Assembly (NCBI RefSeq): GCF_988242995.1
Contig: NZ_OZ547043.1
Direction: 5' to 3' (one strand)
DNA length: 64,000 nucleotides
Part shown: positions 1 through 64,000 of the stretch, piece by piece
How positions within the stretch are numbered: position 1 is the stretch's first letter
How the letters are laid out: every line of letters begins with the position of its first letter
Position numbers and translations under genes: made by a program
The notes under the pieces: generated by a model
What the model was told of the DNA's origin: nothing
Databases searched by the model: none
What the model saw: the letters and a program-made list of their open reading frames with translations, nothing else

Positions 1-1
1 A

Positions 2-1015
2 GTACAGGCTAACGCCGTGAACTGGGCGACGGTGAAATTCTGGCAGCAAATGGGTCTGACCCGCGTGATCCTCTCTCGCGAACTGTCACTGGAAGAGATT
101 GAAGAGATCCGCAATCAGGTGCCAGATATGGAGATCGAAATCTTCGTTCACGGCGCGCTGTGCATGGCCTACTCCGGTCGCTGCCTGCTCTCTGGCTATA
201 TCAACAAGCGCGACCCGAACCAGGGCACCTGCACCAACGCCTGCCGCTGGGAGTACAACGTCCAGGAAGGGAAAGAAGATGACGTTGGCAACATCGTGCA
301 CAAGTACGAGCCGATTCCGGTGCAAAATGTTGAGCCGACGCTGGGTATCGGCGCACCAACTGACAAAGTGTTTATGATCGAAGAAGCCCAGCGTCCGGGC
401 GAGTATATGACCGCGTTTGAAGATGAGCACGGCACTTACATCATGAACTCGAAAGATCTGCGCGCTATCGCCCACGTTGAACGCCTGACCAAAATGGGCG
501 TGCATTCGCTGAAAATCGAAGGCCGTACTAAATCTTTCTACTATTGCGCACGCACCGCACAGGTTTACCGTAAAGCTATCGATGACGCCGCTGCGGGCAA
601 ACCGTTCGATACCAGCCTGCTGGAAACTCTGGAAGGTCTGGCGCATCGTGGCTATACCGAAGGTTTCCTGCGTCGTCATACTCACGACGATTATCAGAAC
701 TACGAATACGGTTATTCAGTTTCTGACCGCCAGCAGTTTGTTGGTGAGTTTACCGGTGAGCGCAAGGGCGACCTCGCGGCGGTAGCGGTGAAAAATAAAT
801 TCTCCGTTGGCGACAGCCTTGAGCTGATGACGCCGCAAGGCAACATTAATTTTACCCTTGAGCACATGGAAAACGCCAAAGGTGAAGCTATGCCGGTCGC
901 ACCAGGCGATGGTTATACTGTGTGGATCCCGGTGCCGCAGGATCTTGAGCTAAATTACGCGCTGCTGATGCGTAATTTCTCCGGGGAAACCACGCGTAAC
1001 CCCCACGGTAAGTGA
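2..1015 (+). CDS. yegQ: U32-family peptidase YegQ, C-terminal part (5' end lies outside window)
   Basis: ORF open from window edge, stop at 1013-1015; translation matches remembered YegQ C-terminus; lies immediately upstream of cyaR as in E. coli. Confidence 0.8.
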   Translation, partial: VQANAVNWATVKFWQQMGLTRVILSRELSLEEIEEIRNQVPDMEIEIFVHGALCMAYSGRCLLSGYINKRDPNQGTCTNACRWEYNVQEGKEDDVGNIVHKYEPIPVQNVEPTLGIGAPTDKVFMIEEAQRPGEYMTAFEDEHGTYIMNSKDLRAIAHVERLTKMGVHSLKIEGRTKSFYYCARTAQVYRKAIDDAAAGKPFDTSLLETLEGLAHRGYTEGFLRRHTHDDYQNYEYGYSVSDRQQFVGEFTGERKGDLAAVAVKNKFSVGDSLELMTPQGNINFTLEHMENAKGEAMPVAPGDGYTVWIPVPQDLELNYALLMRNFSGETTRNPHGK

Positions 1016-1099
1016 TTAATTTCGATTATTTTTCCCGGATGGAAAATTCTTAGAAACCGATCACATACAGCTGCATTTATTAAGGTTATCATCTGTTTC

Positions 1100-1186
1100 G
1101 CTGAAAAACATAACCCATAAAATGCTAGCTGTACCAGGAACCACCTCCTTAGCCTGTGTAATCTCCCTTACACGGGCTTATTTTTT
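1100..1186 (+). ncRNA. cyaR: CyaR (RyeE) Hfq-dependent sRNA; its last 27 nt are the prophage att core
   Basis: Sequence gctgaaaaacataacccataaaatgctagctgtaccaggaaccacctccttagcctgtgtaatctcccttacacgggcttatttttt matches my recollection of cyaR; ends in hairpin plus T6. Confidence 0.8.
1160..1186. repeat. attL core, 27 bp (aatctcccttacacgggcttatttttt)
   Basis: Exact 27-bp direct repeat of 33441-33467; reverse complement equals the P2 locI core as I remember it (AAAAAATAAGCCCGTGTAAGGGAGATT). Confidence 0.85.
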
Positions 1187-1250
1187 ACGCGTAACACAAT
1201 GAAATAAAAGGATTTATTTCTGGTCACGTCCACACATTGACCACATCGAC

Positions 1251-1274
1251 AAAAAAGCCCCTCGACTGAGGGGC
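1251..1274 (-). terminator. Rho-independent terminator downstream of ogr
   Basis: Hairpin gcccctc-gact-gaggggc preceded on + strand by A6 (U-run on minus strand), 14 bp past ogr stop. Confidence 0.6.
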
Positions 1275-1287
1275 TTCCTGTTTGTAA

Positions 1288-1506
1288 TTACATCCACATA
1301 ATTTGCTGCCCTGACGGCAACGGGTGCGGTCTTACGGCGTGGACTTCTCCCGGCTTCACGATGTATCGCTGTACCGACTCATAAGTGATGAATGTGGCGC
1401 TGCAATTCACGTTCTGACACTGGTGATAACGCTCTTTTGTCGTGTCAGTGATATAGCGGCTTGTACGCGCATGTGCGGCATGCTGGCATAAAGGACAATG
1501 AAACAT
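1288..1506 (-). CDS. ogr: Ogr, zinc-finger late-gene transcription activator
   Basis: 72 aa from ATG 1506; C-x2-C ... C-x4-C motif; matches remembered P2 Ogr (MFHCPLCQHAAHARTSRYI...). ORF-track start at 1569 is a TTG. Confidence 0.9.
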   Translation of the reverse strand: MFHCPLCQHAAHARTSRYITDTTKERYHQCQNVNCSATFITYESVQRYIVKPGEVHAVRPHPLPSGQQIMWM

Positions 1507-1587
1507 CGCGAGCACCTCTTCCGGTTTTGTTGATGGTGCCATTTTAGTTAATTTATCCTTATAAAACAAACAGATAAATAAATTACA

Positions 1588-2751
1588 TCACTCATCATCT
1601 TCTGTTTCGTACTCCACATCAGAAAGCCTGACCTCAAGCTCTAAGGACGTCGTGAAGCCGCTATTATTCAGAAAATGTGTCACCTTAGTGATTGTCCAGT
1701 CCTGCTCGTCTATGACGCGCTTAAAGCCTGATACTTTAACCGGTGTTTCCGTGTAAATATCAGCACGACCGGTAGCCAGGCTGATGGAGAACTCCGCAAC
1801 GCCCCGTTGCAGTTTATCCCACTTCGCCTGAGCGGCACGCATGGCCTGTGCTTTCGTGGCATATACCGTGGTCAGGGCAAAAACGTTGTCAGCCTCACCG
1901 GCCATGTATTCACCTTCGCGCGCTTCCGGTACTTTTGGCGCTTTCTTCTGCCTGACCGGTTTTGCTTTCGGGTGCTCCAGTGCGCGCAGGTGTTTTTCTT
2001 TCTTTTTGCGTTTCAGTTTTACCTTCTGCTTTTGCGGCTTCGGGTCTTTGGTGTGTAACCACTTTGCCGTTACGCCGGTATAGGCTCCACGGTCAGCAAT
2101 CGCAAAATGATGGCGGTCGCCGTCGCTGCGGGTGATGGTGACCTGCGGGATTTTTTTACCGCTGGCCGTCACCCCCTGCCCCGCTTTGAGAAACAGCAGT
2201 TTTCCCATTTTTACCGACACCTCACCGCCGTTGCGTTCTGCAAGACGGGTCAGGAATTTCGCATCAGACTCCTGCGACTGGTCGATGTGCGGGATTTTAA
2301 TTCCGGCCAGTGACGGCGCGACACTGGCTTCCAGCTTGTTACGGGAGGCTATCGCCTCAACAATCGCACCGAGCGTGGTGTCATGCCATGAGCCTTCACG
2401 GCGGGAATTGAGCGTCCCGCGAAAATCTGCACTCCGGGCGCGGATGGTGACCACATCCGGTGCGCCCCGGTGTTCAACCTCATCAACGGTAAATTTCCCT
2501 TTGCATACCAGGGCAAAACCTTTCCAGCCGATATACACCGTCAGAACAGCACCACGAACCGGCAGTTCGACCTGCCCGTCGGCATCGTTCAGTTCAATAT
2601 CAAGCTGGTCAGCCTCAAAGCCCCGGTTATCCGTCAGGGTCATGCTCATCAGACGGTCGCTGATATTGCCGGTAATATCCCTGCTGTCGAGCATCAGCAT
2701 GTAATCCGGCGTCAGCGTACTGCCTGCATCAAATGTCAGCGCATCCAGCAT
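1588..2751 (-). CDS. D: Tail protein gpD
   Basis: 387 aa, P2 gpD length and position next to ogr. Confidence 0.9.
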   Translation of the reverse strand: MLDALTFDAGSTLTPDYMLMLDSRDITGNISDRLMSMTLTDNRGFEADQLDIELNDADGQVELPVRGAVLTVYIGWKGFALVCKGKFTVDEVEHRGAPDVVTIRARSADFRGTLNSRREGSWHDTTLGAIVEAIASRNKLEASVAPSLAGIKIPHIDQSQESDAKFLTRLAERNGGEVSVKMGKLLFLKAGQGVTASGKKIPQVTITRSDGDRHHFAIADRGAYTGVTAKWLHTKDPKPQKQKVKLKRKKKEKHLRALEHPKAKPVRQKKAPKVPEAREGEYMAGEADNVFALTTVYATKAQAMRAAQAKWDKLQRGVAEFSISLATGRADIYTETPVKVSGFKRVIDEQDWTITKVTHFLNNSGFTTSLELEVRLSDVEYETEDDE

Positions 2752-3230
2752 TATCCTGCCCCCGTCATACCCGTGAATCTGGTCGCCATACTGCCGGCCT
2801 TACCGATGAGCGACTCCGCCTGTTTACCAATATCGCCATAAAGCGCGGCCAGTGATTCATCAACGCGGGTGAGAGACAGCGTAAAATCAATTTTCCGGGG
2901 TGTGCCGTCTGCAAAGAAAATACTCCCTGTTTCACTCACCCTGCTGATGACATACATGCCGTAAATCATGCCGGTGCCATCCAGCAACGGCCACGCCCGG
3001 CCTTCCTCTGCCATCAGCCTGAGAGTGGTCATCGTCAGCTTGCCGCCGGTCAGTTCGGGATAAAGCACACCGGCAAGCGTGATGTTTTCCTCGCCAACGC
3101 CGAGAAACTGATAGGCATCCCGTTTACCGATACGGGAATTTGAAGGCCAGCGATAATCAGATTCACGCTGCATGGTCTGGTGTGGCAACGTCTGGCGCAT
3201 AAAAACAAACATACCTAACGCGAGCATCAT
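2751..3230 (-). CDS. U: Tail protein gpU
   Basis: 159 aa, P2 gpU length and position; stop-start overlap with D. Confidence 0.9.
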   Translation of the reverse strand: MMLALGMFVFMRQTLPHQTMQRESDYRWPSNSRIGKRDAYQFLGVGEENITLAGVLYPELTGGKLTMTTLRLMAEEGRAWPLLDGTGMIYGMYVISRVSETGSIFFADGTPRKIDFTLSLTRVDESLAALYGDIGKQAESLIGKAGSMATRFTGMTGAG

Positions 3231-3244
3231 TTTTCGTCACCTCC

Positions 3245-5692
3245 TTAACCGTCATGCATCATGCTGGCACGGGCGCGCGCACGTTTATCCCGCTCGTATT
3301 TTTCGAGCGCATCCTGTAACTGGCGGTCAAGCTGTGTCCCCGGCGCAGTACCGCCCGTCAGGTTGATGTGATATTCGTTTTTACTCTGGTCCACATAAGA
3401 GCGGCCAGCCAGTGCCGTGACTGGCTGATAAGCCTGATAGCCTGCATAAGAGCTGGTCGCCGGAATATAACCACCGGTGCCATACGTGGCGGCATGAGTT
3501 CTGGCGGCGGTCTGGTCAAGTGTGTCTGACTCTTTGTTGATGACCCCGAGCTTTTCCAGTACCCAGTCAATACCGCTGCGCAGTTTGTTGAACGCATTAA
3601 GCGGCAGCATCAACGCGTCAGCCAGTGCCTGCCCGAACATGACGCCCGTATCACGGCAACGGTTCAGGGTGTCCCGGGTGGCTTTGACCGGGGCAATCAG
3701 GTTTTTAAACCACTGCCACGCGGCCTGTAACTTTTCGCCCAGCCAGTCAAACACCGGCTTAAGTGGCGTGAACAGTTCCCCCACCGGCGCAAATGCCGCT
3801 TTCAGCCCTTCAACCACACCGCCAAAGAATGCGCTGACAGGCTCCCAGTATTTACGGATAAGTAACGCCCCGGCGACAATGGCGGCCACCACGGCCACAA
3901 CCGGCCAGCTAATCGCCCCGATGGCCGTCATAACAGCACTGCCAACCGTCGTGAAGATTGCTCCCATTGCGCCTGCTGCCGCGATGATGGCATTGATGCC
4001 GGTGATAACCGGCCAGGCTACGAGGCCAATGGCACCGATGACACCAATCAGCGCCAGTGCACCACCGACAATGATGCCGATGGTTGACGCCAGTGATTTG
4101 TTTTTCTGTATCCAGCCGTCGAGTTTTAACACATACTTTGTGGCCGTCTGCGTGAGCTTACGCAGTGCGCCTTCCTGCTGGTCAAACAGGTCAGTCCCCA
4201 CCGCCTCATAAGCGGACTGAAACTCCTTAAAGTCACCGCCGAGGTTGTCCTGCATGATATTTACCAGCTCGGCGGTCTTCCCGTCTGAGGCTTTAAACGC
4301 AGCGGTCAGTTTGTCCAGCTTTCCAGTTGAGGCGGCAGTCATCAGCACGGCGGCGGCTGAGCTGGCCTCCTCCCCGAAAATAGTTTTCATGTATTCAGCC
4401 TGCTGGGCAGTACCGAGCCGGTTTTTCTCAAAACTGGCCTGCATTTCTTTCAGAATGGTAAATACTGGTCGAGTATTCCCTTTACTGTCTGAGGTTTTCA
4501 CGCCAAGCTCTTTCAGTGCATCCCATGCTTTTCCCGTCGGTGCCTGCAGGCGGCTTAACACGGCACGGCTTCCCGTCCCCGCCATTGAACCGGTAATTTT
4601 TGCATCATGCAGCGCCCCGACCATTGCGGCGGTTTCTTCAATGCTGACACCAGCATTTTTTGCCACAGGTGCGGCATAGGTCAGCGCATCGCTCATGCCA
4701 TCAAAATCGGCGGCGGTTTTGTTCATCGTCATGGAGAGAACATCCCCGATATGAGCGACCTTATCGTTTGAAAGCTGAAAGGCGGATTTCATCCCCATCA
4801 GCAGGGCGGCGTTTTCTTCCATCGTGCGACGGTTCGCCAACGCCATATTCAGCGTGACCGGCGTTGCCGCCTGAATGGCATCAACATCCCCACCGGCTTT
4901 CGCAATAATAATCTGCGCACCGGCTGCATCATCTGCCGAGGCTGCGGTATTGTCGCCGAGCTGGCGCGCCTGCTTGCGTAGTGCAGCCATTTCGGCGGAG
5001 TCTTTTGCCACACCGAGCACAGCCTGCAATTCTGAGTTTTTCTGCGCAAACTCATAACCGGGCATCAGCAACTTAACTCCGGCCATCGTTCCCGCAGCAG
5101 CAATCCCCACACCGGCAGCGCCCACTGAGGCCATATTTCCGGCCAGTTCCTTTCCGGCCTGATAACGCTGTTTTACTGCGTTAAGTTTTGCCTGTTGTGC
5201 ACTGACACGCGCCAGCGCGTCACGCTGACGGTTAAGCTGTGCGGTGGTTTCACTGATACGGTTTTTCAGTCCCTGCTCATCATGTGCAAGATTGCGGGTA
5301 TTAATTCCCACAGCGGCCAGTTCCCGCTGCTGGCGTTTAATGGAATCTGTCAGGCGGTTATATTTCGCCTGTAAGTCCTCCGCCGCACGCTTTGCGGATT
5401 CCAGCACTTTCGCCTGAGCACGGGTCGGACGTTCAGTGTTTTTAAGCTGTGTGGCAAGGGCTTCGGCTTCCTGCCGTGCCTTTTCAAGTGCATGACCAGT
5501 CACGGCAAGCTGTGCGCTGGTCTTGCGAAATCCCTCAATACGGGATGCGTGACCGTTCAGCTCGCGCAGTGATTTTTGTGTTTCCCGGATATCCCCCGAC
5601 AGCGACTTACTCGCTGTGCGGATGGATTTAAACGGGCGGGATGCCTGGTCAACAGCCCTGAGCAATACCTGTAATTTTACATTGTTACTCAT
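3245..5692 (-). CDS. T: Tail tape-measure protein gpT
   Basis: 815 aa, Ala/Gly-rich coiled and hydrophobic segments typical of tape-measure proteins; P2 T position. Confidence 0.9.
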   Translation of the reverse strand: MSNNVKLQVLLRAVDQASRPFKSIRTASKSLSGDIRETQKSLRELNGHASRIEGFRKTSAQLAVTGHALEKARQEAEALATQLKNTERPTRAQAKVLESAKRAAEDLQAKYNRLTDSIKRQQRELAAVGINTRNLAHDEQGLKNRISETTAQLNRQRDALARVSAQQAKLNAVKQRYQAGKELAGNMASVGAAGVGIAAAGTMAGVKLLMPGYEFAQKNSELQAVLGVAKDSAEMAALRKQARQLGDNTAASADDAAGAQIIIAKAGGDVDAIQAATPVTLNMALANRRTMEENAALLMGMKSAFQLSNDKVAHIGDVLSMTMNKTAADFDGMSDALTYAAPVAKNAGVSIEETAAMVGALHDAKITGSMAGTGSRAVLSRLQAPTGKAWDALKELGVKTSDSKGNTRPVFTILKEMQASFEKNRLGTAQQAEYMKTIFGEEASSAAAVLMTAASTGKLDKLTAAFKASDGKTAELVNIMQDNLGGDFKEFQSAYEAVGTDLFDQQEGALRKLTQTATKYVLKLDGWIQKNKSLASTIGIIVGGALALIGVIGAIGLVAWPVITGINAIIAAAGAMGAIFTTVGSAVMTAIGAISWPVVAVVAAIVAGALLIRKYWEPVSAFFGGVVEGLKAAFAPVGELFTPLKPVFDWLGEKLQAAWQWFKNLIAPVKATRDTLNRCRDTGVMFGQALADALMLPLNAFNKLRSGIDWVLEKLGVINKESDTLDQTAARTHAATYGTGGYIPATSSYAGYQAYQPVTALAGRSYVDQSKNEYHINLTGGTAPGTQLDRQLQDALEKYERDKRARARASMMHDG

Positions 5693-6112
5693 TCGTGTTT
5701 CCGCTTCGCCGGAGCGCCTTTTCGCGCCATGTGATGAGTTCGGTCAGGCTCATGGGATACAGTTCTGATGGCGGCCAGTGAAATATCACTGCCACATCCG
5801 CCATCAGGTCATCGACCGAGAGATTTTTCGGGAACGTTACTGCACCGAGTTCGGCGACAAAAAACCGACCACCTTACCGGCCAGCGCCACAAGGTCAGGC
5901 AGTTCCAGCGCGGCGACTTCCTGCTCGGTCAGCATCGGTGCCGTCATGCGCGGCAGCACCTTAATCAGTGCATCGACTTCGGAGTTCGCGACCGCAGCCA
6001 GACTGACACCGCGCAGCGTCCCGGCATTAGGTTTCATCAGCGTGACCTGTTCGATAACCTGCTCACCACGCTTGACCGGATTGTCCAGGGTAATCACATT
6101 TTCTTTGTTCAT
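5685..6112 (-). CDS. E': gpE+E' product of programmed -1 frameshift (slip at TTTTTTG, + coords 5858-5864)
   Basis: Slippery heptamer T TTT TTG near 3' end of E; -1 frame stays open to a TAA at 5685-5687 overlapping the T start, giving 142 aa as in P2 E+E'. Confidence 0.7.
5837..6112 (-). CDS. E: Tail assembly chaperone gpE
   Basis: 91 aa, P2 gpE length and position. Confidence 0.85.
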   Translation of the reverse strand: MNKENVITLDNPVKRGEQVIEQVTLMKPNAGTLRGVSLAAVANSEVDALIKVLPRMTAPMLTEQEVAALELPDLVALAGKVVGFLSPNSVQ

Positions 6113-6168
6113 GGTTTTCTCACTTCTGAATCGGGGTTAACCGGTCAGCCAGGCTGACCGGATGAAAA

Positions 6169-6687
6169 TCACAGGCCGATATTGCGGCGGTGTTGCTCCA
6201 GCCGGTCGACGCCGTTCACCTTCTCAATCATGTTGATGGTGTCGATTTCGACCAGCTCCTTACCGTCCATCGTCAGCCGGAAATAGGTGCAGACCACGGA
6301 GATTTTCGACTCGGTGTCTTCTCCCTGTTTGCCCTCGCCGGTGTCGATTTCTTTCTGACGTCCACGCATGACCACCTCGACGGCCACCGTTTCGCCGGTA
6401 TCGTCGCGCTGGTAAGAGCCTGCAAAACGAATCGGTACGGAATCCACACCGGTTGCGGCGTAAAGCTCCCAGATAACCGAATCCGGGAAGCCACCGAGCG
6501 ACCACTCCATTGACAGCGCATCGTCATCAAGGCCGAGGTCTACCGGTGCGCTGCCGTTCATCCCCGCACCGCGATAGTTTTCGAGCTTACGGGTCAGTTT
6601 TGGTAGCGTGACGGACTTCGCGACGCCCTGATAGCTGTAGCCGTTCAGAAAGACGTTCATTAACTTGAGTTTGCGCGGCATTGCCAT
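6169..6687 (-). CDS. FII: Tail tube protein gpFII
   Basis: 172 aa, P2 FII length and position. Confidence 0.9.
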   Translation of the reverse strand: MAMPRKLKLMNVFLNGYSYQGVAKSVTLPKLTRKLENYRGAGMNGSAPVDLGLDDDALSMEWSLGGFPDSVIWELYAATGVDSVPIRFAGSYQRDDTGETVAVEVVMRGRQKEIDTGEGKQGEDTESKISVVCTYFRLTMDGKELVEIDTINMIEKVNGVDRLEQHRRNIGL

Positions 6688-6699
6688 CGGTCAGGCTCC

Positions 6700-7890
6700 T
6701 TAATTGCTGTTAACCGAGGTGACCAGATTTGCCAGGTATTTATCGGTAATACGCTGGCGCAGGGTCAGGTTTTCAAGAGGAGGCACCGGTGTATAGTCGT
6801 AGTCGATATACAGTTTTCCGGCCTTGAGGGTTTCCGCATCGTTGGATTCTTCGCTGAACCAGCAGGTCGCATCCACGATATAGCCGTTTGTTTTCAGCTC
6901 ACGGAATTTGGCATTGATGCCGTCAACGATGTCGCGAATCAGCGTTGCGGTGATGGGCTTGTCCACCGCCCACATGTGCGCCTCAGCCATCGTGTCGGCC
7001 ATCACCTGCGCGGTGCGGGTGTAGTTTTCAAAGAGGAACAGCGGGTCATCAGAGCAGGTACGGTTACCCCAGAATCGGAAACCGTCGCGGCGAATCAGCG
7101 TAGTGACGCCTGACTCGTTAAGCAGGTCAGCATCGGTGCCGGACTCCTGCAAATCCCAGAATACAGATGCGCTGATGCCGGTAACACCGTTTACCCCGAC
7201 GTTGGACAGCGTTTTATGCCAGCCCTGCTCCTGGTCGATTTTAGCGCGCAGACCCAGCGCACGGGCGGTGGCATACGCGGTGGCGGTGGTACTGGTGACC
7301 GTATCCCATGCGAGGAAATCCGGCCAGATGACCATCAGCTCACGCTGGCTGAAATTCTGGCGGTAGGCTTTCACCTCGGAAATGGTCTTACAGCCCCATG
7401 CGCTGATATATCCGAAAGCGCGCAGCTTCTGACAGACGGATGCCAGTGCAACAGCCACCTCTTTGGTATCCAGTCCCGGCACGCCGAGAATACGCGGTTT
7501 AACACCGGTTACCGACTCCGCCGCCAGCAGGGCTTTCAGTCCGGTGTACTGACCGTTTTCGTCGGTGGTGCCGATGATATTGGAAACGGTCTGCGCAAGT
7601 TTCGTTTCCTCGTCATCACCGGTGCCGTCTTCCACGCGCACGACAACGGTGACCGGTTTTGACTGGTCAGCGATGGCCTGCAACGATGCCGCCAGCGTGC
7701 CTTTTTTACCGGCCTTTGCAATTGCGCTCTGCACATTGGTAATCAGCACCGGTTTATTGAGGGGGAAGGTTTCCGCATCCGCATCGCTGGCCGTGCAGAC
7801 CATGCCGACAATGGCAGTGGATACGGTGGAAATGACGCGGGTGCCGTCGTTAATCTCCAGCACCTGCACGCCGTGATGATAGTCACTCAT
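6700..7890 (-). CDS. FI: Contractile tail sheath protein gpFI
   Basis: 396 aa, P2 FI length and position. Confidence 0.9.
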   Translation of the reverse strand: MSDYHHGVQVLEINDGTRVISTVSTAIVGMVCTASDADAETFPLNKPVLITNVQSAIAKAGKKGTLAASLQAIADQSKPVTVVVRVEDGTGDDEETKLAQTVSNIIGTTDENGQYTGLKALLAAESVTGVKPRILGVPGLDTKEVAVALASVCQKLRAFGYISAWGCKTISEVKAYRQNFSQRELMVIWPDFLAWDTVTSTTATAYATARALGLRAKIDQEQGWHKTLSNVGVNGVTGISASVFWDLQESGTDADLLNESGVTTLIRRDGFRFWGNRTCSDDPLFLFENYTRTAQVMADTMAEAHMWAVDKPITATLIRDIVDGINAKFRELKTNGYIVDATCWFSEESNDAETLKAGKLYIDYDYTPVPPLENLTLRQRITDKYLANLVTSVNSN

Positions 7891-8206
7891 CCGTTTAACT
7901 CCGTGGTTAATGGGTGCAACTATTTTCTGTTGTGCAGAGCATGAGACGCTATTTGCCCTGGATGGTCAGTGGATGAAACAACAGATACAGAAAAGGCGGG
8001 CAATTCGCCCGCATTTCCTAATTTGTACTAACCCAGCTTCCAACTGACAATTTACGTAGCCAAAAAGCTATCAAGTCTGGCAGACTGATTTGTACGAGGT
8101 GTGGATAACCATAATTATGTGCATGCTAACATCACGGTGCATGAGTCAATCGGGTCTATGCCAAAGAATTACGCCTTGATTGACCATAGATTGCTTGCCC
8201 TTGAAT

Positions 8207-8235
8207 TTGACCATTCCAATAAAATGAATTATGAT
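8207..8235 (+). promoter_or_regulatory. Near-consensus sigma70 promoter for cargo gene at 8258
   Basis: -35 TTGACC (8207-8212), 17-bp spacer, -10 TATGAT (8230-8235); followed by GGAGG RBS at 8247-8251. Confidence 0.45.
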
Positions 8236-8257
8236 AATCGTCAAATGGAGGTGCACA

Positions 8258-8902
8258 ATGATCAAACACACCGCAGCAGAAAGGGAAACCAACACTTCAG
8301 CTAAGCTGAATGAATACCAGTTGAACCTTCTGAAAAGAATTAACAACCTCGCTATTTCCCTGATGCCTGAATTTGAAGACAAAAACCAGGCAATTAATGC
8401 TATCACGCTGGATGATAGTTCACTGATGCAATTGCTCTACACCGTTCAACTCGAACAGAAGACTCGTGTCAATGACTACGAACTACGTAAAGTGCGCCGT
8501 CGTCGCGAAAATCTGGAACGATTTTATCGTGGGCTTCAGGAGTTAGGCGGTACGCTAAAGGTAAATGACGTGGTCGATATTCTTGGAATCACCCGCCAGG
8601 CGATCAACATTCGCGTTAAGAAGAACAAGCTTTTAGCATTCAAGCAGAACGGTGATTTTATTTTCCCGAAATTTCAGTTCACAGATAACGGGCTGATTCC
8701 CGGCTTTGAAGACGTAATGGCGGCATTTGACGAGAATACCCATCCAATGCTGAGGTTGGGTGTGCTGAAATCACCAATAGAGGTTAATAGCGAAGGCCTG
8801 AAAAAGACGCCGATTCAAATCATGCAGGACGGCGCTAAAAATAGTGAACTTAGTCTGGCTATCCGTGCCGCTAAACAGTTCGGAAATCATGTATCCAGTT
8901 AA
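8258..8902 (+). CDS. Cargo protein with HTH and C-terminal DUF2384-like (Xre/ParS/MbcA antitoxin-like) region plus a ~110-aa N-terminal extension of unknown function
   Basis: 214 aa from ATG 8258 with GGAGG RBS; HTH-like DILGITRQAINIRVKK; C-terminal HPMLRLGVLKSPIEVNSEGLKKTPIQIM resembles the toxin-binding domain of RES-Xre antitoxins; ~40% GC versus ~52% in flanking phage genes. Confidence 0.55.
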   Translation: MIKHTAAERETNTSAKLNEYQLNLLKRINNLAISLMPEFEDKNQAINAITLDDSSLMQLLYTVQLEQKTRVNDYELRKVRRRRENLERFYRGLQELGGTLKVNDVVDILGITRQAINIRVKKNKLLAFKQNGDFIFPKFQFTDNGLIPGFEDVMAAFDENTHPMLRLGVLKSPIEVNSEGLKKTPIQIMQDGAKNSELSLAIRAAKQFGNHVSS

Positions 8903-8913
8903 TTGTTTTAAAA

Positions 8914-8935
8914 AGAGGGGCTAGCCAGCCCCTCT
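8914..8935. terminator. Terminator hairpin shared by the convergent cargo genes
   Basis: Perfect stem agaggggc / gcccctct with 6-nt loop in the 38-bp gap between the two convergent stop codons; flanked by A/T runs. Confidence 0.5.
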
Positions 8936-8940
8936 TTGGT

Positions 8941-9651
8941 TTACATTGGTTCTGGCGTAATTTCGAATCCAAGCAGTTCTTCGAACATCTCTTCACCTGA
9001 CATCGTTCCTTTGTGCCACCCTTTAGGGAAGATACCTTCGTCATTTTCGATGTAACTGGCATAAGGCACCATCCCCTGAGGGGTATCGGTAAAGGCTGGT
9101 GTACTATCCGGTCGTTCCCAAAAGGCATAACAGCGTTTATAGCGTTTATGCCTTGAGGTATAGGCTATCCCGTCATAGTCACGCCCGAAATGTGTATAAA
9201 GATGTTCCATTAGCCATTGAGTAAAAGTGTAATCCTCGTTCTCTAAGCTATCCAAAGGAATATGTAACAACTCACAGAGCGCTACAACATCGATCACTTT
9301 CACTGGCCTCATGACATCCACAGAGCACATATAGTGTTGTGAAAGTACCGATTCAGGATAAGAAATCGTCCCTTCGAGATGGAGCAAACGCCCATAAGCT
9401 TCTGCCGCCGCCGTTAACGCAGAGTCAGAGGCATACCATACCGCCACACATCCCCCTGGGGGGTTGTATCGCCCACATTCATTTTCCTCAATTGGCGCTC
9501 TGAAGTTGATTGCGCTTTCATACAACGCCCTTTGATGACGCTTCAAAAGACCAGAGCCTGGTTGAATGTCAATCGCCGGAATACGTCCAGATTTATTTTT
9601 TGCAGCAATTCCTTGTGCAACAATATTTTTTTCAAATGTCCATTTGGTCAT
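8941..9651 (-). CDS. RES-domain protein (predicted NAD+-targeting toxin-like effector)
   Basis: 236 aa from ATG 9651 with AAGGAG RBS; motif ECGRYNPPGGCVAVWYASDSALTAAAEAY resembles the RES-domain core (GGRWNPP...YLADS...E in MbcT/ParT-type toxins); candidate Ser in GIAYTSRH; low GC. Confidence 0.6.
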   Translation of the reverse strand: MTKWTFEKNIVAQGIAAKNKSGRIPAIDIQPGSGLLKRHQRALYESAINFRAPIEENECGRYNPPGGCVAVWYASDSALTAAAEAYGRLLHLEGTISYPESVLSQHYMCSVDVMRPVKVIDVVALCELLHIPLDSLENEDYTFTQWLMEHLYTHFGRDYDGIAYTSRHKRYKRCYAFWERPDSTPAFTDTPQGMVPYASYIENDEGIFPKGWHKGTMSGEEMFEELLGFEITPEPM

Positions 9652-10345
9652 TTTTACTACTCCTTCTATAAACAGATTAAGCCATAGGCTCCTCTCCATA
9701 TTGATTGAAAATAATCCCTACCGTGCTTGCCCGGCAGGGGGTATGAGAACATGTGTATCTCAATCTCGATTATACCAAGCAAATTTTCTATTTTTCGGAA
9801 ATTTAGAGAGTTTTTTTAATGCTTCGCATGCCTTCTCGATGTATTGATGGGGCTGAAAAGAAGAAATAACGCAGGAAGTTTTACGGAAAGGAGAACTATA
9901 AAGATTTTTTTCAAGTGAATTAGAAATAAGAACTTCGCAGGATACTGCATTTTTAGTGAAGATGGGTTGAGTTTCTCAGCAAGAGTCCCGCGAGAGCCGT
10001 ATTGACAGCATGCATGACTCGGAGATTATTCCCCATGCAGGATGGTACACCAATGCAAGAGTTGGTTTACGCAAATGATTGGATGATCGCGATTACCGAC
10101 CGTACATTGCGCAAATAACGTTCTGCGTCGATGCTATTAAGATGCCCCGACCACACCGTACGACGGACGCCGTAGTGATCCGAGCTTAAGAATAGATAAT
10201 CTTTTCTCTCCGGATTCACCGTTCGCAGTGCGTTTTCCATAGCTGTCGCAAGCACAATACTTCCGCTACAGGCACAGAGCGGACTGTCAGATTAGGTTTT
10301 ACTCTGTGCCATAGATGAGTAATCTCACACCAGATCTAATACGAT

Positions 10346-10924
10346 TTATTGTGGCATTTCAGGCCATTCTATATCCGGAGCATCTTCCGGCTGAACGCGA
10401 TTCAGTAGCACACGGTATTTTTTCCAGTGTGTCAGGCTTAACTTTTCTTCCTCGGTAGCCATATCTAAATCGACAGCATCCTGCAGCGTGGCAATAATTT
10501 CACCTGCATATGCAATCAGCTCTTTCTTCTGAGAGTCAGCCGCTCTGACAAGCGCATCACGCTCTGCATTCTCATCATTCACCCACGCATTTCCGTTCCA
10601 TTTCTGATAATCCCCATCCGGGGAAATGGCTGTCACGTCTGGAGGTAATGCGCCAAGTTCAGAAATATAAATGGCTGCTCCCGTTTTCGTTTCGTAGACA
10701 GTCTTTCCGCGATGATCTTCCATCAACTCCCATTTTATTTCATCTGCATTGAAAACGGCTGCATAACCAGCCGGTATATCAGGCGGCGCAATATCTGTAC
10801 TGTTTGCAGGCAGACCTGTATACGGTGGAATATACGCGTCACTTTCCCCAATAAATTCATTGGTTCCATCAAGTAAATTAAATACGCGGATAGTTTGTGC
10901 TTCTGCACTCATTCTGAAAGCCAT
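10346..10924 (-). CDS. G: Tail fiber assembly protein gpG
   Basis: 192 aa, directly downstream of H with overlapping stop/start, P2 G position. Confidence 0.85.
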
Positions 10925-13542
10925 TATGCAAGCCTCACAATATAGTTAAATGCGATGTTTTTTACGGTATTTTCTGTATTACCTGTAGCATTAACGGTAA
11001 TAGAGTGCCCGTGTGAGCCAATAGCAACCGTGTGTGAATGTGCACCAATACCAACAGTATGGTTATGTGCTCCAATGTCGACTGTATGTGCATGATTGCC
11101 TGATGAACTTGTAGTCGTAGCACCTTTATCACTTCGCGGAACACCATAATCTGCACCGCCTGATTGCACGCTCACAGCAAAACCGACGGTATGTGTATGA
11201 TTGCCAGAAGTATTGGTTGATTTTGTGCCGTGGTTAAACGTACTGACTGTTTTTGTCCCGTAATCAAATGAACTGGTTGTTTTCGTTCCCAAATCCGTAT
11301 TTGACGCACTGGCGCTGTGAGTATGCGATTTAATCCCGTCCTGTTCCTGTGACAATACGGCACGCCCACTGGCAGGTTTGCCCTTGATTGTCCAGCCGCG
11401 CATATCAGGAATAACACCTGAAGGATAGGCAACAGCCAGTTTCGGATATGCAGCCTTATCAAACGTCTGCCCCTGCATAATTGCATAGCCCGCAGGTGGT
11501 GTATCTGATGGCCACGGCAACGGAACACCTGGCGGAAACGCTTCAATATCTTTCGTCCCGTCAAACGTTACGCCATTAATCGCCCTTGCCGTTTTCAGCT
11601 TTGTAGCTGTAGCCGCATTGCCGGACAGTTCGCCTGAAAGACCGGCGCTGAAGGTTTGTTTCGCCGCCCATGTCTGAGCTTCGTCGATAATTGGCACACG
11701 TCTTGTCGTGATCGTGCGGCTTCCCGGATTTCCTGAAATACGCACCATAAAAAAGCGGTAGTTCGCTTTACTTACAGTGCTGCGCCATACATGCATTGAG
11801 CGCCCAGTACCGGAATCATCACTCGGACCAACTGCGATGTTTATCAGGTTGCCATCAATGACGCCCCAGTCCATACCGTCGGGAATATTGGTCATGTTAT
11901 CAAGCCGAACGGTTATCAGACTGCCCGGCACAAAGTCGTGGGTCTGCCAGTCCAGGCTGGTGAGTTTTGCCACTGCACCGCCGATACCCAGATTCAGGGG
12001 AAGTGAATACGAGGTGTAGACTTCCCGCCATTCGCTCCACGAGCTGCCGGTATAGACGCGCTCAAACGTGCGACCTTTAAGGGTTGCACCTGTTCCGGCA
12101 GTTGTATAACGCTGCCATACGTTAACACCATCAAAGCGCCTCAACACTTCCAGAATACCGAGGACTGTCACGCCGTTTCCGTCCAGTATTGGACCGTTGG
12201 TCGCTTTACCTGTAACGCTGTAAATACCTGGTGAAGTCACATCATTCAAATCCCCGTCGTAATAACGACTCTCTGACTGATGACCGACTCTTAACCACGG
12301 TTCCCACTGCGGATTTGATGCATCCCAGCTTGCCGCAAGGCAGCGGACATACATATTTCCACGGCGAGTGGTATAACGTTGCGTTCTTCCATAATTCCCG
12401 CCTTCGAGGATCTCAAGCGTCCCCTGAGCAAAGCCGCCTTCCTCTGGATAATTGCGTTCATATGAAGCTATAGCCGAGCTACTGTTACGCCATAAACCAA
12501 GATGTTCGGCGGCTCCAAGCGTATTCAGGTCTATAGTCGTACTCAAAGGGCGGGTAGCTGATTGAGTGTGACGCCATACGCCCCATGGACCATCAGTACC
12601 ATTCCACTGATTGGCGAGTTTACGCATGTATACATTGCCGTCTCTCGTGATAAAGCGTTGCGTGCCTGCAAAATTGCCGGCAGCAAAAACCTCAAGCACA
12701 CCGACAGCATTATCTTCCGGGAAATTTTTCTCCAGTGTTGCGTTAGTTGAGGTAGCTTTAGACCAGATCCCCAGATAAGCCTTAACGGGACCAAATGTAT
12801 TCAGATCAGCATCAACCGGCATTTCGCCGTTGTTTTTCATAAACGTCAGGCTGGTAACGCCAACATTGTCCAGAAAAGCGTCCTTATCTGGAATATCGCC
12901 ACCGTTCTGGTCTTTCTGCAGACGTTTCTCAGCATTGTCATAGGCTGCTTTTACTGCCTTTGGCGTTGCCGCCAGCTTTTCACTGGTGCTGTTTGTTGCA
13001 CTGCTTAACTGAGTAAAACCTTTTTCTGTCAGCGTGGCGTCAGGATGGCGGCGGGACTGCTCATGCTCTGCGATTTTGTCATCGACGTAATCCTGCGTCG
13101 CCATCACCGTGCTGGCATCAATACTCAGCTCAACGGACGCCACGTTGCTGAGAATAATAACCATGCGGCAGGTCTGCGCACGTCCGGAGCCTTCAGCCAG
13201 TTCTGGCTTATAGCTTTCTGCCATGTTGGATACCGCAATCAGTGTTCCGGCATCGTCATACAGACCAAGCTCACGCATCCAGAAGCCGCCCACTTCGGGC
13301 GGTACAACCAGTTCAGCCACGATATAGTTTTTATTCTTGTTATCCACGCTGACTTTATTCAGAGCGTGACGCCAGACCTCATGCACCAGTTTCGTCTGAC
13401 CGGCATCCGGCACCGGCAATTTGCCATTACCGTCACCCACGGCCATTGCAGACAGGTTTACTTTTTTCCCGCCGGGGACAGTGGCGGCTGCCAGCTTTGC
13501 GGCTCCGGCAGTAGTGATAACGGTTTTAAATTTCGTGCTCAT
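10924..13542 (-). CDS. H: Tail fiber protein gpH (long variant with His-rich C-terminal repeats)
   Basis: 872 aa; N-terminus P2 H-like; C-terminal region has repeated HxH motifs ([34 protein letters not shown]). Confidence 0.85.
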
Positions 13543-13552
13543 TGTTTCTCAC

Positions 13553-14083
13553 TTATCCGGGATAAACAGTAATAACATCACCATCACAGACCACACCGCC
13601 TGTATACAGATAGCCGGGAATGTCCTGGATAATGTTCAGGCCGATAAGGTGGCGACTTGCGGGTTTGGCATCGGCAATCAGCCGTTCCATTTCCAGATAC
13701 ATCTCCTCCGTGATACCGCTTTCCAGCACACCGATATCAAGGCGAAAGGTTCCGGGCGGGTCGTTTGTCTCCCACCATTCCTTTACGTTAATGAGATAGC
13801 CGAGCGGCTCCACCACACGCCGGATTGCGCCGACAGTGCCTTTATGACAATGAATGAAATACGCATCGCGGATAACGGCGCGTTTTGTCGCTTCCGGCCA
13901 CTTTTCATCCCACCTGTCGACCGAAAACGCCCACGCCAGCCACGGCAGCAGATTTGCCGGACAGGTATCCGGGTTCCACAGCTCACGAATACTGACCGGC
14001 GTTTTTTCAATTTCCGCACAGGCTTTTGCGGCAGCAACTTCAAGCGGTGATGAGCCGGTCGGCAGCAGTCGCGAATCACTCAT
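13553..14083 (-). CDS. I: Baseplate protein gpI
   Basis: 176 aa, P2 I length and position. Confidence 0.9.
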   Translation of the reverse strand: MSDSRLLPTGSSPLEVAAAKACAEIEKTPVSIRELWNPDTCPANLLPWLAWAFSVDRWDEKWPEATKRAVIRDAYFIHCHKGTVGAIRRVVEPLGYLINVKEWWETNDPPGTFRLDIGVLESGITEEMYLEMERLIADAKPASRHLIGLNIIQDIPGYLYTGGVVCDGDVITVYPG

Positions 14084-14984
14084 CCGAGCCTCCGGTCACG
14101 ACGCGGTATTCGGTACAGAAAGACGCCTGCGTACTGTTGAGCACGATGTCAGCCAGTGGTGCAGTCAGTTCGACACGCTGCACGCCTTCCACATGCAAAG
14201 CGGCATAAATGGCAGACAGACGGATGTCGCGCCCCAGCCGGTGCTGTGCCGTGATATACGCTTCCAGTTTTTTTACTGCGGCCGCGCGGATGGGTTCGCT
14301 TTCGGGACCAGGGTAAAGGTAAAGCGTGGCGTTTATCTGGTATTCAACGATGGCGGCAGACTGCACGGTCACGCGGTCGGCCACCGGCCTGACATCCTCG
14401 CCATTAAGGGCGTTACGTACCACAGCCAGCAGGTCTTCGGATGCCACACCGTTATTCTCACGTGACAGCACAGAGATGGTGACGCAGGCCGGAGACGGAC
14501 TGGTGACAGAGATATCCGCGACACGCCCGTCGGCACTGCGGCCATGATACTGATAGGCACCCACCGACCCGGCGACGCTTAAACCTTCAAACGCCTGCTG
14601 AATACGCAGACGATAATCGGTGTCAGATTCCATCACTGCCGGTGTCGGCGGGAGGGTCGAATCATCTGCCGGGGTGATAATCAGGCGCGTGGTGTTGTAA
14701 TTGGCACCAATCACATCAAGGTCATTACCGGCTGCACAGGCCAGCATCACCGCCCGTGCAGCCTCATTCACACGCTGACGCCAGATAAGCTCACGATAAG
14801 CATTTTCCTCCAGCAGTTTGACGAGAGGCTCAGATTCCAGCGTCAGGGTACGGGCGACCGCCTCCTGCTGGTCTTCCGGGTAAAGGGAAATCAGTGTCGC
14901 CTTGCGTTCGGCGAGAATGGTTTCAAAGTCCAGCTCCTCGACCACATCCGGTGCGGGTAGCTGGTTCAGGTCGATAATCGGCAT
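14076..14984 (-). CDS. J: Baseplate protein gpJ
   Basis: 302 aa, P2 J length and position. Confidence 0.9.
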   Translation of the reverse strand: MPIIDLNQLPAPDVVEELDFETILAERKATLISLYPEDQQEAVARTLTLESEPLVKLLEENAYRELIWRQRVNEAARAVMLACAAGNDLDVIGANYNTTRLIITPADDSTLPPTPAVMESDTDYRLRIQQAFEGLSVAGSVGAYQYHGRSADGRVADISVTSPSPACVTISVLSRENNGVASEDLLAVVRNALNGEDVRPVADRVTVQSAAIVEYQINATLYLYPGPESEPIRAAAVKKLEAYITAQHRLGRDIRLSAIYAALHVEGVQRVELTAPLADIVLNSTQASFCTEYRVVTGGSDE

Positions 14985-14988
14985 GGTT

Positions 14989-15336
14989 TCAACTCACAGG
15001 GATGGTTAACGAAAGTGGCTGGCCGGTGTCGTTGTGCTGGCCGGTTAACGTGACCGTCATTCGCCCGTCAAAACTGCGCGCCGTGGTGACAGATGACAGC
15101 GTGACGCGGGGTTCCCATTTCAGCACCGCCATGTAACAGGCGACCTTAATCTGCAACTCAAGCGCCGGGGTCTGCGGCTGGTCAATCATTGACGCCAGCA
15201 ACGAGCCGTAATCACGACGCATCACCCGTGAGCCGACCGGTGTGCGCAGGATATCGCCGATACTCTGGCTGATATGCTCAAGGTCAGTGACAGTCAGGCC
15301 ATCACTGCGATTCATTCCGAGATAACGCGCTGTCAT
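14989..15336 (-). CDS. W: Baseplate protein gpW
   Basis: 115 aa, P2 W length and position. Confidence 0.9.
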   Translation of the reverse strand: MTARYLGMNRSDGLTVTDLEHISQSIGDILRTPVGSRVMRRDYGSLLASMIDQPQTPALELQIKVACYMAVLKWEPRVTLSSVTTARSFDGRMTVTLTGQHNDTGQPLSLTIPVS

Positions 15337-15968
15337 AGAGGGCTCCCGGTTGTGCCGCCGCTGTCGCCGGGGTGTTTATGGGTATGCAGTACCTTACCGT
15401 TTGATGAGAGTTCACCGCCGGTGTGTTCAATGTTGCCGCGCATCGTCCCGCCCTTCTGCACTTCCAGCGTGCCGGTAATCAGCCTGTTGGTGCAGACCAC
15501 CTCCGGTGTGTCCAGGGTGACGCGGGTTGATGCTTTCACCATGACCACCGGCACCGTGGCAGTAACAGAATCAGAAGCCGTCACGCTGGCCGTTTTAATT
15601 CCGCTTACCGTGAGTGCACTGGTTTCAGGTTCATATTCAATCACCGCCCCGTCAGGGAAACGGATATGCAGGGCATCCGCCGACGCAGACGGCGCGGGGT
15701 TATTGCCGGAATAAATCCCCGGCAGAACGAACGCCGTGTCGAGTTCACCGCCCACGGCCAGAATCAGCACCTGCTCCCCCACGGAAGGTGCCCACCATGT
15801 GCGCGAACGACCGGCACGATGGGTCAGCCACTGAAGCCAGTCAGTGCACATGCCGCCGGTCTGCACACGGCAGCGACCGGCGTTAAGGTCGGTTTCGACG
15901 ACAAGGCCGGTGCGGATCATGTTGCGCAGTGCGCGCGCGATTTCCTGAATATTTGCGAGAGTGTTCAT
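15333..15968 (-). CDS. V: Baseplate spike protein gpV
   Basis: 211 aa, P2 V length and position. Confidence 0.9.
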   Translation of the reverse strand: MNTLANIQEIARALRNMIRTGLVVETDLNAGRCRVQTGGMCTDWLQWLTHRAGRSRTWWAPSVGEQVLILAVGGELDTAFVLPGIYSGNNPAPSASADALHIRFPDGAVIEYEPETSALTVSGIKTASVTASDSVTATVPVVMVKASTRVTLDTPEVVCTNRLITGTLEVQKGGTMRGNIEHTGGELSSNGKVLHTHKHPGDSGGTTGSPL

Positions 15969-16034
15969 AACGGGAAGGATGCCGCCGGGTCATACCGGCG
16001 GCAATGTGACGATGAGGTGTCGGGAATGGCACAA

Positions 16035-16487
16035 CTAACGGTCGAGGTGAGCCAGGATAATCTCTTCAATCATCTGTACATCCTCACCGGTGAAGCCGAG
16101 CAGAGGGCGCGCCGGATAATCAATTTTCTTACCGTCTTTCCGGTTTTCTTCCGACAGACCGAACTGATGCACACTGGCGATTTTCGGTGACTTCCCGCCG
16201 TAAAACTCCATTGATGCCTGTTCCGGGCTGGCGCGGATATGCAAAAAACGACTGGTGATAAGTTTCGCAAACATTTTTCGCTTAACACGACCGGTCTTTT
16301 TTCTGGCGCTCTGCTGCTGGCGTGGCGCATAGGGTGTGCCGTCCGGGGCTTTCTGTGCCATCACCCGACGCTGCTGACTCTGTCGCAGACGTTTTGCCAG
16401 TTCGGCACTCAGTCGCCGACGCCCTGATGGTGACAGTGATTCAATCAGCCCGGTCAGCCGGTCTTCAAAACGCTTAAACTCATTCAT
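16035..16487 (-). CDS. S: Tail completion protein gpS
   Basis: 150 aa, P2 S length and position. Confidence 0.9.
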   Translation of the reverse strand: MNEFKRFEDRLTGLIESLSPSGRRRLSAELAKRLRQSQQRRVMAQKAPDGTPYAPRQQQSARKKTGRVKRKMFAKLITSRFLHIRASPEQASMEFYGGKSPKIASVHQFGLSEENRKDGKKIDYPARPLLGFTGEDVQMIEEIILAHLDR

Positions 16488-16947
16488 CCCACTTGCTCAC
16501 CAGTTCGCCATTGATATAAAGCTCCATCGGGCGGGTGACCGGCTCCGGCGGCGGAGGTTCCGGGATATTCTTCACATGCAGTGCGCCGTCCACCTCACTG
16601 ACCAGCGTGCGCTCGGTCAGCATCAGGCTGATGCTGATATCAAAGCTGCTGTCATTGTTGATGTCCGCATAAAACGTGAAGCCCTTTTTCTGGCCTTCGT
16701 CGGTGGTCATGATGTCGGGCTGATTTTCCCGCAGCCACGCCAGCACCGGCACGATGAGCAGGTCAAAATCACCGGTAAAGTCGGTCACAATGACATTGAG
16801 CGTGTAACGCTTTTCGAATGACAGCGACGTCGCCAGTGTGGAGGCAATACTCCCGTTATCCACGAATATCCGCAGCATCTCTGGACTGGTTTTCAGCACC
16901 GTGACGGCATCAGTCAGCGCCCTGCGCAGGCTGTCGGGTTTGAGCAT
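16480..16947 (-). CDS. R: Tail completion protein gpR
   Basis: 155 aa, P2 R length and position. Confidence 0.9.
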   Translation of the reverse strand: MLKPDSLRRALTDAVTVLKTSPEMLRIFVDNGSIASTLATSLSFEKRYTLNVIVTDFTGDFDLLIVPVLAWLRENQPDIMTTDEGQKKGFTFYADINNDSSFDISISLMLTERTLVSEVDGALHVKNIPEPPPPEPVTRPMELYINGELVSKWDE

Positions 16948-17200
16948 CGTTTTCGTCCTGACAGTGTTTAATCATTTTTACCTGGCTGGCACAGCGTGCC
17001 AGCGCGTTCTCAAGCTGCCGGATATCGGCACTTAAATCGCCGTTCTTCTGCGGGTCACTGCCCGGCATCGGGCAAAGACTCACTTTCGGGCAGGCGTTGT
17101 GGACAATCACTGGCGTCGGCGCAGGCCGGGCGCTGGTGCAACCGGCGCACAGCATCAGGCAGGTCAGCACCGTACCAGCGGCGGAAATCTTCGTTTTCAT
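16910..17200 (-). CDS. lysC: LysC (Rz1-like lipoprotein) nested out of frame in lysB
   Basis: 96 aa from ATG 17200 (GAGGT RBS); lipobox-like LCAGCTS signal; embedded in a different frame of lysB as in P2. Confidence 0.7.
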   Translation of the reverse strand: MKTKISAAGTVLTCLMLCAGCTSARPAPTPVIVHNACPKVSLCPMPGSDPQKNGDLSADIRQLENALARCASQVKMIKHCQDENDAQTRQPAQGAD

Positions 17201-17480
17201 TAAGTAACCTCGTGATGGTTTTCTCGCGCAGTGCTTCACGCTTCGCGGCGTTCTCCAGTTCCTGACGCAGTGCCACCTGCGCCAGCTCGTTTTTGTCTGC
17301 CCTGGTGAGGGCAACATGAAGCTGGTTTTTCAGCATGGTGATGGTCGTCTGCTGTTCACTGGCGACGTTGTTCACCCTGTCCAGCGAGGCGCGCAGGCTG
17401 GCGTTTTCATGCTTCGCCAGAAACAGCCCCGCCACCGCCAGCGATAACAACACAACCAGCACAATCATCAGCTTTGACAT
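17055..17480 (-). CDS. lysB: LysB (Rz-like spanin component)
   Basis: 141 aa, N-terminal transmembrane helix then coiled region; P2 lysB position. Confidence 0.8.
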   Translation of the reverse strand: MSKLMIVLVVLLSLAVAGLFLAKHENASLRASLDRVNNVASEQQTTITMLKNQLHVALTRADKNELAQVALRQELENAAKREALREKTITRLLNENEDFRRWYGADLPDAVRRLHQRPACADASDCPQRLPESESLPDAGQ

Positions 17481-17893
17481 GGTTCCCGCCCCTCAAGACG
17501 TTGACGGCAGGCCGTACGTATCAGCCGGAAGAACACCGACGCCACGAGATAAATCAGCGCGGTAAAAATCCACCCGGCAGCGACCAGCGAGATAAATGTC
17601 GCCACCATCACCACCAGAGCCGCCGCCCGTCTGCACCACGGCACCGGCTGCAAAAACAGCGACATGACAATCTTCACGGCCAGCGACTCCGGTGGCAGCT
17701 CCCACCCGTAGCGTTCCAGCGCATACTCAGTGGCATAAACGCCGACACCACCGGCAACCACACAGATAACCGTCGCCAGAATCGCCCAGGCAGCGACAAA
17801 ATTGACGGCCACGCTCTGCGGGTAAATCAGGGACAGTGCCAGCATCAGCGCCAGCGACACGTGCAGCATCAGTGAAAGGGATAATTTCTTCAT
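17468..17893 (-). CDS. lysA: LysA membrane protein (lysis timing)
   Basis: 141 aa, multiple hydrophobic helices; P2 lysA position. Confidence 0.8.
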   Translation of the reverse strand: MKKLSLSLMLHVSLALMLALSLIYPQSVAVNFVAAWAILATVICVVAGGVGVYATEYALERYGWELPPESLAVKIVMSLFLQPVPWCRRAAALVVMVATFISLVAAGWIFTALIYLVASVFFRLIRTACRQRLEGREPCQS

Positions 17894-17907
17894 GGTGTTT
17901 ACTCCGT

Positions 17908-18405
17908 TTAAGCCGGTACGCCGCCAGCGGTACGCCAGACGGTGACCAGTTTTTCCAGTGAATGCTCACGCTGACCGTAACCGGCACCCGGCAGGGACGC
18001 CCAGATATTGCGACAGCGTGAAATGGCGCGCTCAATGCGTCCCGCCCGGATGTCATCCAGTGCACCGCGTTCGCGGATCAACTGAATGGCGAGTCTGTCC
18101 TGCGACAACGGACTGAAATCCGGCAGGGCAAGCTGTTTGCGGTAGTGCGGCCAGAACAGGTAAAGCTGCTGATAGCGACCGGAGGCCGTGGATTTTTCAC
18201 CGCGACGGTTAAACACCTTCGCCGGTCGGCCATGTGCGAACGGGTGGTCACTGTAGTCGGTGAAGATTTCCGGCTTCCCGTCCAGTCCGGTGACTATCAC
18301 GTCATAGCCCCGGTTTTTCGTCAGCGGGTGATTCGCCGTCCCTTCGGACACGGCCAGCATGTCGAGAAAGGCAGCGATATTCTGATGCGTGTTAATTACC
18401 GGCAT
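17908..18405 (-). CDS. K: Endolysin gpK
   Basis: 165 aa, matches remembered P2 K (MPVINTHQNIAAFLDMLAVSEGT...). Confidence 0.9.
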   Translation of the reverse strand: MPVINTHQNIAAFLDMLAVSEGTANHPLTKNRGYDVIVTGLDGKPEIFTDYSDHPFAHGRPAKVFNRRGEKSTASGRYQQLYLFWPHYRKQLALPDFSPLSQDRLAIQLIRERGALDDIRAGRIERAISRCRNIWASLPGAGYGQREHSLEKLVTVWRTAGGVPA

Positions 18406-18686
18406 TACTGTTTCCCCCTGCCCTTAAAGCGGCGCTGAATGGCAATCTCAATCACCTGATAACCGGCGATACCCAGCATGGAGCCGATGCCGCACACCGC
18501 AGGCAGTGACAGGTCAGGAAACTGCACCAGAACAACACCGGCAACCATCGAGACAAAACCACCGAGCAACATGCGCCCGATAAACAGACGCGGGGTGATG
18601 GGTTCACCACCGGCAAGCACCTTGCCGACAACAATCAGCACCCCAATCATGAAAAGCGACAGGACGCTTTTTTCTTCTGCTGTCAT
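18405..18686 (-). CDS. Y: Holin gpY
   Basis: 93 aa, two to three transmembrane segments with charged C-terminus; P2 Y position. Confidence 0.9.
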   Translation of the reverse strand: MTAEEKSVLSLFMIGVLIVVGKVLAGGEPITPRLFIGRMLLGGFVSMVAGVVLVQFPDLSLPAVCGIGSMLGIAGYQVIEIAIQRRFKGRGKQ

Positions 18687-18689
18687 GCG

Positions 18690-18893
18690 TTACTCCCACA
18701 GATTGACAGTTTCAGCCACGGGCGCGGTCTGAACGTCGGGCAGTTCGACGGCGGTGCTGTGCGGCAGCACCGCACCCAGTTCAGCCAGTCCCGGATTTGC
18801 GGCGAGCACGGCCTCAACCACGCCCTCAGTGCGCCCGTAATACCGGACACAAATGGCGTCGAGCGTGTCGCCCTGTAGCGCAAAGGTCTTCAT
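18690..18893 (-). CDS. X: Tail protein gpX
   Basis: 67 aa from ATG 18893 (MKTFALQGDTLD...), overlapping the L stop; P2 X length. Confidence 0.8.
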   Translation of the reverse strand: MKTFALQGDTLDAICVRYYGRTEGVVEAVLAANPGLAELGAVLPHSTAVELPDVQTAPVAETVNLWE

Positions 18894-19402
18894 CAGATTT
18901 GACTCACGATGCAGCGCGGCTTGTCCTGGATACGCGCCACCGCCCAGCGCATATCCCGCCACAGTTCATCAATGGTGCTGTCAATGCTGTCGGCCTTCTT
19001 GTCGCCTTTCGCACTGGCATCCACGCCGCGATAACGCTCATAAAGCGACGCGGTCGCCATCGCACACACGGCGCGCTCGTAGTAAAAAACTTTGATGCTT
19101 TCACCGTCGATATCGTCTGCCGGGACGTCAGCCAGACGCGTAAAACCGGCGGCAATTTTCTGTTCGCGGTACTCGTACAGCTCCGCATTCGTTTCAGCCA
19201 TGCCTGACTTGATGGCCTCACGCAGACGGGCGGGGGCGACGGTCTGCTCAAGGCGCATACGTTCCCGGACGCGCTTCGGGTCGATATCGGGAAAAAAGAA
19301 CGTGTTTTTAATCACCGGCTCGTCGCCTGCCGGTTGCGGGATGACCACCGTACCCTCACCGGACACGGGAGCCTCCTTTCGCGGAATAATCAGCGTCATC
19401 AT
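18893..19402 (-). CDS. L: Capsid completion protein gpL
   Basis: 169 aa from ATG 19402 (MMTLIIPRKE...), P2 L length; ORF-track start is further upstream. Confidence 0.9.
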   Translation of the reverse strand: MMTLIIPRKEAPVSGEGTVVIPQPAGDEPVIKNTFFFPDIDPKRVRERMRLEQTVAPARLREAIKSGMAETNAELYEYREQKIAAGFTRLADVPADDIDGESIKVFYYERAVCAMATASLYERYRGVDASAKGDKKADSIDSTIDELWRDMRWAVARIQDKPRCIVSQI

Positions 19403-19501
19403 GACTACCTCTGAAAAGTCGGGCGGTGGACGCCGGTACAGTGTCAGGTGATTCACCCTCACTGACCGGCGTGCCGCCCTGGCGCGGGGCGCATTCGGTT
19501 G

Positions 19502-20245
19502 TTAACTGGCTTTCTTTTTCGGGCGTCCACGTTTTGCCGGTGTCACGCTCCGGGTCTTACGCGGGGTACGGGTGGCCGCTTTTGGCTGCGGCTCCGGCTT
19601 CGGTTTCAGCTCCCGCTCCAGTCGTTCAATCTCTTTTTTGACGCCTGCCTGACAGTCGAGCTGCGTCGCACGTTGCAGGTGAGCCAGCGCACCGGCGGCA
19701 TCACCACCGTCACGCAGAAACAGACCGGTGATTTTGTGCAGCTTTGCGCGCACTTCATCAGGCATGTCAGCCGTGGCGGTCAGTTCAAGGGTCTCCGTCA
19801 GCAGGCGGGTATCCACAGACTCACCGGCAGCGTGAGCGCGCATGGCCGCAAGCGCTACCTCCTCGGTGAACATGTACGGCGGGGTACGGCGGTGTTTACC
19901 CGGCATGGTCAGACCGTACTTCAGGGCATAACGGGCAATCTCCAGCGCACCGGCAATATCGCCGGTATCCAGACGCCACAGCATGACCGTCATCAGAATG
20001 TCATCCTGTGCACCTTTGCCCTGCTCCAGCACGCCGTTCACCCACGGCAACCAGAACGGCAGCAGTTCGCGTTTTTTCGCGGCCTTCAGCTCTTTTGAAT
20101 AAATCGCTTTCAGTGTGCGCTGGTCTGCGGCGAGCTTAACCAGCATCTGCTCATAGACAGTTGCATGTCGCAGCGGGGCGGCTTCCCGCTGCGCGGTCAT
20201 CGCTGCCGAGACCCGCATCATGTGGCGCTGTGCGGGACTCGTCAT
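19502..20245 (-). CDS. M: Terminase small subunit gpM
   Basis: 247 aa, P2 M length and position; basic C-terminal tail. Confidence 0.9.
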   Translation of the reverse strand: MTSPAQRHMMRVSAAMTAQREAAPLRHATVYEQMLVKLAADQRTLKAIYSKELKAAKKRELLPFWLPWVNGVLEQGKGAQDDILMTVMLWRLDTGDIAGALEIARYALKYGLTMPGKHRRTPPYMFTEEVALAAMRAHAAGESVDTRLLTETLELTATADMPDEVRAKLHKITGLFLRDGGDAAGALAHLQRATQLDCQAGVKKEIERLERELKPKPEPQPKAATRTPRKTRSVTPAKRGRPKKKAS

Positions 20246-20248
20246 CGG

Positions 20249-21322
20249 TTACGCTCCCGGCTCTGCGGTCGCTTTAGCCAGTGTGGAGAAATCACCGACC
20301 TTAATTTTTTCCACCAGACAACCGGCGGCGTAGTCTTCCACCACGTAATCAATGTTCATTGACTCGTAGTTCTCCACGCGGTCGAGTTTCGGGTTTTCCT
20401 CAATCACGCGGCGATGGCTGTCATCCATGTAGTAGATGGACAGGTTTTCCAGCTTTGTGATGAGCATCGCATCCGCCGGGAAGTACGGGACGCGTACCGC
20501 CGGCAGGTTACCGATGCGTTTCTGGCTGATGATGACGTCAGCGGCCAGCATTTCGCTGTTGTCCTGCTCCTTGTTGACGATGGGAAAATACTTGTCCGCC
20601 AGTAGCTGACGTCCCACAATCACCACAAGGTCAGGGTCTTCCTGATACCACGGCTCAATCAGGTTGTTGGTCGCATCCATCACCAGTGCGTCAAGGCTGG
20701 CATAATCACCGCCCTTACCCACGCGGATAACCTCAGAGGTCGTGCGGCCTTCCTCGTCAGTGACCTTGCTCATCACGCGCGCCGGGGCTTCATTGCGGTA
20801 TTTCTGCAGCCAGCCGACCGCCACATCCTGCAGCATCGGATTGCTGCTGCGGTCAGAGGTTTCTGCACGCTTCACGCCGTTAAAACCGGCCATAATGAAA
20901 TCAAGGGACTGGCGTTTGATAATGGCGTTACGGACACGGAGCTGGAAATCCTGATAACGCGCCCACAGGTCAAGCGTTTTGTAGCGGATATAAAAATCGA
21001 AGTTAATCTGGTCGCATTCGTACTTGTTTGACGCCAGCTTCGAGAAGTCCTTCGGCTGACGCTCGGTGCCACCGGCAGTGTCGGTGGTGCTGGCGATTGA
21101 GCCGGTGACACCAATACCAATTTTTTCCCCTTTCATTTCGCTGACCGGCACAATGTTGATGCGGGTCAGAAAATCAGAGGACTCCTGCATGGTGTTCATC
21201 AGGGTCTGGGTGACCGACGGTTCAACGGTGAATTTTTTCGACACATCACCGGCGTCGATGCCGTTCAGTTCGGCAACACGGGACAGGTAGGCATTAAATT
21301 TAAAGCGGGTTTCCTGGCGCAT
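20249..21322 (-). CDS. N: Major capsid protein gpN
   Basis: 357 aa, P2 N length and position. Confidence 0.9.
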   Translation of the reverse strand: MRQETRFKFNAYLSRVAELNGIDAGDVSKKFTVEPSVTQTLMNTMQESSDFLTRINIVPVSEMKGEKIGIGVTGSIASTTDTAGGTERQPKDFSKLASNKYECDQINFDFYIRYKTLDLWARYQDFQLRVRNAIIKRQSLDFIMAGFNGVKRAETSDRSSNPMLQDVAVGWLQKYRNEAPARVMSKVTDEEGRTTSEVIRVGKGGDYASLDALVMDATNNLIEPWYQEDPDLVVIVGRQLLADKYFPIVNKEQDNSEMLAADVIISQKRIGNLPAVRVPYFPADAMLITKLENLSIYYMDDSHRRVIEENPKLDRVENYESMNIDYVVEDYAAGCLVEKIKVGDFSTLAKATAEPGA

Positions 21323-21380
21323 AGTTTTTCCTGAAATTAAGGGTTAATCGTGAAGGTTTTCCCGGACTGACTGACGCCGG

Positions 21381-22235
21381 TCAGCAGTTCGTCATCAGGG
21401 CGTCACCGCCACCGCCGGTGGCCTTGCTGCGGCGCTGCTGGGTCAGACTTTCGGTGTGGTCGAGACTGTTTTTCAGGCGGGTGAATGCCTGGCTGGTTTC
21501 ATCCGCCCTGTCTGTCACCTCCTGCTTAAGTGCGGAAAAGGCAGTTTCCATCTCAGCGAGGCGCTGCTCAGTGGCGCTCAGTTTTTCCTGCACATGTTCA
21601 GCAACAGCGGTCACCGCTTCATGCACGTCATTCAGACGGGCGTCATCGCTGGCCTGTTTGCGGCCAAAAATGGACTTCACCTTTTCGGTCAGGGCGGTGA
21701 ACACGGTTTCAGGCAGGTCTTCAAATTCCAGCTCAACGGGCGTTGCCACTGAAATCAGGTTTTCAGGGCTTAATTTGAAGCGGTTCAGGGGGTTGTGTTT
21801 TGCCGTGCGGCAGAATTCCAGGTATTCCGTGCCGAGGCTTGCCGGGTCATCGGTGACGGCCAGTCCCACCAGATAACATTTGCCGGTGTTGGCAAAGTTC
21901 GGCTGAATTTCCATTGAGGTGTAGACCTTCTGCGCGGCCTTGTTCATCGCGATAAGGTCATCGGTCGGGGTGATTTTCGCAAACAGCGCCCATTTGCCTT
22001 TCAGCGCCGAATCATCGTCAATCTTTTCGGCCTTCAGTTCGACCACATCGCCATAACGCTTAAAAATACCGTCAGGCAGGATGCCGCGCAGATGTTCCAG
22101 GTTAATGCGGCAACCATAGACTCGCGGGTCAAAGGTTTCGGCCATTTCCTGAATATCCTGCGCACTGATGACACGCCCGTCACAGGTGTCACCCTCAACG
22201 CCGATACGAAAGAATTTTGAGACTTTTTTTGCCAT
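21381..22235 (-). CDS. O: Capsid scaffold protein gpO
   Basis: 284 aa from ATG 22235 (MAKKVSKFF...), P2 O length. Confidence 0.9.
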   Translation of the reverse strand: MAKKVSKFFRIGVEGDTCDGRVISAQDIQEMAETFDPRVYGCRINLEHLRGILPDGIFKRYGDVVELKAEKIDDDSALKGKWALFAKITPTDDLIAMNKAAQKVYTSMEIQPNFANTGKCYLVGLAVTDDPASLGTEYLEFCRTAKHNPLNRFKLSPENLISVATPVELEFEDLPETVFTALTEKVKSIFGRKQASDDARLNDVHEAVTAVAEHVQEKLSATEQRLAEMETAFSALKQEVTDRADETSQAFTRLKNSLDHTESLTQQRRSKATGGGGDALMTNC

Positions 22236-22408
22236 TGTCAGGAGTCCTGAATAGTGATTAGAGGAGTCACATGTCGGCATCAGTTTCCCGACGATACGCA
22301 TCCTCCGCCATCAGTCCCGGATGGCTTATCACTGACACAACAGCACCTTAGCGAATCGCGGGGCGCGACTCAGTAGCCTTGCCGTGTATTCATCACGGCG
22401 AGGTATTC

Positions 22409-24181
22409 ATGACCATCACCACAGACACCACTCTTTTACACGACCCGCGTCGTCAGGCGGCGCTGCTGTACTGGCAGGGGTTTTCCGTGCCGCAGATTGC
22501 CGCCATGTTGCAGATGAAACGCCCGACGGTGCAGAGCTGGAAACAGCGCGACGGCTGGGACAGCGTTGCCCCCATCAGCCGTGTCGAAATGAGTCTGGAA
22601 GCGCGGCTGACCCAGCTCATCATCAAACCGCAGAAAACCGGCGGTGACTTCAAGGAAATTGACCTGCTCGGACGCCAGATTGAACGACTGGCACGGGTCA
22701 ACCGTTACAGTCAGACCGGCAACGAGGCAGACCTTAATCCGAACGTCGCTAACCGCAACAAAGGCGGGCGTCGCAAACCGAAAAAGAATTTTTTCAGTGA
22801 CGAGGCCATCGAAAAGCTGGACCAGATTTTCTTTGAGCAGTCTTTCGAATATCAGTTGCACTGGTATCGCGCCGGGCTTGAGCACCGCATCCGCGATATC
22901 CTGAAATCCCGCCAGATTGGCGCGACGTTTTATTTTTCCCGCGAGGCGCTGCTGCGCGCCCTGAAAACCGGTCATAACCAGATTTTTCTGTCGGCCAGTA
23001 AAACGCAGGCGTATGTGTTCCGCGAATACATCATCGCCTTTGCCCGGCTGGTTGACGTTGACCTGACCGGTGACCCGATTGTCCTGGGCAATAACGGCGC
23101 AAAACTGATTTTTCTCGGCACCAACTCCAACACCGCGCAGAGCCATAACGGCGACCTGTACGTCGACGAGATTTTCTGGATCCCGAATTTTCAGGTACTG
23201 CGTAAGGTGGCATCAGGTATGGCCTCACAGAGTCACCTGCGTTCGACCTATTTCTCCACCCCGTCCACGCTGGCGCACGACGCCTACCCGTTCTGGTCGG
23301 GTGAACTGTTTAACCGGGGACGCGCCAGCGCCGCCGAACGCGTGGAAATCGACGTCAGTCATAACGCCCTTGCCGGTGGACTTCTCTGTGCGGACGGCCA
23401 GTGGCGGCAGATTGTCACCATTGAGGACGCCCTGAAAGGCGGCTGCACGCTGTTCGACATTGAGCAGCTTAAACGCGAAAACAGCGCCGACGATTTTAAA
23501 AACCTGTTCATGTGTGAATTTGTTGACGACAAGGCGTCGGTGTTCCCGTTCGAGGAGCTGCAACGCTGCATGGTCGACACGCTGGAAGAATGGGAAGACT
23601 ATGCGCCGTTTGCCGCGAATCCGTTCGGCTCCCGCCCGGTATGGATTGGTTACGACCCGTCACACCGTGGCGACAGCGCCGGATGCGTGGTACTGGCACC
23701 GCCGGTGGTGGCCGGTGGCAAATTCAGAATACTTGAGCGTCACCAGTGGAAAGGCATGGACTTTGCCACTCAGGCTGAATCCATCCGCAAACTCACCGAA
23801 AAATACAACGTCGAATACATCGGTATTGATGCCACCGGCCTCGGTGTCGGCGTGTTCCAGCTCGTGCGCTCGTTCTATCCCGCCGCGCGCGACATCCGCT
23901 ACACGCCGGAAATGAAAACCGCAATGGTGCTCAAGGCAAAAGACGTTATCCGCCGTGGCTGTCTGGAATATGACGTCAGCGCCACCGACATCACCAGCTC
24001 GTTTATGGCTATCCGCAAGACCATGACCAGCAGCGGGCGCAGCGCCACCTATGAGGCCAGCCGCAGCGAGGAAGCCAGCCACGCCGACCTCGCCTGGGCG
24101 ACCATGCACGCCCTGTTAAATGAGCCACTCACCGCCGGTATCAGCACCCCGCTGACATCCACCATTCTGGAGTTTTACTGA
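22409..24181 (+). CDS. P: Terminase large subunit (ATPase) gpP
   Basis: 590 aa from ATG 22409 (MTITTDTTLLH...), divergent from O as in P2; ORF-track start 22379 is a TTG. Confidence 0.9.
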   Translation: MTITTDTTLLHDPRRQAALLYWQGFSVPQIAAMLQMKRPTVQSWKQRDGWDSVAPISRVEMSLEARLTQLIIKPQKTGGDFKEIDLLGRQIERLARVNRYSQTGNEADLNPNVANRNKGGRRKPKKNFFSDEAIEKLDQIFFEQSFEYQLHWYRAGLEHRIRDILKSRQIGATFYFSREALLRALKTGHNQIFLSASKTQAYVFREYIIAFARLVDVDLTGDPIVLGNNGAKLIFLGTNSNTAQSHNGDLYVDEIFWIPNFQVLRKVASGMASQSHLRSTYFSTPSTLAHDAYPFWSGELFNRGRASAAERVEIDVSHNALAGGLLCADGQWRQIVTIEDALKGGCTLFDIEQLKRENSADDFKNLFMCEFVDDKASVFPFEELQRCMVDTLEEWEDYAPFAANPFGSRPVWIGYDPSHRGDSAGCVVLAPPVVAGGKFRILERHQWKGMDFATQAESIRKLTEKYNVEYIGIDATGLGVGVFQLVRSFYPAARDIRYTPEMKTAMVLKAKDVIRRGCLEYDVSATDITSSFMAIRKTMTSSGRSATYEASRSEEASHADLAWATMHALLNEPLTAGISTPLTSTILEFY

Positions 24182-25215
24182 TGAGCAAGAAAAAAGGGAA
24201 AACACCGCAACCTGCGGCAAAAAAAATGACCGCCAGCGCCCCGAAAATGGAGGCATTCACCTTTGGTGAGCCGGTGCCGGTACTCGACCGCCGTGACATT
24301 CTGGATTACGTCGAGTGCATCAGTAACGGCAGATGGTATGAGCCACCGGTCAGCTTTACCGGTCTGGCAAAAAGTCTGCGTGCTGCCGTGCATCACAGCT
24401 CACCGATTTACGTTAAACGCAATATTCTGGCCTCGACATTTATCCCGCATCCGTGGCTTTCGCAACAGGATTTCAGCCGCTTTGTGCTGGATTTTCTGGT
24501 GTTCGGTAATGCGTTTCTGGAAAAGCGTTACAGCACCACCGGTAAGGTCATCAGACTGGAAACCTCACCGGCCAAATATACCCGTCGTGGCGTGGAGGAG
24601 GATGTTTACTGGTGGGTGCCGTCCTTCAACGAGCCGACAGCCTTCGCGCCCGGCTCCGTGTTTCACCTGCTGGAGCCTGATATTAATCAGGAGCTGTACG
24701 GCCTGCCGGAATATCTCAGCGCCCTTAACTCTGCCTGGCTGAATGAGTCGGCCACGCTGTTCCGCCGCAAGTATTACGAAAACGGCGCACATGCCGGATA
24801 CATCATGTACGTCACCGATGCCGTGCAGGACCGCAACGATATCGAAATGCTTCGCGAAAACATGGTTAAGTCGAAAGGCCGCAATAACTTTAAAAATCTG
24901 TTTCTCTATGCCCCACAGGGGAAAGCCGACGGCATTAAAATTATCCCGCTCAGTGAAGTGGCAACGAAGGACGATTTTTTTAATATCAAAAAAGCCAGTG
25001 CCGCAGACCTGCTGGACGCGCACCGCATCCCCTTTCAGTTGATGGGGGGCAAGCCGGAGAACGTCGGGTCGCTGGGTGATATTGAGAAAGTGGCAAAGGT
25101 CTTTGTCCGCAATGAGCTTATCCCGTTACAGGACAGGATCCGAGAGATAAACGGCTGGCTCGGTCAGGAGGTCATCCGCTTTAAAAACTACTCACTGGAC
25201 ACTGACAACGACTGA
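24181..25215 (+). CDS. Q: Portal protein gpQ
   Basis: 344 aa, ATGA overlap with P stop; P2 Q length and position. Confidence 0.9.
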   Translation: MSKKKGKTPQPAAKKMTASAPKMEAFTFGEPVPVLDRRDILDYVECISNGRWYEPPVSFTGLAKSLRAAVHHSSPIYVKRNILASTFIPHPWLSQQDFSRFVLDFLVFGNAFLEKRYSTTGKVIRLETSPAKYTRRGVEEDVYWWVPSFNEPTAFAPGSVFHLLEPDINQELYGLPEYLSALNSAWLNESATLFRRKYYENGAHAGYIMYVTDAVQDRNDIEMLRENMVKSKGRNNFKNLFLYAPQGKADGIKIIPLSEVATKDDFFNIKKASAADLLDAHRIPFQLMGGKPENVGSLGDIEKVAKVFVRNELIPLQDRIREINGWLGQEVIRFKNYSLDTDND

Positions 25216-25384
25216 ACATCGCCGCCTGCGGGCGGCTTTTTTACATCCCGTCATCACGCCCTCACACGCTCACCACCGCACAAAACACCCCTTAGACACA
25301 CCAACGCCCCGACGCACAATCTAAACGCCATCACGACGCGCTCAGACGCTGAAAAAATAAAATCAGCACCACCGCCAGCGCGCA

Positions 25385-25403
25385 GTGCTTTCCCCGCCTC
25401 GCC
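25385..25403. other. cos site (19-nt cohesive-end sequence)
   Basis: gtgctttccccgcctcgcc is the reverse complement of the P2 cohesive end as I remember it (GGCGAGGCGGGGAAAGCAC); lies just downstream of Q where P2 cos sits. Confidence 0.6.
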
Positions 25404-25554
25404 CGCCCGCTTCATGGGTCGGTTTGAATGCAGTTGAATTACAACTACCAAACCAAGCAATCCCTACTATTACGCAGAAAATGCATACTGAAATACCTCG
25501 TGCAAATTGATGCAGCTAAGTATGCATAGGTTTTATGCCTCAACGTATACGTTA

Positions 25555-27387
25555 TCAAACAGAGCCCTGTTCAAAAACAGTATCAAAATATGGTAGGAGA
25601 GGATAAGCACACAGAAAGAAAATCAGGATGCATGCATATGTCGTTGTTTCATCGTAACAAGCATTAGTATATAAATTACCATGTGCTAATTTATGTCTTA
25701 AGGTTGCCCCACTCTTTCTGTTAAAAAGAACATCGATAGTCAAAACAAGATTTTTAGAAAAGATACTTTCCAAATCATCTCTGCATTTATCTAGAAGCTG
25801 AGAAATACTTGTTGACTCCTCTAATCCCTTATCCAAATATCTAGTAGCATCCTTTCCACTAAGCTCATAATAATAACGAACCATACCTTCCATTTGTGGT
25901 ATTAAAAGATAAGCTGCACTGATGTAATCTCCCTGCCATAATTTGTAAAAGCCCAAATTAAAAATCTCCCTAAACTCCGGCTTGACAATTGGACTAGTTG
26001 TAACCAATTTAACGAATGTTGACAACGTCAAGCCATGTTCTTGAGAAAGTACATAGCGAGCAGGTTCAAAGACACCGTTTACAAAAATCTTATGAGTAAT
26101 CTCGAAATTTCTTAGATATTGATCAATAACAACATCATCACTCATATCTTTTTTATTATCCAACGGCGGGATTGTATATATCTTACGCCCACTCTCATCA
26201 TTAATTTCTGTTCCAACAAAACTAGAGAATAAACTTTTTTCTGATAATCTTAAAACTTGTTCCCTCATGCTTTCAATATTTTCAATCGGTGTTTCACTCA
26301 TTAAAACTTTGAATATATCGGGCAAAGAACGCCCCGTCAGTTTTTTTTCACTTTCAGCAACCAAGTCACTAATATCAATAGAATGGCTTAAAGTGACATA
26401 TTCACTCCTTACTTCTTCTCTCAAATTAGCAAGTTGTTCCTTTAAATCTTCTATCTGTTGGCTATCACCACCGTACTGTCTTAATTCAGAGATAGCTGTT
26501 CTTAACCAAGAGATCTTACCCATATTATCAGGTCGTTCTGTTGCAACTTTAATAGTAATATTTGCAGATGCCAGTTTACATCTCTTGGCACGTTCATACT
26601 CACCATTTTTTTCATAAATAACTGCACTTGTCATATAAAGTGATTTTACAGCATCATAATATTTTTTATCTTTATGCTGCTCAGCCATCTTCTCAGCATT
26701 TTCCGCATACTGCAGATTATACCCATCAAAATCACGCACCATAAACCAAGTCAAATTATTGAAACCTTCAAAGATTAATCTTTCATTTTGAATACTATAA
26801 AGAGAATGAATGGCATTTTTAATCGCCATGTTTCCTTCTGATTTTCTAGGGTAGACCATTTTATTAATGTGCAAAGCCCTAGCAATATAATCACGAGCAA
26901 AAATAAAGCAATTTAAATCACTTTCATCCATGCTTTCGTTTTTTATTATTAGCTTTTCAATTGCTATATTTAGCATTTCAGCATAGGAATCAATTGCTTT
27001 AATTGCCACGTCTTTATTTTTCCGATTATTACACCAAACAACATCATATATTCTTGATAACAAAAATGGATTGGTTATTTTTTGAGAAACATATAAAAGA
27101 CAGTCATTCACCTGCTCATCAAAATCTTCAGGCAATATTGATCTTTTATTACCCCAAATCATTTGGGGTTCAAATGCTGGAGTGTTGTTAACAACTTGCA
27201 AATTGAAACTATATAGCATACCAAAAAGAGATGCTAATTTTTTCTCTTTGGGGTTTTCTGATGACTCAGCAATCCCATCCAGATATTTTTTTATTTTATG
27301 TGCATGAAATGTAACTGGTATATACATAAAAACACTATAATCTAGTGTTTCAAGCTCTTCCCTTGTAAGAACAAAGATATCATTCAT
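25555..27387 (-). CDS. Cargo protein, 611 aa, unknown family; C-terminal R-x4-H (HEPN-like) motif; candidate single-gene defence/abortive-infection effector
   Basis: Large ORF in the P2 tin/old position between cos and A; ~30-35% GC on sampled lines versus ~52% flanks; ATG 27387 with AAGGTG RBS (track start 27492 is a TTG); motif RHKLAH encoded at 25681-25698; no Walker A seen. Confidence 0.6.
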   Translation of the reverse strand: MNDIFVLTREELETLDYSVFMYIPVTFHAHKIKKYLDGIAESSENPKEKKLASLFGMLYSFNLQVVNNTPAFEPQMIWGNKRSILPEDFDEQVNDCLLYVSQKITNPFLLSRIYDVVWCNNRKNKDVAIKAIDSYAEMLNIAIEKLIIKNESMDESDLNCFIFARDYIARALHINKMVYPRKSEGNMAIKNAIHSLYSIQNERLIFEGFNNLTWFMVRDFDGYNLQYAENAEKMAEQHKDKKYYDAVKSLYMTSAVIYEKNGEYERAKRCKLASANITIKVATERPDNMGKISWLRTAISELRQYGGDSQQIEDLKEQLANLREEVRSEYVTLSHSIDISDLVAESEKKLTGRSLPDIFKVLMSETPIENIESMREQVLRLSEKSLFSSFVGTEINDESGRKIYTIPPLDNKKDMSDDVVIDQYLRNFEITHKIFVNGVFEPARYVLSQEHGLTLSTFVKLVTTSPIVKPEFREIFNLGFYKLWQGDYISAAYLLIPQMEGMVRYYYELSGKDATRYLDKGLEESTSISQLLDKCRDDLESIFSKNLVLTIDVLFNRKSGATLRHKLAHGNLYTNACYDETTTYACILIFFLCAYPLLPYFDTVFEQGSV

Positions 27388-27506
27388 CGTTTTCACCTTT
27401 TTCAGTATAAATTTGCACGCATTATTATTAGCAACATAATCATCAATAGTTAACACATGCAGATAGACAGCAATTTTACTATTATGCAACAAATTAAATC
27501 AGATGT

Positions 27507-29789
27507 TTATTGCTCTGAATAACAATAAAACCAACTCCACTCATCAGCGACCGGATACGTAAATTTTTTCCCGTTGTAATTTACGGTCGCTCCACGCGCC
27601 AGCGCCTCCATCTCCCATCGCTGCGGCCTGATACCGTTCTGAGCAAGGTCAACGCGGATACGGGTAATTTGCATTCGTTCCGACCGGGTCAGTCTGGCCG
27701 ATGGCGCTATTTCATGCGGTTTTAGCGGGCTTCCGTTTCTTTGCTGACGATTTAGCGTTCTCAGCCCGTGTTTTAATGCGCCCCTGAGCGCCTTCACGAC
27801 CTCCGGGTCATTCCATTCGATAACACCGTCATTAACCAGATTAAGCACTGCTGCGGCGTGCTCAGAAGGTGTGGGAGCCGGTAACGAAGTATCACCACCA
27901 GTGAGCTTTCCACAGTTATTGACAGGACTCCGAGGCGCGGCGATGCCGCTTTTTAAAGTCAAAGGCTCAACGACCGGAACTTTCGGCACAATGCGCCAGT
28001 CCGTCGTTCTGGTGATATGAATATGACGCGCGCCGAGATGCGGCGCGTAAATGCCGACCACTCTCTCAACTTCTTCCTCGTACTCGTTAACGTCATCCGA
28101 CGGGCTACGGGCAACCCTGACAGTCTGACAATCGCGCGGGACATTTGCCCCACCCTGCGCGCTGATATACAACGCAAAATCACCACTGTCTGCGGCGGCG
28201 CGTGCAGCCTCGACGCGTTCGTCAAACTCATCAGCAATGCTGACGCCGCGAGGCAATTTGCGTAGTTCACGGTAAGCCCCCATTGTCGGCAGGCCAACCG
28301 TTTTAAATTGCGGGATGCGCCACGTTGACGCCCATGCGGTAACAGCCGCGGCAGTGTCATTCAGCGGTCTGCCGGTATCATTATCGAGCTGACCATCCAG
28401 TGCATATCCGTCGATATTTTTTGAGATGTATTTCGCGATATACCCCGCAGCACCGCCCCGGTTAAGGTGTTTCGCCTGAAAACGGTTTCGCGCGGCTCCT
28501 CTTTCGTCGCCATCCTCTTTGAGCGCGTAGCGACGCATGATTTCAATAATCTGGTTACGCTGGCGTGGATTACAAAAAAGCATCATATGCCAGTGCGGCG
28601 TTCCGTCGTGGTGTGGCTCGACGACTCGCAAACCGTAGACCTGTAAATCATTATCCTTGAATGCCGTGCGCATCAGGCTCCAGATACGGCAGAGATAACG
28701 CTGCGCATCCTTTGGATTAAATGCCTCATCGTTCCAGCCGTGATTAAGCTGGACGGTTTTACTTTCGCCTTTTCCGACCTGACGTGTCGGGTGATACTTT
28801 GACGGCGCGGTCAGCGTGATAAACATCCCCACATCACCCTCTGCGGCGGCGTAACGCTCAATACCGGCAATGGTGTTCATCAGCTCCATCCGGCGAATTT
28901 CAGGATTAGAAATACTGCCCATCACCTTACTGATAAGGTCGATGCGCTCGCCGGTTTCCCTGTTTTCAAGGTCACACGATTTAAGAAATTCCAGATTTGC
29001 CTGGCGGCGTGCACGTACATCACGAATGGCATGTTTACTGGCATAAGGAGAACGGTCTTTATTCACCTCCCCGACAGCAATCAGTAACGCCTCATGCCAG
29101 CGCATACGCTGGCCTTTAAGCTGATGAGTCCACCACTCATCGTTAAACAGACGGGCAATGGCAGAATATGCCTGCCTCGTGGTCATCTGTCCTTTACGGT
29201 ATTTTTTCCAGTAGAGAGGGGAAATATTGAAAGCACGTGCAGCGCCAGCAACATGACCATAGAGGTGAGCCTGCGCCTCATCCGTAAACAGCGATTCTTT
29301 CTCGCCATGCGCATCCACCCAGGCATCGCAGAGTTCCTCATACATCATGAAAAGCTGCGATGAGATACGGGCAGCAAATTTTTTCAGCTCCTTGTCATTC
29401 ATTCCCGGCAGGCGCGCATACTGGTCGCGCTCTGCCAGAAACAGCAACGACGCATCGGTGTTCATTTCATGGCGCTGATTCACACGATCAATGCGCGGCC
29501 ATAAACGACGCTGAAAAGTGGATGTGAGGAAATAAAACCCGTGCACTGGGCTTTTATTGCGCCTGATGTAGTCATAGCGTGAAGTAAACAGCGAGCGCAA
29601 AAAGTAAGGCAGGCGGTTAATCGTGGATAAAACACCTTGCACCTGACGCATCTCATCACGTGTAAGAGGTCTTTCGCGCCCGACAGCCTCGCGTGGCGCG
29701 TTCCATGCATAAGCACCGGTAAACATCTTACCGGTGCCTGCGGCAAATGCTGACGGAGGGACAAAACGCCCGGAGGCTTTAACGGCCAT
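27507..29789 (-). CDS. A: Replication initiation protein gpA (rolling-circle nickase)
   Basis: 761 aa from ATG 29789 (MAVKASGRFVPP...), P2 A length; track start 29831 is a TTG. Confidence 0.9.
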   Translation of the reverse strand: MAVKASGRFVPPSAFAAGTGKMFTGAYAWNAPREAVGRERPLTRDEMRQVQGVLSTINRLPYFLRSLFTSRYDYIRRNKSPVHGFYFLTSTFQRRLWPRIDRVNQRHEMNTDASLLFLAERDQYARLPGMNDKELKKFAARISSQLFMMYEELCDAWVDAHGEKESLFTDEAQAHLYGHVAGAARAFNISPLYWKKYRKGQMTTRQAYSAIARLFNDEWWTHQLKGQRMRWHEALLIAVGEVNKDRSPYASKHAIRDVRARRQANLEFLKSCDLENRETGERIDLISKVMGSISNPEIRRMELMNTIAGIERYAAAEGDVGMFITLTAPSKYHPTRQVGKGESKTVQLNHGWNDEAFNPKDAQRYLCRIWSLMRTAFKDNDLQVYGLRVVEPHHDGTPHWHMMLFCNPRQRNQIIEIMRRYALKEDGDERGAARNRFQAKHLNRGGAAGYIAKYISKNIDGYALDGQLDNDTGRPLNDTAAAVTAWASTWRIPQFKTVGLPTMGAYRELRKLPRGVSIADEFDERVEAARAAADSGDFALYISAQGGANVPRDCQTVRVARSPSDDVNEYEEEVERVVGIYAPHLGARHIHITRTTDWRIVPKVPVVEPLTLKSGIAAPRSPVNNCGKLTGGDTSLPAPTPSEHAAAVLNLVNDGVIEWNDPEVVKALRGALKHGLRTLNRQQRNGSPLKPHEIAPSARLTRSERMQITRIRVDLAQNGIRPQRWEMEALARGATVNYNGKKFTYPVADEWSWFYCYSEQ

Positions 29790-30054
29790 ATGAGCCAAAA
29801 GCCTCTGAGCAACGCTTGCTGAGTTGCTCAACCTGCGCGTTTAAATCAGCAAAAGACTTTGCGCTTCCGGTCAGAATATCGTGATGCATCAGGCCGGAAA
29901 CGAGCTGGCTTAATTTCGGGTAATAACCAACCACCGCCAGCCATTCCTGACCGGCGTTTTTACCGCTTTCCGCTCTCTTTTTCTCGTGGAGAATAAACTG
30001 AAAGCTGTCACTGGTAACGACATAACGTTCGCCAATTTCGATACGAATACTCAT
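29779..30054 (-). CDS. Small early protein (P2 orf83-like position)
   Basis: 91-aa ORF between B and A, coupled to neighbours. Confidence 0.6.
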   Translation of the reverse strand: MSIRIEIGERYVVTSDSFQFILHEKKRAESGKNAGQEWLAVVGYYPKLSQLVSGLMHHDILTGSAKSFADLNAQVEQLSKRCSEAFGSYGR

Positions 30055-30275
30055 GCCATTCTCCGGTAATGCTTGTTTTTTGCTTCAAAGACTGACTGAC
30101 AGGAAACACAACGCGTGGCTGACGGATAAGCCGCACGACGGGCAGCAGGTATTGGCGCGTCACACTCTTCGCAAACCAGCGCAGAAACACCGCAATGTTT
30201 CCCCCTTGCCGCGTTAATCTGGCGCTCCAGTAATTCAGCCTGTTGTTCCTGAATAAAATCCACGTTGTCCGGCAT
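30051..30275 (-). CDS. Small C4 zinc-finger protein, DksA/TraR-like
   Basis: 74 aa with C-x2-C ... C-x2-C (CEECDAP ... CVSCQ); P2 early region position. Confidence 0.7.
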   Translation of the reverse strand: MPDNVDFIQEQQAELLERQINAARGKHCGVSALVCEECDAPIPAARRAAYPSATRCVSCQSVFEAKNKHYRRMA

Positions 30276-30277
30276 TA

Positions 30278-30580
30278 TCAGCTCCTTTTATCGTTAAGTT
30301 TCCTGGATACATCAACGCAATAACTGGCAAGTTCTGTCGTTAATTTTGTTAGTTCATCCACTGAGGAAATTTGCTTGTGGAATACAGCGCGTTTAACAAG
30401 TAAATTGACCACATCAGACAGGAGGTTTAATTCATTCTGATAAATCGCGATAACAGATTCAGTTATGTCGCGTTTTTCTTTATCAAGACAAAGTTGAATA
30501 AGAGACAAATCGCCATTTTTCATAACGGCGATTTTTAAGGCGTTATTCAGTAATACAACTGAACGAGAACAGGACATCAA
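30278..30580 (-). CDS. Small early protein (P2 orf81-like position)
   Basis: 100-aa ORF, translationally coupled in the early operon. Confidence 0.55.
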
Positions 30581-30834
30581 AGCACCTCCCCGCGAGACAA
30601 TCCGATATTGTGAAATTTTTCCGACTCCTGACTGAGCAGCTCGACTATCTCCACGCGGGATAACTCCGCCTTTGTGATGTGGCGAATCATGGCGTCAAGA
30701 TGAGAAGAAAAGCGGGTCGCAGCGTCGGCCTGTGCTTCGGTTCTGGCCTGTTGCAGCAGTAATGCGTATATACCGCACTGATTTTCAGAAACTGTATGCA
30801 TGACTTTCTCCAGGCAAAAAGAAGCCCCGCACAA
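30577..30834 (-). CDS. Small early protein (P2 orf80-like position)
   Basis: 85-aa ORF overlapping the downstream start. Confidence 0.55.
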
Positions 30835-30864
30835 TTAAGTGCGTTAAAAACTCTGGTTAATTAC

Positions 30865-31365
30865 TTAATGCAGATATTGCTCTGGTTTTACCGACGTCAG
30901 AATTGTCGGTGCATACTCAAACAGACTGAATAATTCACGTAATGCACGGAATAAAGCATCACGCCAGTAACATGATTCTTCATTAATTCGCCAGTATGGC
31001 TGGTTAAATTCTTTTTCTGTCAGTCGTGCGTGCATAAATAAAGTGCGACGCTGACTGACTGTTAAAAAACTAATATATGCATACTCACTTGCGCCAACCT
31101 GACGGCGTTTTGAGAATGCCCCACGCAATTCATCAATTGCACATACCAGTCGTTCACGTTCGACATCATTCATTTCTTCAAAACGCATCGTTGCGTGACG
31201 CTGTTTTAACTGAGCATGGAAGCAAACCGTTAGCCGTTCGCGTTCCATCATCTGATTATAATAATCACATGTCTCCTGCCAGCGAGGGACGGCAAGATGC
31301 TTACCAATTATCCGGCGCATAGTTGCTGGCTGTTTTTCAACGAGATTGAGCGTCATCACTGTCAT
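30865..31365 (-). CDS. B: Replication protein gpB (helicase loader-like)
   Basis: 166 aa, P2 B length and position. Confidence 0.85.
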   Translation of the reverse strand: MTVMTLNLVEKQPATMRRIIGKHLAVPRWQETCDYYNQMMERERLTVCFHAQLKQRHATMRFEEMNDVERERLVCAIDELRGAFSKRRQVGASEYAYISFLTVSQRRTLFMHARLTEKEFNQPYWRINEESCYWRDALFRALRELFSLFEYAPTILTSVKPEQYLH

Positions 31366-31556
31366 TTCCAGACCCTCCGGCTTTTCAGAAAGGTCAGAGC
31401 CTTTTTTAACGGACTCTGTTTTTTGGTGCGGATAATGATTCCCTTACGCCCCTTACCGTGGGTGATGGTGAAGTCAATCGCCCTGGGGCTTTCGTTACGC
31501 AGTAACTGAGCAATACAACGAGGCTCATTCATACGGTTCTCCTTAACGTGGTTCAC
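31362..31556 (-). CDS. Small early protein (P2 orf78-like position)
   Basis: 64-aa basic ORF between cox and B. Confidence 0.55.
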   Translation of the reverse strand: MNHVKENRMNEPRCIAQLLRNESPRAIDFTITHGKGRKGIIIRTKKQSPLKKALTFLKSRRVWK

Positions 31557-31818
31557 CGAGACCTAACCACATCAACCAGCCGTCACGAATCTCTTTAGGA
31601 CGGCTTTCATAAGCCAGTTTTAGTCCGTTATTCCATGCCGGAAGGTATACCCAATATTCACCTGCACGACCTGAAGCTGATTGTGGATCGGTCATATCAA
31701 TTACTGGCAGCTTTCCTTTATCGATCATCCGACGAACCGCTCCTGTCGATTTTCCTATTAGTTTTGCGAACTCCTGATAAGGAATCGCATCAGTCATGAG
31801 TGTTACTTGCTTGCTCAT
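31543..31818 (-). CDS. cox: Cox (excisionase / repressor of Pc)
   Basis: 91 aa, P2 Cox length; first gene of early operon, divergent from C. Confidence 0.85.
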   Translation of the reverse strand: MSKQVTLMTDAIPYQEFAKLIGKSTGAVRRMIDKGKLPVIDMTDPQSASGRAGEYWVYLPAWNNGLKLAYESRPKEIRDGWLMWLGLGEPR

Positions 31819-31932
31819 GTCGTCCTCCAGCCCTCATGAATTGCGTTTAATGCCTTATAATGCCTTTTAGTGCCCACATCCAAGCACTAAACAATCTACA
31901 TCTAAACTAAATACTATTGAGATCTAAACACC
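31819..31932. promoter_or_regulatory. Pe/Pc divergent promoter-operator switch region between cox and C
   Basis: 114-bp AT-rich intergenic region between divergent cox and C, as in the P2 immunity switch. Confidence 0.5.
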
Positions 31933-32232
31933 ATGTCAAACACGATAAGCGAGAAGATAGTCTTAATGCGAAAATCAGAGTATTTGAGCAGACAACAACT
32001 TGCTGATTTAACAGGGGTTCCGTATGGCACGCTGAGTTACTATGAAAGTGGTCGTTCAACACCTCCAACAGATGTCATGATGAACATCCTGCAGACCCCA
32101 CAATTCACCAAATACACTTTATGGTTCATGACCAATCAGATCGCTCCTGAGTCCGGGCAAATTGCGCCCGCTCTCGCACACTTTGGGCAAAACGAAACAA
32201 CGTCGCCCCACTCCGGTCAAAAGACTGGTTAA
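31933..32232 (+). CDS. C: Immunity repressor C
   Basis: 99 aa, P2 C length; HTH near N-terminus (RQQLADLTGVPYGTLSYYESG). Confidence 0.85.
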   Translation: MSNTISEKIVLMRKSEYLSRQQLADLTGVPYGTLSYYESGRSTPPTDVMMNILQTPQFTKYTLWFMTNQIAPESGQIAPALAHFGQNETTSPHSGQKTG

Positions 32233-32347
32233 CAATTCATCGTGAATATATTCATCACAAGTGCCTACTATTGGTGGCTAAATTTCAGCCACCACGAAAA
32301 AAGCGATTAGTAGTCGCAAAAAAACACACCACTCGGAGGGTTTTCTG

Positions 32348-33361
32348 ATGGCAATCAAAAAACTCGATGATGGTCGATATGAAGTGGACATCCGCCCTAC
32401 TGGACGTAATGGAAAACGCATCCGTAGGAAGTTTGATAAGAAAAGCGAAGCTGTCGCTTTCGAGAAATACACGTTGTACAACCACCACAATAAAGAATGG
32501 CTATCAAAACCAACAGACAAGCGACGTCTGTCGGAGCTGACACAGATCTGGTGGGATTTAAAGGGTAAACACGAAGAGCATGGGAGATCTAATCTTGGAA
32601 AAATTGAAATCTTCACAAAAATAACGAATGACCCATGCGCATTTCAAATTTCGAAATCGCTTATCAGCCAGTACTGCGCCACCCGAAGAAGTCAGGGTAT
32701 TAAACCTTCGAGTATCAATCGTGATTTAACATGTATTAGCGGCATGTTTACAGCCCTGATTGAAGCGGAGTTATTCTTTGGTGAGCACCCTATCAGAGGG
32801 ACAAAAAGGCTTAAGGAGGAAAAACCAGACACAGGCTATCTCACGCAGGAAGAAATTGCCTTACTGCTTGCTGCTCTTGACGGCGACAACAAAAAGATTG
32901 CGATTCTTTGCCTGAGTACTGGAGCACGTTGGGGAGAAGCAGCTCGTTTGAAAGCAGAAAATATTATCCATAACCGCGTCACGTTTGTTAAAACGAAAAC
33001 AAACAAACCACGCACCGTCCCGATCTCAGAGGCTGTTGCCAAAATGATCGCGGATAACAAACGAGGTTTTTTATTCCCTGATGCTGATTACCCTCGCTTC
33101 AGACGAACAATGAAAGCAATAAAACCGGATTTGCCAATGGGGCAAGCCACACATGCACTAAGGCACAGCTTTGCCACTCATTTCATGATTAATGGAGGAA
33201 GTATTATCACGCTACAACGGATACTAGGTCACACACGGATTGAGCAAACTATGGTTTACGCTCATTTTGCGCCAGAGTACCTTCAGGACGCCATTTCTCT
33301 TAATCCGCTAAGAGGTGGTACTGAGGCTGAGAGTGTCCACACAGTGTCCACAGTAGAGTAA
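32348..33361 (+). CDS. int: Tyrosine integrase
   Basis: 337 aa, P2 Int length; catalytic-region motifs (ARWGE, HALRHSFATH, VYAHF); 80 bp from attR. Confidence 0.9.
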   Translation: MAIKKLDDGRYEVDIRPTGRNGKRIRRKFDKKSEAVAFEKYTLYNHHNKEWLSKPTDKRRLSELTQIWWDLKGKHEEHGRSNLGKIEIFTKITNDPCAFQISKSLISQYCATRRSQGIKPSSINRDLTCISGMFTALIEAELFFGEHPIRGTKRLKEEKPDTGYLTQEEIALLLAALDGDNKKIAILCLSTGARWGEAARLKAENIIHNRVTFVKTKTNKPRTVPISEAVAKMIADNKRGFLFPDADYPRFRRTMKAIKPDLPMGQATHALRHSFATHFMINGGSIITLQRILGHTRIEQTMVYAHFAPEYLQDAISLNPLRGGTEAESVHTVSTVE

Positions 33362-33440
33362 CGTTTAAGGGCTTTCAGTGGTAATTTATGCCGCTCAAAC
33401 CCGCATTGTACCGTTGAAAGCCCCTAATGGTGACACCCTA

Positions 33441-33467
33441 AATCTCCCTTACACGGGCTTATTTTTT
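33441..33467. repeat. attR core, 27 bp
   Basis: Exact copy of 1160-1186. Confidence 0.85.
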
Positions 33468-33637
33468 GTGCATAAACCATAGAGACGGATTGATCCCAGG
33501 TGACCGTCTTCCATTGACCACATCGATAGAATCTCCCTTCATAGCACGATGCCTTTCACGTAACGGCATCGTGCTCGCACAGGTTCCGGCTAAGCACAAC
33601 CAGAACGCGCATGTTTGACGCTTACCAAAAAATATTC

Positions 33638-33955
33638 TCACTCTCCACATTTGAATGTCAGACGAGCGACGCCATGTAATCCTGCACCTTCTGTCTTCAG
33701 GTCAACTATCTGCATTTTTTTGCCCTGAGTAACACAGAAATGAGCTGCATCATTTTTTACTATATTTTCTGCACCAGATATTCTGCCCCTGGCTAAAGAA
33801 GCTTCGGCTTCGGTGTAGTATTGGTTATCGAGTTTACGCTGAATATTACTTTTATATGCAAGACCAAATTTACCGATACTTGTCTCATCATTATGTACAG
33901 CACACCCAGACATAAGAAAAACACTAATTAATGATATAGCAGCTATCTTTTTCAT
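33638..33955 (-). CDS. yegR: Small lipoprotein YegR
   Basis: 105 aa from ATG 33955 (GGAAGG RBS); signal peptide plus lipobox (LMSGC); E. coli yegR position before yegS. Confidence 0.6.
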   Translation of the reverse strand: MKKIAAISLISVFLMSGCAVHNDETSIGKFGLAYKSNIQRKLDNQYYTEAEASLARGRISGAENIVKNDAAHFCVTQGKKMQIVDLKTEGAGLHGVARLTFKCGE

Positions 33956-34369
33956 CTTACCTTCCCCCATTAAATACCAACGACACGCTCTGGTGTTAAA
34001 ATATAATAATGGCATGATTATTATAATTGAATAGGATTATAATAAATGTTCTGTACAACATTTCCTACATAAGTAGGAATTACAAACATGAAGCCCTGCC
34101 CAGGTATCCCCATGAGGGCTTTAATATATTTAGAATAAGATAGTGAAGATGCCACTGTTTAGTTGAATATTAGGTATATGCTCTTTTTTGAAATTTACCG
34201 GTGGCTACCGTTAACATTCACTGTCCCCATTGCAAGCTCCTGGTGGTAACCACTGAATCCTCCATACTTGAACTGATTTTTTATCCTCCGACTTTCATCC
34301 TGTTCTGACTCCACCTTTTCTTTTCTGCTCTACACTATCTACAGACCAATCATAAAGGCACATACGATC

Positions 34370-35269
34370 ATGGCAGAATTTCCCGCCAGCTTACTGATTC
34401 TTAATGGCAAAAGTACTGACAATTTACCATTGCGCGAAGCAATTATGCTGTTGCGTGAGGAAGGAATGACGATCCATGTGCGGGTCACCTGGGAGAAAGG
34501 CGATGCCGCACGATATGTAGAGGAGGCCCGGAAGTTGGGCGTCGCAACGGTGATTGCCGGTGGTGGCGATGGCACCATTAATGAAGTTTCTACGGCGTTG
34601 ATTCAGTGTGAGGGGGATGACATACCCGCGCTAGGAATTTTGCCATTAGGAACCGCCAATGATTTTGCCACCAGTGTAAGGATTCCTGAGGCACTGGATA
34701 AGGCGCTGAAACTGGCAATTGCCGGTGACGCCATTGCGATAGATATGGCGCAGGTCAACAAACAAACCTGTTTTATTAATATGGCGACAGGCGGATTTGG
34801 GACGCGTATTACCACAGAAACGCCGGAAAAATTAAAAGCCGCGCTGGGTGGCGTCTCTTACATCATTCATGGCTTAATGCGCATGGATACTCTGCAACCG
34901 GACCGTTGTGAGATCCGCGGTGAAAACTTTCACTGGCAAGGTGACGCCCTGGTCATTGGTATTGGTAACGGGCGTCAGGCCGGTGGCGGTCAGCAATTGT
35001 GCCCGAACGCGTTAATTAACGATGGCTTGCTGCAACTGCGCATTTTTACCGGCGATGAAATTCTTCCGGCTCTCGTATCAACATTAAAATCTGACGAAGA
35101 TAACCCGAATATTATCGAAGGCGCTTCGTCGTGGTTTGATATACAAGCCCCACACGAAATCACTTTTAATCTTGATGGCGAACCGTTGAGCGGACAAAAC
35201 TTTCATATTGAAATACTTCCGGCGGCGTTGCGTTGTCGATTACCACCAGATTGCCCATTGTTGCGTTAA
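34370..35269 (+). CDS. yegS: Lipid kinase YegS (DAGK catalytic domain)
   Basis: 299 aa; GGDGT motif of diacylglycerol-kinase-like fold. Confidence 0.85.
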
Positions 35270-35350
35270 TCACACTATTCTCTCTTGAACCAGGGAGAAT
35301 CCGTAATGCCGGATGCGGTGTAAAAACTTTATCCGGCATACAGAGCAATA

Positions 35351-36130
35351 CTACACCGTAATTAATTTCACCCGTGTCTTCTGCAATGCCAGTTTATCCA
35401 CCTCTGACACGGCATCATCGGTAATAATAATGTCAATTTTTTCGATTGGCAGTACCTGATTAAAACCGCGACGATTAAATTTCGATGAATCGAGAACGGC
35501 AATCACTTTATTTGCGGCTGTAACCATCGCCCCGCTAATCGAATAACCTTCATTAAAGGTCGTAATACCATTAACCGCATCAATACCATCAGCACCGACA
35601 AACATTAAATCGGCATTAATATCCTGCAATGAACGCTCGGCAATGGAACCATGCATCGAGCGTGTTTTATGGCGGACGGTCCCACCACAGACGACCAGAG
35701 TAATGTCTTTATTTTCGGAAAGGGCAAATGCTGCCGGGAGACTGTTGGTAATCACCGTGATATTTTTGGCGGTCATTAATCCTTCGGCGATAAGCATTGT
35801 CGTACTTCCGCTGTCGAGAATAACGGTCATCCCTTCGTGGATCATTTTGACTGCCGCCTGCGCTATTCTGTTTTTTGGCGCGCTGGCGAGCTGAAATCGC
35901 TCTTTAAACCCAACTTCCTGGGTCTCGGTTTCACTATTACCGGACATTATTTTCGCCGCACCGCCATGAAAGCGCGTAACCACGCCTTTTTGTTCGAGAA
36001 AGCGCAAATCGGCACGGATTGTCGCTTCCGAGGCAGCAAATACTCCCGCCAGATCCTGAACAAGCACGGTTCCCTGTTCATTCACTAATTGGATGATCTT
36101 ATTCCTTCGCTCGAATGAATTCATCGTCAT
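35351..36130 (-). CDS. gatR: DeoR-family galactitol operon repressor GatR (uninterrupted)
   Basis: 259 aa, N-terminal HTH, DeoR C-terminal sugar-binding region; downstream of gatD. Confidence 0.8.
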   Translation of the reverse strand: MTMNSFERRNKIIQLVNEQGTVLVQDLAGVFAASEATIRADLRFLEQKGVVTRFHGGAAKIMSGNSETETQEVGFKERFQLASAPKNRIAQAAVKMIHEGMTVILDSGSTTMLIAEGLMTAKNITVITNSLPAAFALSENKDITLVVCGGTVRHKTRSMHGSIAERSLQDINADLMFVGADGIDAVNGITTFNEGYSISGAMVTAANKVIAVLDSSKFNRRGFNQVLPIEKIDIIITDDAVSEVDKLALQKTRVKLITV

Positions 36131-36229
36131 TTACCCATATTCAATTGTGGCTAGTGTAAACGAAGGGGGACCATTGGTGAATGATCTGTTTTGCACAATA
36201 CCGGGCCAGCATCACGCTGGCCCGCGGTT

Positions 36230-37270
36230 TCAGGGAATGAGCAACACTTTGCCCGGCATAGCATTACGAGCGATGTCACGCACCGCCTGGGCGAAGCTTT
36301 CAAAGCTTCCACGGTGAGCGATTAATGGCTCCAGGCTTAACTTACGTTCTGTCAGCAACCGGCTCGCCGTTTCCCACTCCTGCCCCGGCCAAGGGCTGGA
36401 GTAGTTCATCCAGCTGCCGATAACCGTCAGCTCTTTACGTAATATTTTGCCAAACGTTGTCGATGTTAAATGCAGATCCTGATGCAACGTGCCCACCAGC
36501 GCCAGCTGGGCATGAGGCCCGGCAATCTCTACCGCCAGTTCGACGGTTTTCGGGACGCCAGCCGTCTCGAGGATAAGCTGATTAAAGCGCAGCTCGCGTA
36601 AAACGCCCTGCATTTGCGGCGCGCTCATTTCAAGGCTGTTAAATGTTAGCATCGCCCCGAAAGATTTTGCCAGAGCCAGTTTTTCTGAGCTAATGTCGAT
36701 AGCCGTCACACTCTTTGCTCCCAGCGCGACAGCGCACTGAATTGCCAGCAGGCCAATGGTTCCGGCACCAATAATAATAACGTTTTTATTCTCACAACCT
36801 TGCGCTAAATGAAAAGCATGCAGGCCAACGGTAATCGGCTCAATAAAAGCCCCATCCTCAATAGACATATCCGTGGGTAGAGCAAAGACATTTTTTCGCT
36901 TAACGACAATATATTCAGCAAATCCACCATCACGCCGCGAGCCAATAAAATCATATTTTGCGCACTGGGAATAAAACCCTTTCAAACACTCTGGACAAGT
37001 AAAACAGGGTAATAACGGCACACAGGCAACCGCATCGCCAGGGTGTAAATCATCAACACCGGATCCCACCGCATCAATATAGCCGCTAAATTCATGGCCT
37101 AACGTTATTGGATAATAATGTGCACCATTTTTAAATATCCTGGGTAAATCGGAACCACATAAGCCCGAGCTGGCAATTTTTACCCGCACCTGATCCTGAT
37201 GTTTAATTTCAGGAATGACGCTTTCTGCAATGCGCACGATACCATCAGTATCATTCACCACTGATTTCAT
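36230..37270 (-). CDS. gatD: Galactitol-1-phosphate 5-dehydrogenase
   Basis: 346 aa, zinc-dependent medium-chain dehydrogenase motifs (GHEFSG; GAGTIG). Confidence 0.85.
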   Translation of the reverse strand: MKSVVNDTDGIVRIAESVIPEIKHQDQVRVKIASSGLCGSDLPRIFKNGAHYYPITLGHEFSGYIDAVGSGVDDLHPGDAVACVPLLPCFTCPECLKGFYSQCAKYDFIGSRRDGGFAEYIVVKRKNVFALPTDMSIEDGAFIEPITVGLHAFHLAQGCENKNVIIIGAGTIGLLAIQCAVALGAKSVTAIDISSEKLALAKSFGAMLTFNSLEMSAPQMQGVLRELRFNQLILETAGVPKTVELAVEIAGPHAQLALVGTLHQDLHLTSTTFGKILRKELTVIGSWMNYSSPWPGQEWETASRLLTERKLSLEPLIAHRGSFESFAQAVRDIARNAMPGKVLLIP

Positions 37271-37317
37271 AAAAACTCCTGATTGTTAAGGGGGATTACC
37301 TCCCCCTCAGGTAAAAA

Positions 37318-38673
37318 TTATTCTGCGAGAACGGCTTTCTCTTGTTTAATAAAACCACGCGCTCTACGCCAGGTCATGAAAATACCGGTCAGATAAATTG
37401 CGCCGATAATAATGAAACCGGGAATATTTTGCGGGGAGAAAACCTGAATCAGTAACCAGGTAATGGGAGAACCGCCCTGATCCATTGAAGCCACCATACC
37501 TCCGGCTTTTAACGCCCCAGCATTGGCCGCCAGTTGGGTGTGCAAACCAATAGTTTGCGTCGCGATCCACAGGGTGATGCTCATAATGATGACACCCGAG
37601 ATTAAGGTGCGGAACAGATTTCCACGATGCACGGCGACCGCCATCGCCACGAAGAAGCCGATAGTTGCAAGATCGCCAAACGGCAGCACCTGATTACCCG
37701 GCACACAAACAGCAATTAAAATGGTGAGTGGAATAAAAATCAGGCTTGCCGATACCACCGCCGTATGCCCCAGCAGCAACGCCGGATCAAGGCCAATCAG
37801 GAACTCCTGACCGCCGAACTTCGCCTGTAAACGACTACGGGCCTGCTTAGCGATGGGCGTTAAACCATCCATGATGGGTTTAATCACCCGTGGCATCAGC
37901 AGCATAACTGCCGCCGTTTTTACCGCCAGCTGCAATACACCTTTGACATCGTAACCCGCGAGGATGCCGATAATCAGCCCCATCACAAAACCCACGGTGA
38001 CAGGCTCGCCAAATGGGCCAAATTTGCGCTGAATATCGTCGGCGCTAAATTTAATACGGTTAACGCCTGGGATTTTCTCGATGATAGCATCCACCAGCAC
38101 CGCAATTGGCCCCAGATACGCCGACGTACCGTGCGGAATGGCAATGCCTTCCAGCTCAAAGAAATTTCGGGTATCGCGGGCAAACCAGTCGCCGAGCTTA
38201 TAAACAAACGCCGCGTGAATTACCACACCCGCCATCCCTATCATCCATGAACCGGTTGCCAGATGCAGCAATGCGCCGGTGAAGGTCATATGCCAGATAT
38301 TCCAGATATCAACATTTACCACCCGCGTCATACGGGTCAGTAGCATCGCCACGTTAACCAGAATCGCAATCGGAATCGCCACCAGCGCAATTTGCGACGC
38401 CCAGGTCATTGGTGAAGAGCCCGGCCAACCGACATCGACCACATGCAGATTCAGGTCGAAATTTTCCGCCATCGCTTTCGCCGCCGGGCCAATGGAATCC
38501 AGCATTAAGCCAATCACAAGGCCAATACCAACAAAGCCAATCCCGATATGCAGACCCGCTTTAAAGCAATCGCCTGCCTTCATGCCTAATATTTTAGAAA
38601 AAATAATGATGACAATCGGCAGCATCACCGTAGGGCCGAGGTCGAGAATATAACGCATGACTTCTGAAAACAT
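37318..38673 (-). CDS. gatC: PTS galactitol EIIC
   Basis: 451 aa polytopic membrane protein within the gat operon. Confidence 0.85.
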   Translation of the reverse strand: MFSEVMRYILDLGPTVMLPIVIIIFSKILGMKAGDCFKAGLHIGIGFVGIGLVIGLMLDSIGPAAKAMAENFDLNLHVVDVGWPGSSPMTWASQIALVAIPIAILVNVAMLLTRMTRVVNVDIWNIWHMTFTGALLHLATGSWMIGMAGVVIHAAFVYKLGDWFARDTRNFFELEGIAIPHGTSAYLGPIAVLVDAIIEKIPGVNRIKFSADDIQRKFGPFGEPVTVGFVMGLIIGILAGYDVKGVLQLAVKTAAVMLLMPRVIKPIMDGLTPIAKQARSRLQAKFGGQEFLIGLDPALLLGHTAVVSASLIFIPLTILIAVCVPGNQVLPFGDLATIGFFVAMAVAVHRGNLFRTLISGVIIMSITLWIATQTIGLHTQLAANAGALKAGGMVASMDQGGSPITWLLIQVFSPQNIPGFIIIGAIYLTGIFMTWRRARGFIKQEKAVLAE

Positions 38674-38676
38674 AGG

Positions 38677-38961
38677 TCACCCCTGTAAGATAGTCAGAAT
38701 TTTATTTTGTAATGCTTCGATACCGACACCAGAAACAAAAGGCATGCCGTGAACTAACGGAATATCGCCAAAACTACGGTCAACTTTGGCGGTAGTACAT
38801 ATCAAATGCACGCCATCCATATAGGTTTCTATTTCATTAACCCGACACTGGATTAATTCAACAGGAATATTATGACTCTGACACAACTCTTTAATTTCTT
38901 CCGCCGCCATCGTGGAGGTCGCAACCGCGCCTCCGCAAGCGACAATAATCTTGCGTTTCAT
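38677..38961 (-). CDS. gatB: PTS galactitol EIIB
   Basis: 94 aa; conserved Cys in [10 protein letters not shown]. Confidence 0.85.
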
Positions 38962-38991
38962 AAATAGTCCTTTTTATTGTTACAGAGGGAT

Positions 38992-39444
38992 TTATTCGTC
39001 TGAATCTAAAACATACTTTGTGAAGTATTCCTTTAACTGGGTTTCAGGAAGAGTGATTAGTGTCTCGACGATCTCGGGCTGTTGTAACTTGCCAAATAAA
39101 CAGCGTAAAAGTTTCAATTGCTGCTGCGGATTTTCCACAATTAACGCAATAACCAACGATACCGCCACGTCGTTATCATCATCCGCTTGCTGAAAATGAA
39201 CTTTATTTGTTGGCCTTAACAGATAAATGGCTGACGACTTAGCATGAATCGCCTCACAATGCGGTATTGCAATGGCGTGCTGCTCAAGCATTATCCCGGT
39301 AGGGAATTCTGCTTCTCTGGCAATTAATGCCTGTGGCCAGGTATCATGAACCACACCTTTCGCGAGCATCTCATTACCGATATGGGTTAAAACTTCGCTA
39401 CGATCGACAAAAGAAATTCCGCTACGAACAAACAGGTTAGTCAT
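38992..39444 (-). CDS. gatA: PTS galactitol EIIA
   Basis: 150 aa; operon position. Confidence 0.85.
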   Translation of the reverse strand: MTNLFVRSGISFVDRSEVLTHIGNEMLAKGVVHDTWPQALIAREAEFPTGIMLEQHAIAIPHCEAIHAKSSAIYLLRPTNKVHFQQADDDNDVAVSLVIALIVENPQQQLKLLRCLFGKLQQPEIVETLITLPETQLKEYFTKYVLDSDE

Positions 39445-39453
39445 ATACCGTCC

Positions 39454-41653
<2,200 letters not shown>

Positions 41654-41713
41654 TCAAATGTCGAGATAATGATCACAAAAACGACAATTCGAAAATTAAT
41701 CAGAATGACAGGC

Positions 41714-41743
41714 AAAAAAACGGCCTCCCGATAGGGAAGCCGT
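41714..41743 (-). terminator. Rho-independent terminator downstream of fbaB
   Basis: Minus-strand hairpin (ggcttccc / gggaggcc, one G-U pair) followed by U7. Confidence 0.5.
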
Positions 41744-41763
41744 AGCAAAGTGCGCGTGTTTTT

Positions 41764-41790
41764 ATGCCGGATGCGACGTAAACGCCTTTT
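41764..41790. repeat. REP-like palindromic element
   Basis: atgccggatgcgacgtaaacgcc resembles the E. coli REP consensus (gccggatgcggcgtaaacgcc...). Confidence 0.4.
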
Positions 41791-41826
41791 CCGTCATACG
41801 TGGTAGTGCTGTTCGTATAAGGCGTA

Positions 41827-42879
41827 TCAGGCAATAGTAATTTTGCTATCGAGATAAACGTCCTGCACGGCGTTAATCAGTTTCACGCCGTCAGCCATCG
41901 ATTTCTTGAACGCCTTACGTCCAAGAATCAGCCCCATTCCGCCTGCGCGTTTGTTGATAACCGCAGTACGCACTGCATCGCTGAGGTCAGTTTCACCGCC
42001 TGCAGCACCGCCGGAGTTTATCAACCCTGCGCGGCCCATATAGCAGTTAGCTAACTGATAACGCACCAGATCAATCGGGTTTTCGCTGGTCAACTTGCTG
42101 TACACGCGATCGTCGGTATAACCGTAATTAATCGCTTTATAGCCGCCGTTATTTTCCGCCATTTTTTGTTTAACGATATCTGCACCTATGGTCGCCGCCA
42201 GATGGTTTGCCTGACCGGTCAGGTCGGCGGAAACATGGTAATCAACGCCATCTTTCTTAAAGGCGGAGTTACGCAAATAGGCCCACAGCACTGTCACCAT
42301 GCCCAGCTCGTGCGCACGTTCAAAAGCCGCAGAAATTTCTTCAATCTGGCGACGTGACTCTTCCGAACCAAAATAGATAGTCGCACCAACCGCCACCGCG
42401 CCCATGTTGAAGGCCTGCTCCACGCTGGCATACAGCGTTTGATCGTAGGTATTCGGGTAACTTAGCGTCTCGTTGTGATTAAGTTTGACGAGGAATGGAA
42501 TGCGATGCGCGTAACGCCGCGATACCGATGCCAGCACGCCGTAAGTTGACGCCACACAGTTACAGCCCGCTTCGATCGCCAGTTCAACAATGTTTTTCGG
42601 GTCAAAGTAGAGCGGGTTAGCGGCAAATGAAGCTCCGGCAGAGTGCTCAACGCCCTGGTCAACCGGCAGAATAGAAAGATATCCTGTGCCAGCCAGACGC
42701 CCGGTGTTGTACAACGTCTGCATATTACGTAACACCGCTGGCGGGCGATTATTGTCAATCATCACGCGGTCTACGTAGTCATGTCCGGGGAGATAAAGCT
42801 GGTCAGAAGGAATAGTCATACAACGGTGCTGTAAAAGGTTGTCGGCGTCTTTGCCAAGCAACTGCGCAATATCTGTCAT
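41827..42879 (-). CDS. fbaB: Class I fructose-bisphosphate aldolase
   Basis: 350 aa from ATG 42879 ([20 protein letters not shown]...). Confidence 0.85.
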
Positions 42880-43135
42880 TACTATGCTCCCGTAAATTCC
42901 GATTGGATATCGGCTATGGATTGTCCTGGCCCGCCTTTTGCGGGCAATCATAATCCTGGTCGTTACAGGCGAGTTTTTCCATCTTTTGGATGTTTTATCA
43001 GCGTTTTCTGTTGGCTCGATTCATCAGAAAAAATGTTACCGCGGTCAAGTTTTCACCGCAAAGGTATTTAAAAGGTATTATTAAATGGTATTGTCATCGC
43101 GTACCTTACATTACCTGTCATGAAGGAATTAAAAG

Positions 43136-44413
43136 ATGAAAACAACAGCAAAGCTGTCGTTCATGATGTTTGTTGAATGGTTTATCTGGGGCGCGTGGTT
43201 TGTGCCATTGTGGTTATGGTTAAGTAAAAGCGGTTTTAGTGCCGGAGAAATTGGCTGGTCGTATGCCTGTACCGCCATTGCGGCGATCCTGTCGCCAATT
43301 CTGGTTGGCTCCATCACTGACCGCTTTTTCTCGGCGCAGAAAGTGCTGGCGGTATTGATGTTCGCTGGTGCGGCGCTGATGTATTTCGCTGCGCAACAGA
43401 CCACTTTTGCCGGGTTCTTCCCGTTACTGCTGGCCTACTCGCTAACCTATATGCCGACCATTGCGCTGACTAACAGTATCGCTTTTGCCAACGTGCCGGA
43501 TGTGGAGCGTGATTTCCCACGCATTCGTGTGATGGGCACTATCGGCTGGATTGCCTCTGGTCTGGCATGTGGATTTTTGCCGCAAATGCTGGGTTATGCC
43601 GATATCTCTCCGACTAACATCCCGCTGCTGATTACCGCCGGAAGTTCTGCTCTGCTCGGTGTGTTTGCGTTTTTCCTGCCCGACACGCCGCCAAAAAGCA
43701 CCGGCAAAATGGACATTAAAGTCATGCTCGGCCTGGATGCGCTGATCCTGCTGCGCGATAAAAACTTCCTCGTCTTTTTCTTCTGTTCATTCCTGTTTGC
43801 GATGCCACTGGCGTTCTATTACATCTTTGCCAACGGTTATCTGACCGAAGTCGGTATGAAAAACGCCACTGGCTGGATGACGCTCGGCCAGTTCTCTGAA
43901 ATCTTCTTTATGCTGGCATTGCCGTTTTTCACCAAACGCTTTGGTATCAAAAAGGTATTATTACTTGGTCTGGTCACCGCTGCGATCCGCTATGGCTTCT
44001 TTATTTACGGTAGTGCGGATGAATATTTCACCTACGCGTTACTGTTCCTCGGCATTTTGCTGCACGGCGTAAGTTACGATTTTTACTACGTTACCGCTTA
44101 CATCTATGTCGATAAAAAAGCCCCCGTGCATATGCGTACCGCCGCGCAGGGGCTGATCACGCTCTGCTGCCAGGGCTTCGGCAGTTTGCTCGGCTATCGT
44201 CTTGGCGGTGTGATGATGGAAAAGATGTTCGCTTATCAGGAACCGGTAAACGGACTGACTTTCAACTGGTCCGGGATGTGGACTTTCGGCGCGGTGATGA
44301 TTGCCATTATCGCCGTGCTGTTCATGATTTTTTTCCGCGAATCCGACAACGAAATTACGGCTATCAAGGTCGATGATCGCGATATTGCGTTGACACAAGG
44401 GGAAGTTAAATGA
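43136..44413 (+). CDS. yegT: MFS nucleoside transporter-like protein YegT
   Basis: 425 aa, 12-TM MFS-like; K-12 gene order. Confidence 0.8.
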   Translation: MKTTAKLSFMMFVEWFIWGAWFVPLWLWLSKSGFSAGEIGWSYACTAIAAILSPILVGSITDRFFSAQKVLAVLMFAGAALMYFAAQQTTFAGFFPLLLAYSLTYMPTIALTNSIAFANVPDVERDFPRIRVMGTIGWIASGLACGFLPQMLGYADISPTNIPLLITAGSSALLGVFAFFLPDTPPKSTGKMDIKVMLGLDALILLRDKNFLVFFFCSFLFAMPLAFYYIFANGYLTEVGMKNATGWMTLGQFSEIFFMLALPFFTKRFGIKKVLLLGLVTAAIRYGFFIYGSADEYFTYALLFLGILLHGVSYDFYYVTAYIYVDKKAPVHMRTAAQGLITLCCQGFGSLLGYRLGGVMMEKMFAYQEPVNGLTFNWSGMWTFGAVMIAIIAVLFMIFFRESDNEITAIKVDDRDIALTQGEVK

Positions 44414-45414
44414 AAACAGAACGTATTCTCGGTGCTCTTTATGGGCAGGCGTTAGGGGATGCGATGGGGATGCCCTCCGAGCTTTGGCCACGCAGCCGCG
44501 TTAAAGCACACTTTGGCTGGATTGACCGTTTTCTGCCTGGACCAAAGGAGAATAACGCAGCCTGTTATTTTAACCGCGCCGAATTCACCGACGATACCTC
44601 GATGGCGCTGTGTCTGGCGGATGCGTTACTGGAACGTAAAGGCAAGATCGATCCGGATCTGATTGGGCGTAATATTCTCGACTGGGCGCTGCGTTTCGAC
44701 GCCTTTAACAAAAACGTACTAGGTCCGACCTCGAAGATTGCGCTTAACGCCATTCGCGACGGTAAACCCGTTGCTGAACTGGAAAACAATGGCGTGACCA
44801 ACGGCGCAGCGATGCGCGTCTCGCCATTAGGTTGTTTGCTTCCGGCGCGCGATGTTGATTCCTTTATTGATGATGTGGCGCTGGCGTCCAGCCCGACCCA
44901 TAAATCCGATCTGGCGGTTGCAGGTGCGGTAGTCATCGCATGGGCGATTTCCCGTGCCATTGACGGAGAAAGCTGGTCAGCGATTGTTGATTCTCTACCC
45001 TCGATTGCGCGACATGCACAGCAAAAACGCATCACCACCTTCAGCGCCTCACTGGCGGCGCGGCTGGAGATTGCGCTGAAAATTGTGCGCAATGCAGACG
45101 GCACTGAATCCGCCAGCGAACAGCTTTACCAGGTCGTTGGCGCAGGTACCAGCACTATTGAGTCCGTTCCGTGCGCCATTGCGCTGGTTGAACTGGCACA
45201 AACCGACCCGAACCGTTGCGCCGTCCTCTGCGCTAACCTTGGCGGCGATACAGACACCATCGGTGCTATGGCGACGGCAATCTGCGGCGCGTTGCATGGC
45301 ATTAACGCTATCGATCCTGCGTTAAAGACGGAACTGGATGCGGTAAATCAGCTTGATTTCAACCGCTATGCCACGGCGCTGGCGAAATATCGTCAACAAC
45401 GGGAGGCGGTATGA
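44410..45414 (+). CDS. yegU: ADP-ribosylglycohydrolase-family protein YegU
   Basis: 334 aa; overlapping start with yegT stop. Confidence 0.8.
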   Translation: MKTERILGALYGQALGDAMGMPSELWPRSRVKAHFGWIDRFLPGPKENNAACYFNRAEFTDDTSMALCLADALLERKGKIDPDLIGRNILDWALRFDAFNKNVLGPTSKIALNAIRDGKPVAELENNGVTNGAAMRVSPLGCLLPARDVDSFIDDVALASSPTHKSDLAVAGAVVIAWAISRAIDGESWSAIVDSLPSIARHAQQKRITTFSASLAARLEIALKIVRNADGTESASEQLYQVVGAGTSTIESVPCAIALVELAQTDPNRCAVLCANLGGDTDTIGAMATAICGALHGINAIDPALKTELDAVNQLDFNRYATALAKYRQQREAV

Positions 45415-46376
45415 GCGGCGCTCGATTACACACGCTGCTGCCTGAATTAACCACGCGTCAGCCAGTTATGGTGATTGGCGCGGCGGTCATTGATGTGATC
45501 GCCGACGCTTATGCCCTCCCCTGGCGTGGGTGCGATATCGAACTGAAACAGCAGAGCGTTAACGTTGGCGGCTGCGCACTGAATATCGCCGTGGCGTTAA
45601 AGCGCCTGGGCATCGAAGCGGGTAACGCCTTGCCGCTCGGTCAGGGGGTGTGGGCGGAGATTATTCGCAACCGGATGGCAAAAGAGGGCTTAATCAGCCT
45701 GATCGATAACGCCGAAGGTGATAACGGCTGGTGTCTGGCGCTGGTTGAGCCGGATGGCGAACGCACTTTTATGTCATTCAGCGGTGTGGAAAATCAGTGG
45801 AATCGCCAGTGGCTGGCGCGATTAACCGTTGCGCCTGGCTGCCTGCTCTATTTTTCTGGTTATCAACTGGCCTCGCCCTGCGGCGAATTGTTAGTGGAAT
45901 GGCTGGAAGAGCTGCAAGACGTGACGCCGTTTATCGATTTTGGCCCACGTATTGGCGATATCCCGGATGCATTACTGGCGCGGATCATGGCCTGTCGACC
46001 TTTAGTGTCACTTAATCGTCAGGAGGCTGAGATTGCCGCCGAACGTTTTGCTTTATCCGCAGAGATAACAACACTTGGCAAACAATGGCAGGAGAAATTT
46101 GCCGCGTCGTTGATCGTCCGTCTGGATAAAGAAGGCGCATGGTATTTTGGCGACAACGCTTCTGGCTGCGTTCCGGCATATCCAACGCAAGTTGTTGACA
46201 CCATTGGTGCGGGCGACAGTCATGCAGGTGGCGTACTTGCCGGGCTGGCCTCTGGTCTGCCACTGGCGGATGCCGTATTACTGGGCAATGCAGTGGCGTC
46301 GTGGGTTGTCGGGCATCGGGGCGGTGATTGTGCGCCAACGCGCGAGGAACTACTCCTCGCACACAAAAACGTATAG
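45411..46376 (+). CDS. yegV: PfkB-family sugar kinase YegV
   Basis: 321 aa; GAGD motif of the ribokinase fold. Confidence 0.8.
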   Translation: MSGARLHTLLPELTTRQPVMVIGAAVIDVIADAYALPWRGCDIELKQQSVNVGGCALNIAVALKRLGIEAGNALPLGQGVWAEIIRNRMAKEGLISLIDNAEGDNGWCLALVEPDGERTFMSFSGVENQWNRQWLARLTVAPGCLLYFSGYQLASPCGELLVEWLEELQDVTPFIDFGPRIGDIPDALLARIMACRPLVSLNRQEAEIAAERFALSAEITTLGKQWQEKFAASLIVRLDKEGAWYFGDNASGCVPAYPTQVVDTIGAGDSHAGGVLAGLASGLPLADAVLLGNAVASWVVGHRGGDCAPTREELLLAHKNV

Positions 46377-47096
46377 ATCGCTGCGACAGTGGCTGATGCT
46401 GTACTCAATAGGCCGTTGCTGTTGGTCAAGCGCCACTTGCTTGATCACCAGCACCGGTATTTTGCTATCTAACTGAATATGTGACTGAAACTCGGCATCC
46501 GGCATCCGGGCGCTAACGCGGGAACGCGTACGTTGTGGGTAAATGTGCTGGCTGCGGAAGTAGTCATAAAGAGAAATTCCGATGGCATCAACATCATGAA
46601 TTAAATGCGCCGGAACCCACGATTCCTCAATTGATACCGCTTCTTCATCGACATAGCGAATACGCTTAAGCAAAAAGACATCACTTCCTGCTTCGACCGC
46701 TAGCTGCTGCGCGACTTCTTCGGGACATTTCACGACACGCTTGTTAACCCATAGCGTATCGGGTTTTTTCCCGCGCAACACCACCTGCTGAGAAAAACCT
46801 CGCGCTTCTTTCAACGAATATTCGAAGATGTTGTTGATCTGCGTGCCGTAACCACGCGAACGCGTCACCACGCCCTCTTCTTCCAGCGCCTGCATCGCCT
46901 TGCGCACCGTAATGCGCGAAACGCCGGTTAACTGACTTAAATCACGCTCACCGGGCAAAATATTGCCATGCTCCAGCACCCCGCTGCGCACGGCATTTTT
47001 TACCGTTTCGGCAAACTTAATATAAAGCGGCGTGTTATCCGCCGCTAAAATACGTTCGTTCAGTTGGGCAATCAGCTGGGTATGCGCTTGTTCCAT
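46350..47096 (-). CDS. yegW: GntR-family transcriptional regulator YegW
   Basis: 248 aa; N-terminal GntR HTH, UTRA-like C-terminus. Confidence 0.8.
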   Translation of the reverse strand: MEQAHTQLIAQLNERILAADNTPLYIKFAETVKNAVRSGVLEHGNILPGERDLSQLTGVSRITVRKAMQALEEEGVVTRSRGYGTQINNIFEYSLKEARGFSQQVVLRGKKPDTLWVNKRVVKCPEEVAQQLAVEAGSDVFLLKRIRYVDEEAVSIEESWVPAHLIHDVDAIGISLYDYFRSQHIYPQRTRSRVSARMPDAEFQSHIQLDSKIPVLVIKQVALDQQQRPIEYSISHCRSDLYVFVCEE

Positions 47097-47147
47097 TTGT
47101 CTTTTTCCTGCCAGGGAGTCTGGTGGGAGTATATCACTGCTTCTTAT

Positions 47148-47975
47148 TTAAGGCGTTTCTTTAATCCCATCAACGAATGCCTGCAACTCCTCCACCGTGC
47201 CATTAAACACATTAAAATCCACCGGACCATTAATGCCATCTACCTGTCCACGGTCGGAATGCTGCCAGAAGCGCCAGGCCATGCCGTCATTGTCCGGACG
47301 ACGTTGATAATAGTGAGCCACCCACCACGGATATTCATTAAAATAGCCCGCCAGATTGGTGTGATAAAAAACGGCTCCTGAGTAAATAATCGGCTTTTTT
47401 CCCGTGCGTTTTTCGACCATTTTTAGCCACTGACTTACCCGCTTGCGTAATTCTTTTGCCGATAATTTTCCCCGTTCTTCTACGTCCAGCACGGCAGGGA
47501 GATCGCCGTGGGCAAAATCCACCGTTTGCAGAAATAATCGCGCCTGAACTGAAGCGGATACCGACGGGGAGAAATAATGATACGCCCCGCGCAGCAGGCC
47601 ATTTTCGCGGCTTAGTTGCCAGTTACGCGAAAAATAGGGGTCCACCAGCTTTTCGCCTTCCGTCGCCTTGATAAAGGCAAACTGCAAGCGAATACCGTTA
47701 TCGCGCATTTTTGCCACCCGCTGCCAGTCGATTCGCTCCTGCCAGCGTGAAACATCAATACCATGAATGGTGTAACTGGCAGGAATGCGAATAGCAAAAG
47801 ATTTGACCGGACGATAACCGTAGAAGTGGATGTAGTCTTTAATCTGAATTGCTGTCGAGTAGAAAAAATTCACCGTCTGACGCGGATAAATTGCAAGGAT
47901 GGAAATTAGCCCAAGAGCGCATAATAAAGCGGTGAATTTTTTTCGACTGGTGATTCTCAGCTGCATTGGTTTCAT
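47148..47975 (-). CDS. yegX: Glycoside hydrolase family 25-like protein YegX
   Basis: 275 aa, signal/TM N-terminus, GH25 lysozyme-like region; K-12 gene order. Confidence 0.75.
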   Translation of the reverse strand: MKPMQLRITSRKKFTALLCALGLISILAIYPRQTVNFFYSTAIQIKDYIHFYGYRPVKSFAIRIPASYTIHGIDVSRWQERIDWQRVAKMRDNGIRLQFAFIKATEGEKLVDPYFSRNWQLSRENGLLRGAYHYFSPSVSASVQARLFLQTVDFAHGDLPAVLDVEERGKLSAKELRKRVSQWLKMVEKRTGKKPIIYSGAVFYHTNLAGYFNEYPWWVAHYYQRRPDNDGMAWRFWQHSDRGQVDGINGPVDFNVFNGTVEELQAFVDGIKETP

Positions 47976-48030
47976 CCCTGAATGTCAGCGCCAAAGACTG
48001 ACAATAACCAAAGCAGCTATAGTACGGTGC

Positions 48031-48831
48031 TCACCACCAGGCGTGGAAGTGGTGAACCGGACCAATACCGTGACCAACTTCCAGCGTGTCGGCCTGGGCT
48101 AACGCCGATGAAAGCCAGCTTTTTGCCTCCTGGACGGTGTCAGCCCAGTTTGTATGGCGCGGGCGCAGTGCAGCCAACGCCGCAGAGAGCGTACAACCAG
48201 TGCCGTGGGTGTTTTTGGTCATAATGCGCGGTGCGGTAAACCGTTGTTTACCCTCGCGGGTAAACAGCCAGTCCGGGCTTTGCTCATCATCCAGATGACC
48301 ACCTTTCATTAGCACTGCGCCACAGCCCATCGCCAACAGCGATCGCCCTTGTTCCAGCATTTCCTGTTCGGTGCGCGCGTGTGGCGCATCGAGCAAGGCG
48401 GCAGCTTCGGGCAAGTTTGGCGTTATTAATGAAACCTGTGGCAATAATCGACTGCGCAGCGTAGCAACCGCCGAAGGTGAAAGCAGCGGGTCGCCGCTTT
48501 TTGCCAGCATAACGGTGTCGAGTACCACGTTTTGGATCTGATAACGTTGCAACCGTTCTGCCACCGCTTCAACAATATCGGTTTCCGCCAACATACCGAT
48601 TTTAGTGGTGTCGATTCGCACATCGCTGAACACCGAATCGAGCTGGGCGGCGACAAAATCAGGCTCAATGCGATACACCGACTGTACGCCACGGGTATTT
48701 TGCGCCACCAGTGCAGTAATCACTGAGCAACCATAAGCGCCAAGTGCCGAGAAGGTTTTAAGATCGGCCTGAATCCCCGCACCACCACTCGGATCAGTAC
48801 CGGCAATCGTCAGAGCGTTAATTCGTTTCAC
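48031..48831 (-). CDS. thiD: Hydroxymethylpyrimidine / phosphomethylpyrimidine kinase
   Basis: 266 aa; downstream of thiM with overlapping stop/start. Confidence 0.85.
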
Positions 48832-49616
48832 GCCTGCACCTCCTGCGTCAATTGCCAGAGCGCATCAAGGAAATGTGGAACAAAACTGCCTGGCCCCTCG
48901 CTACTGGCGACTGCGCGTTCTCCGGCTTGTTTCATCCAGTGACAGGCAGATGCGATATTTTCCAGCGTATCGCCTGGTAGCGCACAACAGGCAGCGACAA
49001 CCGCCGATAATGCACAGCCAGTTCCTACCACTTTGGTCATTAGCGGATCGCCACCGTTAATGCCAACGATACGATGCCCATCGGTAACATAATCCACCTC
49101 GCCTGTGACCACGACGATTGCGCCAGTTTCCCGTGCCAGTGTTTGTGCAGCGGGTATCGCGTTAGCTGCGGCATCAGTGGTATCCACTCCCCGTCCGCCA
49201 TTAGCAATGCCAGCTAATGCCATGATTTCCGAAGCATTACCACGTATCGCTGCCGGTTTAAAAGATAAAAGTTCATGACAAAAACGGCGGCGATAATCGA
49301 GTGCACCAACCGCTACTGGATCAAGCGTCCAGGGTGTTTGAGAGCGTTTTGCTTGCTCAACGGCGGCACGCATCGCCTGTGCGCGTGGCTGCGTCAGCGT
49401 GCCAACGTTAATCAGCAACGCACTGGCGATAGCCGCAAACTGACTGGCTTCTTCGGTTTCGATAACCATCGCTGGCGATGCACCGAGCGCCAGTAAGGTA
49501 TTGGCAGTAAAGGTTTGCACCACATCATTGGTCATACAGTGCACAAGGGGGGAATGTTTGTGAAAAAGATGTAACGCGTGCGCAGATTGCGCGGAACTCA
49601 GCAGGTCGACTTGCAT
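48828..49616 (-). CDS. thiM: Hydroxyethylthiazole kinase
   Basis: 262 aa; preceded by the TPP riboswitch. Confidence 0.85.
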
Positions 49617-49745
49617 AGTTTGCTCCTGCCATAACGTTAAGAAGCAATGACCTGGTGGTCCGTGACTTCCCTACGCTGGCATTATCCAGATCAGGTGATA
49701 CGGGTATTTCTCAGCCTTCACGCAGAAGGGCACCCCGAGTCGTTT
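49617..49745 (-). promoter_or_regulatory. TPP (thi-box) riboswitch in the thiMD leader
   Basis: Minus-strand sequence actcggggtgcccttctgcgtgaaggctgagaaatacccgtatcacctgatctggataatgccagcgtagggaa... matches the remembered E. coli thiM aptamer (CUGAGA thi-box present). Confidence 0.8.
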
Positions 49746-49838
49746 GGTTGCGATGATAAATCGCAGAGGAGGATGGTAATGTCCAGCGCACGCGTTGTAA
49801 ACGAGGAAAAACCGCAGTTTTACAATCGCGTTAATAAA

Positions 49839-50111
49839 TTATTTGATATAAGAATCCAGCACCTTCAGAACTACATCCAGATCTTCTTCACGTTTTAGCT
49901 CATCCCCCTGGTGAACGATGTGTTCCGTCAGATGACCTTTAATCACTTCCCGCATCAGACCGTTTACCGCGCCACGGATAGCAGCAATCTGTTGTAAAAC
50001 TGCAGCGCATTCGTGCGGCTCGTCGAGCATTTTCTTGAGCGCCACGACCTGGCCCTGAATCTTACTGGCACGCGCTTTCAGTTTCTGTTTATCACGGATT
50101 GTATGAGACAT
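49839..50111 (-). CDS. rcnR: Ni/Co-responsive repressor RcnR
   Basis: 90 aa, matches remembered RcnR ([21 protein letters not shown]...). Confidence 0.9.
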
Positions 50112-50159
50112 GGCAACACCTGGTTAACAAGAATATGAAAAATCATAGCACTATTAATC

Positions 50160-50194
50160 TACTGGGGGGTAGTATCAGGTACTGGGGGGGAGTA
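50160..50194. promoter_or_regulatory. Tandem RcnR operators (TACT-G6/7-N-AGTA)
   Basis: tactggggggtagta (50160-50174) and tactgggggggagta (50180-50194) in the rcnR-rcnA divergent intergenic region. Confidence 0.7.
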
Positions 50195-50231
50195 GAATAA
50201 GATTGCCGAATTAATACTAAGAATTATTATC

Positions 50232-51056
50232 ATGACCGAATTTACCACTCTTCTTCAGCAAGGAAACGCCTGGTTCTTCATCCCCAGCGCCATCTTACTT
50301 GGTGCGCTTCATGGCCTGGAACCAGGGCACTCAAAAACGATGATGGCGGCGTTTATCATCGCCATCAAAGGCACCATTAAACAGGCGGTAATGCTCGGAC
50401 TGGCAGCAACCATTTCGCATACCGCAGTGGTCTGGTTGATTGCCTTTGGCGGGATGGTGATCAGCAAGCGCTTTACTGCTCAATCAGCAGAACCGTGGCT
50501 CCAGTTGATTTCCGCAGTGATCATTATTGGCACCGCGTTCTGGATGTTCTGGCGTACCTGGCGCGGCGAACGCAACTGGCTGGAGAATATGCACGAGCAT
50601 GATCATGAACATCATCACCACGATCACGAAGATCACCACGACCATGGACATCATCACCATCACGAACATGGCGAGTATCAGGATGCCCATGCACGAGCCC
50701 ATGCCAATGACATTAAACGACGCTTTGATGGTAGAGAGGTCACCAACTGGCAAATTTTGTTATTTGGCTTAACCGGTGGCCTTATACCCTGCCCGGCAGC
50801 AATTACCGTGCTGTTGATTTGCATTCAGTTGAAAGCCCTGACACTGGGCGCAACACTGGTCGTCAGTTTCAGCATTGGCCTGGCGTTAACGCTGGTCACC
50901 GTAGGCGTTGGCGCAGCAATCAGCGTTCAGCAGGTCGCAAAACGCTGGAGCGGATTTAACACTCTCGCTAAACGCGCCCCCTATTTTTCCAGTCTGTTGA
51001 TTGGCTTAGTTGGTGTGTATATGGGCGTACATGGCTTCATGGGCATAATGCGATAA
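50232..51056 (+). CDS. rcnA: Ni/Co efflux permease RcnA
   Basis: 274 aa with His-rich cytoplasmic loop (HEHDHEHHHHDHEDHHDHGHHHHHEHG). Confidence 0.9.
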   Translation: MTEFTTLLQQGNAWFFIPSAILLGALHGLEPGHSKTMMAAFIIAIKGTIKQAVMLGLAATISHTAVVWLIAFGGMVISKRFTAQSAEPWLQLISAVIIIGTAFWMFWRTWRGERNWLENMHEHDHEHHHHDHEDHHDHGHHHHHEHGEYQDAHARAHANDIKRRFDGREVTNWQILLFGLTGGLIPCPAAITVLLICIQLKALTLGATLVVSFSIGLALTLVTVGVGAAISVQQVAKRWSGFNTLAKRAPYFSSLLIGLVGVYMGVHGFMGIMR

Positions 51057-51274
51057 CTCAATCCTTTAGGCTTGCATGTTATCTTCAGCCCAGGATGATT
51101 CTTAAATCAGCTATTTCCGCTGACTCTCTGCTCGCTAAGGATGCTTTTAGGGCATCCTTTCATTTACACTTTTTACGAAATCATGGGATCACTAACAAAA
51201 TATCGCTTGTCAGTTATATTGTATGGCAGGAAAGATATGCGACTGATATTACAGATCCCCAAAGTGGAGAGTTT

Positions 51275-51613
51275 ATGACCATTAAAAATAAGATGTTGCT
51301 GGGTGCGCTTTTGCTGGTTACCAGTGCCGCCTGGGCCGCACCAGCCACCGCGGGTTCGACCAATACCTCGGGAATTTCTAAGTATGAGTTAAGCAGTTTC
51401 ATTGCTGACTTTAAGCATTTCAAACCAGGCGATACCGTCCCAGAGATGTACCGCACCGATGAGTACAACATTAAGCAGTGGCAGTTACGTAACCTGCCCG
51501 CGCCTGATGCCGGGACGCACTGGACCTATATGGGTGGCGCGTACGTGTTGATCAGCGACACCGACGGTAAAATCATTAAAGCCTACGACGGTGAGATTTT
51601 TTATCATCGCTAA
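51275..51613 (+). CDS. rcnB: Periplasmic protein RcnB (YohN)
   Basis: 112 aa from ATG 51275 (GGAGA RBS) with signal peptide; track start is further upstream. Confidence 0.8.
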   Translation: MTIKNKMLLGALLLVTSAAWAAPATAGSTNTSGISKYELSSFIADFKHFKPGDTVPEMYRTDEYNIKQWQLRNLPAPDAGTHWTYMGGAYVLISDTDGKIIKAYDGEIFYHR

Positions 51614-51638
51614 AAAAAACCCCCTCATCATGAGGGGG
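51612..51638 (-). terminator. Terminator of the yeh operon (overlaps rcnB stop)
   Basis: Hairpin ccccctca-tca-tgaggggg followed on minus strand by U8. Confidence 0.5.
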
Positions 51639-51694
51639 AAATGCAGACACCTTGTTATTTTTTATTATTAGCCACTTGCTCGTCTTGCTTGTTA

Positions 51695-52729
51695 TTAGTC
51701 GTATTTCACGTTGATTAATGCGGTTGCCTCCAGTGCGCCAGATTTTACTTTATTTTTATCATAAACATAGTAACTGGCAGTTACTGGAATTGAGACCGTT
51801 GTATCTGTAATTTTTGACTTCGCCGCAATTTCTTTTAAATTTGTGTACCCTTTGCTGTTATCAGTGATATTTAAAAATGTGACTGGCGAACCATTGCTTT
51901 CAAGCATAAATCCGACTCCATTATCTTCTGCACCTTTCAGGATCGTGTTACTGCCGGCTAACAAATCAGAACTTGATAAATACACCTGCATTCTCCGTGA
52001 TGTTTGATTCTGCTGACCTAATAAATTTTTACAGCGCAGAATAATATCCCCTTTTTTGCTATTTATTGTTGCTTTGTTACCTGTGGTTGGTAATTGTAAA
52101 ATTGGAATACTCTCTAAAGTAATTAATAAATCATCAGGTTTGCAGGTCGTTGTTATCGGGTTATATGACAATGCCAGATTAAAGGAATAGACACCTGCAT
52201 TTTGTGCCAATGCATTTCTGTAGCTATTTACACATGCATCCCATGACTTGCCACCGAATAAACACAGTAAAAATTGTACTGCAGCACTCCCGCGTGTCGA
52301 TGATGAAGCACTGGATAATGTCGCAACACCATTAATCATCACTGAACCGCCACCCCCCGCAGAAACATTCACTTTTGCATTACTGGCCGCAGGTGTCACC
52401 GTTACCGAATAACCACTGGTGAAACTGGTCTGATTATTTGACAACGTGATGTTGTTTTTATTGGTCCATTCAAAATGTAAATTTAATTTAATGGTATCGT
52501 TATAAAGTCCAACAATAATATCCGATGGGCTCATAGGGGTGATAGTATTTGTACTCACGCATGACGAATCATTAAAATTATGCTCATATGTCGCTATTTG
52601 TGTTTGACTAAGTGCAAAATCCCCCTGAACAACCAAATTGTGCTGAACAGATAACTCACTATAACATGCCGCATAGCTCACAGGCATAACTATCATCATT
52701 AATATAAATAGCATTATGCGAATTTCCAT
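51695..52729 (-). CDS. yehA: Fimbrial adhesin-like protein YehA
   Basis: 344 aa with signal peptide; last gene of chaperone-usher cluster. Confidence 0.75.
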   Translation of the reverse strand: MEIRIMLFILMMIVMPVSYAACYSELSVQHNLVVQGDFALSQTQIATYEHNFNDSSCVSTNTITPMSPSDIIVGLYNDTIKLNLHFEWTNKNNITLSNNQTSFTSGYSVTVTPAASNAKVNVSAGGGGSVMINGVATLSSASSSTRGSAAVQFLLCLFGGKSWDACVNSYRNALAQNAGVYSFNLALSYNPITTTCKPDDLLITLESIPILQLPTTGNKATINSKKGDIILRCKNLLGQQNQTSRRMQVYLSSSDLLAGSNTILKGAEDNGVGFMLESNGSPVTFLNITDNSKGYTNLKEIAAKSKITDTTVSIPVTASYYVYDKNKVKSGALEATALINVKYD

Positions 52730-52744
52730 AGAACCACCTGACTA

Positions 52745-55240
52745 TTACTGGCAAATATAATTTCTACTTTCATCAATCTCTTTACCGAAGGTGATTGTGC
52801 ATGAAAGTCCTTGTTGCTTATCAATTGCTACATTAACCGATGGCGGTACTTCATTGGTGCGAATAAATAACTGACTTCCCTGGCCGACAACGCCAATATT
52901 ATGACCGTGGATATCATTGACTTCATAACCAAACGTTAATGGTTGCCCATCCGCTCTTAACGCTTTTATAAACCAGGGCTTGCGCTGATCGGTATCAAAA
53001 TTAACCAGTACAACCGCGCCGCGATAAGGGACGGCAATTTTCCGGTTACCGCGCAATTCTGCTTCGCTATCGCTTTGCGACACATCCAGCATCAGGTGAT
53101 TTTCCCGATAAGGTGTCATTCCGTCGTATACCACCACTCCATTACGGTTTGTTGTGCGATATTTTTGCCCATTGACATAAGCATCTTTAATTCCTGACGC
53201 ATTCATCACAGCAAACGTTTCGGAAAGACGGTTCGCCAGATTAACGCCACCCGACCAGGCGACAATGCCCCCTGAAACACTGGCTCCAGCCTGTCGATAA
53301 GTACTCGACTGACTATAACTGCCATTCACTGTCGCAACCGGCGCGTTCCAGGTCAAATTCGCCCCAGCTGTCGTTTCATTTCCCTGATACTGATGACTCA
53401 GGTTGACCCCATAGTTAAATTGATCCCGGCTTCCAACGGTTCCCGATAATCCCGTATTATTTGAGGCAAAACCCTGATCATCAAACGTCGTTGAGTTAGA
53501 CATATATATTTGCCGACGAGGCGTCGTAACGTCATCACCCCAATCAAAGGGAATCGATATAAAAATATTAAAACGTTTCTCTTCATGATGATTCTCGTCA
53601 TAAGCCTGGCTTGCCGCGAGGGTATAGCTTATCCGTCGCAGGTTGTTGGAATAACTCAACTGATAATCCTTACTGCTGCCGCTACGCCCCCAGTAATCTC
53701 GCCATAACGTACTTAAGGACACAGAACCCCAGCCTTCTGGCAATGACTGGCTCATATTGGCAGAAAAGCTATTTTTACGGCCAAAATCGTTCTGGTAATA
53801 ATCGGCAATGTCATAGATATCGTTTTCATCACGGCGATAATTATCCTTATTGTTTGCCCAAACGTGATCGTTAAATGTCCGGTAATCACGCGACGAATAA
53901 CGCCAGGCCGCCAGACCAAAACGCGTCGACGTTTGGCTCACAAATTTGTTGTAGGCAATTTGATAACTTTGCCCGTCAAACACATCGCCGTTGTCTTGTT
54001 TACTATGCGACTTTGTGGCATCGACGGAAATGGCACCAATGCGTGTATTCCAGCCAGTCCCCAAAGTGAACGCGTAATAATTATTCGCGACCATCGAGCC
54101 ACCATACAGCGTTAATAAGTTATTAAAACCATACTGATAACCCGCCTGGACAAAATCACTTTGTTTGCTCGCCCCTTCAATACGGCTACGACCCGCCGCA
54201 AAATCATATTTCGACACGCCGGGTTGCAGCATATTTGGTACCGCTGCATAAGGCACCAGATAGGTGGTTACCGAACCGTCCGCCTCTTTCACGCTGACAT
54301 CAAGATCCGCTCCACCTCCGGCCAACTGCAAATCTGTAATCGCAAACGGGCCAGGAGGAACCTCTTTCTGATAAACCACAAAACCATTCTGTTCAATAGT
54401 TACCAGCGCGTTACTCTGAGCAATCCCCTGCACCCGTGGCGTAAAATTTTGTTTCGAGTTAGGCAACATCTGCATATCACGAAACAACCGCACACCGCTG
54501 AAGCGAACAGAATCAAAAATATCGCTTGATGTGTACATATCACCCACACGAAGCGTGCCGAGAAGTTGGGCAAATCCACGTTCCAGATACAGGGTATTGC
54601 TTTTCCACACCCCTGGATTGTTATTTGTTTTACTGAAACTGGCATCAGAATGCAGTTGCCACCCCAGTAAGTTTAACCCGCTGTTAAAACGTACATATGT
54701 ACTCTTGCTATTACCGGACGCTTTATAATCGCTGTAATACTGACTCATATAATAAGAGGTATAAAACGCATTAATACCCCGCTCCCAGTTTTCAGGTGGT
54801 ACATAGCCACTTTCCAGTTCTTCCACCCAGGCTTGCGGGACACTGAAATCGAGACGAAAAACTCCGATATCCCAGGTATAGCTCCCGCCCTGAATAAGTT
54901 GCTTAAATGTTAAACATTGCTTACCGCTGGAAAAGTTATCGGTATTAATGCCTAACCGCTTGATAATTTCCCTTGATAAACATGTTTCTTGCGGGTTGTC
55001 TTTAACAATAATCTCATATTTCCCGCGCCATTGCTTATTGACATAAATATCGATGTCATACTGCCCCGGCAAGGGTTGATTATCATCAAGACGAATATTT
55101 GCAACCTGCTGGTCTTTCATTCCACCTATCATAAAATGGGTATCAAAGGTTTCTTCAGCTGCATAAGCTTCAATGCCGAGCAATAACGCTACGATTGCTG
55201 ATGCAAGTGGGGTCATTCTCAACATAGGCAGCTCCTGCAA
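52745..55240 (-). CDS. yehB: Fimbrial outer-membrane usher YehB
   Basis: 831 aa; usher size and position. Confidence 0.85.
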   Translation of the reverse strand: MQELPMLRMTPLASAIVALLLGIEAYAAEETFDTHFMIGGMKDQQVANIRLDDNQPLPGQYDIDIYVNKQWRGKYEIIVKDNPQETCLSREIIKRLGINTDNFSSGKQCLTFKQLIQGGSYTWDIGVFRLDFSVPQAWVEELESGYVPPENWERGINAFYTSYYMSQYYSDYKASGNSKSTYVRFNSGLNLLGWQLHSDASFSKTNNNPGVWKSNTLYLERGFAQLLGTLRVGDMYTSSDIFDSVRFSGVRLFRDMQMLPNSKQNFTPRVQGIAQSNALVTIEQNGFVVYQKEVPPGPFAITDLQLAGGGADLDVSVKEADGSVTTYLVPYAAVPNMLQPGVSKYDFAAGRSRIEGASKQSDFVQAGYQYGFNNLLTLYGGSMVANNYYAFTLGTGWNTRIGAISVDATKSHSKQDNGDVFDGQSYQIAYNKFVSQTSTRFGLAAWRYSSRDYRTFNDHVWANNKDNYRRDENDIYDIADYYQNDFGRKNSFSANMSQSLPEGWGSVSLSTLWRDYWGRSGSSKDYQLSYSNNLRRISYTLAASQAYDENHHEEKRFNIFISIPFDWGDDVTTPRRQIYMSNSTTFDDQGFASNNTGLSGTVGSRDQFNYGVNLSHQYQGNETTAGANLTWNAPVATVNGSYSQSSTYRQAGASVSGGIVAWSGGVNLANRLSETFAVMNASGIKDAYVNGQKYRTTNRNGVVVYDGMTPYRENHLMLDVSQSDSEAELRGNRKIAVPYRGAVVLVNFDTDQRKPWFIKALRADGQPLTFGYEVNDIHGHNIGVVGQGSQLFIRTNEVPPSVNVAIDKQQGLSCTITFGKEIDESRNYICQ

Positions 55241-55915
55241 TTAAATTTTGTCACTAATATAGTTGCCATGGTCATCGATAATGGTCAGATGCCAGTTATT
55301 CGCATTATTACTTTTGACATTAATACTCTGACTTTCTAAGGGGGCAATCATAATAGTTTCATAATTGACTTTGACATTATTAGCTTTGACATCCGAAATC
55401 GTCACCCAATTTGCTGAGTCATTTTTTATCACCAATCCATTGCCACTGCGATTTACCAGTAACTTTTTAAATGTCGCTTTATTTACCGGTGCAATACCCG
55501 CAGGCCGGTAAAACAATTTGATTCTGTTTTGCATTGCAAATTTCAGTGCATTCTTGCCCTCTTGCTCTGGACTATTTGGTGGAATATCCAGAACATTCAG
55601 ATAAAAAATGCTCTCTTTATTAGTGGGTAGTTTATTCGGCATAATTTTGATTTTTACTTGCTGCCCGGAATTTGCCCCTATTTTTGCCACTGGTGGCGTT
55701 AACATGAAAGGAACCTGAATTTTTTCTGGTGGTAACGACGTATCGCCATCATCAATCCACGCCTGCAGCAGCGAAGAACGGTTTCCCTGATTCATCAACT
55801 GCACCATCACTTCTTTATTTTCTGCCGGGTAAATAATACGCGTCCCGTAGATAACAATACCGGCATGTGCAGGAAGGACCATAGAAGAAATGAGTAAAGC
55901 AAATAATCCTTTCAT
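55241..55915 (-). CDS. yehC: Fimbrial periplasmic chaperone YehC
   Basis: 224 aa; PapD-like size and position. Confidence 0.85.
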   Translation of the reverse strand: MKGLFALLISSMVLPAHAGIVIYGTRIIYPAENKEVMVQLMNQGNRSSLLQAWIDDGDTSLPPEKIQVPFMLTPPVAKIGANSGQQVKIKIMPNKLPTNKESIFYLNVLDIPPNSPEQEGKNALKFAMQNRIKLFYRPAGIAPVNKATFKKLLVNRSGNGLVIKNDSANWVTISDVKANNVKVNYETIMIAPLESQSINVKSNNANNWHLTIIDDHGNYISDKI

Positions 55916-55995
55916 CTTAATGCCTCTTAAATTAAAAGGCCGCCATGGGGATAGCGGCCATGTTTATTACCTGGGGAAACTTGAAATTTTATTTA

Positions 55996-56538
55996 TTAAT
56001 CTTGCGCCACACGCATAACCAGAGAAGATAACACATCACCTGATTGCACTGAATTATCTGTCAACTTCAGGTATTTTGCTTTAAACGGAATAGCATATTG
56101 ACCTTCCGCTGTTTTATAACTCTCAATGTTAAAAGGTGCAGAAACATCCAGGACATCGCTGTTATCACCTAAATAGAGATAGTACCCCACGGTATCGTTG
56201 CTACTGGCTATCGCCTTATCGTTTCCGGTTATTTTATCGTTGGTAATCAACGAGAGTTTTACACCAGCAACTTCTTTCGGACAGCTAATTTTTAACATGC
56301 TGCTGGTTACACCGACTGCATCATCATAGGTCGAGTATTTAGCTTTACCTTCAAAGACAGTGGTTGGTACAGTTGGCATATTAATACTTACTGAATCGCC
56401 ACCCGCTTCGAATTTACACGGAGATTCTGCAATATTCCCTTTAATGGTTAATGTTCCGGTATCAACGTCTGCGGCAAATACCCCAGCGCTCATAAAAAAA
56501 GAAGAAAAGACAGCGGCAGCAATAATTGAGCGTTTCAT
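55996..56538 (-). CDS. yehD: Fimbrial major subunit YehD
   Basis: 180 aa with signal peptide; first gene of the cluster. Confidence 0.8.
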   Translation of the reverse strand: MKRSIIAAAVFSSFFMSAGVFAADVDTGTLTIKGNIAESPCKFEAGGDSVSINMPTVPTTVFEGKAKYSTYDDAVGVTSSMLKISCPKEVAGVKLSLITNDKITGNDKAIASSNDTVGYYLYLGDNSDVLDVSAPFNIESYKTAEGQYAIPFKAKYLKLTDNSVQSGDVLSSLVMRVAQD

Positions 56539-56833
56539 AATATGTTCCTTAATAAACTTTATTTTTTGGTTGTTAAGAGTCTGTATCTCTTGGAAACAAA
56601 TTTCTCACATCAAAAAAGTTGCCGCAATGTAAACATATTGTTTTATTGATTTAAAACAAATTAACTATTGCAATATAAATACAACAAATACTTAAGCATA
56701 TTAAATATTTATCACGTCTATTAATTAATGCAGATTTTTGTAAATGGTATTATTGATATCAATAAAAAAGCTGAAATCATTCACACGAATGATTTCAGCT
56801 TTCTAAATCCGATTAAAAAACCAGGGTGGCAAA

Positions 56834-57115
56834 TTAATCGTAGCGATTTAACACGATTCGACGTTTGCTATCGCTACCTGCAACAACCACTTCTGTCGTT
56901 ACACCTTTGACTGGCGAAGAAACCTGATGACGGGTATCAACATCATACGTTAACTGACCACAATGCTGTTGAGGTTGACCATTAACCATAGCCATACTGC
57001 ATGTTGGGGGACTGATCCTGCCATTAATCGCTAATTTGGCAGTCTCTGAAGAGAATGCGGGAGAAGCCAATCCATAGGCAAGAAAAATAATTCCTGACAG
57101 CCAATACTTATTCAT
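56834..57115 (-). CDS. yehE: Small secreted protein YehE
   Basis: 93 aa with signal peptide; K-12 gene order. Confidence 0.7.
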   Translation of the reverse strand: MNKYWLSGIIFLAYGLASPAFSSETAKLAINGRISPPTCSMAMVNGQPQQHCGQLTYDVDTRHQVSSPVKGVTTEVVVAGSDSKRRIVLNRYD

Positions 57116-57377
57116 TGAACGTTATCCCTGTAGTAAAGGTTATGCCTGGATAGAATGAGTGCATAACAAACTATAGCTGTACATCCACTACACAGCCACG
57201 AAGGATGATAATGAAGCATTGCCTGTATGATCAATCGACTTTGTAGAGTTTCGGACGAAGGTCCGCAGAATATTCGCAGCATTAAATAAGTGTTCATTAA
57301 TGCGGCAAAAACAAATACACCGCATCAATGTAACATCTCTGCGGTGTATGAAAAACAACCAAAAAGGTTAATACGCG

Positions 57378-58487
57378 TTAGACCGCGCGGAAGGAAATCT
57401 CGCCTGGAATGACTTCACCCTGCCAGTAGAGCTGAGCTGCAACGCGGTCAGCCAGCTGGCGGTAGATAGCGGTAAATTCGCTCTCCGGACGGCTGATAAC
57501 CGTTGGCGTGCCTTTATCGAGATCTTCACGTAAGGAGATGTGTAACGGCATCTGCCCCAGCAACTGCGTGTGGTATTTCTCGGCCAGTTTCTCTGCACCA
57601 CCGGTACCGAAAATCGGTTCATGGTGACCACAGTTACTGCAAATATGCACACTCATGTTCTCGACAATACCGAGCACCGGAACCTCGACTTTCTCGAACA
57701 TCACAATGCCTTTTTTCGCATCGATCAACGCAATGTCCTGCGGGGTGGTGACCACTACCGCGCCAGTTACTGGAATGTTTTGTGCCAGTGTCAATTGAAT
57801 GTCACCGGTGCCTGGCGGCATATCAAGCACCAGATAGTCGAGATCCGGCCACAAGGTTTCCTGCAACATCTGCATTAACGCCTTGCTCGCCATCGGACCA
57901 CGCCACACCATCGCATTGTCGTCAGTGACCAGATAACCAATTGAATTGGTTGCCAGTCCATGAGACATAATCGGTGCCATATGGGTACCGTCCGGCGAAG
58001 TTGGACGCTGATTTTCTGCGCCCAGCATGGTGGGGATTGATGGGCCGTAGATATCGGCGTCCAGAATGCCGACTTTCGCCCCTTCCGCCGCCAGTGCCAG
58101 CGCCAGGTTTACCGCCGTGGAGGATTTACCCACGCCGCCTTTACCGGAGCTGACCGCAATGATGTTCTTCACGCCGTTAATTCCCGGCTGATTCTTCACG
58201 CGTTTTAAGGTGGCGATATTGTGCGACAGTTTCCAGTCGATAGATTTCGCCCCGGTGATACGCAGCAGTTCGGCGCTACATTGCTCTTTTAACTCTTCGA
58301 ACGCGCTATGCCAGACGAATGGCATAACCAGTTCCACATGCAACGTGTCGTCCATCCAGGCGACATGGTGCAACGCTTTCAGCGTGGTGAGGTTATGCTT
58401 CAGGGTTGGGTGCTGAAAATTGGCCAGTGTCCCGGCGACCATTGCGCGCAAGGCTTCTGGTGATTTGGCCTGGGATTGTTCGTTCAT
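57378..58487 (-). CDS. mrp: Fe-S cluster carrier ATPase Mrp/ApbC
   Basis: 369 aa from ATG 58487 (MNEQSQAKSPEAL...); deviant Walker A GKGGVGKS. Confidence 0.9.
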   Translation of the reverse strand: MNEQSQAKSPEALRAMVAGTLANFQHPTLKHNLTTLKALHHVAWMDDTLHVELVMPFVWHSAFEELKEQCSAELLRITGAKSIDWKLSHNIATLKRVKNQPGINGVKNIIAVSSGKGGVGKSSTAVNLALALAAEGAKVGILDADIYGPSIPTMLGAENQRPTSPDGTHMAPIMSHGLATNSIGYLVTDDNAMVWRGPMASKALMQMLQETLWPDLDYLVLDMPPGTGDIQLTLAQNIPVTGAVVVTTPQDIALIDAKKGIVMFEKVEVPVLGIVENMSVHICSNCGHHEPIFGTGGAEKLAEKYHTQLLGQMPLHISLREDLDKGTPTVISRPESEFTAIYRQLADRVAAQLYWQGEVIPGEISFRAV

Positions 58488-58618
58488 CCCGACTCCTTTT
58501 TTGTATAGATAAACCATCAGCGGATAGTTTACCTGAAGAATATAGAGAAGTACTTACTTAACATTTTCCCATTTGGTACTATCTAACCCCTTTTCACTAT
58601 TAAGAAGTAATGCCTACT

Positions 58619-60652
58619 ATGACTCAAGTCGCGAAGAAAATTCTGGTGACGTGCGCACTGCCGTACGCTAACGGCTCAATCCACCTCGGCCATATGCTGG
58701 AGCACATCCAGGCTGATGTCTGGGTCCGTTACCAGCGAATGCGCGGCCACGAGGTCAACTTCATCTGCGCCGACGATGCCCACGGTACACCGATCATGCT
58801 GAAAGCTCAGCAGCTTGGTATCACCCCGGAGCAGATGATTGGCGAAATGAGTCAGGAGCATCAGACTGATTTTGCAGGCTTTAACATCAGCTATGACAAC
58901 TATCACTCGACGCACAGCGAAGAGAACCGCCAGCTGTCTGAGCTTATCTATACTCGCCTGAAAGAGAACGGTTTTATTAAAAACCGCACCATCTCTCAGC
59001 TGTACGATCCGGAAAAAGGCATGTTCCTGCCGGACCGTTTTGTAAAAGGCACCTGCCCTAAATGTAAAGCGCCAGATCAATACGGCGATAACTGTGAAGT
59101 CTGCGGCGCGACTTACAGCCCGACTGAACTGATCGAGCCGAAATCGGTAGTTTCTGGCGCTACCCCGGTAATGCGTGATTCTGAACACTTCTTCTTTGAT
59201 CTGCCCTCTTTCAGCGAAATGTTGCAGGCATGGACCCGCAGCGGTGCGTTGCAGGAGCAGGTGGCAAACAAAATGCAGGAGTGGTTTGAATCTGGTCTGC
59301 AACAGTGGGATATCTCCCGCGATGCGCCGTACTTCGGTTTTGAAATTCCGAACGCGCCTGGTAAATATTTCTACGTCTGGCTGGACGCACCGATTGGCTA
59401 CATGGGTTCCTTCAAGAATCTGTGCGACAAGCGCGGCGACAGCGTAAGCTTCGATGAATACTGGAAGAAAGACTCCACCGCCGAGCTGTACCACTTCATC
59501 GGTAAAGATATCGTTTACTTCCACAGCCTGTTCTGGCCTGCCATGCTGGAAGGCAGCAACTTCCGTAAGCCGACCAACCTGTTTGTTCATGGCTATGTGA
59601 CGGTGAACGGCGCGAAGATGTCCAAGTCTCGCGGCACCTTTATTAAAGCCAGCACCTGGCTGAATCATTTTGATGCTGACAGCCTGCGTTACTACTACAC
59701 TGCGAAACTCTCTTCGCGCATTGATGATATCGATCTCAACCTGGAAGATTTCGTTCAGCGTGTGAATGCCGATATCGTGAATAAAGTGGTTAACCTGGCA
59801 TCCCGTAACGCTGGCTTTATCAACAAGCGTTTTGACGGCGTGCTGGCAAGCGAACTGGCTGACCCGCAACTGTACAAAACCTTTACTGATGCCGCTGAAG
59901 TGATTGGCGAAGCATGGGAAAGCCGCGAATTTGGTAAAGCTATCCGTGAAATCATGGCATTGGCTGACCTGGCTAATCGCTATGTCGATGAACAGGCTCC
60001 GTGGGTGGTGGCGAAACAGGAAGGCTGCGATGCTGACCTGCAGGCAATTTGCTCGATGGGCATAAACCTGTTCCGCGTGCTGATGACTTACCTGAAGCCG
60101 GTACTGCCGAAACTGACCGAGCGTGCAGAAGCCTTCCTCAATACAGAACTGACCTGGGATGGTATCCAGCAACCGCTGTTGGGCCATAAAGTGAATCCGT
60201 TCAAAGCGCTGTATAACCGCATCGATATGAAGCAGGTTGAAGCACTGGTGGAAGCGTCTAAAGAAGAAGTGAAAGCAGCTGCCGCGCCAGTTACTGGCCC
60301 ACTGGCAGATGATCCGATTCAGGAAACCATCACCTTTGACGACTTCGCTAAAGTTGACCTGCGCGTGGCGTTGATCGAAAACGCAGAGTTTGTTGAAGGT
60401 TCTGACAAACTGCTGCGCCTGACGCTGGATCTCGGCGGTGAAAAACGCAATGTCTTCTCCGGCATTCGTTCTGCTTACCCGGATCCGCAGGCACTGATTG
60501 GTCGTCATACCATTATGGTGGCTAACCTGGCACCACGTAAAATGCGCTTCGGTATCTCCGAAGGCATGGTGATGGCTGCCGGTCCTGGCGGGAAAGATAT
60601 TTTCCTGCTAAGCCCGGATGCCGGTGCTAAACCGGGTCATCAGGTGAAATAA
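58619..60652 (+). CDS. metG: Methionyl-tRNA synthetase
   Basis: 677 aa from ATG 58619 ([25 protein letters not shown]...); HLGH and KMSKS motifs. Confidence 0.95.
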
Positions 60653-60662
60653 TCCCCCTTCA

Positions 60663-60693
60663 AGGCGCTGTATCGACAGCGCCTTTTCTTTAT
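60663..60693 (+). terminator. metG rho-independent terminator
   Basis: Hairpin aggcgctg-tatcga-cagcgcct followed by T-rich tract. Confidence 0.6.
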
Positions 60694-60792
60694 AAATTCC
60701 TAAAGTTGTTTTCTTGCGATTTTGTCTCTCTCTAACCCGCATAAATACTGGTAGCATCAGCATTCAACTGGATAAAATTACAGGGATGCAGA

Positions 60793-63700
60793 ATGAAACA
60801 CTTTATCTATCAGGACGAAAAATCACATAAATTCTGGGCGGTGGAGCAGCAGGGAAACGAGCTGCATATTAACTGGGGTAAAGTCGGCACTAACGGGCAA
60901 AGTCAGGTAAAAAGCTTTGCAGATGCTGCGGCGGCGGAAAAAGCGGAACTGAAGCTGATTGCGGAGAAGGTGAAGAAGGGGTATGTGGAAGAATTATCTT
61001 CGCCATCCCAACCCGCAATCAAAATAGAAACGATCGAAGTAGATACAACTGGCGTGGCAGAAACCACAGTCGTATTTGACCAAAGTATGGTTGTTGAACC
61101 TGCTGAGACACCATGCCCGTGGCTGACAGATGATTCCCCTATCCATCTATCGGAGAAAAAGTCTCAGGAGGCCTTACCTTCCCGACGTTTTCCTGGGGAT
61201 GCTGTAAGCGAACCACAAGACAGCCTCCTTATGAATTTAGGTCAGGATATTCATAATCTATCAGGAAAAATAACAACATACGATTTCAGTGCATGTTCTG
61301 CTAACTGGCAGCAGAATATCAATGAAGCTCTCGCTAATGGTCCACTTTCTCCTGCTGCGTTGGCTGTACAGGTTGTTCTGGTTTCACGTAAATTCTGGGA
61401 CGAATGCCCTGAACTCATGGATGAAATTGTCTATGTCTACGGACTAGAATTTGCCGTGGATATGTTTATTGCCATGCAATATATCTCGTTCGATTGCACT
61501 TATCACAGAACAAGCATACACATTACTTTTCAGCCATTATTAAACCATGCACATTGTGTTACCCCCTTTGACGTTCGACTGCGTAAACATTTGGCTCTAG
61601 CAGAAGAAACTTTGTGGCAACGCTGTGTAGATAAATTCATTACAGCTTTGCCTGATATTCCTCCCGTTCAACAACCGATGGTAGCGCTAATGCTACCGGA
61701 ACGCCCGGAGATTGCAGAAGAAATCGCACGACGGTTACTGGAGCAGAAAAATATCCAATCTGTTGAATGGCTGAAACTTGTTGTACAAGAATCTTCCTTG
61801 CTCAAAGCACTGGAATCTTATTGCGCGTACGACCTTTTTAATGACTATTACCATGGTTGCATCTGGAATGTCACCGTTTTGCAGGAGCAAGGGATTGCCG
61901 GAATCGCTCGCTTCGCCCCCTATGCTTATGCTGATCTTTGCGGAAGTATTCTCGCAGAGATCAATCACCCACAAGCATTAATGCTACTTATACGTGTGTC
62001 TGGCAAAACTAAACGCTGCCATGAACGAATGACTAAGGCTTGCGCTGCGTTCCCACACACGGCACTGGCGGCACTGGCGGAACTTCTTGCGCAAAAAGAA
62101 GAGAATAGTTGGCGCATTATGCTAATGACGATGCTTATCTCGCAACCGGCACTAGCAGAACAGGTCACTCCCTGGCTCTCAACACCCGCAGTTGCCGTAC
62201 TGAAATCATGCCAGCAACAACTGACACAGCCCTCAAACCATGCCAGCGCCGATATGCTGCCAGCCATATTAGTCTCACCGCCCTGGCTTTCGAAAAAGAA
62301 AAAATCTGTAATGCCGGTATTGGATTTAACGCCATTACCGCTGGAGTCATGCTGCACATTGACCGAGACGGCAGAAAAAGAGATTCATGCAAGGCATCGC
62401 TGGCACGCACATCAAATAGACATCGGCCAAAAAGAGGATATTCAGAACTACCTGGCACGTCTGGGTTTCAATCGCTGGAATAATGGCCAGTATATGAAAG
62501 CGTCTGATGCTGTTGTAGAACTCTGGCAGAGGGGAGATTATTCTGCGCTAATCAGCGAATTTAAAACCTTCTGGCACTCCTATCAACGGGAATGGCAGCT
62601 TTACATGTTAGCCGCCCTGCCTATCGAAAAAACAGCGCAGGCGTGGAATGTCCTCAGTAAAGAGCCACACGTCGGTGTCGAGTTTGTCATGACGCACCTG
62701 CAACTCGCTGGGTTACAGGGTTTTATTCACTCCTTTTCACGCTATCCACAAGAAGCTCTGCCTGTAGCACAATATTTTGCGGCTATCGAATTAGCGCCAC
62801 TGATCGCCCGCGCCTTCAACAAACTCAAAACCCTACGACAAGACGCCCGCACCTGGCTGCTGAAATACCCGGAACACGCCATTACCGGCCTGCTACCTTC
62901 GGCGCTCGGCAAAGCCGGTGAAGCACAGGATAACGCCCGCGCTGCCTTGCGTATGCTTACCGAAAACGGTCATCAACCATTACTGCAAGAAATCGCCCGG
63001 CGTTATAACCAGCCGGAAGTAACAGATGCGGTGAACGCTCTGCTTGCGCTCGATCCCTTAGATAATCACCCGACAAAAATCCCCACTCTTCCGGCCTTTT
63101 ATCAGCCATCGATCTGGACCCGCCCGGTATTAAAAGCAAATGCCCAATCACTGCCAGATAGCGCCCTCCTCCACCTCGGTGAAATGCTCCGCTTCCCTCA
63201 GGAAGAGGCACTGTATCCGGGATTATTGCAGGTGAAAGATGCCTGTATCGCCGACTCACTGGCTGAATTTGCCTGGGATCTGTTTACCGCCTGGCTGGCC
63301 GCTGGCGCACCATCGAAAGAGAGCTGGGCGTTCACTGCGTTAGGTGTTCTCGGTAACGACGACACCGCCCGCAAACTGACGCCTTTGATTCGCGCCTGGC
63401 CTGGTGAATCCCAGCATAAACGCGCCACCGTCGGGCTGGATATTCTCGCTGCTATCGGTAGTGATATCGCCCTGATGCAGCTTAACGGCATTGCTCAGAA
63501 ACTGAAATTCAAAGCCTTACAGGAGCGGGCGAAAGAGAAAATTGCCGACATTGCCGAGAGCCGCGAACTCACGGTGGCGGAGCTTGAAGACCGGTTAGCA
63601 CCGGATCTCGGTCTGGATGATAACGGTTCGCTGCTGCTGGATTTTGGCCCACGGCAGTTCACCGTCAGCTTTGATGAAACCTTAAAACCGTTTGTGCGTG

Positions 63701-64000
63701 ATGTTTCTGGCAGCCGTCTGAAAGACCTGCCCAAACCAAACAAAAGCGATGATGAATCACAGGCGAACGATGCTGTTAACCGCTACAAACTGCTGAAAAA
63801 AGATGCGCGTACCGTCGCCGCCCAGCAGGTAGCAAGGCTGGAATCCGCCATGTGCCTGCGCCGCCGCTGGTCGCCGGAAAACTTCCAGCTCTTCCTGGTT
63901 GAGCATCCGCTGGTTCGTCACTTAACCCGCCGTCTGATTTGGGGTGTTTATAGCGCCGAAAACCAGCTGCAGGCTTGCTTTCGCGTAGCGGAAGATAACA
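60793..64000 (+). CDS. molR: MolR-like large protein with N-terminal WGR domain, open through window end (3' partial)
   Basis: ATG 60793; hand translation stays open for ~1069 codons to window edge; absent from ORF track probably because no stop lies in the window; N-terminus FIYQDEKSHKFWAVEQQGNELHINWGKVG is WGR-like. Confidence 0.7.
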   Translation, partial: MKHFIYQDEKSHKFWAVEQQGNELHINWGKVGTNGQSQVKSFADAAAAEKAELKLIAEKVKKGYVEELSSPSQPAIKIETIEVDTTGVAETTVVFDQSMVVEPAETPCPWLTDDSPIHLSEKKSQEALPSRRFPGDAVSEPQDSLLMNLGQDIHNLSGKITTYDFSACSANWQQNINEALANGPLSPAALAVQVVLVSRKFWDECPELMDEIVYVYGLEFAVDMFIAMQYISFDCTYHRTSIHITFQPLLNHAHCVTPFDVRLRKHLALAEETLWQRCVDKFITALPDIPPVQQPMVALMLPERPEIAEEIARRLLEQKNIQSVEWLKLVVQESSLLKALESYCAYDLFNDYYHGCIWNVTVLQEQGIAGIARFAPYAYADLCGSILAEINHPQALMLLIRVSGKTKRCHERMTKACAAFPHTALAALAELLAQKEENSWRIMLMTMLISQPALAEQVTPWLSTPAVAVLKSCQQQLTQPSNHASADMLPAILVSPPWLSKKKKSVMPVLDLTPLPLESCCTLTETAEKEIHARHRWHAHQIDIGQKEDIQNYLARLGFNRWNNGQYMKASDAVVELWQRGDYSALISEFKTFWHSYQREWQLYMLAALPIEKTAQAWNVLSKEPHVGVEFVMTHLQLAGLQGFIHSFSRYPQEALPVAQYFAAIELAPLIARAFNKLKTLRQDARTWLLKYPEHAITGLLPSALGKAGEAQDNARAALRMLTENGHQPLLQEIARRYNQPEVTDAVNALLALDPLDNHPTKIPTLPAFYQPSIWTRPVLKANAQSLPDSALLHLGEMLRFPQEEALYPGLLQVKDACIADSLAEFAWDLFTAWLAAGAPSKESWAFTALGVLGNDDTARKLTPLIRAWPGESQHKRATVGLDILAAIGSDIALMQLNGIAQKLKFKALQERAKEKIADIAESRELTVAELEDRLAPDLGLDDNGSLLLDFGPRQFTVSFDETLKPFVRDVSGSRLKDLPKPNKSDDESQANDAVNRYKLLKKDARTVAAQQVARLESAMCLRRRWSPENFQLFLVEHPLVRHLTRRLIWGVYSAENQLQACFRVAEDN

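Follow-up and report, generated by a model that had tools for sequence, protein, structure and literature searches.

Gene content and composition of the interval

The locus lies in a 64,000-nt stretch of DNA (the window, in whose coordinates all positions are given), in which FII, FI, cargo, G, and H follow one another in the order of P2, where fun(Z) is located between G and FI. Homology to the P2-EC30 backbone covers 7861-8098 and 10255-10369, which sets the limits of the cargo. The cargo cassette comprises a RES-domain gene (PF08808, E-value 1.2e-12; PGAP name "RES family NAD+ phosphorylase"), encoding a putative toxin, and the gene of a convergent 214-aa DNA-binding protein (DBP). Pfam, NCBIfam, and PADLOC scans covered RES, DBP, and a 62-aa open reading frame (ORF) of the interval, and the RES domain was the only match. 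Hence, DBP remained without a match in these scans, with no Xre or DUF2384 domain detectable; one DBP homologue gave a faint match to HTH_17. PDB sequence searches with RES and DBP returned no match. DBP was convergent to RES at every locus examined, and RES was without a co-transcribed antitoxin. The RES start codon (ATG 9651-9649; 236 aa) is identical to the PGAP call in a nearly identical prophage. Lysogens that carry this prophage include E. coli SA186, G749, and AR_0089, with 99.4% identity over the interval. An N-terminal extension from ATG 9699 was considered and rejected, as its frame is broken by a 1-nt indel in distant homologues and the strong Shine-Dalgarno sequence stands before ATG 9651 instead.

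Between this start codon and the stop codon of G (10346-10348), the interval 9652-10345 is poor in ORFs. The largest are the 62-aa ORF, a 44-aa ORF (9816-9950, minus strand), and a 93-aa ORF (9566-9847, plus strand) antisense to the start of RES; none of the three stays open among the relatives compared. The GC content is 37.5-38.5% across 9600-9999 and 47.5-50% across 10000-10300. The initial annotation had recorded the ORF-poor interval with the 62-aa ORF, this GC contrast, and a 9-bp inverted repeat downstream of G, and these sequence features are real apart from small coordinate errors. Its premise that phage genomes are tightly packed fails at this locus, as P2 itself has a 400-nt non-coding gap after G. 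Scanning of 7800-10500 with Rfam 15 at E ≤ 1 yielded no family in the interval and none in the RES leader; the sole match in the scanned region was IS009, partial and sub-threshold, inside gene G.

The interval of about 700 bp is a mosaic of four pieces with separate histories rather than one feature: the RES leader with its promoter, an AT-rich stretch, the end of an IS66-family element (the stub), and a repeat of the P2 backbone. Their features are listed in Table 1, and the composition and origin of each piece are shown by the comparisons below.

Table 1. Positions of the features in the interval between RES and G and at the opposite cassette border
Feature	Position	Strand	Remarks
Shine-Dalgarno sequence of RES, AAGGAG	9660-9665	minus	8 nt upstream of ATG 9651; read from the sequence, conserved in alignments
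28-nt leader block, ATGGAGAGGAGCCTATGGCTTAATCTGT	9672-9699	minus	holds the palindrome AGCC-TAT-GGCT and the mini-ORF
2-codon mini-ORF, ATG-GCT-TAA	9677-9685	minus	inside the 28-nt block
U-rich run, AUUAUUUUCA	9706-9715	minus	directly after stem-loop 2; intrinsic-terminator-like
Leader stem-loop 2, CCCUGCCG-GGCAAGCA-CGGUAGGG	9716-9739	minus	flagged by terminator scan
Leader stem-loop 1, GAGAU...UCUC	9745-9761	minus	predicted 5' end of the RES mRNA; in the minimum-free-energy fold
Extended -10 element of RES, TGGTATAAT	9769-9777	minus	predicted +1 at ~9761-9762
AT-rich non-coding DNA	9778-9978	none	part of the cassette, upstream of the RES promoter
IS66-family right (3') end remnant	9979-10254	minus	terminal inverted repeat and last ~76 transposase codons
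IS66 terminal inverted repeat, GCAAGAGTCCCGCGAGAGCCGTATTGACAG	~9979-10012	minus	aligns with GTAAGCGTGTAGTGAGAACCGTATTGACAG of L006
Ancestral transposase stop	10026-10028	minus	end of the IS66 transposase remnant
62-aa ORF, GTG start	10067-10255	minus	in-frame part of the decayed IS66 transposase gene
"Left inverted repeat" of the Z/fun hot spot	10255-10345	minus	P2 backbone; directly after the G stop
Palindrome GTCCGCT-N10-AGCGGA	10260-10284		overlaps the 9-bp hairpin
9-bp hairpin, GGCACAGAG / CTCTGTGCC	10271-10279 / 10302-10310		exact inverted repeat, inside the left repeat
Degenerate inverted partner	8076-8108	plus	FI side of the cargo; outside the interval, delimits the cassette

Origin of the IS66 stub, the AT-rich stretch, and the boundary repeats

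The DNA of the stub matches the 3' end of an annotated IS66 transposase gene together with its terminal repeat in Pantoea dispersa, and BLASTX returned 58% identity to residues 438-492 of a 512-residue IS66 transposase (E-value 4e-13). Aligned to these residues, residues 7-61 of the 62-aa ORF show a 5-residue deletion, and the true transposase C-terminus (VNQLLHWCTILHGE, then stop) continues in another frame, i.e., a frameshift precedes the natural stop. TBLASTN matched 105 plasmid records, with IS66 family transposase as the annotation wherever the matches listed carry one. The terminal repeat follows the transposase stop at the expected distance and in the order found in IS66; in the window it is degenerate (GCAAGAG vs. 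GTAAGCG), and sister copies retain GTAAGCGTC. A complete IS66 is not present: homology to the DDE transposase (TnpC) is limited to the C-terminus, nothing was found upstream of residue ~431-437, and the stub abuts the P2 repeat at 10254/10255. The truncation at residue ~437 beside the same repeat recurs in cassette copies in Pantoea, Pluralibacter, Proteus, and metagenome contigs, and L029 retains an undecayed transposase remnant (residues 437-512, frame intact). Since cassette copies on plasmids and in other genomes share the truncation point, the IS66 scar arrived with the cassette. Among sister cassettes, those of Pantoea and Pluralibacter have internal deletions in the 62-aa region, that of Klebsiella retains ~30 nt of it, and that of Rahnella lacks it, whereas RES and DBP are intact. 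The 62-aa ORF is decayed IS66 pseudogene debris, and the stub is a scar, i.e., a transposition-incompetent fragment.

Two other origins were weighed for the GC-richer 3' half. The initial annotation had taken it for a decayed coding remnant, possibly of an original Z/fun-type phage gene displaced by the cassette. The first part stands, as decayed coding sequence with a GC content above that of the rest of the interval does lie in the Z/fun slot. However, when Fun(Z) and nine further cargo proteins of the Z region were searched against the interval by TBLASTN, no meaningful match resulted; the best (P24A7b, E-value 0.018 against a single 694-nt subject) was a 41-residue stretch not related to IS66. 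With transposase matches in the plasmid records, an IS66-type terminal repeat next to them, and the same stub travelling with the cassette outside P2 phages, a displaced Z/fun-type gene has next to no probability. Hardly more credible is a functional small protein, be it a domesticated IS66 C-terminal domain or an accessory factor of the cassette. The ORF does have a GTG start, and one database entry (P0020) joins an IS66 C-terminal domain to RES in a single called protein, but the 62-aa piece has no Pfam or NCBIfam match above threshold, carries the deletion and frameshift relative to intact transposases, and is deleted, shrunk, or absent in sister cassettes with intact RES and DBP; moreover, the GTG is situated at the repeat junction and has no evident Shine-Dalgarno sequence ahead of it. 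Decayed IS66 debris is the reading kept for the stub.

In the AT-rich stretch, the core (9811-9965) is 74-83% identical in most close cassette copies and 61% identical in E. coli A28, compared to 88-92% for the RES coding sequence in close copies, and is unalignable in distant homologues (38-43%). The 44-aa ORF in this stretch, with a possible hydrophobic peptide, was rejected as a gene: relatives lack its start codon, and close relatives differ by indels of 1, 4, and 5 nt. The 93-aa antisense ORF was likewise rejected, its length varying from 49 to 144 codons in close relatives and the ORF being absent in distant ones.

The last piece is 85% identical to the annotated P2-EC30 left inverted repeat (AJ512676, repeat_region 3-115) and is kept in seven P2-like phages with different cargo, the homology ending sharply at ~10255-10257. 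About 80 other E. coli genomes match the interval at 10255-10345 only; a description of the interval as spacer conserved in prophages without the cassette hence applies to its last ~91 nt alone. Perfect 9-bp inverted repeats (3-40-nt loops) occur 41 times in the window, i.e., ~1 per 1.5 kb, so that a single one in 700 bp is unremarkable by itself; the one present here is near-invariant in the seven P2-like phages, with one compensatory change from G-C to A-T (P24A7b). Aligning the FI side with the right repeat of P2-EC30 revealed the inverted partner, which is easier to recognise in P2-EC30 itself and in nine further contexts of the cassette, where it borders the opposite side of the cassette; the DBP-side flanks of these nine copies carry TGACAGGCAGCTTTGAGCGAAGAGCGGACAT immediately before CCATAATTGTG. 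Since junctions are fixed and unrelated replicons carry this cargo between the same repeats, the boundary repeats are putative site-specific recombination sites. A high-copy MITE was rejected for the boundary element, which is present in 1-4 copies per E. coli genome. Its resemblance to the ERIC consensus extends over ~11 nt only, and a 101-aa "transposase" beside the element in E. coli ATCC 8739 had no Pfam match.

The cassette with the same upstream DNA was also found on an island of E. coli A28, on plasmids of Pantoea, Klebsiella, and Rahnella, in Pluralibacter and Proteus, and on metagenome contigs. The combination of RES gene, convergent DBP, and IS66 stub was not among the cargoes of the P2 loci compared.

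Predicted promoter and leader of the RES gene

The element TGGTATAAT conforms to the sigma-70 extended -10 pattern (TGnTATAAT at a suitable distance upstream of a gene) and is the predicted RES promoter, from which transcription would start at the +1 given in Table 1. The initial annotation had noticed it on the correct strand, although 3 nt off (9766-9774), and had implied a RES 5' UTR of ~110 nt, which agrees with the leader length obtained here. No good -35 element lies upstream, which is acceptable in the extended -10 promoter class. The motif alone is not significant, since TGNTATAAT has one perfect occurrence in the 64-kb window and shuffles give 1.8 on average; its weight derives from its position (~118 nt upstream of RES) and strand and from its conservation, being invariant in all close cassette copies and still recognisable in distant homologues (GGATATAAT, GGTGTAAT, GGTATAAT, GGTACAAT).

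The leader (~110 nt) contains two stem-loops, one at the 5' end and one that resembles a terminator and is followed by a U run (9706-9739 with the run), and a 28-nt block. RES homologues down to 55% protein identity share this architecture and show base changes that compensate each other, and the two-hairpin layout was present in 13 homologues, six of which were found by protein similarity only. The minimum-free-energy fold of the leader has a z-score of -2.2. A 5'-proximal hairpin was predicted at the equivalent place in 13/13 homologues folded, its stems differing in distant homologues (e.g., GACCC-UCGC-GGGUC and AGGC-AUACA-GCCU). Stem-loop 2 combines a GC-rich stem-loop with an immediate U tract, as intrinsic terminators do (8-bp stem, -14.9 kcal/mol, 6 U in the next 10 nt). 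Among 17 distinct sequences, 5 of its 8 pairs showed two-sided changes that preserve pairing, a covariation score reached by none of 500 shuffles. In the close clade, the hairpin has -10 to -17 kcal/mol and 5-9 U in the next 10 nt, and in distant clades it is weaker (-5.5 to -10.6 kcal/mol, 4-5 U of 10); because the U run is weak in the most distant clades, termination may not be the conserved role of stem-loop 2. Neither an alternative antiterminator structure nor a sensing element that would modulate termination was apparent in the minimum-free-energy or consensus folds.

Conservation of the 28-nt block was assessed on sequences found by BLAST or protein search, as eleven of the leader sequences added had been retrieved by a block-derived pattern and inflate the invariance of the block in alignment A8. 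In close copies it is 100% identical, and in homologues from the protein search it is 79-89% identical, compared to 62-76% for the RES coding DNA. In L040, the palindrome has changed symmetrically from AGCC..GGCT to TGCC..GGCA. The Met-Ala-stop of the mini-ORF is retained in most homologues (GCT/GCC/GCA; TAA/TGA) and lost in L038. Four homologues (L039, L041, L043, and L044) lack the block or have a degenerate one, so that it is not essential to RES. These sequence comparisons show the structural conservation of the leader, and promoter and long leader plausibly control the putative toxin gene.

Two further readings concern the transcripts of the interval. Instead of marking a recombination site, the hairpin at 10271-10310 could form the 3' end or terminator of the late V-operon mRNA past G. 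It stands ~35 nt past the G stop, forms a stem of 10-14 pairs in the RNA fold, and shows the compensatory change in P24A7b, and the element also directly follows the stop codons of unrelated genes (nanQ, an IS66 transposase). However, no U run follows the hairpin on either strand, the fold is not unusual (z = -1.5), and the annotated V-operon terminator in P2 lies 365 nt downstream of G. Furthermore, an inverted partial copy on the opposite side of the cargo could not end the same transcript, and cargo junctions at a fixed nucleotide beside the hairpin in seven phages are as for a recombination boundary, so that a terminator role is unlikely. The other reading, to which we give somewhat less credence still, is that the promoter at 9769-9777 mainly yields a trans-acting RNA of ~50-55 nt that ends at stem-loop 2 and serves as RNA antitoxin or regulator. 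A 5' stem-loop, short single-stranded spacer, GC-rich terminator hairpin, and U tail are the typical anatomy of an enterobacterial small RNA, and RES has no antitoxin in its own transcript; against this stand the lack of an Rfam match, the weak U tail in distant clades, and the free divergence of the hairpin region (30-59% identity), so that a single-stranded seed is not conserved. Moreover, the 28-nt block, in which conservation is highest, comes after the putative terminator and would hence be part of the read-through mRNA.

Related systems, proposed mechanism, and implications

The Z/fun locus is the second defence hot spot of P2-like phages (PMC9519451), and inverted repeats around fun, in phages and bacteria, are mentioned in PMC8987985, which cites Nilsson 2004. 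As represented by the annotations of AJ512676-AJ512685, the P2 Z/fun repeats (Nilsson, Karlsson and Haggard-Ljungquist 2004) have the same G-FI position, the same left repeat of ~90 nt, and likewise a degenerate inverted partner by FI, with cargo shared with plasmids and bacterial chromosomes; the RES/DBP/IS66-stub cargo differs from that of the P2 loci compared, as far as the 2004 listing is reflected in GenBank annotations and the review. Compared to IS66 (tnpA, tnpB, and the DDE transposase tnpC; repeats starting GTAAGCG), C-terminal homology and terminal repeat occur here in correct order and spacing, but only the last ~276 bp are left, without tnpA, tnpB, or the catalytic domain, with a broken frame and a degenerate repeat. 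In the pdif modules of Acinetobacter plasmids, cargo is bracketed by inverted Xer sites. The cassette is likewise a discrete cargo with short inverted palindromic borders, unchanged on different replicons; its repeat (GTCCGCTC-N8-GAGCGGAC) is not dif-like, no recombinase was identified, and exchange is putative here.

In RES-Xre type II systems (MbcTA, ParST; PMC6436930), a RES-domain protein is likewise paired with a helix-turn-helix-type partner, but the partner here has no detectable Xre or DUF2384 domain and is convergent rather than upstream in one operon. Because of this arrangement, the usual autoregulation of RES-Xre operons cannot apply. Attenuators and structured 5' leaders are found in toxin mRNAs, e.g., in the hok and tisB leaders of type I systems. 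The RES leader is similar in being long and structurally conserved from promoter to toxin ORF, and its predicted terminator-like hairpin would limit full-length mRNA; it differs in that neither an antisense RNA nor a pre-terminator leader peptide nor an antiterminator pairing was found, and in that its toxin is a RES protein of the enzyme type; attenuation is putative.

Taken together, we assign a probability of roughly 85% to the following reading: a P2-like prophage has taken up a cargo cassette by horizontal transfer at its Z/fun hot spot, the whole interval forms the edge of this cassette nearest G, with the four-part make-up described above, and the leader works as set out next. The IS66 stub was attached to both repeat and cassette already when the cassette came into P2, and the left repeat forms, with its inverted partner, the borders of the hot spot and of every cassette copy. 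Transcription from the predicted promoter would mostly stop at stem-loop 2, keeping RES output low, and stem-loop 2 may also insulate RES from read-through, e.g., of the P2 late V operon through G. The 28-nt block may set translation through an RNA structure or the mini-ORF; alternatively, its palindrome may be an operator bound by DBP. Whether the leader is an undescribed cis-regulatory RNA common to this RES family, gating a putative toxin whose partner is convergent and not co-transcribed and so replacing the operon-based control of RES-Xre systems, is a more tentative matter, which we rate at somewhat below even odds. In a wider version, recombination at the 8-8-8 palindromes of the flanking inverted repeats would carry the whole module from plasmids to the P2 hot spot and back.

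The initial annotation is hence partly supported overall. For annotation purposes, no new gene is needed in the gap: the label for the 62-aa ORF should be fragment of an IS66 transposase pseudogene, and that for the last 91 nt hot-spot boundary repeat. The IS66 scar and the common flanking repeats show that this P2 cargo came in as a finished module, one that also circulates on Pantoea, Klebsiella, and Rahnella plasmids. It is a concrete example of how phage hot spots and plasmids exchange DNA. The interval is otherwise largely ordinary, and its sole new lead is the conserved, structured RES leader, a testable handle on how a toxin-like NAD+-targeting enzyme may be restrained without a co-transcribed partner.

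Composition of the cargo slot between G and FI

The P2-like prophage in the window lies on the minus strand, and a nearly identical prophage in E. coli SA186 carries the same annotation by PGAP. In the phage P2 record, the non-essential gene fun(Z) is located between G and FI, the annotation of AJ512676 places variable foreign DNA of P2-like phages at the Z locus, and this locus has been described as their second defence hot spot (PMC9519451). Backbone homology between the window and the P2-EC30 'Z-region' record was limited to 7861-8098 and 10255-10369, and the cargo was therefore delimited to about 8099-10254. The interval analysed here, 9652-10345, comprises all DNA from the start of the RES-domain gene to the stop of G; the features are listed in the table.

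Features of the prophage tail region, the cargo and other parts of the window
Feature	Position	Strand	Basis
FII, tail tube gene	6169-6687	minus	gene call
FI, sheath gene	6700-7890	minus	gene call
G, tail-fibre assembly gene	10346-10924	minus	gene call
H, tail-fibre gene	10924-13542	minus	gene call
DBP, 214 aa	8258-8902	plus	PGAP: 'hypothetical protein' in SA186 prophage, 'DNA-binding protein' in other cassette copies
RES-domain protein, 236 aa, convergent with DBP	8941-9651	minus	Pfam PF08808, E 1.2e-12
Hairpin between RES and DBP stop codons	8912-8937		shared
28-nt block ATGGAGAGGAGCCTATGGCTTAATCTGT, downstream of the two hairpins	9672-9699		conservation
Stem-loop 2	9716-9739		predicted RNA fold, -14.9 kcal/mol, then AUUAUUUUCA
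Stem-loop 1	9745-9761		predicted RNA fold
Extended -10 of RES, TGGTATAAT	9769-9777	minus	motif
AT-rich stretch	9778-9978		
IS66-family remnant	9979-10254		similarity searches
P2 boundary repeat	10255-10345		similarity searches
9-bp inverted repeat	10271-10279 / 10302-10310		exact match
Flanking repeat, far side (degenerate)	8076-8108	plus	alignment
Flanking repeat, G side	10257-10290	minus	alignment
IS009 candidate sRNA family, partial, within G	10383-10500	minus	Rfam, sub-threshold
CyaR/RyeE small RNA	1098-1183	plus	Rfam, gathering level
TPP riboswitch	49651-49747	minus	Rfam, gathering level

The initial annotation had flagged the interval as an ORF-poor gap that is anomalous for a phage. The longest minus-strand ORF within it was indeed 62 aa, and the described GC contrast was present (37.5-38.5% in the RES-proximal half, 47.5-50% in the G-proximal part); the argument from anomaly is weak at the Z locus, as in P2 itself G is followed by 400 nt of non-coding DNA. 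Overall the observation was confirmed and its interpretation borne out in part, most of the interval being historical debris and a known boundary repeat.

IS66 remnant and P2 boundary repeat

The G-proximal part had been read as a decayed coding remnant, possibly of a displaced Z/fun gene. A remnant is present, and its origin is an IS66-family transposase. In a distant-mode search the DNA matched, at 68%, the 3' end of an IS66-family transposase gene annotated on a plasmid of Pantoea dispersa, BLASTX aligned the 62-aa ORF with residues 438-492 of the 512-residue transposase (58% identity, E 4e-13, with a 5-residue deletion), and TBLASTN recovered the same transposase relationship in 105 plasmid records. 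The remaining C-terminal residues lie downstream of the ORF in another frame; next comes GCAAGAGTCCCGCGAGAGCCGTATTGACAG at 9979, which corresponds to the terminal inverted repeat GTAAGCGTGTAGTGAGAACCGTATTGACAG of the IS66-family element. Together, the match, the frame-shifted C-terminus and the terminal repeat mark this piece as the ~276-bp dead right end of such an element, with the 62-aa ORF as debris. The suggested Z/fun origin gained no support; neither Fun(Z) nor any of nine further cargo proteins of the Z region had meaningful similarity to the interval.

Residue ~437 is also where the transposase remnant starts in the cassette copies of the Pantoea AJ2b plasmid, Pluralibacter, Proteus and several metagenome contigs; ahead of it stands the same repeat motif, TGTGCC..AGCGGAAGTATT, as at the P2 boundary of the window. 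Residues 437-512 are still in frame in one contig (L029, 74% identity), other copies have an internally deleted stub or just ~30 nt of the terminal repeat, and the stub is gone from the Rahnella copies. The shared start and the differing losses thus mean that one ancestral truncation came first and that the copies then decayed independently; the scar travelled with the cassette. This pattern is expected of unselected DNA and is the opposite of that of a displaced resident phage gene.

IS fragments are commonplace in prophage cargo, and according to a recent preprint the pseudogenes of P2 and P4 elements were mostly detected as small intergenic fragments. The P2-like prophage of E. coli 4/1-1 (L013, 3328-3462) carries an IS3-family fragment without its N-terminus at the G-proximal junction, next to different cargo, and such scars may recur at this border. 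A database protein of 250 aa (P0020), called as an IS66 C-terminal domain (PF13817) fused to a RES domain, is probably an ORF-calling artefact or the product of a deletion joining the stub to RES.

In similarity searches, ~80 E. coli genomes and 94 phage records matched the interval within the boundary repeat only, which corresponds to the annotated 'left inverted repeat' of P2-EC records. In seven aligned P2-like phages that differ in their cargo, ~91 nt from the G stop were conserved, with homology ending within 2-3 nt of one common position. The hairpin arms were nearly invariant, the variants being a compensatory G-C to A-T change in P24A7b and a G-T pair in another prophage. The 9-bp inverted repeat had been reported correctly; repeats of this kind occur about once per 1.5 kb in the window, its RNA fold does not stand out (z = -1.5), no U-tract-like sequence comes after it, and the annotated V-operon terminator of P2 lies 365 nt further along.

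The ~85-nt boundary element is dispersed at low copy number (2635 of 5426 E. coli genomes, at 1-4 places each; 85 plasmid records), and often starts a few nt from the stop codon of an unrelated gene. It lies beside the nanQ stop in E. coli ATCC 8739, beside the stop of a hypothetical gene in pNH25.1, and at the IS66 transposase stop, inside the IS and before its terminal repeat, in K. pneumoniae pINF078-VP. Besides the window copy, the element lies at loci L019 (3001-3086), L021 (3001-3072) and L022 (3001-3071). The match in G to the E. coli family IS009 (38.7 bits vs a gathering threshold of 117) is probably a relic of how that family was defined, from a P2-like prophage remnant.

Distribution and bracketing of the cassette

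Recurrence with DBP/RES copies identifies 9652-9978 as cassette DNA. The pair was found elsewhere at 85-89% DNA identity in many contexts, namely a genomic island of E. coli A28, plasmids of Pantoea agglomerans, Klebsiella pneumoniae and Rahnella aquatilis, genomes of Pluralibacter, Rahnella ecdela and Proteus, and metagenome contigs. Homology upstream of RES stopped at 9782 in E. coli A28; in every other close copy it reached ~9944-9965, and in several it extended into the IS66 terminal repeat. In nine independent contexts, an inverted imperfect copy of the boundary repeat, TGACAGGCAGCTTTGAGCGAAGAGCGGACAT, was located on the far side of the cassette, directly before the cassette-internal CCATAATTGTG, and the window holds a degenerate version. 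Imperfect inverted repeats of ~33 nt thus flank the module in all the contexts examined, i.e., P2 prophage, plasmids and chromosomes (window; flanks of loci L004, L005, L007, L009, L010, L027, L031, L034 and L035). Each flanking repeat holds a palindrome of the type GTCCGCTC-N8-GAGCGGAC, arranged much like the core site of a tyrosine recombinase; no recombinase was identified. The bracketing agrees with a passage of PMC8987985, citing Nilsson et al. 2004, on fun being flanked by inverted repeats in phages and bacteria. The hot spot, the flanking repeats and cargo sharing between plasmids and phages are already known, and we infer that the module entered P2 by recombination at the flanking repeats.

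With just 34 clusters at 90% identity in a set of 5.8 billion proteins, the RES gene family is small. It stems from Enterobacterales wherever the organism is named, and is always paired with a convergent 212-214-aa protein (window; loci L038-L045) for which no Pfam, NCBIfam, PADLOC or PDB match was found. The cassette differs from a classical RES-Xre operon because the partner has no detectable Xre or DUF2384 domain and is convergent. In Proteus alimentorum (L010, 1-2500), ~2.5 kb upstream of the cassette copy contained no ORF of at least 70 aa and no Rfam match. The CyaR match is situated a few kb away from the tail genes of the prophage.

The RES leader and its proposed role

The RES-proximal 126 nt (9652-9777) are the sole part of the interval with evidence of selection. 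The adjoining AT-rich stretch was less conserved than coding DNA (core 9811-9965, 61-83% identical in close copies vs 88-92% for RES), contained frame-breaking indels and was unalignable in distant homologues. The extended -10 initially proposed for RES is present, 3 nt from its first placement; it does not vary among close copies and can still be recognised in distant ones. Perfect TGNTATAAT occurs in the 64-kb window solely as this element; since shuffles expect 1.8 copies, the motif alone is not significant.

RNA from the predicted +1 (~9761) folds into two stem-loops. Across 17 distinct sequences, five of the eight pairs of stem-loop 2 had two-sided changes that retain pairing, its covariation score was 0.175 vs 0.082 in shuffles (0 of 500 as high), and sliding the partner columns lowered pairing from 95% to 31-48%. 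To avoid ascertainment bias, further homologues were fetched purely by protein similarity (55-75% identity). The leader was kept in four of these eight as well as in the more distant K. grimontii and Pantoea sp. A4 (genome scan), and RNA folding gave all six the same two-hairpin layout with unrelated stem sequences. Primary sequence of the two-hairpin region was just 30-59% identical to the window; the 28-nt block was 79-89% identical in leader-keeping homologues vs 62-76% for their RES coding DNA. Within the block are a palindrome, AGCC-TAT-GGCT, for which one symmetric substitution, to TGCC..GGCA, was seen, and a Met-Ala-stop mini-ORF retained in most homologues, not all. It is missing in four homologues and is thus dispensable.

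RES would be transcribed from its own extended -10 promoter; the two genes are not co-transcribed, and the partner is convergent in every locus examined. RES has the orientation of the late V operon ending in G, and a terminator scan of the RES strand found no other canonical terminator between G and RES. Stem-loop 2 and its U run would stop most transcripts, whether from the RES promoter or from upstream read-through, and the block would then decide what becomes of read-through mRNA. It could do so by affecting translation, through an RNA hairpin or the mini-ORF, or at the DNA level as an operator for DBP. A rival reading, with the promoter chiefly producing a short RNA that acts in trans, is less likely: no single-stranded sequence is conserved in the hairpin region, and conservation is highest in the block, beyond the putative terminator.

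No Rfam family matched the RES leader, and as far as these searches show, the conserved leader is undescribed and constitutes a modest lead. Two of the four block-less homologues are chromosomal copies of Kalamiella and Erwinia, located between exbD and an MFS transporter gene (L041, ~2455-2500; L043, ~2330-2365). In place of the block they have a hairpin in which an upstream CUCC-rich arm pairs with the Shine-Dalgarno sequence and sequesters it; such substitutes suggest a common need to restrain RES translation.

Follow-up and report, generated by a model that had tools for sequence, protein, structure and literature searches.

The window analysed here is a stretch of 64,000 nucleotides from contig NZ_OZ547043.1 (NCBI RefSeq assembly GCF_988242995.1), and it contains a P2-like prophage with the tail fibre gene H and the gene G (Table 1). 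The surrounding prophage has the complete P2 gene set, replication and integrase genes among them, at 96–97.5% identity to isolated phages of the genus Peduovirus. The genes nearby (I, J, W, V, FI and FII) follow the P2 order. The neighbouring RES gene pair gave no match to PADLOC or NCBIfam. G lies directly downstream of H, and its start overlaps the H stop (TAATG). The H protein matches the Pfam families Phage_tail_fib, Phage_fiber_2 and Collar. The lengths reported in the initial annotation (872 aa for H against 669 aa in P2, and 192 aa for G) agree with the open reading frames and with the P2 record (NC_001895), in which H has 669 aa and G has 175 aa. Ninety-seven complete genomes of E. 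coli carry H and G with a nucleotide identity of about 97%, and the H architecture is also present in a named Peduovirus, P2_4A7b. H of this complete P2-like (Peduovirus) E. coli prophage is very probably a mosaic tail fibre, in which a P2-type end is followed by a shaft with knob-like repeats and by a collar-needle-tip module of the T4 gp37/lambda Stf type.

Table 1. Genes G and H and the parts of the H protein, with positions in the window
Feature	H residues	Position	Strand	Basis
Gene G, 192 aa, lambda Tfa/T4 gp38-type tail fibre assembly chaperone		10346..10924	minus	PF02413 Caudo_TAP, E=3.3e-40
Tail fibre gene H		10924..13542	minus	ORF, 872 aa plus stop, between P2-type I and G genes
P2-type N-terminal module	1–204	12931..13542	minus	85% identity to P2 H residues 1–204; PF12571, E=3.7e-57
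Phage_fiber_2 repeat, conserved linker, first mosaic junction	170–210	12913..13035	minus	PF03406, E=2.4e-21
Knob-like repeat R1	237–330	12553..12834	minus	R1 vs R2 40% identity, E=1.9e-23; AF2 pLDDT about 70–84
Knob-like repeat R2	329–424	12271..12558	minus	similarity to R1; AF2 model and its PDB matches
Third, diverged knob-like repeat R3	421–516	11995..12282	minus	weak similarity to R1 (E=0.036); AF2 pLDDT about 64–84
Shaft domain	517–632	11647..11994	minus	kept in relatives and in the distal subunit of T-even JK23
Conserved linker motif ([29 protein letters not shown]), second mosaic junction	633–666	11545..11646	minus	66% identity to a Chlobot Stf stretch
Collar domain (T4 gp37 D10, residues 811–881)	667–738	11329..11544	minus	PF07484 Collar, E=2.1e-10; 2XGF alignment
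Ascending stem strand of needle, HxH 740/742 and 782/784	739–784	11191..11328	minus	maps to T4 882–931; His 98.5–100% conserved
Variable tip subdomain, predicted receptor-contact surface	785–810	11113..11190	minus	maps to T4 932–959
Descending stem strand, HxH 817/819, 826/828, 835/837 and 844/846	811–855	10978..11112	minus	maps to T4 960–1009; His 72–100% conserved
C-terminal strand back to collar (…[11 protein letters not shown])	856–872	10927..10977	minus	maps to T4 1010–1026

Module boundaries and the shaft of H

H and G share with P2 gpH and gpG the gene order I-H-G and the strong similarity over the N-terminal module of H, which, by analogy with P2, probably attaches the fibre to the baseplate. 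In contrast, BLASTP detects no similarity between P2 H and H beyond residue 204, and the two proteins are unrelated from this point on; the C-terminal region of H is thus not colinear with P2 H. P2 H contains a Gp34_trimer domain, lacks the Collar domain, and has only 6 His residues in total, none of them in an HxH motif. The Phage_fiber_2 linker at the first junction also matches the Mu/P1 S fibre and lambdoid Stf, and the homology to T4 gp37 starts at residue 663, within the second linker. The amino-acid differences between H and its counterpart in E. coli strain AR_0089 bunch at residues 189–221 and 652–665.

The extra length of H relative to P2 H is accounted for by residues 226–652, which share 58% identity with the distal fibre subunit of a T-even phage and include knob-like repeats. 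It is proposed that this region forms a shaft with three knob-like repeats, and that some T-even phages have such a shaft in their distal half-fibre proteins. A self-BLAST of the shaft gave no off-diagonal matches, whereas pairwise BLAST of the excised repeats did, and the most diverged repeat (R3) has the same DLN...LEV...QRYTT...W..W motif as the others. The AF2 model of the shaft is usable only for the three repeats (pLDDT about 60–84), with pLDDT falling below 50 across residues 510–662. In a Foldseek search with this model, the best PDB matches were the fibres of the R1 and R2 pyocins, 6cl5_A and 6cl6_A (E=2.6e-6 and 5.3e-6, at a TM score of only about 0.2). Relatives of H are named "pyocin knob domain-containing protein" by NCBI, and no NCBIfam or Pfam model for a knob domain matches H itself. 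The shaft sequence also gave no match in searches against the PDB, Pfam (E up to 10) and NCBIfam.

The T4 gp37-type tip and its HxH motifs

The initial annotation had proposed comparing the C-terminal region with T4 gp37-type tips. A phmmer search of the PDB returned 2xgf_A with E=1.8e-77, aligning H residues 664–872 with residues 24–242 of the chain, which is the entire crystallised construct, and BLASTP places the identity between the two tips at 65% over residues 663–872. The PF07484 Collar match, at residues 672–719, lies above the gathering score. The limits of the collar, needle and tip given in Table 1 were taken from the description of the T4 structure (PMC6957217) and mapped onto H by alignment. 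Similar to T4 gp37, H possesses the collar, the two strands of the needle, whose HxH motifs are in register, the C-terminal [11 protein letters not shown], a variable tip in the same place, and a homologous chaperone gene (gp38 in T4) directly downstream. The module is carried by a P2-type fibre in H, not by a T-even distal half fibre of 1026 aa. The C-terminal end YIVRLA is found in 118 of 150 representative homologues; the tip forms the extreme C-terminus in 147 of these 150, and 144 have no HxH motif upstream of it.

H contains six HxH motifs, all within its last 133 residues: KSHTHSA (His740/742), GNHTHTV (782/784), GNHAHTV (817/819), GAHNHTV (826/828), GAHSHTV (835/837) and GSHGHS (844/846). 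At least five such motifs had been noted initially within positions 10924–11250. All five of the quoted heptads are present, and the count rises to six with KSHTHSA, which lies just beyond that interval at window positions 11317–11325. In 10,000 shuffles of the H protein the mean number of HxH motifs was 0.53 and the maximum was 5. As the observed number exceeds this maximum and P2 H has no such motif, the clustering is real and not due to chance. The last 140 residues hold 13 of the 22 His residues of H. At the DNA level, direct repeats among the His boxes, which could have pointed to substrates for recombination, are weak: a single pair of 34 nt shows 79% identity.

The His residues are conserved among homologues. 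Across 138 diverged representatives, with overall identity down to about 55%, five of the motifs are 98.5–100% conserved. The remaining motif (817/819) is 72% conserved, equal to the fraction of tips with the shorter 2+3 needle, and is missing only from the shorter-needle class; the lone His771 is conserved in only 3%. The distances of the six motifs from the C-terminus (133, 91, 56, 47, 38 and 29 residues) are exactly matched in 8 other representatives, and the last three motifs occupy a fixed register (−47, −38, −29) in nearly all of 139 tips compared.

In the crystal structure of the T4 gp37 tip (2XGF), HxH motifs coordinate seven iron ions (PMC6957217). The six motifs of H align with six of the seven in T4. 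By homology to 2XGF, three H chains would intertwine to form a six-stranded needle, and each motif, contributed by three chains, would place six His side chains around one buried metal ion, which is iron in T4. Six metal rungs are predicted for H in contrast to seven in T4, because H lacks a counterpart of T4 His915/917 and has five residues fewer in its descending strand. The initial proposal that such motifs coordinate metal in the receptor-binding tips of other phage fibres holds for the homologous T4 tip, with the important distinction that the T4 metal sites are buried structural rungs and not receptor contacts. The T4 His residues are needed for folding of the needle, while the receptor contacts reside in a tip subdomain that is free of His (PMC6957217).

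The equivalent of T4 residues 932–959, the receptor-binding tip subdomain of gp37 (PMC6957217), coincides in H with the stretch that varies most. Conservation among the 138 homologues falls to about 0–30% at residues 785–812, which is the only such drop. The insert of 26 residues that separates the ascending strand from the descending one (residues 785–810) would form the distal pole of the fibre, and, as the predicted receptor contact, it would therefore set the host range. The sequence of this subdomain is unlike those of T4, lambda, P2_4A7b and phiNP. Characterised members of the T4/lambda tip family bind OmpC or the LPS core at the cell surface. The AF2 monomer model of the tip (43-sequence alignment) is poor (pLDDT 61, pTM 0.33), as expected for an intertwined trimer. 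With this model Foldseek returned 2XGF first (E=8e-17, TM 0.31), a result that is driven by sequence and adds nothing to the sequence match.

The chaperone gene and exchange of the tip among phages

Aligned over its full length, G shares 65% identity with lambda Tfa; the figure for T4 gp38 is 32%, and G is thus nearer to lambda Tfa than to the T4 chaperone. G also matches phrog_105, the PHROG family listed for gp38 in the T4 record. In comparison with P2 G, similarity is restricted to the last 70 residues (123–192, 46% identity), since P2 G has a different N-terminal domain. The PF02413 match spans residues 72–192, and for the N-terminal part of G only lambda Tfa and T4 gp38 can be aligned. 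It is proposed that G, translationally coupled to H, folds and trimerises the tip as a Tfa/gp38-type chaperone. Its lambda-Tfa-like N-terminal part probably arrived with the tip module, and its C-terminal part would be the conserved chaperone core that is also present in P2 G. The structure of Mu Tfa is reportedly the basis for these domain roles, with a conserved C-terminal chaperone and an N-terminal domain that varies to suit the fibre tip. In T4, gp37 also requires the general chaperone gp57A (PMC6957217, PMC3157838).

The initial annotation had suggested a host-range module swapped relative to P2. The C-terminal region of H does not align with P2 H, its His residues are conserved and homologous to those of 2XGF, and G is of the Tfa/gp38 type; therefore, the fibre tip and its chaperone have been replaced relative to P2. 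The extent of the swap had been underestimated, as everything after residue 204 or so is exchanged and not just the tip.

Similar modules are found on several types of tail. The tip of lambda Stf (orf-401/orf-314, with orf-194 as Tfa) is 74% identical to that of H in a four-way alignment. In contrast to H, lambda Stf has eight HxH motifs, a far longer tip insert, and the different N-terminus of a siphovirus side fibre. The T4 version of the tip is regarded as derived from a lambda-type module of temperate phages (PMC3157838). H also resembles the "T4- and lambda-based RBP family" of Magaziner and Salmond 2022, which includes ORF6/ORF5 of Citrobacter phage phiNP (PMC9659904). As in that family, a conserved distal module of about 215 aa diverges in the specificity region, and a gp38/Tfa-like gene of 184–207 aa, a range into which G fits, lies immediately downstream of the fibre gene. 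phiNP matches H at 74.5% identity; its ORF6 is a separate protein of 282 aa, whereas in H the module is joined to a P2 H-type N-terminus by a long shaft with knob-like repeats. The phiNP receptor (LPS GlcII) is not transferable to H because the tip subdomains differ. The named Peduovirus P2_4A7b (LR595887, tail fibre of 874 aa) shares the architecture of H throughout, with 77% identity in H, 98% in G, and an identical needle and HxH motifs, but differs in the knob repeats and tip subdomain (residues ~241–520 and 786–812), implying a different receptor specificity on the same scaffold.

A near-identical tip is that of the lambdoid Escherichia phage Chlobot (PP925838), whose Stf differs from H by one amino acid over residues 727–872, including the tip subdomain, at 95–99% nucleotide identity. 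The 19 synonymous-only codon changes that accompany this single substitution indicate purifying selection. In contrast, Chlobot Stf is an 1107-aa lambdoid side fibre with another N-terminus and shaft, its collar shares only 81% nucleotide identity with H, and between its Tfa and G the identity is no more than 65%. A literature search found no paper on Chlobot, and consequently no receptor can be transferred from it. As the similarity links a P2-type myovirus fibre to a lambdoid siphovirus side fibre and extends to neither the adjoining collar nor the Tfa, we tentatively suggest that a needle-plus-tip cassette (residues ~727–872) might move between phages without the chaperone and as a smaller unit than the recognised module of ~215 aa, although the odds are somewhat against it. 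If such a cassette does move alone, the chaperone would read the conserved needle or collar and not the specificity loop, and the 26-residue tip subdomain would define a receptor specificity that is as yet uncharacterised and could serve on both types of tail.

Alternative readings and significance

Several other accounts of H and its His motifs were considered. The region is repetitive, consisting in part of GxHxHTV heptads, and could be viewed as a compositional or low-complexity accident of a fibre tail rich in Gly, Ser, Thr and His, with no specific role for the motifs. This view has a negligible chance of being correct, as it is effectively refuted already by conservation: the His residues are maintained across the 138 representatives while adjacent loop residues vary freely. 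The excess over shuffled sequences, the fixed register from the C-terminus, and the binding of iron by these His residues in the homologous crystal structure (PMC6957217) likewise argue against it. A second view grants the motifs a metal and makes that metal the ligand, with fibre iron acting as bait for a host siderophore receptor (a "Trojan/Ferrojan horse") and not as a structural element, an idea that has been discussed for HxH-bearing fibres (PMC11705849). It appears extremely unlikely for H, given the folding role of the His residues and the His-free receptor contacts in T4 (PMC6957217). The variable and presumably specificity-determining stretch of H is also free of His, and the HxH motifs stay the same from tip to tip while the loops change, which fits a scaffold and not a ligand.

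The T2 and T6 gp38 proteins and Mu Tfa can remain bound at the fibre tip. Receptor binding might thus reside in G, retained on the fibre as an adhesin, with the HxH needle serving as its docking site only; the gp38 adhesins of most T-even phages do stay on the fibre (PMC3157838). However, G is of the lambda Tfa/T4 gp38 chaperone type and not a T2-type gp38 adhesin, and in T4 it is the gp37 tip itself that binds LPS and OmpC (PMC6957217). The pairing of a nearly identical needle and tip with a far more divergent Tfa in Chlobot also points to H as the seat of specificity, making an adhesin role for G very unlikely. It is similarly improbable that the prophage is cryptic and H decaying or without function, a view suggested by RefSeq/PGAP, which annotates the 97%-identical gene in AR_0089 and several other genomes as three "incomplete" phage tail protein pseudogene fragments. 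The AR_0089 reading frame is in fact uninterrupted (872 aa, 22 substitutions, no stop), and in strain 1217KP the gene is annotated as a single 872-aa CDS. The mostly synonymous needle changes relative to Chlobot and the complete gene set of a prophage so close to isolated phages further argue against decay.

The favoured reading of H as a mosaic fibre with a replaced tip describes a real and functional-looking case of ordinary host-recognition module swapping between phages. That P2, lambda, Mu/P1 and T-even phages trade tail fibre tips and the chaperones for them has been known since the 1980s–90s. The family to which this module belongs has likewise been described (PMC9659904, PMC3157838), and the general understanding of phage fibres is unchanged by the present result. 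What changes is that H gains a correct functional label, where RefSeq has just "phage tail protein" or, for certain strains, the pseudogene fragments noted above. Importantly, the likely determinant of host range is narrowed to 26 residues (785–810), which is useful where the host range of fibre-retargeted particles or P2-like phages is to be predicted or engineered.

The fibre locus and its prophage setting

The tail fibre gene H and the adjoining gene G, which encodes a Tfa/gp38-type assembly chaperone, belong to a P2-like prophage with genes for replication, cox and integrase. Its host can be named from the yeh operon within the window, which is 98.5–99% identical to E. coli genomes. The gene order around H and G is that of P2 (V, W, J, I, H, G, an accessory-gene or cargo slot, FI, FII), and H and G occur in 97 of 5426 complete E. 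coli genomes at ~97% identity and coverage of at least 80%. The H stop codon overlaps the G start codon in a TAATG at 10922-10926, which suggests that fibre and chaperone are translationally coupled. An additional 130-aa ORF runs in another frame across the coding sequence of collar and needle; no evidence marks this ORF as a gene, and it is probably a by-product of regional composition.

Features of the fibre locus (window positions and residues of H)
Feature	Window	Strand	H residues	Remark
Prophage	roughly 1160-33500			96-97.5% identical to isolated Peduovirus phages
223-aa ORF	8231..8902	plus		accessory-gene (moron) slot between G and FI
RES-domain protein, 252 aa	8941..9699	minus		Pfam RES, E=1.5e-12
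G	10346..10924	minus		ORF, 192 aa, downstream of H
H	10924..13542	minus		ORF, 872 aa
Needle + tip, Chlobot comparison	10927-11364		727-872	Chlobot 4181-4618
Collar, Chlobot comparison			667-726	
130-aa ORF	11172-11564	minus		
Distal difference cluster	11548-11589		652-665	probable junction
Proximal difference cluster	12880-12976		189-221	probable junction
Tandem duplication	12271-12834		237-330, 329-424	40% identical, E=1.9e-23
Collar			667-738 + 856-872	pairwise alignment to T4
Stem			739-784 + 811-855	pairwise alignment to T4
Tip subdomain			785-810	pairwise alignment to T4

P2 carries Z/fun in the slot between G and FI, whereas the prophage described here has a convergent pair (8231-9699), the RES gene and a 223-aa ORF without a match in Pfam, NCBIfam or PADLOC, separated by a strong hairpin at 8912-8937. 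The same pair occupies this slot in E. coli AR_0089 (NZ_CP032265), while E. coli 1217KP has an AAA ATPase and a DUF4435 protein instead. The slot looks like a variable site for defence or toxin cargo.

The initial annotation described H as longer than its P2 counterpart, and the length that it gave for P2 H, 669 aa, agrees with NC_001895, in which P2 G has 175 aa; the extra 203 residues are due to a longer shaft and a 210-aa tip. Likeness to P2 H is limited to residues 1-204 (85% identity). A Phage_fiber_2 repeat, also present in Mu/P1 S fibres and lambdoid side tail fibres (Stf), spans residues 170-210. Residues 226-652 share 58% identity with a 'large distal tail fiber subunit', that of Shigella phage JK23 (T-even type), and match phrog_1699, the PHROG family to which the T4 record assigns gp37. 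This shaft contains a tandem duplication, with a third, diverged copy at residues 421-516. In an AF2 model the three repeats have moderate confidence (pLDDT about 60-84), and the part beyond them is poorly predicted; among PDB structures the model comes closest to the fibres of the R1 and R2 pyocins (E=2.6e-6 and 5.3e-6, at a TM of about 0.2), in accord with the NCBI name of relatives, 'pyocin knob domain-containing protein'. The repeats may thus have a knob fold. Shaft relatives in databases are mostly labelled 'partial', no listed relative of either tip or shaft reaches 770 aa, so that all are shorter than H, and genomes with any part of H and G have such parts in a median of 2 places. Assemblies seem to break often at this gene, as its modules recur in co-resident prophages.

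The collar-needle tip and its histidine motifs

A PDB-wide sequence search matched H, from residue 664 to its last residue, with the crystal structure of the T4 gp37 receptor-binding tip (2XGF, gp37 785-1026, E=1.8e-77), and the two tips are 65% identical by BLASTP. Residues 672-719 match the Phage Tail Collar domain of Pfam. The T4 limits, namely the D10 collar (811-881 and 1010-1026), the stem (882-931 and 960-1009) and the tip subdomain (932-959) (PMC6957217), were carried onto H by pairwise alignment. In T4, the needle contains a series of seven iron ions coordinated by HxH motifs, whose histidines are required for function (PMC6957217, PMC11705849); surface residues of the tip subdomain are needed for LPS and OmpC binding (PMC6957217).

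Six HxH motifs occur in H (His 740/742, 782/784, 817/819, 826/828, 835/837 and 844/846), and none in P2 H. The five listed by the initial annotation are the last five of these; the first, at 11317-11325, lies just outside the range it assigned to the cluster. T4 gp37 has seven such motifs in its tip region (at 883, 915, 929, 966, 980, 989 and 998), six of which are kept in register in H. The equivalent of T4 915/917 is absent, with a lone His771 near its site. Both needle strands are shorter than in T4, the ascending one by 4 residues and the descending one by 5, and by analogy the needle of H would be one metal rung shorter.

Every protein in a set of 1.84 billion 50%-identity representatives was scored with HMMER, without a word index, giving 1679 tip matches at E<=1e-3 and 253 at E<=1e-30. 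Among the best 150, the module reaches the last residue in 147, no HxH lies upstream of it in 144, and the tip holds five motifs in 42 proteins, six in 36 and seven in 55 (maximum 10). When 138 of these tips were aligned with the query in MAFFT, conservation was 100% for His 740/742, 835/837 and 844/846, 99% for 826/828, 98.5% for 782/784 and 72% for 817/819, the last value reflecting a shorter class (41 of 139 tips) with only three descending-strand motifs; His771 is conserved in 3%. The last three motifs stand at -47, -38 and -29 from the C-terminus in nearly all of the 139 tips, and the whole register of the query (133, 91, 56, 47, 38 and 29 from the C-terminus) is identical in eight other representatives. 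The sole poorly conserved stretch, residues 785-812, coincides with the T4 tip subdomain. Neither of the findings that the initial annotation named as contradicting its reading, colinearity with P2 H and unconserved histidines, was obtained, since similarity to P2 H ends at residue 204 and the histidines of the motifs are 72-100% conserved in the 138 tips. The tip family is present in 681 phage records, spanning Peduovirus, lambdoid, T4-like and Felixounavirus phages.

The chaperone and exchange of the tip cassette

G is a Caudo_TAP protein (Pfam) that aligns with lambda Tfa from end to end at 65% identity; it is 98% identical to the G of P2_4A7b, a named Peduovirus (LR595887), and about 32% to T4 gp38; likeness to P2 G is confined to the last 70 residues (46%). 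In Mu Tfa, binding to the tip of the fibre is reportedly the task of the variable N-terminal domain, and oligomerisation that of the conserved C-terminal one. With H unlike P2 H beyond its N-terminal part and G lambda-Tfa-like throughout, the proposal of a host-range module swapped relative to P2 is supported. The size of G and its position directly after H also fit the gp38/Tfa-like gene of 184-207 aa that lies directly downstream of the receptor-binding protein in a described family (PMC9659904).

Amino-acid differences between H and the 97%-identical H of AR_0089 cluster at residues 189-221 and 652-665. Both clusters fall on the conserved linker motifs at either end of the shaft, where recombination probably took place. 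A further boundary lies near residue 727, inside the ~215-aa module, as comparison with the lambdoid phage Chlobot (PP925838) gives 95-99% nucleotide identity beyond this point, 81% in the collar, and 65% amino-acid identity between G and the Tfa of Chlobot. Codon changes relative to Chlobot Stf are 19 synonymous-only and 1 amino-acid-changing in the needle and tip, against 12 and 10 in the collar. These identities and codon changes indicate that a needle-plus-tip cassette under purifying selection has been transferred between the fibre of a myovirus and the side fibre of a siphovirus. In P2_4A7b, the H scaffold is the same and the tip subdomain different.

Proposed function and alternatives

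H is very probably a trimeric fibre in three functional parts. The P2-type N-terminus would dock to the baseplate, the shaft with its putative knobs would give reach, and the collar-needle tip would fold with help from G and offer residues 785-810 to the receptor. Homology, conservation, synteny and the pattern of selection are observed, while trimerisation, the bound metal and the receptor are inferred; by analogy with T4 the metal would be iron, with six buried His6-metal sites stabilising the tip.

Chance composition is an unlikely source of the HxH cluster, which is real: 10,000 shuffles of H gave a mean of 0.53 motifs and never more than 5. It is likewise improbable that H is a decayed gene. 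RefSeq annotates the AR_0089 orthologue (3579-6197 of the extracted locus) as three 'incomplete' pseudogene fragments, and the pattern 'phage tail protein (x3)' recurs in several other complete genomes; since the AR_0089 ORF runs unbroken through 872 aa, with 22 substitutions and no internal stop, and the same pattern recurs elsewhere, the mosaic protein has probably misled the annotation. Iron in the fibre is unlikely to serve as bait for a receptor, and G is unlikely to be the actual adhesin.

Kinship of the T4 and lambda tips has been known since 1983, a lambda-like phage being considered the source of the T4 version (PMC3157838), and a 2022 paper described the tip family together with its linked chaperone (PMC9659904). 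H and G are an ordinary, already described case of tail-fibre module exchange, in support of the reading in the initial annotation. The needle-tip cassette may travel independently of collar and chaperone and carry an uncharacterised receptor specificity.

Follow-up and report, generated by a model that had tools for sequence, protein, structure and literature searches.

What does a 96-codon open reading frame do that begins within lysB, in another frame, and runs on to the start of the tail gene R: is it translated, from which codon, and how are the two genes arranged with respect to each other? We addressed these questions in a 64,000-nucleotide stretch of contig NZ_OZ547043.1 (assembly GCF_988242995.1), referred to as the window. 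With a probability of about 0.95, we read the locus as a two-component spanin pair, lysB and lysC, carried by a P2-like (Peduovirus) prophage that appears complete. The pair is already known, P2 LysB/LysC being a textbook example of a spanin with two components, and the proteins of the window share 94-95% identity with it; no new biology is involved.

The prophage occupies approximately positions 1160-33526 of the window, with its int/C/cox/B/A side at 25-33.5 kb, and its DNA is ~97% identical to P2, Wphi and fiAA91-ss. P2-type prophages with C/Cox are not known to be inducible by the SOS response, and their late promoters can be trans-activated by Ogr or by delta of phage P4. The 2.3-kb cassette around lysC is 97.3-97.7% identical to fiAA91-ss (the best match of the window), Yersinia phage HQ103, Wphi, P2-type Peduovirus isolates and others, and at least 80% of the cassette is covered in 74 phage records. 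Of 5426 complete E. coli genomes, 1603 also carry the lysBC segment, and RefSeq names both genes there. According to the ORF listing and translation, all genes in and around 16910-17480 lie on the minus strand, in the late-operon order Y (holin), K (endolysin), lysA, lysB, lysC, R, S:

18405-18686, minus strand: Y, holin (PF04550 Phage_holin_3_2, 2.6e-42)
17908-18405, minus strand: K, endolysin (equivalent of P2 K by position and sequence; RefSeq 'glycoside hydrolase family 24')
17468-17893, minus strand: lysA, multi-pass membrane protein of 141 aa (phrog_162, 4.1e-66; NF038378)
17055-17480, minus strand: lysB, i-spanin, inner-membrane Rz-like component of 141 aa, ATG to TGA (TIGR03495)
16910-17200, minus strand: lysC, o-spanin, Rz1-like outer-membrane lipoprotein, 96-aa precursor and 76-aa mature form (family matches)
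16480-16947, minus strand: R, tail completion/tail terminator gene (PF06891 P2_Phage_GpR, 6.1e-45; phrog_65)
16035-16487, minus strand: S (ORF listing and translation)

Y, K and lysA all lie upstream of lysC, which is the last gene of the lysis cassette. The 3' end of lysA, described in the P2 record (NC_001895) as 'nonessential; affects timing of lysis', overlaps the start of lysB by 13 nt.

Both overlapping frames encode members of curated protein families. LysC matched NCBIfam NF038368 (P2_Rz1, 'Rz1-like lysis system protein LysC') with 125.6 bits (cut-off 27; positions 2-85 of the 85-position profile) and Pfam PF23793 (LysC) with 56 bits (cut-off 27; profile positions 1-69 of 69). With both scores above their cut-offs, the identification of the 96-aa ORF as lysC, encoding an outer-membrane lipoprotein of the Rz1 type that pairs with LysB, is well founded. 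LysC also matched the spanin family phrog_456 (1e-29). LysB matched TIGR03495 phage_LysB (164.6 bits, cut-off 92.75) and the Rz-like spanins of phrog_89 (2.4e-58), and a Pfam scan of LysB gave no match above its cut-off. LysC is 95% identical to its P2 counterpart, and LysB is 94-96% identical to those of P2 and Wphi (94% to P2).

The following features within the two genes are used below:

17415-17471, minus strand: lysB transmembrane segment (TMD), codons 4-22, LMIVLVVLLSLAVAGLFLA (best 19-aa Kyte-Doolittle window)
17208-17211, minus strand: lysC Shine-Dalgarno sequence GAGG, read off the sequence, 7 nt before the ATG at 17200
17138-17200, minus strand: lysC signal peptide codons 1-20 plus the Cys21 codon (17138-17140), from hydropathy and sequence
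17055-17200, minus strand: lysB/lysC dual-coding zone, 146 nt, encoding LysB 94-141 and LysC 1-49 (last codon partial)
16948-17054, minus strand: LysC-only stretch, 107 nt, from the lysB stop to the R start, by frame coordinates
16985-17003, minus strand: hairpin GCUGGCAC-GCU-GUGCCAGC inside lysC, identical to P2 8399-8417
16910-16947, minus strand: overlap of the lysC 3' end with the R 5' end, 38 nt, R being in the +1 frame relative to lysC

The initial annotation presented lysC as nested, lying entirely within lysB, and the two as an embedded pair of the Rz/Rz1 type. The coordinates refute this, since only the first 146 nt of lysC are within lysB. The start codons are 280 nt apart, which by frame arithmetic puts lysC in the +1 frame of lysB; the stop codons are at 17055-17057 (lysB) and 16910-16912 (lysC), so that the 291-nt lysC starts 146 nt before the lysB stop and ends 145 nt past it, with 146 nt shared with lysB, 107 nt on its own and 38 nt shared with R. 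The claimed overlap with the start of R is indeed there, yet it is at odds with a frame said to lie entirely in lysB. Equally sound was the claim that the P2 lysis-cassette arrangement is reproduced: with lysB at 7922-8347, lysC at 8202-8492 and R at 8455-8922, the P2 reference record (NC_001895) gives the identical 146/145/38-nt geometry, and in the reference annotation of Wphi these three genes agree with the window in length and in overlap. P2, and also Wphi and fiAA91-ss, share with the window the order Y-K-lysA-lysB-lysC-R-S, the lengths of 141 and 96 aa, the +1 frame and the overlaps of 146 and 38 nt.

Three spanin architectures have been defined, embedded (lambda), overlapped (P2) and separated (T4) (PMC6139136), and the overlapped class is typified by the lysB/lysC genes of P2-type phages, as the embedded one is by lambda Rz/Rz1 (PMC6139136 Fig. 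1b; PMC3091744). The stop codon of lysC falls within R in a different frame, and lambda Rz1 is wholly contained in Rz (PMC3091744). In SpaninDB, which forms the supplement of PMC6139136, the entry for Wphi is 'ovl' with an overlap of 146 nt, and LysB/LysC of P2, Wphi and fiAA91-ss are given as overlapped i-/o-spanins with the same 146 nt and the lipobox LCAG. The RefSeq note on lysC likewise reads 'substantially overlapping although not fully embedded'. We also extracted 14 Peduoviridae loci from phages of six host genera, from Escherichia to Burkholderia and Pseudomonas. In all 14, lysC is in the +1 frame relative to lysB, and in none is it embedded; the overlap with lysB is 146-170 nt, the extension past lysB 94-157 nt and the overlap with R 8-88 nt.

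Full nesting of lysC in lysB, as in lambda, would account for the start of lysC inside its partner gene in the +1 frame, as seen for Rz1, which is likewise placed at the end of the lysis cassette. However, 145 of the 291 nt of lysC extend beyond lysB and into the next gene, and the 14 relatives likewise have part of lysC beyond lysB, whereas lambda Rz1 is wholly inside Rz; the literature and the RefSeq note class the P2 type as overlapped, not embedded. Nor did the Pfam scan of LysC detect the lambda Rz/Rz1 family, PF23793 being its only match. We therefore give nesting practically no credence; the architecture of lysB/lysC in the window is overlapped.

The 96-aa ORF itself is confirmed: it occupies 16910-17200 of the minus strand, opens with an ATG, is read in a different frame from lysB and corresponds to the part from Met40 onward of a listed 135-aa ORF (16910-17317). 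Its length is no evidence for a gene, because the same 3.5 kb contain unrelated alternative-frame ORFs of similar or greater size (112-174 aa, including ones of 174, 146, 136 and 133 aa). Such homologue-free ORFs are common enough here to make one consider a chance open frame in GC-rich DNA that is never translated, and the antisense ORFs on the plus strand (16838-17035, 16996-17265 and 17335-17565), which had no Pfam match, point the same way. Against a chance frame stand the family scores of LysC, far over the curated cut-offs, and its conservation. A tblastn search with LysC found 273 phage records, down to 35% identity, among phages of Escherichia, Salmonella, Klebsiella, Yersinia, Burkholderia and Pseudomonas; the protein is kept at the lower end of this range in Burkholderia and Pseudomonas phages. 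The signal peptide, four Cys positions beyond the lipobox and the Shine-Dalgarno box are conserved as well.

The pattern of nucleotide variation also argues for translation of this frame. We compared a P2 group (the window, P2 and Wphi) with a PsP3 group (four phages) in a gap-free alignment. In the LysC-only stretch, where the DNA is free of other genes, 8, 7 and 20 columns were variable at the first, second and third codon positions of lysC, respectively, which is a third-position excess; the other two frames have 2-3 stops there in every phage compared. In the dual-coding zone the corresponding numbers were 7, 20 and 14, lowest at lysC position 1, which is lysB position 2, a pattern as would be expected if both frames were constrained. 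Both frames of this zone retain 69-77% amino acid identity to PsP3-type phages. Taken with the family scores and the wide conservation, these results leave next to no room for a chance frame. P2 gor mutations reportedly map to lysC, and lysBC is said to complement lambda Rz/Rz1 nulls (work of Markov et al., 2004).

The most conserved motif of LysB, ENExxRxWxxxLPxxxxRL (residues 95-114), shares its nucleotides with the LysC signal peptide. We examined the idea that the 'cheap' side of this overlap is the one encoding the signal peptide; it was only weakly supported, as the conservation of LysC residues 1-20 (0.70) is about equal to that of the rest, and it was set aside. LysC of the window and of P2 differ by the substitutions K2R, S6F, R25P, H34P and K52T (relative to P2), four of which are in the dual-coding zone and the last a little beyond the end of lysB; over the 44 C-terminal residues the two proteins do not differ.

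The claim that lysC has its own ribosome-binding site holds, with GAGG separated by 7 nt from the ATG at 17200. Over the 25 nt that precede lysC, GAGG included, the window is identical to the P2 string in SpaninDB, and the context of this box, acGAGGttactta, is common to P2, Wphi, PsP3, SI22, PHB48, MDG45 and Kp4887-2. RefSeq, in contrast, starts the protein at Met16 (17155), giving an 81-aa product of the PGAP pipeline that begins MLCAGC. A real lysC that starts at this codon is what the RefSeq CDS of 246 nt (81 aa) in E. coli EC77 implies, and 34 of 120 cluster representatives start there too. However, Met16 is preceded by gtacggtgctgacctgcctgATG, which contains no Shine-Dalgarno-like sequence. 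The product would have only five residues before the lipobox Cys, lacking the charged n-region and hydrophobic core of a signal peptide, so that export and lipidation would be impossible. Moreover, residues 1-15 are conserved as protein, with the pattern M-K/R-x-K/R..A.G...L, in 14 of 14 lineages, each of which also has a GAGG or GGAG box ahead of the gene. Met1 is likewise the start given in SpaninDB and in the P2 reference record. For these reasons we favour Met1 (17200), which is the likely true start, and consider initiation at Met16 very improbable. We rejected a start at the ATG at 17317, which would give a 135-aa protein, because the Pfam match starts only at residue 55 of that form and because Wphi has a stop directly before the Met1 codon.

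The N-terminus of LysC reads MKTKISAAGTVLTCLMLCAG/CTS, the slash marking the end of the 20-residue signal. The predicted signal comprises a basic n-region (Lys2 and Lys4), a hydrophobic h-region (residues 5-20) and the box L17-C18-A19-G20/C21-T22-S23. This box is off consensus, with Cys18 at -3 and small residues at -2 and -1, and it matched neither the PROSITE PS51257-type pattern nor the DOLOP pattern [LVI][ASTVI][GAS]C; the strict patterns fail because of Cys18 at -3. The lipoprotein signal of the initial annotation is thus borne out in its n-region, hydrophobic run and conserved Cys21, but its box departs from the consensus at -3.

Whether this departure matters can be judged from relatives. 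Cys21 is invariant in the 14 phages, and among 120 cluster representatives, 116 of which cover the position, it is present in 114; Thr is at +2 in 115 of the 116. Leu takes the place of Cys at position 18 in the Yersinia, Fels-2-like, Burkholderia ST79 and Pseudomonas relatives, whose boxes are LSGC, LPAC and LAGC. Residues 7-24 of P2 LysC, comprising the h-region and lipobox, are identical to those of the window, and for P2 LysC SpaninDB states 'LipoP server finds cleavage site at 20 and 17 ... No hit by Prosite', with a lipobox LCAG, a signal of 20 aa and a mature protein of 76 aa (PMC6139136). Since Cys21 and the Ala-Gly at -2/-1 are conserved, relatives have Leu at -3, and the LipoP calls listed in SpaninDB are positive, we did not count the failure of the strict patterns as a refutation. 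At the level of sequence, the comparison across relatives settles Cys21 as the Cys that would matter. The initial annotation was to be given up if careful analysis yielded no lipobox; the analysis yielded a deviant one, L-C-A-G/C21. In E. coli lipoproteins generally, Asp at +2 causes Lol avoidance, and LysC has Thr22 at this position and no such Asp, in keeping with sorting to the outer membrane. The predicted mature LysC is 76 aa long, contains 8 Pro (10.5%) and has four further conserved Cys, at 37, 43, 70 and 80.

The predicted anatomy of the two proteins is that of an i-spanin/o-spanin pair. LysB has a single strongly hydrophobic segment, residues 4-22 (mean Kyte-Doolittle hydropathy 2.99), and is otherwise hydrophilic. 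Its AlphaFold model, built from a 14-sequence alignment, shows one long helix (3-95), short helices at 97-104 and 109-115 and a low-confidence tail, with a mean pLDDT of 79.6 and values of 82-95 over residues 41-100. In the LysC model a signal helix (6-17) is followed by an extended Pro-rich coil (18-52) and a helix (53-88, pLDDT ~86-94), most of which is encoded by the LysC-only stretch; the C-terminus is modelled as an amphipathic helix and then a disordered tail. Searches of PDB sequences with LysC and LysB found no solved relative, and the weak matches of LysB were to coiled-coil proteins only. SpaninDB gives Wphi LysB as 74% helix with two coiled-coil segments (PMC6139136). We also considered a unimolecular spanin of the T1 gp11 type and rejected it, as LysC has no hydrophobic C-terminal segment and ends in ...QDENDAQTRQPAQGAD.

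From this topology the following mechanism may be proposed. LysB would be held in the inner membrane by its N-terminal anchor and extend into the periplasm as a long helical rod. LysC would be translated from its own GAGG/ATG, sited inside lysB in the +1 frame, and would be exported by a signal-peptidase-II-type signal; Thr-Ser after Cys21, with no Asp at +2, would fit sorting to the outer membrane. Mature LysC would consist of a Pro-rich extended segment followed by a helix of ~35 residues. By analogy with lambda Rz/Rz1 and with work on P2 LysB/LysC, the lipidated protein would reside in the inner leaflet of the outer membrane and bind the periplasmic end of LysB, forming a complex across the periplasm. 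After removal of the peptidoglycan mesh by holin and endolysin, a change in the shape of this complex could fuse or disrupt the outer membrane, which would be the final step of lysis. Lipidation, outer-membrane location, a need for the protein in disrupting the outer membrane and the complementation of lambda Rz/Rz1 were all reportedly described for P2 itself by Markov and colleagues in 2004. Direct experiments on the spanin mechanism are almost all on lambda Rz/Rz1, and the steps past topology are taken from the lambda Rz/Rz1 and P2 work (PMC6139136, PMC3091744).

An older annotation, 'lysis control protein', makes LysB and LysC regulators of lysis timing rather than disruptors of the outer membrane, and the P2 and Wphi records carry the corresponding notes 'nonessential; affects timing of lysis' and 'regulation of lysis'. 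A transmembrane segment with a helical rod on one protein and a lipoprotein topology on the other are, however, signals of an i-spanin and an o-spanin, and the curated names are now Rz-like and Rz1-like. A nonessential phenotype is not at variance with a spanin either, as spanin defects seem non-essential in the laboratory, where, in media with no added divalent cations, the outer membrane is sheared by shaking (PMC6139136). We regard a purely regulatory role as extremely unlikely and retain the spanin reading.

In general design LysB/LysC resembles lambda Rz/Rz1, which also pairs a type-II inner-membrane protein having a helical periplasmic domain with a small Pro-rich outer-membrane lipoprotein, but there is no detectable sequence-family match between lambda Rz1 and LysC. 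Mature lambda Rz1 has ~40 aa and is much richer in Pro than the 76-aa mature LysC, which has 10.5% Pro and a long C-terminal helix. In the lambda-like phage KS5, Rz1 has 46 aa and 26% Pro (PMC3091744). Closer to the window are Burkholderia KS14 and KL3, Fels-2/SEN8 and the Pseudomonas Citexvirus (phiCTX-like) phages, which have the same overlapped architecture and protein family, with overlaps of 158-170 nt with lysB and 8-88 nt with R. Their LysC proteins, at 35-47% identity, share the lipobox Cys, the C-x5-C pair, the Asn of the NGDL motif (the Asn alone being invariant) and the Cys-bearing helix; their lipoboxes are canonical or differently deviant (LSGC, LAGC, LPAC, LCAC).

At 8399-8417 the P2 record has a feature labelled 'putative transcription attenuator; O operon', and the identical 19 nt are found in the LysC-only stretch of the window, where they fold as an 8-bp stem. 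No T-run follows the stem, and the terminator scan did not detect the hairpin; the 4 terminator-like sites that it did find, against 2.2 expected, are at chance level, with none at the annotated attenuator. A promoter scan gave 0 sites. Among the PsP3-type and more distant relatives compared, none outside the P2/Wphi group conserves the hairpin, and a structured RNA was dropped as a candidate for this reason. Two additional roles could be imagined from the sequence, which we think unlikely: the deviation of the box LCAGC, with its Cys18 and Cys21, might have a function instead of being incidental, and, separately, attenuation or translational coupling through the hairpin and the 38-nt overlap of lysC with R might determine how strongly lysis genes are expressed relative to tail-completion genes. 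If both of the SPase II sites that LipoP reportedly finds in P2 LysC were used, there would be two alternative lipidated forms.

The practical value of the analysis lies in annotation hygiene: the pair should be classed as overlapped, and lysC given its likely start at Met1 (17200; 96 aa). Public records of lysC often hold an 81-aa protein without signal peptide, a 52-aa stub or nothing at all, and flagging such pairs can correct them. That lysC is easily missed by annotators, as had been suggested, agrees both with PMC6139136, which says likewise, and with the many records in which the gene is omitted or shortened. It is given as 'not annotated' for fiAA91-ss, and the lysC CDS is absent from the records of L-413C, Yersinia vB_YenM_06.16-2 and Pseudomonas D14A. 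RefSeq carries the 81-aa form from Met16, and the records of SI22, PHB48 and MDG45 contain only the 52-aa stub.

The P2-like (Peduovirus) prophage that carries the lysis genes apparently is complete, occupying about 1160-33526 of the window on the minus strand. Across the genes for structure and lysis it matches Peduovirus isolates at 96-97.5% identity, and a further region is placed as follows:

about 25.0-33.5 kb: int/C/cox/B/A/old-side region of the P2-like prophage

RefSeq/PGAP annotates lysC as an 81-residue protein beginning at Met16 (MLCAGC...; window 17155, minus strand; L014:1546-1791, the 246-nt span of the call in E. coli EC77), a start shared by 34 of the 120 representatives of LysC protein clusters. 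With this start the signal peptide is lost. The upstream Met1 (17200, minus strand) is conserved and preceded by a Shine-Dalgarno box. In other phage records, lysC is reduced to a 52-residue stub or left out.

The nucleotides that encode the LysC signal peptide (17138-17200; LysB residues 94-114) also encode the most conserved motif of LysB, ENExxRxWxxxLPxxxxRL, which contains all six residues invariant in LysB across the 14-phage alignment. In one LysC homologue, P0013 (a single-member cluster from a contig of 1016 nt), Tyr replaces the lipobox Cys21 (…LILCAGYTS…), and of the two cysteines only Cys18 is retained; the substitution may be an error of sequencing, a sign of prophage decay or an indication that the alternative site is used.

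The labelling of another gene of the lysis cassette also deserves comment:

17468-17893, minus strand: lysA (NF038378, 'DNZ54_00345 family'), whose product is hydrophobic and crosses the membrane several times

In PHROGs and in phage records of RefSeq, lysA goes under the name 'endolysin', which looks like a propagated mis-annotation; the P2 record states that lysA affects lysis timing, and in the literature it is described as an antiholin.

Between the lysB stop and the start of R, where lysC alone is encoded, lies a perfect 8-bp stem:

16985-17003, minus strand: hairpin GCUGGCAC-GCU-GUGCCAGC

No T-run was found 3′ of this hairpin, and its conservation is limited to the P2/Wphi group. It is identical to that of P2, whose record carries the feature 'putative transcription attenuator; O operon'.

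Follow-up and report, generated by a model that had tools for sequence, protein, structure and literature searches.

Positioned TGCAT boxes beside a P2-type cos site as a candidate cosB-like array, with an incidental 9-bp inverted repeat

In the window (the whole 64,000-nt stretch of contig NZ_OZ547043.1 that was analysed), the DNA between a P2-type cos site and the 3' end of a 611-aa cargo gene was found to carry a set of short TGCAT boxes whose distances from the cohesive end are retained across relatives with unrelated neighbouring genes. A perfect 9-bp inverted repeat in the same interval, which had been singled out in the first-pass annotation, is an incidental by-product of these boxes. 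The reading put forward here as a whole, namely a canonical cos site, an incidental repeat and a positioned, cosB-like box array belonging to the phage backbone, is held to be probable without being secure.

The window is oriented in reverse of the standard P2 map. Its annotation made use of ON470601 (phage vB_EcoM-569R9), a 99.4% identical phage that carries the same cargo gene. The features of the region are given below, with negative positions counted from -1, the base that adjoins cos on the right when the map is read as in P2.

Before P and first in window order, minus strand: capsid gene N and scaffold gene O.
22379-24181, plus strand: terminase gene P.
24181-25215, plus strand: portal gene Q, backbone beyond cos (ORF list, annotations of ON470601 and P2).
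25221-25236: Q terminator tQ (terminator scan).
25373-25441: conserved cos core, about -38 to +12, with the near-invariant CTGCATTNAAACCGNCCCNTGAAGCGGGC (information content, BLAST, alignment).
25385-25403, minus strand: 19-nt P2-type cohesive-end sequence, equivalent of cosN (exact P2 match).
25428-25432: TGCAT box at -29, inside the core (TGCA frequency in flanks).
25481-25489: repeat arm nearer cos (atgcatact).
25482-25485: extra TGCA box at -82, core of the inner arm, lineage-specific.
25501-25504: box 3, TGCA at -101, the inner nested tgca of the first-pass annotation; column invariant in an 11-sequence alignment.
25511-25514: box 2, TGCA at -111, one helical turn from box 3; G and C invariant in the alignment.
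25519-25527: repeat arm nearer the cargo gene (agtatgcat).
25523-25526: box 1, TGCA at -123 (in relatives at -124 and/or -120), core of the outer arm; T, G and C invariant in the alignment.
25555-27390, minus strand: cargo gene, 611 aa, 3' end toward cos (stop codon at 25555-25557).
27507-29831, minus strand: replication gene A (gpA), backbone on the far side of the cargo (ON470601 annotation).

The cohesive end at 25385-25403 is the canonical P2 cos cleavage site, a known feature. It reads GTGCTTTCCCCGCCTCGCC, the exact reverse complement over 19 nt of GGCGAGGCGGGGAAAGCAC, which is cosL 1-19 of P2 (NC_001895) without a mismatch, and the earlier assignment of a P2-type cohesive end, together with its proposed check against a P2 reference, was thereby borne out. 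Position 1 of many linear P2-like phage records aligns by BLAST at window 25403, and from this start base 25403 is predicted to be the virion DNA end cut by terminase. As in other sites of the P2 type, cos lies between portal gene Q, with its terminator tQ, and the gpA-proximal variable locus. The P2/P4 cos is described, in three papers (PMC5694545, PMC2231350, PMC9594776) that cite Ziermann and Calendar (1990), as having 19-nt 5' cohesive ends in a 55-bp conserved core; the 19-nt sequence, its position and the flanking core are the same in the window, with no difference in the core. This core has 93-98% identity with P2-like phages and near-invariant columns both in the 11-sequence alignment and in 166 non-redundant flanks, in which information content amounts to 1.2-1.7 bits per position over -30 to -1 and 1.5 bits over +1 to +10. 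Leftward of cos, conservation in the 166 flanks reaches only about +12, plus a T-run.

That T-run (ttttattttt, at +22 to +32) follows a conserved TGCGCGCnGGCG on the Q side of cos (25353-25384), where the terminator scan also returned a minus-strand match running from 25381 to 25366, the fold of which is not that of a clean terminator. The element may halt transcription across cos or contribute to the function of cos itself. A 68-aa ORF on the minus strand (25254-25460) spans cos and is probably not a real gene; its equivalent in ON470601 is annotated as a hypothetical protein.

The cargo gene is AT-rich (GC 0.29-0.36), and its product matches Pfam DUF7380 (3.8e-38) and the PADLOC defence candidate PDC-S39 (2.9e-84), with a weak additional match to DUF4209 (7.7e-4) that falls under the curated cut-off. 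Homologues were found at 48-67% protein identity. The eight contigs recovered (identities of 53-66%), which include Klebsiella, Enterobacter and Kosakonia, are all P2-like prophages with the gene between gpA and cos, and Phage_GPA Pfam matches were found in related loci. The DUF7380/PDC-S39 gene of the window lies exactly in the old/tin defence hotspot of P2, which is bounded by gpA and cos (Rousset et al. 2022, PMC9122126); it differs in being a single gene that reads toward cos, as do the DUF7380 homologues in all eight contigs, whereas P2 old and tin read away from it. A perfect 12-bp palindrome, AACGTATACGTT, was also observed at 25542-25553, one base past the cargo stop codon.

For the comparison of cos-flanking DNA, flanks were drawn from viral contigs by means of the P2-type 19-mer and, separately, of the 186-type 19-mer, anchored at cos without gaps and cleared of near-duplicates, which gave non-redundant sets of 87 P2-type and 80 186-type flanks; the pooled analyses comprised 166-170 flanks. 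The window, P2, P4 and the eight prophages with cargo homologues made up the 11-sequence alignment. Because the 53 E. coli genomes and nine viral-contig loci that are at least 99% identical are uninformative for covariation, diverged homologues were used for that purpose. The frequencies of TGCA at the recurrent positions were as follows.

TGCA at -29: 94% of P2-type flanks (n = 87), 97% of 186-type flanks (n = 80).
TGCA at -35: 70% of P2-type, 80% of 186-type.
TGCA at -101: 70% of P2-type (85% with a further 15% at -100), 55% of 186-type.
TGCA at -111: 60% of P2-type (74% with a further 14% at -110), 68% of 186-type.
TGCA at -120: 24% of P2-type, 40% of 186-type.
TGCA at -124: 33% of P2-type, 41% of 186-type.
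Background per position: about 0.4% in P2-type, about 0.5% in 186-type.

CGCA replaces TGCA at -101 in many of the other 186-type flanks, and YGCA occupies this position in 77% of the pooled flanks. The boxes are not uniform: CGCA or other variants replace boxes 2 and 3 in about 10-20% of flanks, and box 1 is present in only about 60-65%, shifting between -120 and -124. TGCA occurs in the window at -123, -111, -101, -82 and -29 and in P2 at -123, -111 and -101. To the right of cos, information content peaks three times: over the core, from -1 to -38; at -50 to -65, over the G+C-rich element CCAGnnCTGGCGnGG; and from -95 to -125, over the boxes. Measured in 10-nt bins at fixed register, the boxes hold 0.6-0.8 bits per position and the sequence between and around them 0.1-0.2 bits. 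The feature that is conserved is, on this comparison of flanks, the positioned boxes and not the potential to form a hairpin or a cruciform. The nested tgca elements of the earlier description are indeed present (25511-25514 and 25501-25504); they turned out to be the conserved boxes 2 and 3.

A G+C-rich near-palindrome, gcCAGnnCTGGCGnGG, stands at -50 to -65 in many P2-, 186- and P4-type flanks and in the family consensus, and a regular-expression scan of -90 to -45 finds it in 55 of 166 flanks. The window (about 25453-25468) and P2 are without it, the window having GGGATTGCTTGGTTTGG there.

As for the repeat, its arms ATGCATACT (25481-25489) and AGTATGCAT (25519-25527) are reverse complements of each other without a mismatch and separated by a 29-nt spacer, so that its coordinates, its complementarity and its placement between cos and the 611-aa minus-strand gene all stand as first described. 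The repeat is real yet only marginally unusual, and it was chosen after looking. Perfect 9-bp inverted repeats with a spacer of 3-40 nt were present in 2.25% of Markov-1 simulated 151-nt regions, and 25 distinct ones were counted in the whole window (41 uncollapsed, against 11.5 expected by simulation under the same counting). Since ATGCAT is palindromic, two copies of it already constitute a 6-bp inverted repeat, and only the 3-bp ACT/AGT extension is additional. The repeat would thus arise in a right cos flank that holds several palindromic (A)TGCAT copies, where the lineage-specific -82 box happens to add three bases of complementarity to box 1. No occurrence of the complete 9-bp form was found apart from this cargo allele, which is carried by 53 E. 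coli genomes at least 99% identical and by phage ON470601; the form is missing from P2, P4, 186 and the prophages with 54-67% identical cargo homologues, which is the absence from related prophages that the first-pass annotation had named as counting against its own reading.

The inner arm owes its core to the -82 box, which is missing from every other row of the 11-sequence alignment. A recurrent or phased extra site at -82 was considered and rejected, as YGCAT occurs anywhere in -97 to -40 in 12 of 170 non-redundant flanks, twice at -82 and with no phase preference. The box could be a functional extra site instead of a product of chance.

In E. coli CH436 (NZ_CM166356), a 2.58-kb ISEc12 element of the IS21 family was found within the cos-proximal repeat arm (window 25486-25491), with the target-site duplication TACTGA, and boxes 1-3 are pushed 2.6 kb from cos. 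The strain provides a natural experiment on whether packaging depends on the boxes.

Whether this DNA belongs to the backbone or to the cargo cassette was settled differently by BLAST and by cos-anchored comparison. BLAST homology to other P2-like phages and prophages stops at about 25436-25458, beyond which only vB_EcoM-569R9 and 53 E. coli genomes match, with the same cargo and at least 99% identity. The assignment of the repeat to cassette DNA that the end of BLAST homology would imply was overturned by the cos-anchored flanks, in which the boxes are conserved where BLAST cannot align. Boxes 1, 2 and 3 are present in 65, 78 and 89% of 101 P2-like loci and in 100, 93 and 100% of 14 P4-like loci, and they are found irrespective of the orientation of the neighbouring ORF relative to cos. 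P2 has GTTGCATTCAAGGGTGCATGAGATTGCAT at the place in question, beside the unrelated and oppositely pointing old, and in P4, whose reported overlap with P2 is confined to the cos region (PMC9122126), CCATGCATCGATAAGGTGCATGGCTTTGCATGCG stands equally far from cos, downstream of psu. The prophages with cargo homologues carry a block like ACATGCATGCTTAGTTGCATGAGTTTGCATGTG where the window has CTATGCATACTTAGCTGCATCAATTTGCACGAGG, their 3' flanks being otherwise unalignable, and those of Klebsiella, Enterobacter and Kosakonia keep boxes 1-3 and not the -82 box. No ORF of at least 80 aa lies within 125 nt of cos in 110 of 126 loci, and the median gap between cos and the ORF in these 126 loci is 164 nt, that of the window being 151 nt. 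Judged by these flanks, the box array is backbone and part of the cos module, not of the cargo cassette. The comparison with relatives that had been proposed earlier therefore gives a divided answer, boxes 1-3 being backbone and the inner arm (-82) lineage-specific.

Two readings, both highly unlikely, would give the repeat a function of its own. The idea that the repeat or its boxes mark a recombination boundary, or travel with the cassette in the manner of attC-like or hotspot-flanking repeats, draws on the cassette-like appearance of the repeat in nucleotide searches and on a linkage with the cargo, in that arrays beside DUF7380 genes have a common spacer, CTTAG, between boxes 1 and 2. The distance of the boxes from cos is nonetheless unchanged next to unrelated genes in both orientations (old in P2, psu in P4 and many others), the second repeat arm is unique to the lineage of the window, and a matching repeat is neither expected nor seen on the gpA side. 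The same repeat was not found at the edges of different cassettes, and the break at 25491 in CH436, the only interrupted copy found, was discarded as an alternative cassette junction on account of the ISEc12 insertion and its target-site duplication. What survives of the boundary proposed in the first-pass annotation is the coincidence of the outer arm with box 1, beyond which the cos module has no further conserved element, so that the cassette ends within the next 27 nt (25528-25554), and the repeat itself is no boundary mark. The other such reading, in which the repeat forms an RNA hairpin that terminates the cargo transcript and insulates it before cos, is more improbable still. It gains from the location of the repeat, which on the cargo strand starts 28 nt past the stop codon and has UUUUCUG after it, with no other intrinsic terminator predicted between stop codon and cos, and from the isolated 62-nt segment, which folds with the 9-bp stem at -13.2 kcal/mol (shuffles -8.5 +/- 2.6, 5% of them as stable). 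Against this, the stem encloses a 29-nt loop, has G-C in three of nine pairs and is followed by an interrupted U-tract (tail UUUCUGCG), which is not the short G+C-rich stem, 3-8 nt loop and U-tract, stable in context, of a Rho-independent terminator. The hairpin was examined by folding segments of 62, 66, 121 and 221 nt, by computing pair probabilities, by scanning for terminators and by counting pairs in 11 relatives, and was rejected on these results. The 121-nt RNA gave z = -0.13, with the stem missing from both the minimum-energy and the centroid folds; each of the nine stem pairs had a probability of at most 0.006 in a 220-nt context; and the scan of the cargo strand over 25404-25555 returned no site. 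Nor is the stem kept in relatives with the same cargo: pairing held in 52.5% of cells across the 11 aligned relatives against 44% in shuffles, and the central pairs in 2-4 of the 11 aligned sequences. The terminators of relatives (locus L016; t95b of phage 186) are canonical hairpins outside the box array, the annotated t95b lying 38 nt beyond it. The latter shares with the repeat its location, from the last rightward gene to cos, and is a short G+C-rich hairpin with a T-run, whereas the repeat has neither. The transcriptional insulation of the cargo suggested at first is thus unsupported.

Two further readings concern the boxes themselves. That they are promoter or operator elements for genes of the variable locus, or the site of a host regulator, and not packaging elements, is distinctly unlikely. 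The annotated P2 old-tin mRNA starts 26-28 nt outside box 1 (P2 33424-33485), so that its promoter has a -35 region overlapping the boxes, and TTGCAT is itself similar to a -35 hexamer; the boxes may serve transcription in some lineages. The boxes are kept, however, where the neighbouring gene ends rather than starts (the window, all DUF7380 loci, P4 psu and 186), their register is tied to the cos cleavage site and not to any gene, and a promoter scan of the window returned nothing at the boxes. It is likewise unlikely, if a little less so, that the repeat is a coincidence and the boxes are functionless, conserved through common descent of the cos region. The repeat exceeds chance only marginally (local p about 0.02, picked after looking) and the -82 box occurs at background rate in the family; the explanation preferred here likewise treats the repeat as incidental. 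The information held by the boxes at fixed register stands out, though, from surroundings that are essentially randomised, and the register is kept in two cos clades and in satellites, which points to selection on the boxes themselves.

A bearing on selection for symmetry was also sought in covariation. Family-wide, the flanks of boxes 1 and 3 showed no covariation (p = 0.54), and those of boxes 1 and 2 a weak one (p = 0.0035, in a shuffle test that ignores phylogeny). In the DUF7380-linked arrays of four loci (L014, L018, L019 and L022; about -128 to -93), boxes 1 and 3 form 9-bp inverted repeats, and the outer bases of these repeats change in a compensatory fashion (TCAC/GTGA, ACAC/GTGT, TTAC/GTAA).

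The preferred explanation, a cosB-like array in the backbone, runs as follows. The boxes at -101, -111 and -123 belong to an array kept at fixed cos distances in P2-like and 186-like phages and in P4-like satellites, and, being roughly in helical phase with the -29 box, they may act as a recognition or bending array. The P2 terminase, as small subunit gpM with gpP and possibly a host bending protein, would assemble on them and so position cleavage about 100 bp away, and satellites would have to keep the array to be packaged by the helper terminase. The distances from the -29 box to boxes 3, 2 and 1 are 72, 82 and 92-95 bp, or about 7, 8 and 9 helical turns, which would place the boxes on one face of the DNA. 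A repeated, one-sided motif at fixed distance is what was observed (-101, -111, -120/-124), and it is shared with satellites otherwise without homology (P4 and 14 P4-like loci). Protein binding by the boxes and their part in packaging are suggested by these sequence comparisons and by analogy. A more specific version, in which the phased boxes at -101, -111 and about -122, together with those at -29 and -35, are the missing cosB of the P2 family, serving as assembly sites for gpM or a co-factor and copied by P4-like satellites, is offered tentatively, as a possibility to be taken seriously.

The analogy is with phage lambda, in which cosB comprises the gpNu1-binding sites R3, R2 and R1 with an IHF site, lies on one side of cosN at a distance of about 50-170 bp, and is needed for recognition by terminase and not for cleavage. 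The boxes of the window likewise repeat a short motif, about 100 bp from the nick site and only to one side of it, and they may be required, as in lambda, for terminase recognition rather than for cleavage. It was this one-sided placement, at about 100 bp and common to helpers and satellites that use the same terminase, that led to the likening to cosB and to the proposal of recognition or bending. The differences from lambda lie in the motif (palindromic TGCAT of 5-6 bp, against R sequences of 16 bp), in the small terminase subunit of P2, gpM, which comes from another family, and in the substrate, as P2 packages from monomeric circles (PMC2231350). Within the P2 family, phiCTX resembles the window in that its record (NC_003278) shows cos flanked on either side by annotated features, namely repeats R3-R6 and an IHF site (35250-35580); its repeats are CGCAGAAAG-like and unrelated to TGCAT, and its host is Pseudomonas. 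The 55-bp core described in PMC5694545, PMC2231350 and PMC9594776 does not extend as far as the boxes at -101 to -124. A P2/P4 cosmid with longer cos flanks was transduced at 0.035 against 1.7e-5 for a shorter one, a difference of about 2000-fold (PMC9594776), which is confounded because the plasmids differ in other ways.

The cos site and the incidental inverted repeat, as originally noted, are ordinary, and the cos site is textbook knowledge. The conserved box array is probably the substantive result and a modest, testable lead on an extended packaging signal of P2-, 186- and P4-like elements, since about 170 diverse flanks hold a second conserved island 100-125 bp from cos, beyond the 55-bp core described in the cited papers. 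The length of the cos fragment already seems to alter cosmid efficiency by orders of magnitude, and the array, if its proposed role is true, would supply a simple design rule for efficient P2/P4 cosmids in phage-based delivery. It would also provide an easy sequence marker by which to locate cos and predict packaging competence in P2-like prophages and P4-like satellites. If the island is a packaging signal, it would define the true inner edge of the P2 and P4 defence hotspots, and a cosB of the kind proposed would explain why these do not start at the 55-bp core but some 130 bp away from cos.

Follow-up and report, generated by a model that had tools for sequence, protein, structure and literature searches.

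Four small genes between B and A in a P2-type prophage

The window, a stretch of 64,000 nucleotides from contig NZ_OZ547043.1 (NCBI RefSeq assembly GCF_988242995.1), carries four tightly packed minus-strand ORFs, orf80 to orf83, that belong to a P2-type prophage and lie between its replication genes B and A. These are orf80 (30577-30801, 74 aa), encoding a DUF2732 protein; orf81 (30278-30577, 99 aa from its ATG), encoding a DUF5405 protein; orf82 (30051-30275, 74 aa), encoding a TraR-family C4 zinc-finger protein; and orf83 (29779-30054, 91 aa), encoding a protein assigned to DUF5405 and phrog_154. The first-pass annotation had described four small coupled ORFs at this place, and inspection of the minus strand revealed junctions of only a few nucleotides: a 1-nt overlap between orf80 and orf81 (TGATG), a gap of 2 nt between orf81 and orf82, where an AAGGAG Shine-Dalgarno motif is present, a 4-nt ATGA overlap between orf82 and orf83 and an 11-nt overlap between orf83 and A, which starts at about 29789. 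The position 30580 given for orf81 in the ORF list corresponds to an upstream TTG, while the ATG form begins at 30577.

The interval originally proposed for the block, 29779-30834, held at its lower end only. The codon at 30834 is an in-frame TTG within a hairpin between B and orf80. Comparison of 78 related loci showed TCG, which is no start codon, at this position in most of them. The ATG at 30801 and the GGAGAAAG upstream of it, in turn, are retained in these loci, and the same ATG is the start in the P2 annotation. Sequence comparison thus places the start of orf80 at 30801, not at 30834. The hairpin itself (30818-30843, minus strand), found by a terminator scan, is weak (CGCAC-TTAATT-GTGCG, followed by GGGCTTCTTTTT) and is listed as a putative rho-independent terminator in the P2 annotation. 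The fold of the 71 nt around it was unexceptional (z = -1.6); its stem is retained in nearly all related loci.

The neighboring genes complete a P2-like early operon. Downstream of the block lies A (27507-29789, minus strand), the replication gene for the nicking endonuclease, taken from the ORF list and identified by the P2 annotation and the overlap with orf83. Upstream lie B (30865-31365, minus strand, 166 aa), with gpB at the same place in the P2 record, and an orf78 homologue (31362-31532, minus strand). For the latter we used the 56-aa form starting MNEPRC, although the ORF lister began a longer form at a GTG at 31556; in the P2 annotation, orf78 measures 171 nt and lies directly upstream of B. 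A Pfam search assigned no family to this homologue. The first gene of the operon is cox (31543-31818, minus strand), identified by Pfam Phage_Cox (E = 5.5e-48) and synteny with P2. A promoter scan located the early promoter Pe (TTGACA-17-TAGTAT; 31911-31939, minus strand), which drives the operon containing orf80-83, extends into the beginning of the divergently oriented repressor gene C (31933-32232, plus strand) and coincides in position with the annotated Pe -35 and -10 elements of P2 (NC_001895).

Comparison with phage P2 and related prophages

The DNA of the region is 97-98% identical to 75 Peduovirus records, among them P2 with its annotated orf80-83, the very genes that the first-pass annotation had suggested for comparison. 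In P2 (NC_001895 P2p36-P2p39; AF063097; 97% DNA identity), the four genes show the same order, the same position between B and A, the same overlaps, the upstream hairpin and Pe. Orf80 is 100% identical to its P2 counterpart, Orf83 about 99%, Orf82 96% (71 of 74 residues; differences G25V, V30A and M73T) and Orf81 88-89%; Orf81 and gpA each differ by being one residue shorter. The two phages also differ in the genes after A, where P2 orf91, tin and old are replaced in the window by a 645-aa PDC-S39-type gene. The finding is hence correct but not new: P2 annotations have listed these genes for decades, and a biochemical characterization of the zinc-finger protein appeared in 2022.

By homology with P2, repressor C would block Pe in the lysogen and thereby keep the early genes, orf80-83 among them, silent. 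Once derepressed, the four genes would be transcribed from Pe, on a transcript that first crosses cox, orf78, B and the weak hairpin, and translated as a tightly packed series running into A.

Beyond P2, a block with the same family names is present in 1,671 of 5,426 complete E. coli genomes, as judged by the NCBI annotation. The four genes are conserved across P2-like phages, the opposite of what would have refuted the first-pass reading, yet they do not travel as one group. Related prophages displayed four architectures, namely 80-83-A, 80-81-83-A, 80-82-83-A and 80-81-82-83-A. At least 55 loci carried orf80-orf83-A without a TraR gene and others orf81 without orf82, in a scan that by design left out P2-type Orf83 alleles and whose counts are not frequencies. 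On this sequence comparison, orf80 and orf83 make up the constant part of the array, whereas either orf81 or orf82 may be missing, the two coming and going independently; the four therefore do not form a fixed unit. This division offers a guide to which genes are likely to be dispensable in P2 knock-outs. In the 186-type phages (Eganvirus, represented by Salmonella phage SW9 and Yersinia phage MHG75), an Orf80 homologue (DUF2732), TraR and an Orf83 homologue again lie upstream of A; in contrast to P2, orf81 is missing, and the Orf83 homologue is flanked by inserted genes, namely an RNase T-type exonuclease, a DUF3850 gene and a 276-aa ORF.

Orf82 is a TraR-family protein

The C-x2-C...C-x2-C finger noted earlier in the 74-aa product of 30051-30275 was confirmed as a CxxC-x17-CxxC zinc ribbon, in which C35, C38, C56 and C59 align with F-plasmid TraR, share its x17 spacing and are invariant among related loci. 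The proposed TraR/DksA-family assignment was equally well supported. Orf82 scored 43.8 bits against Pfam PF01258 (zf-dskA_traR; cut-off 24.9) and 77.7 bits against the NCBIfam 'TraR family' model TIGR02419 (cut-off 59.7; residues 3-64), and its best solved relatives were structures of TraR on RNA polymerase (5w1s and 6n57; E about 1e-10). Matches to DksA models were confined to the C-terminal part, with scores far below the cut-offs, and the protein is of TraR length (74 aa versus about 73 aa) and has no long coiled coil as in DksA.

F-plasmid TraR and lambda Orf73, which are distant DksA relatives of about 73 aa, carry an N-terminal helix with D3 and D6 followed by the same zinc ribbon. Orf82 is 41% identical to F TraR; of the N-terminal DxxDxA motif, which in this family extends to the region of the RNA polymerase active site, D3 and D6 are present, aligned with F TraR and invariant, whereas the third position is I8 instead of A8. 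P2 Orf82 likewise has no A8 and is active nonetheless (PMC9239242).

Binding to RNA polymerase, for which a pull-down had been suggested, has in effect already been shown for the P2 protein. [quoted passage not shown] About five times more P2 Orf82 than TraR (about 50 nM) is needed for rrnB P1 inhibition. At 96% identity to P2 Orf82, the protein encoded in the window is predicted to bind RNA polymerase at the DksA site. Its zinc ribbon would be located at the channel rim, and even without ppGpp it would lower initiation at rRNA and ribosomal-protein promoters and raise it at amino-acid promoters. As an outcome, host growth would probably be slowed and resources shifted to phage production.

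Orf80, Orf81 and Orf83

The remaining three proteins belong to DUF families, and our literature search on DUF5405, DUF2732 and orf80/81/83 retrieved no functional study. Orf80 matched Pfam PF10809 (DUF2732) with 39.6 bits (gathering cut-off 25), an assignment shared by all homologues found. Its AlphaFold2 model (pLDDT 85) is a helical hairpin with helices at residues 3-44 and 49-71, for which neither fold nor sequence-profile searches of the PDB returned more than chance-level matches.

Orf81 and Orf83 both exceeded the gathering cut-off of Pfam PF17399 (DUF5405; 21.6 bits), with 103.4 and 51 bits, respectively. BLASTP revealed no direct similarity between the two; in hhalign, only the C-terminal 56 columns, which comprise helices, related Orf81 to the Orf83 family (70% probability, E = 4e-5). 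All tblastn matches of Orf81 were of Peduovirus type and at least 75% identical. Orf81 thus appears to be a divergent, lineage-specific relative of Orf83, restricted to P2-type phages. No convincing solved relative was found for either protein, as profile searches of PDB sequences stayed at chance level. The Orf83 structure model was confident and comprises a sheet of four beta strands and two helices. With a confidently predicted fold that appears unlike any solved structure, Orf83 would be worth a pull-down or a crystallographic study.

Relatives of Orf83 occur far outside the P2 group. Gene 24 of Shigella phage Sf6 belongs to the same family (97 bits to the family profile), and its record notes 'similar to phage P2 gene Orf83'. 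Like Orf83, this gene and other DUF5405 / phrog_154 members are small early genes; unlike Orf83, gene 24 is part of the early-left recombination region in a P22-like phage, where abc2, ssb and erf are its neighbors and neither gpA-type replication nor an adjacent TraR gene is present. Further relatives were found in phiEt88 near exoVIII and recT, in the N4-like phage SP-058, in Bacillus phage Troll next to genes for DHFR and thymidylate synthase, and also beside DnaQ/RNase T-type exonucleases. This neighborhood argument covers about ten contexts, and the contigs of three distant homologues were mostly very short. Among the longer family members, one carries a DnaJ-like CxxCxGxG tail and another has probably been joined to SSB by a frameshift; those examined included no fusion to a TraR finger.

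Orf80, Orf81 and Orf83 are too small and featureless to be likely enzymes; they would most likely bind other macromolecules during early lytic growth. For Orf83, the target is probably shared by all bacteria, for instance DNA or a conserved protein of replication or repair, because its relatives occur in phages of both Proteobacteria and Bacillus and always among early DNA-metabolism or recombination genes. Taken as a whole, the locus is best explained as the early-operon orf80-83 block of a P2-type (Peduovirus) prophage of E. coli, encoding one RNA polymerase-binding protein, Orf82, and three factors with a tentatively assigned binding role, a reading to which we give a probability of about 90%.

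Alternative roles of the three small proteins

We considered whether the DUF5405 proteins, Orf81 and/or Orf83, might be partners or modulators of the TraR-like protein that form a complex with RNA polymerase like QisA-TraR of VP882. In that Vibrio phage, according to a preprint (10.64898/2026.07.27.740977), the gene immediately preceding traR is translationally coupled with it, and its product binds TraR and makes growth arrest much stronger. As in this QisA-TraR-QtiQ module, the TraR homologue of P2 is co-transcribed and coupled with a small neighbor of unknown family and repressed in the lysogen: orf82 begins 2 nt after orf81 ends, and its own end is overlapped by orf83 over 4 nt. In addition, traR is directly followed by the Orf83 homologue in 186-type phages (SW9 and locus L136), and in an unrelated lambdoid lineage (phiEt88 and loci L145, L187 and L197) a TraR-like gene lies directly 3' of the Orf83 homologue with a 4-nt overlap. 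These are, however, only two independent lineages with TraR adjacency, in different gene order. The loci without TraR between orf80 and A, those with orf81 in the absence of orf82, and Orf83 relatives without a neighboring TraR gene in Sf6, SP-058, yong1, UF_RH7 and Bacillus phages all speak against the partnership, which we consider unlikely. QisA (VP882 gp60), at 199 aa, also differs in that it has no detectable similarity to Orf80, Orf81 or Orf83; homology was rejected at hhalign probabilities of at most 0.3%. A P2 partnership is conjectural. By analogy with QisA, Orf81 on the upstream and Orf83 on the downstream side could constitute a second, unrelated class of TraR partners that tunes or redirects the RNA polymerase-binding protein, an idea weakened by the many loci with Orf83 and no TraR gene and in our view quite improbable. 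If it were true, the optional orf81-orf82 pair would represent a mobile 'growth-arrest' cassette within the constant orf80-orf83 backbone.

A second explanation casts Orf81 and Orf83 as accessory proteins of replication initiation, assisting gpA or gpB at the P2 origin. PHROG 154 and 265 are labeled 'replication initiation protein', and RefSeq has propagated this label; both genes are located between B and A, the overlap of orf83 with the beginning of A recurs in all Peduoviridae loci seen, and the relatives of Orf83 elsewhere sit among DNA-metabolism genes. Against this, no origin-binding, nicking or helicase-loading domain was recognized in either protein, neither of which matched a replication family in Pfam or NCBIfam or has a solved relative, and Orf81 is missing from many P2-type prophages that retain A. 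Sf6, N4-like SP-058 and Bacillus Troll, whose replication systems are unrelated, all carry relatives of Orf83, and this spread across P22-like, N4-like and Bacillus phages argues against the replication-initiation label and against a dependence on TraR alike. A P2 mini-chromosome is said to have been built from A and ori alone in the 1993 work of Liu, Saha and Haggard-Ljungquist. The label also circulates with the typo 'relication', suggesting a copied annotation rather than an experiment. We therefore see no visible basis for this database label on Orf81 and Orf83, which should not be trusted, and regard the accessory role as doubtful.

Selection on the block

Coding constraint was assessed by the Nei-Gojobori method on about 80 IMG/VR loci. 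No internal stop was present among the unique orf80-83 sequences, and dN/dS amounted to 0.17 for orf80, 0.16 for orf81, 0.21 for orf82 and 0.16 for orf83; B, at 0.03, and the 5' part of A, at 0.075, had lower values. Polymorphism peaks in orf81, whose pS of 0.097 exceeds that of the other three genes.

These values bear on the possibility, in line with the earlier remark that such small proteins are frequently anti-defence factors, that at least one among Orf80, Orf81 and Orf83 disarms host immunity early in infection. In its favor, all three are small early proteins without enzymatic character, orf81 and orf82 behave as optional cassettes, orf81 shows the most polymorphism, and gene 24 of Sf6, the Orf83 relative, directly follows the RecBCD inhibitor gene abc2. 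Yet at a dN/dS of about 0.16 amino-acid change is not in excess, the extra diversity of orf81 is mostly synonymous, Orf80 and Orf83 are nearly invariant relative to P2, and none of the proteins is strongly acidic, unlike DNA mimics. Our literature search returned no anti-defence activity for Orf80, Orf81 or Orf83. PADLOC-DB contained no match for any of the four ORFs, although this silence says little, as PADLOC holds defence systems and not anti-defence genes. With no PADLOC match and no sign of positive selection, an anti-defence role is left unsupported, and we deem it improbable.

Finally, the notion that orf80-83 are chance open frames or decaying remnants of a defective prophage, which could appeal to their shortness and to three of them lacking an assigned function, is refuted by the conservation data, since intact frames, dN/dS values of 0.16-0.21, Shine-Dalgarno sites and conservation across genera leave it a negligible probability. 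As judged from their sequences, orf80-83 are real genes, far beyond chance.

Genomic organization of the orf80-orf83 block

A P2-type prophage has its early control and replication region at about 27.5-33.4 kb in the window. On the minus strand, the ORF list contains cox (31543-31818, also matched by Pfam), orf78 between cox and B, B itself (30865-31365) and A (27507 to about 29789); the repressor gene C (31933-32232) and int (32348-33361) are on the plus strand. A sequence scan located a Pe-type promoter, TTGACA-17-TAGTAT, at 31939-31911. Between B and A, four small minus-strand ORFs follow one another: orf80 (30577-30801, 74 aa) overlaps orf81 (30278-30577, 99 aa) by 1 nt, orf81 is followed by a 2-nt gap to orf82 (30051-30275, 74 aa), with AAGGAG upstream, orf82 shares a 4-nt ATGA overlap with orf83 (29779-30054, 91 aa), and orf83 overlaps A by 11 nt. 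The interval 29700-30950 is matched at 97-98% DNA identity by 75 Peduovirus phage records, P2 included, and the P2 annotation names the four ORFs orf80, orf81, orf82 and orf83. The comparison with P2 orf80-83 proposed in the first-pass annotation was therefore apt: the block consists of already known P2 genes, one of which, orf82, encodes an experimentally characterized protein. It is present in 1,671 of 5,426 complete E. coli genomes, where the NCBI pipeline assigns the product names DUF2732, DUF5405 (twice) and TraR/DksA family.

The presence of four ORFs between B and A, as annotated initially, was confirmed, but their upper end had been set at 30834 and had to be corrected by 33 nt to 30801. 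Position 30834 is an in-frame TTG within the loop of the B-orf80 hairpin and reads TCG in the majority of 78 related loci, while the ATG at 30801 and the upstream GGAGAAAG are kept in these loci; we therefore place the orf80 start at 30801, in agreement with the P2 annotation. The hairpin itself (30843-30818) comprises five pairs followed by a T-rich run, and P2 carries an annotated "putative rho-independent terminator" at the same position; folding of the surrounding 71 nt was not unusually strong (z = -1.6).

Orf82 is a TraR-family protein

Orf82 scored above the curated cut-offs of Pfam zf-dskA_traR and NCBIfam TIGR02419 (TraR family). Its closest solved relatives are the TraR chains in TraR-RNA polymerase structures, followed by YbiI, with DksA as a weak match, and it has in common with F-plasmid TraR D3, D6, four cysteines at identical spacing, a PIPxARR stretch and KHY near the C-terminus. 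Only three residues distinguish it from P2 Orf82 (G25V, V30A and M73T). Purified P2 Orf82 is about equal to TraR in competing with DksA for RNA polymerase and inhibits rrnB P1 without ppGpp (IC50 250 nM), and a dksA deletion strain regains growth on minimal medium with P2 Orf82 (Gopalkrishnan et al. 2022, PMC9239242). The same paper cites Liu et al. 1993 for the halt in cell growth upon P2 Orf82 overexpression, and reports that lambda Orf73 slows host growth and enlarges the burst. Together, the family matches and the published biochemistry bear out the initial reading of the 74-aa ORF as a TraR/DksA-type protein, and the RNA polymerase pull-down suggested with it has in effect already been performed on P2 Orf82 (PMC9239242).

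Orf80, Orf81 and Orf83 are conserved proteins without assigned function

For the three remaining proteins, our analysis matches the published state of knowledge, that is, conservation without an assigned function. Orf80 is a DUF2732 member (Pfam) with a strongly conserved core. Its aligned homologues, down to 64% identity, are all from Enterobacterales where named and otherwise from unnamed metagenomic contigs, and none in this set carries a functional name. AlphaFold2 predicted a helical hairpin (pLDDT 85; helices 3-44 and 49-71), for which no relatives were returned by Foldseek or by profile searching of the PDB sequences.

Orf81 and Orf83 both match Pfam DUF5405 (103 and 51 bits, respectively; cut-off 21.6). 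BLASTP found no direct similarity between the two, and profile-profile comparison aligned their C-terminal helices at just 70% probability; on these matches, we regard the two as distant relatives. Orf81 is limited to P2-type phages (75 tblastn records, all at least 75% identical) and is 88-89% identical to P2 Orf81. Among the four, it shows the greatest polymorphism, with 42 distinct proteins among 83 sequences (pS 0.097), and dN/dS was not raised in orf81. The Orf83 family is far broader and comprises 281 representative clusters in an exhaustive HMMER search and 178 phage records by tblastn. Among the members are Sf6 gene 24, annotated as "similar to phage P2 gene Orf83" in its own record, Erwinia phage phiEt88 gp36, proteins of an N4-like Salmonella phage, Hafnia phage yong1 and a Pseudomonas phage, as well as Bacillus Herelleviridae such as Troll, with family profile scores of 70-119 bits, gene 24 included. 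This spread across phyla points to a putative Orf83 target common to all bacteria.

The AlphaFold2 model of Orf83, built from a 119-sequence alignment, was confident (pLDDT 94, pTM 0.80), with predicted strands at 4-7, 11-15, 20-27 and 37-45 and helices at 48-62 and 68-90. Conserved positions lie in the sheet and loops (Y11, T14-S15-D16, G31-K32-N33-x-G35-x-E37, G43-Y44-Y45), and the helices are variable. The only informative domain fusion observed in the family is P0292, a 133-aa protein from the representative search, whose C-terminal tail (CSVCCGTG...CEACTGFG) resembles a DnaJ-type CxxCxGxG zinc-finger repeat.

Genes of the Orf83 family are repeatedly located beside genes of early recombination or of nucleotide metabolism: abc2, ssb and erf in Sf6, exoVIII and recT in phiEt88, DHFR and thymidylate synthase in Troll, and RNase T/DnaQ-type exonucleases in MHG75, UF_RH7 and the IMG/VR locus L087. 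A July 2026 preprint on Vibrio phage VP882 shows that TraR and QisA, which is encoded by the gene directly upstream, act there as a complex (10.64898/2026.07.27.740977). A DUF5405 neighbor of Orf82 might likewise be a TraR partner, and adjacency of DUF5405 and TraR-like genes does recur, in Peduoviridae and also in a phiEt88-like lambdoid lineage, where the gene order is reversed and the two genes overlap by 4 nt; Orf83 is, however, abundant without any TraR gene, and we consider such a partnership improbable. Orf80, Orf81 and Orf83 were rejected as QisA homologues, showing no similarity to QisA (VP882 gp60, 199 aa). No evidence was obtained for the anti-defence role raised initially for the small ORFs; the proteins are near neutral, and none of the four has a PADLOC defence-model match. 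Finally, the label "replication initiation protein" attached to phrog_154 and phrog_265 is unsupported, as Orf81 and Orf83 match no replication family, members of the family are present in phages whose replication systems are unrelated, and the label also circulates with a typo, suggesting a copied annotation.

Array architectures and recombination

A degenerate DNA pattern of the Orf83 motif, designed to exclude P2-type alleles, was run against IMG/VR, and the ORFs of the 120 loci returned, all of which (120/120) contain an Orf83-family ORF, were labelled with profiles built in this analysis. At least 55 loci read B-orf80-orf83-A without orf81 and orf82 (for example, L097, L099 and L103), about 30 have the P2 arrangement orf80-orf81-orf82-orf83 (L096, L131), a few read orf80-orf81-orf83-A without a TraR gene (L098, L114) and two read orf80-traR-orf83 (L136, L166), as in the 186-type phages SW9 and MHG75; because the pattern is biased by design, these counts show that the architectures exist, not how frequent they are. 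Thus, the array has two constant members, orf80 and orf83, and two separate cassettes, orf81 and orf82, that are optional.

Locus L027 (IMG/VR 2634166457_000019) and phage record OU784746 have an orf83 that shares only about 71-79% identity with the window, against 96-99% for their orf80 and orf81; these mosaic alleles indicate recombination within the small-gene array. In locus L035 (IMG/VR contig 2671180963_000004, about 2806-3850), the orf82 match ends after 137 nt, and the gene-A query matches only from about nt 250 of A onwards. The apparent deletion would take out the 3' part of orf82, the whole of orf83 and the beginning of A, so this is probably a defective prophage.

Selection on the small genes

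Each gene was extracted from 80 IMG/VR loci with an Orf81 protein, and the unique sequences of all four ORFs contained no internal stops. Using our own Nei-Gojobori implementation, we obtained mean dN/dS values of 0.17 (orf80), 0.16 (orf81), 0.21 (orf82) and 0.16 (orf83), compared to 0.03 for B and 0.075 for the 5' part of A, with the non-independence of pairwise values making these reliable to an order of magnitude only. The four ORFs are real genes under purifying selection weaker than that on the replication genes.

Within the orf81 coding sequence, an 11-pair hairpin (30507-30534, minus strand; AAATCGCCGTT-ATGAAA-AATGGCGATTT, about -12.7 kcal/mol, then GTCTCTTATT) is kept in nearly all of 82 related sequences. 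The sole common change, GGC to GGT, retains pairing as G-U; compensatory double changes are absent among these sequences, so the hairpin is only a candidate for a selected structure.

Other cargo and the prophage edge

Directly after A, where P2 has orf91, tin and old, a 645-aa ORF (25555-27492, minus strand) has matches to PDC-S39, a candidate defence system in PADLOC (E 3e-84), and to Pfam DUF7380/DUF4209. The gene is also found in Escherichia phage vB_EcoM-569R9 and looks like a different cargo gene in a known variable spot of P2-type phages. Two ORFs between the tail sheath gene and the tail-fibre genes (8231-8902, plus strand, and 8941-9699, minus strand) occupy what we take to be the P2 Z/fun cargo gene position. 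The 223-aa ORF of this pair had no match in Pfam or PADLOC, and the 252-aa ORF contains a RES domain (Pfam E 1.5e-12), as NAD-degrading toxins typically do. The right end of the prophage lies directly past int, which ends at 33361. In the adjoining region (33378-34370), the next ORF after int (33638-34015, minus strand, 125 aa) has an N-terminal lipoprotein-like hydrophobic stretch and Cys, and a 299-aa ORF, presumably YegS-like, starts at 34370.
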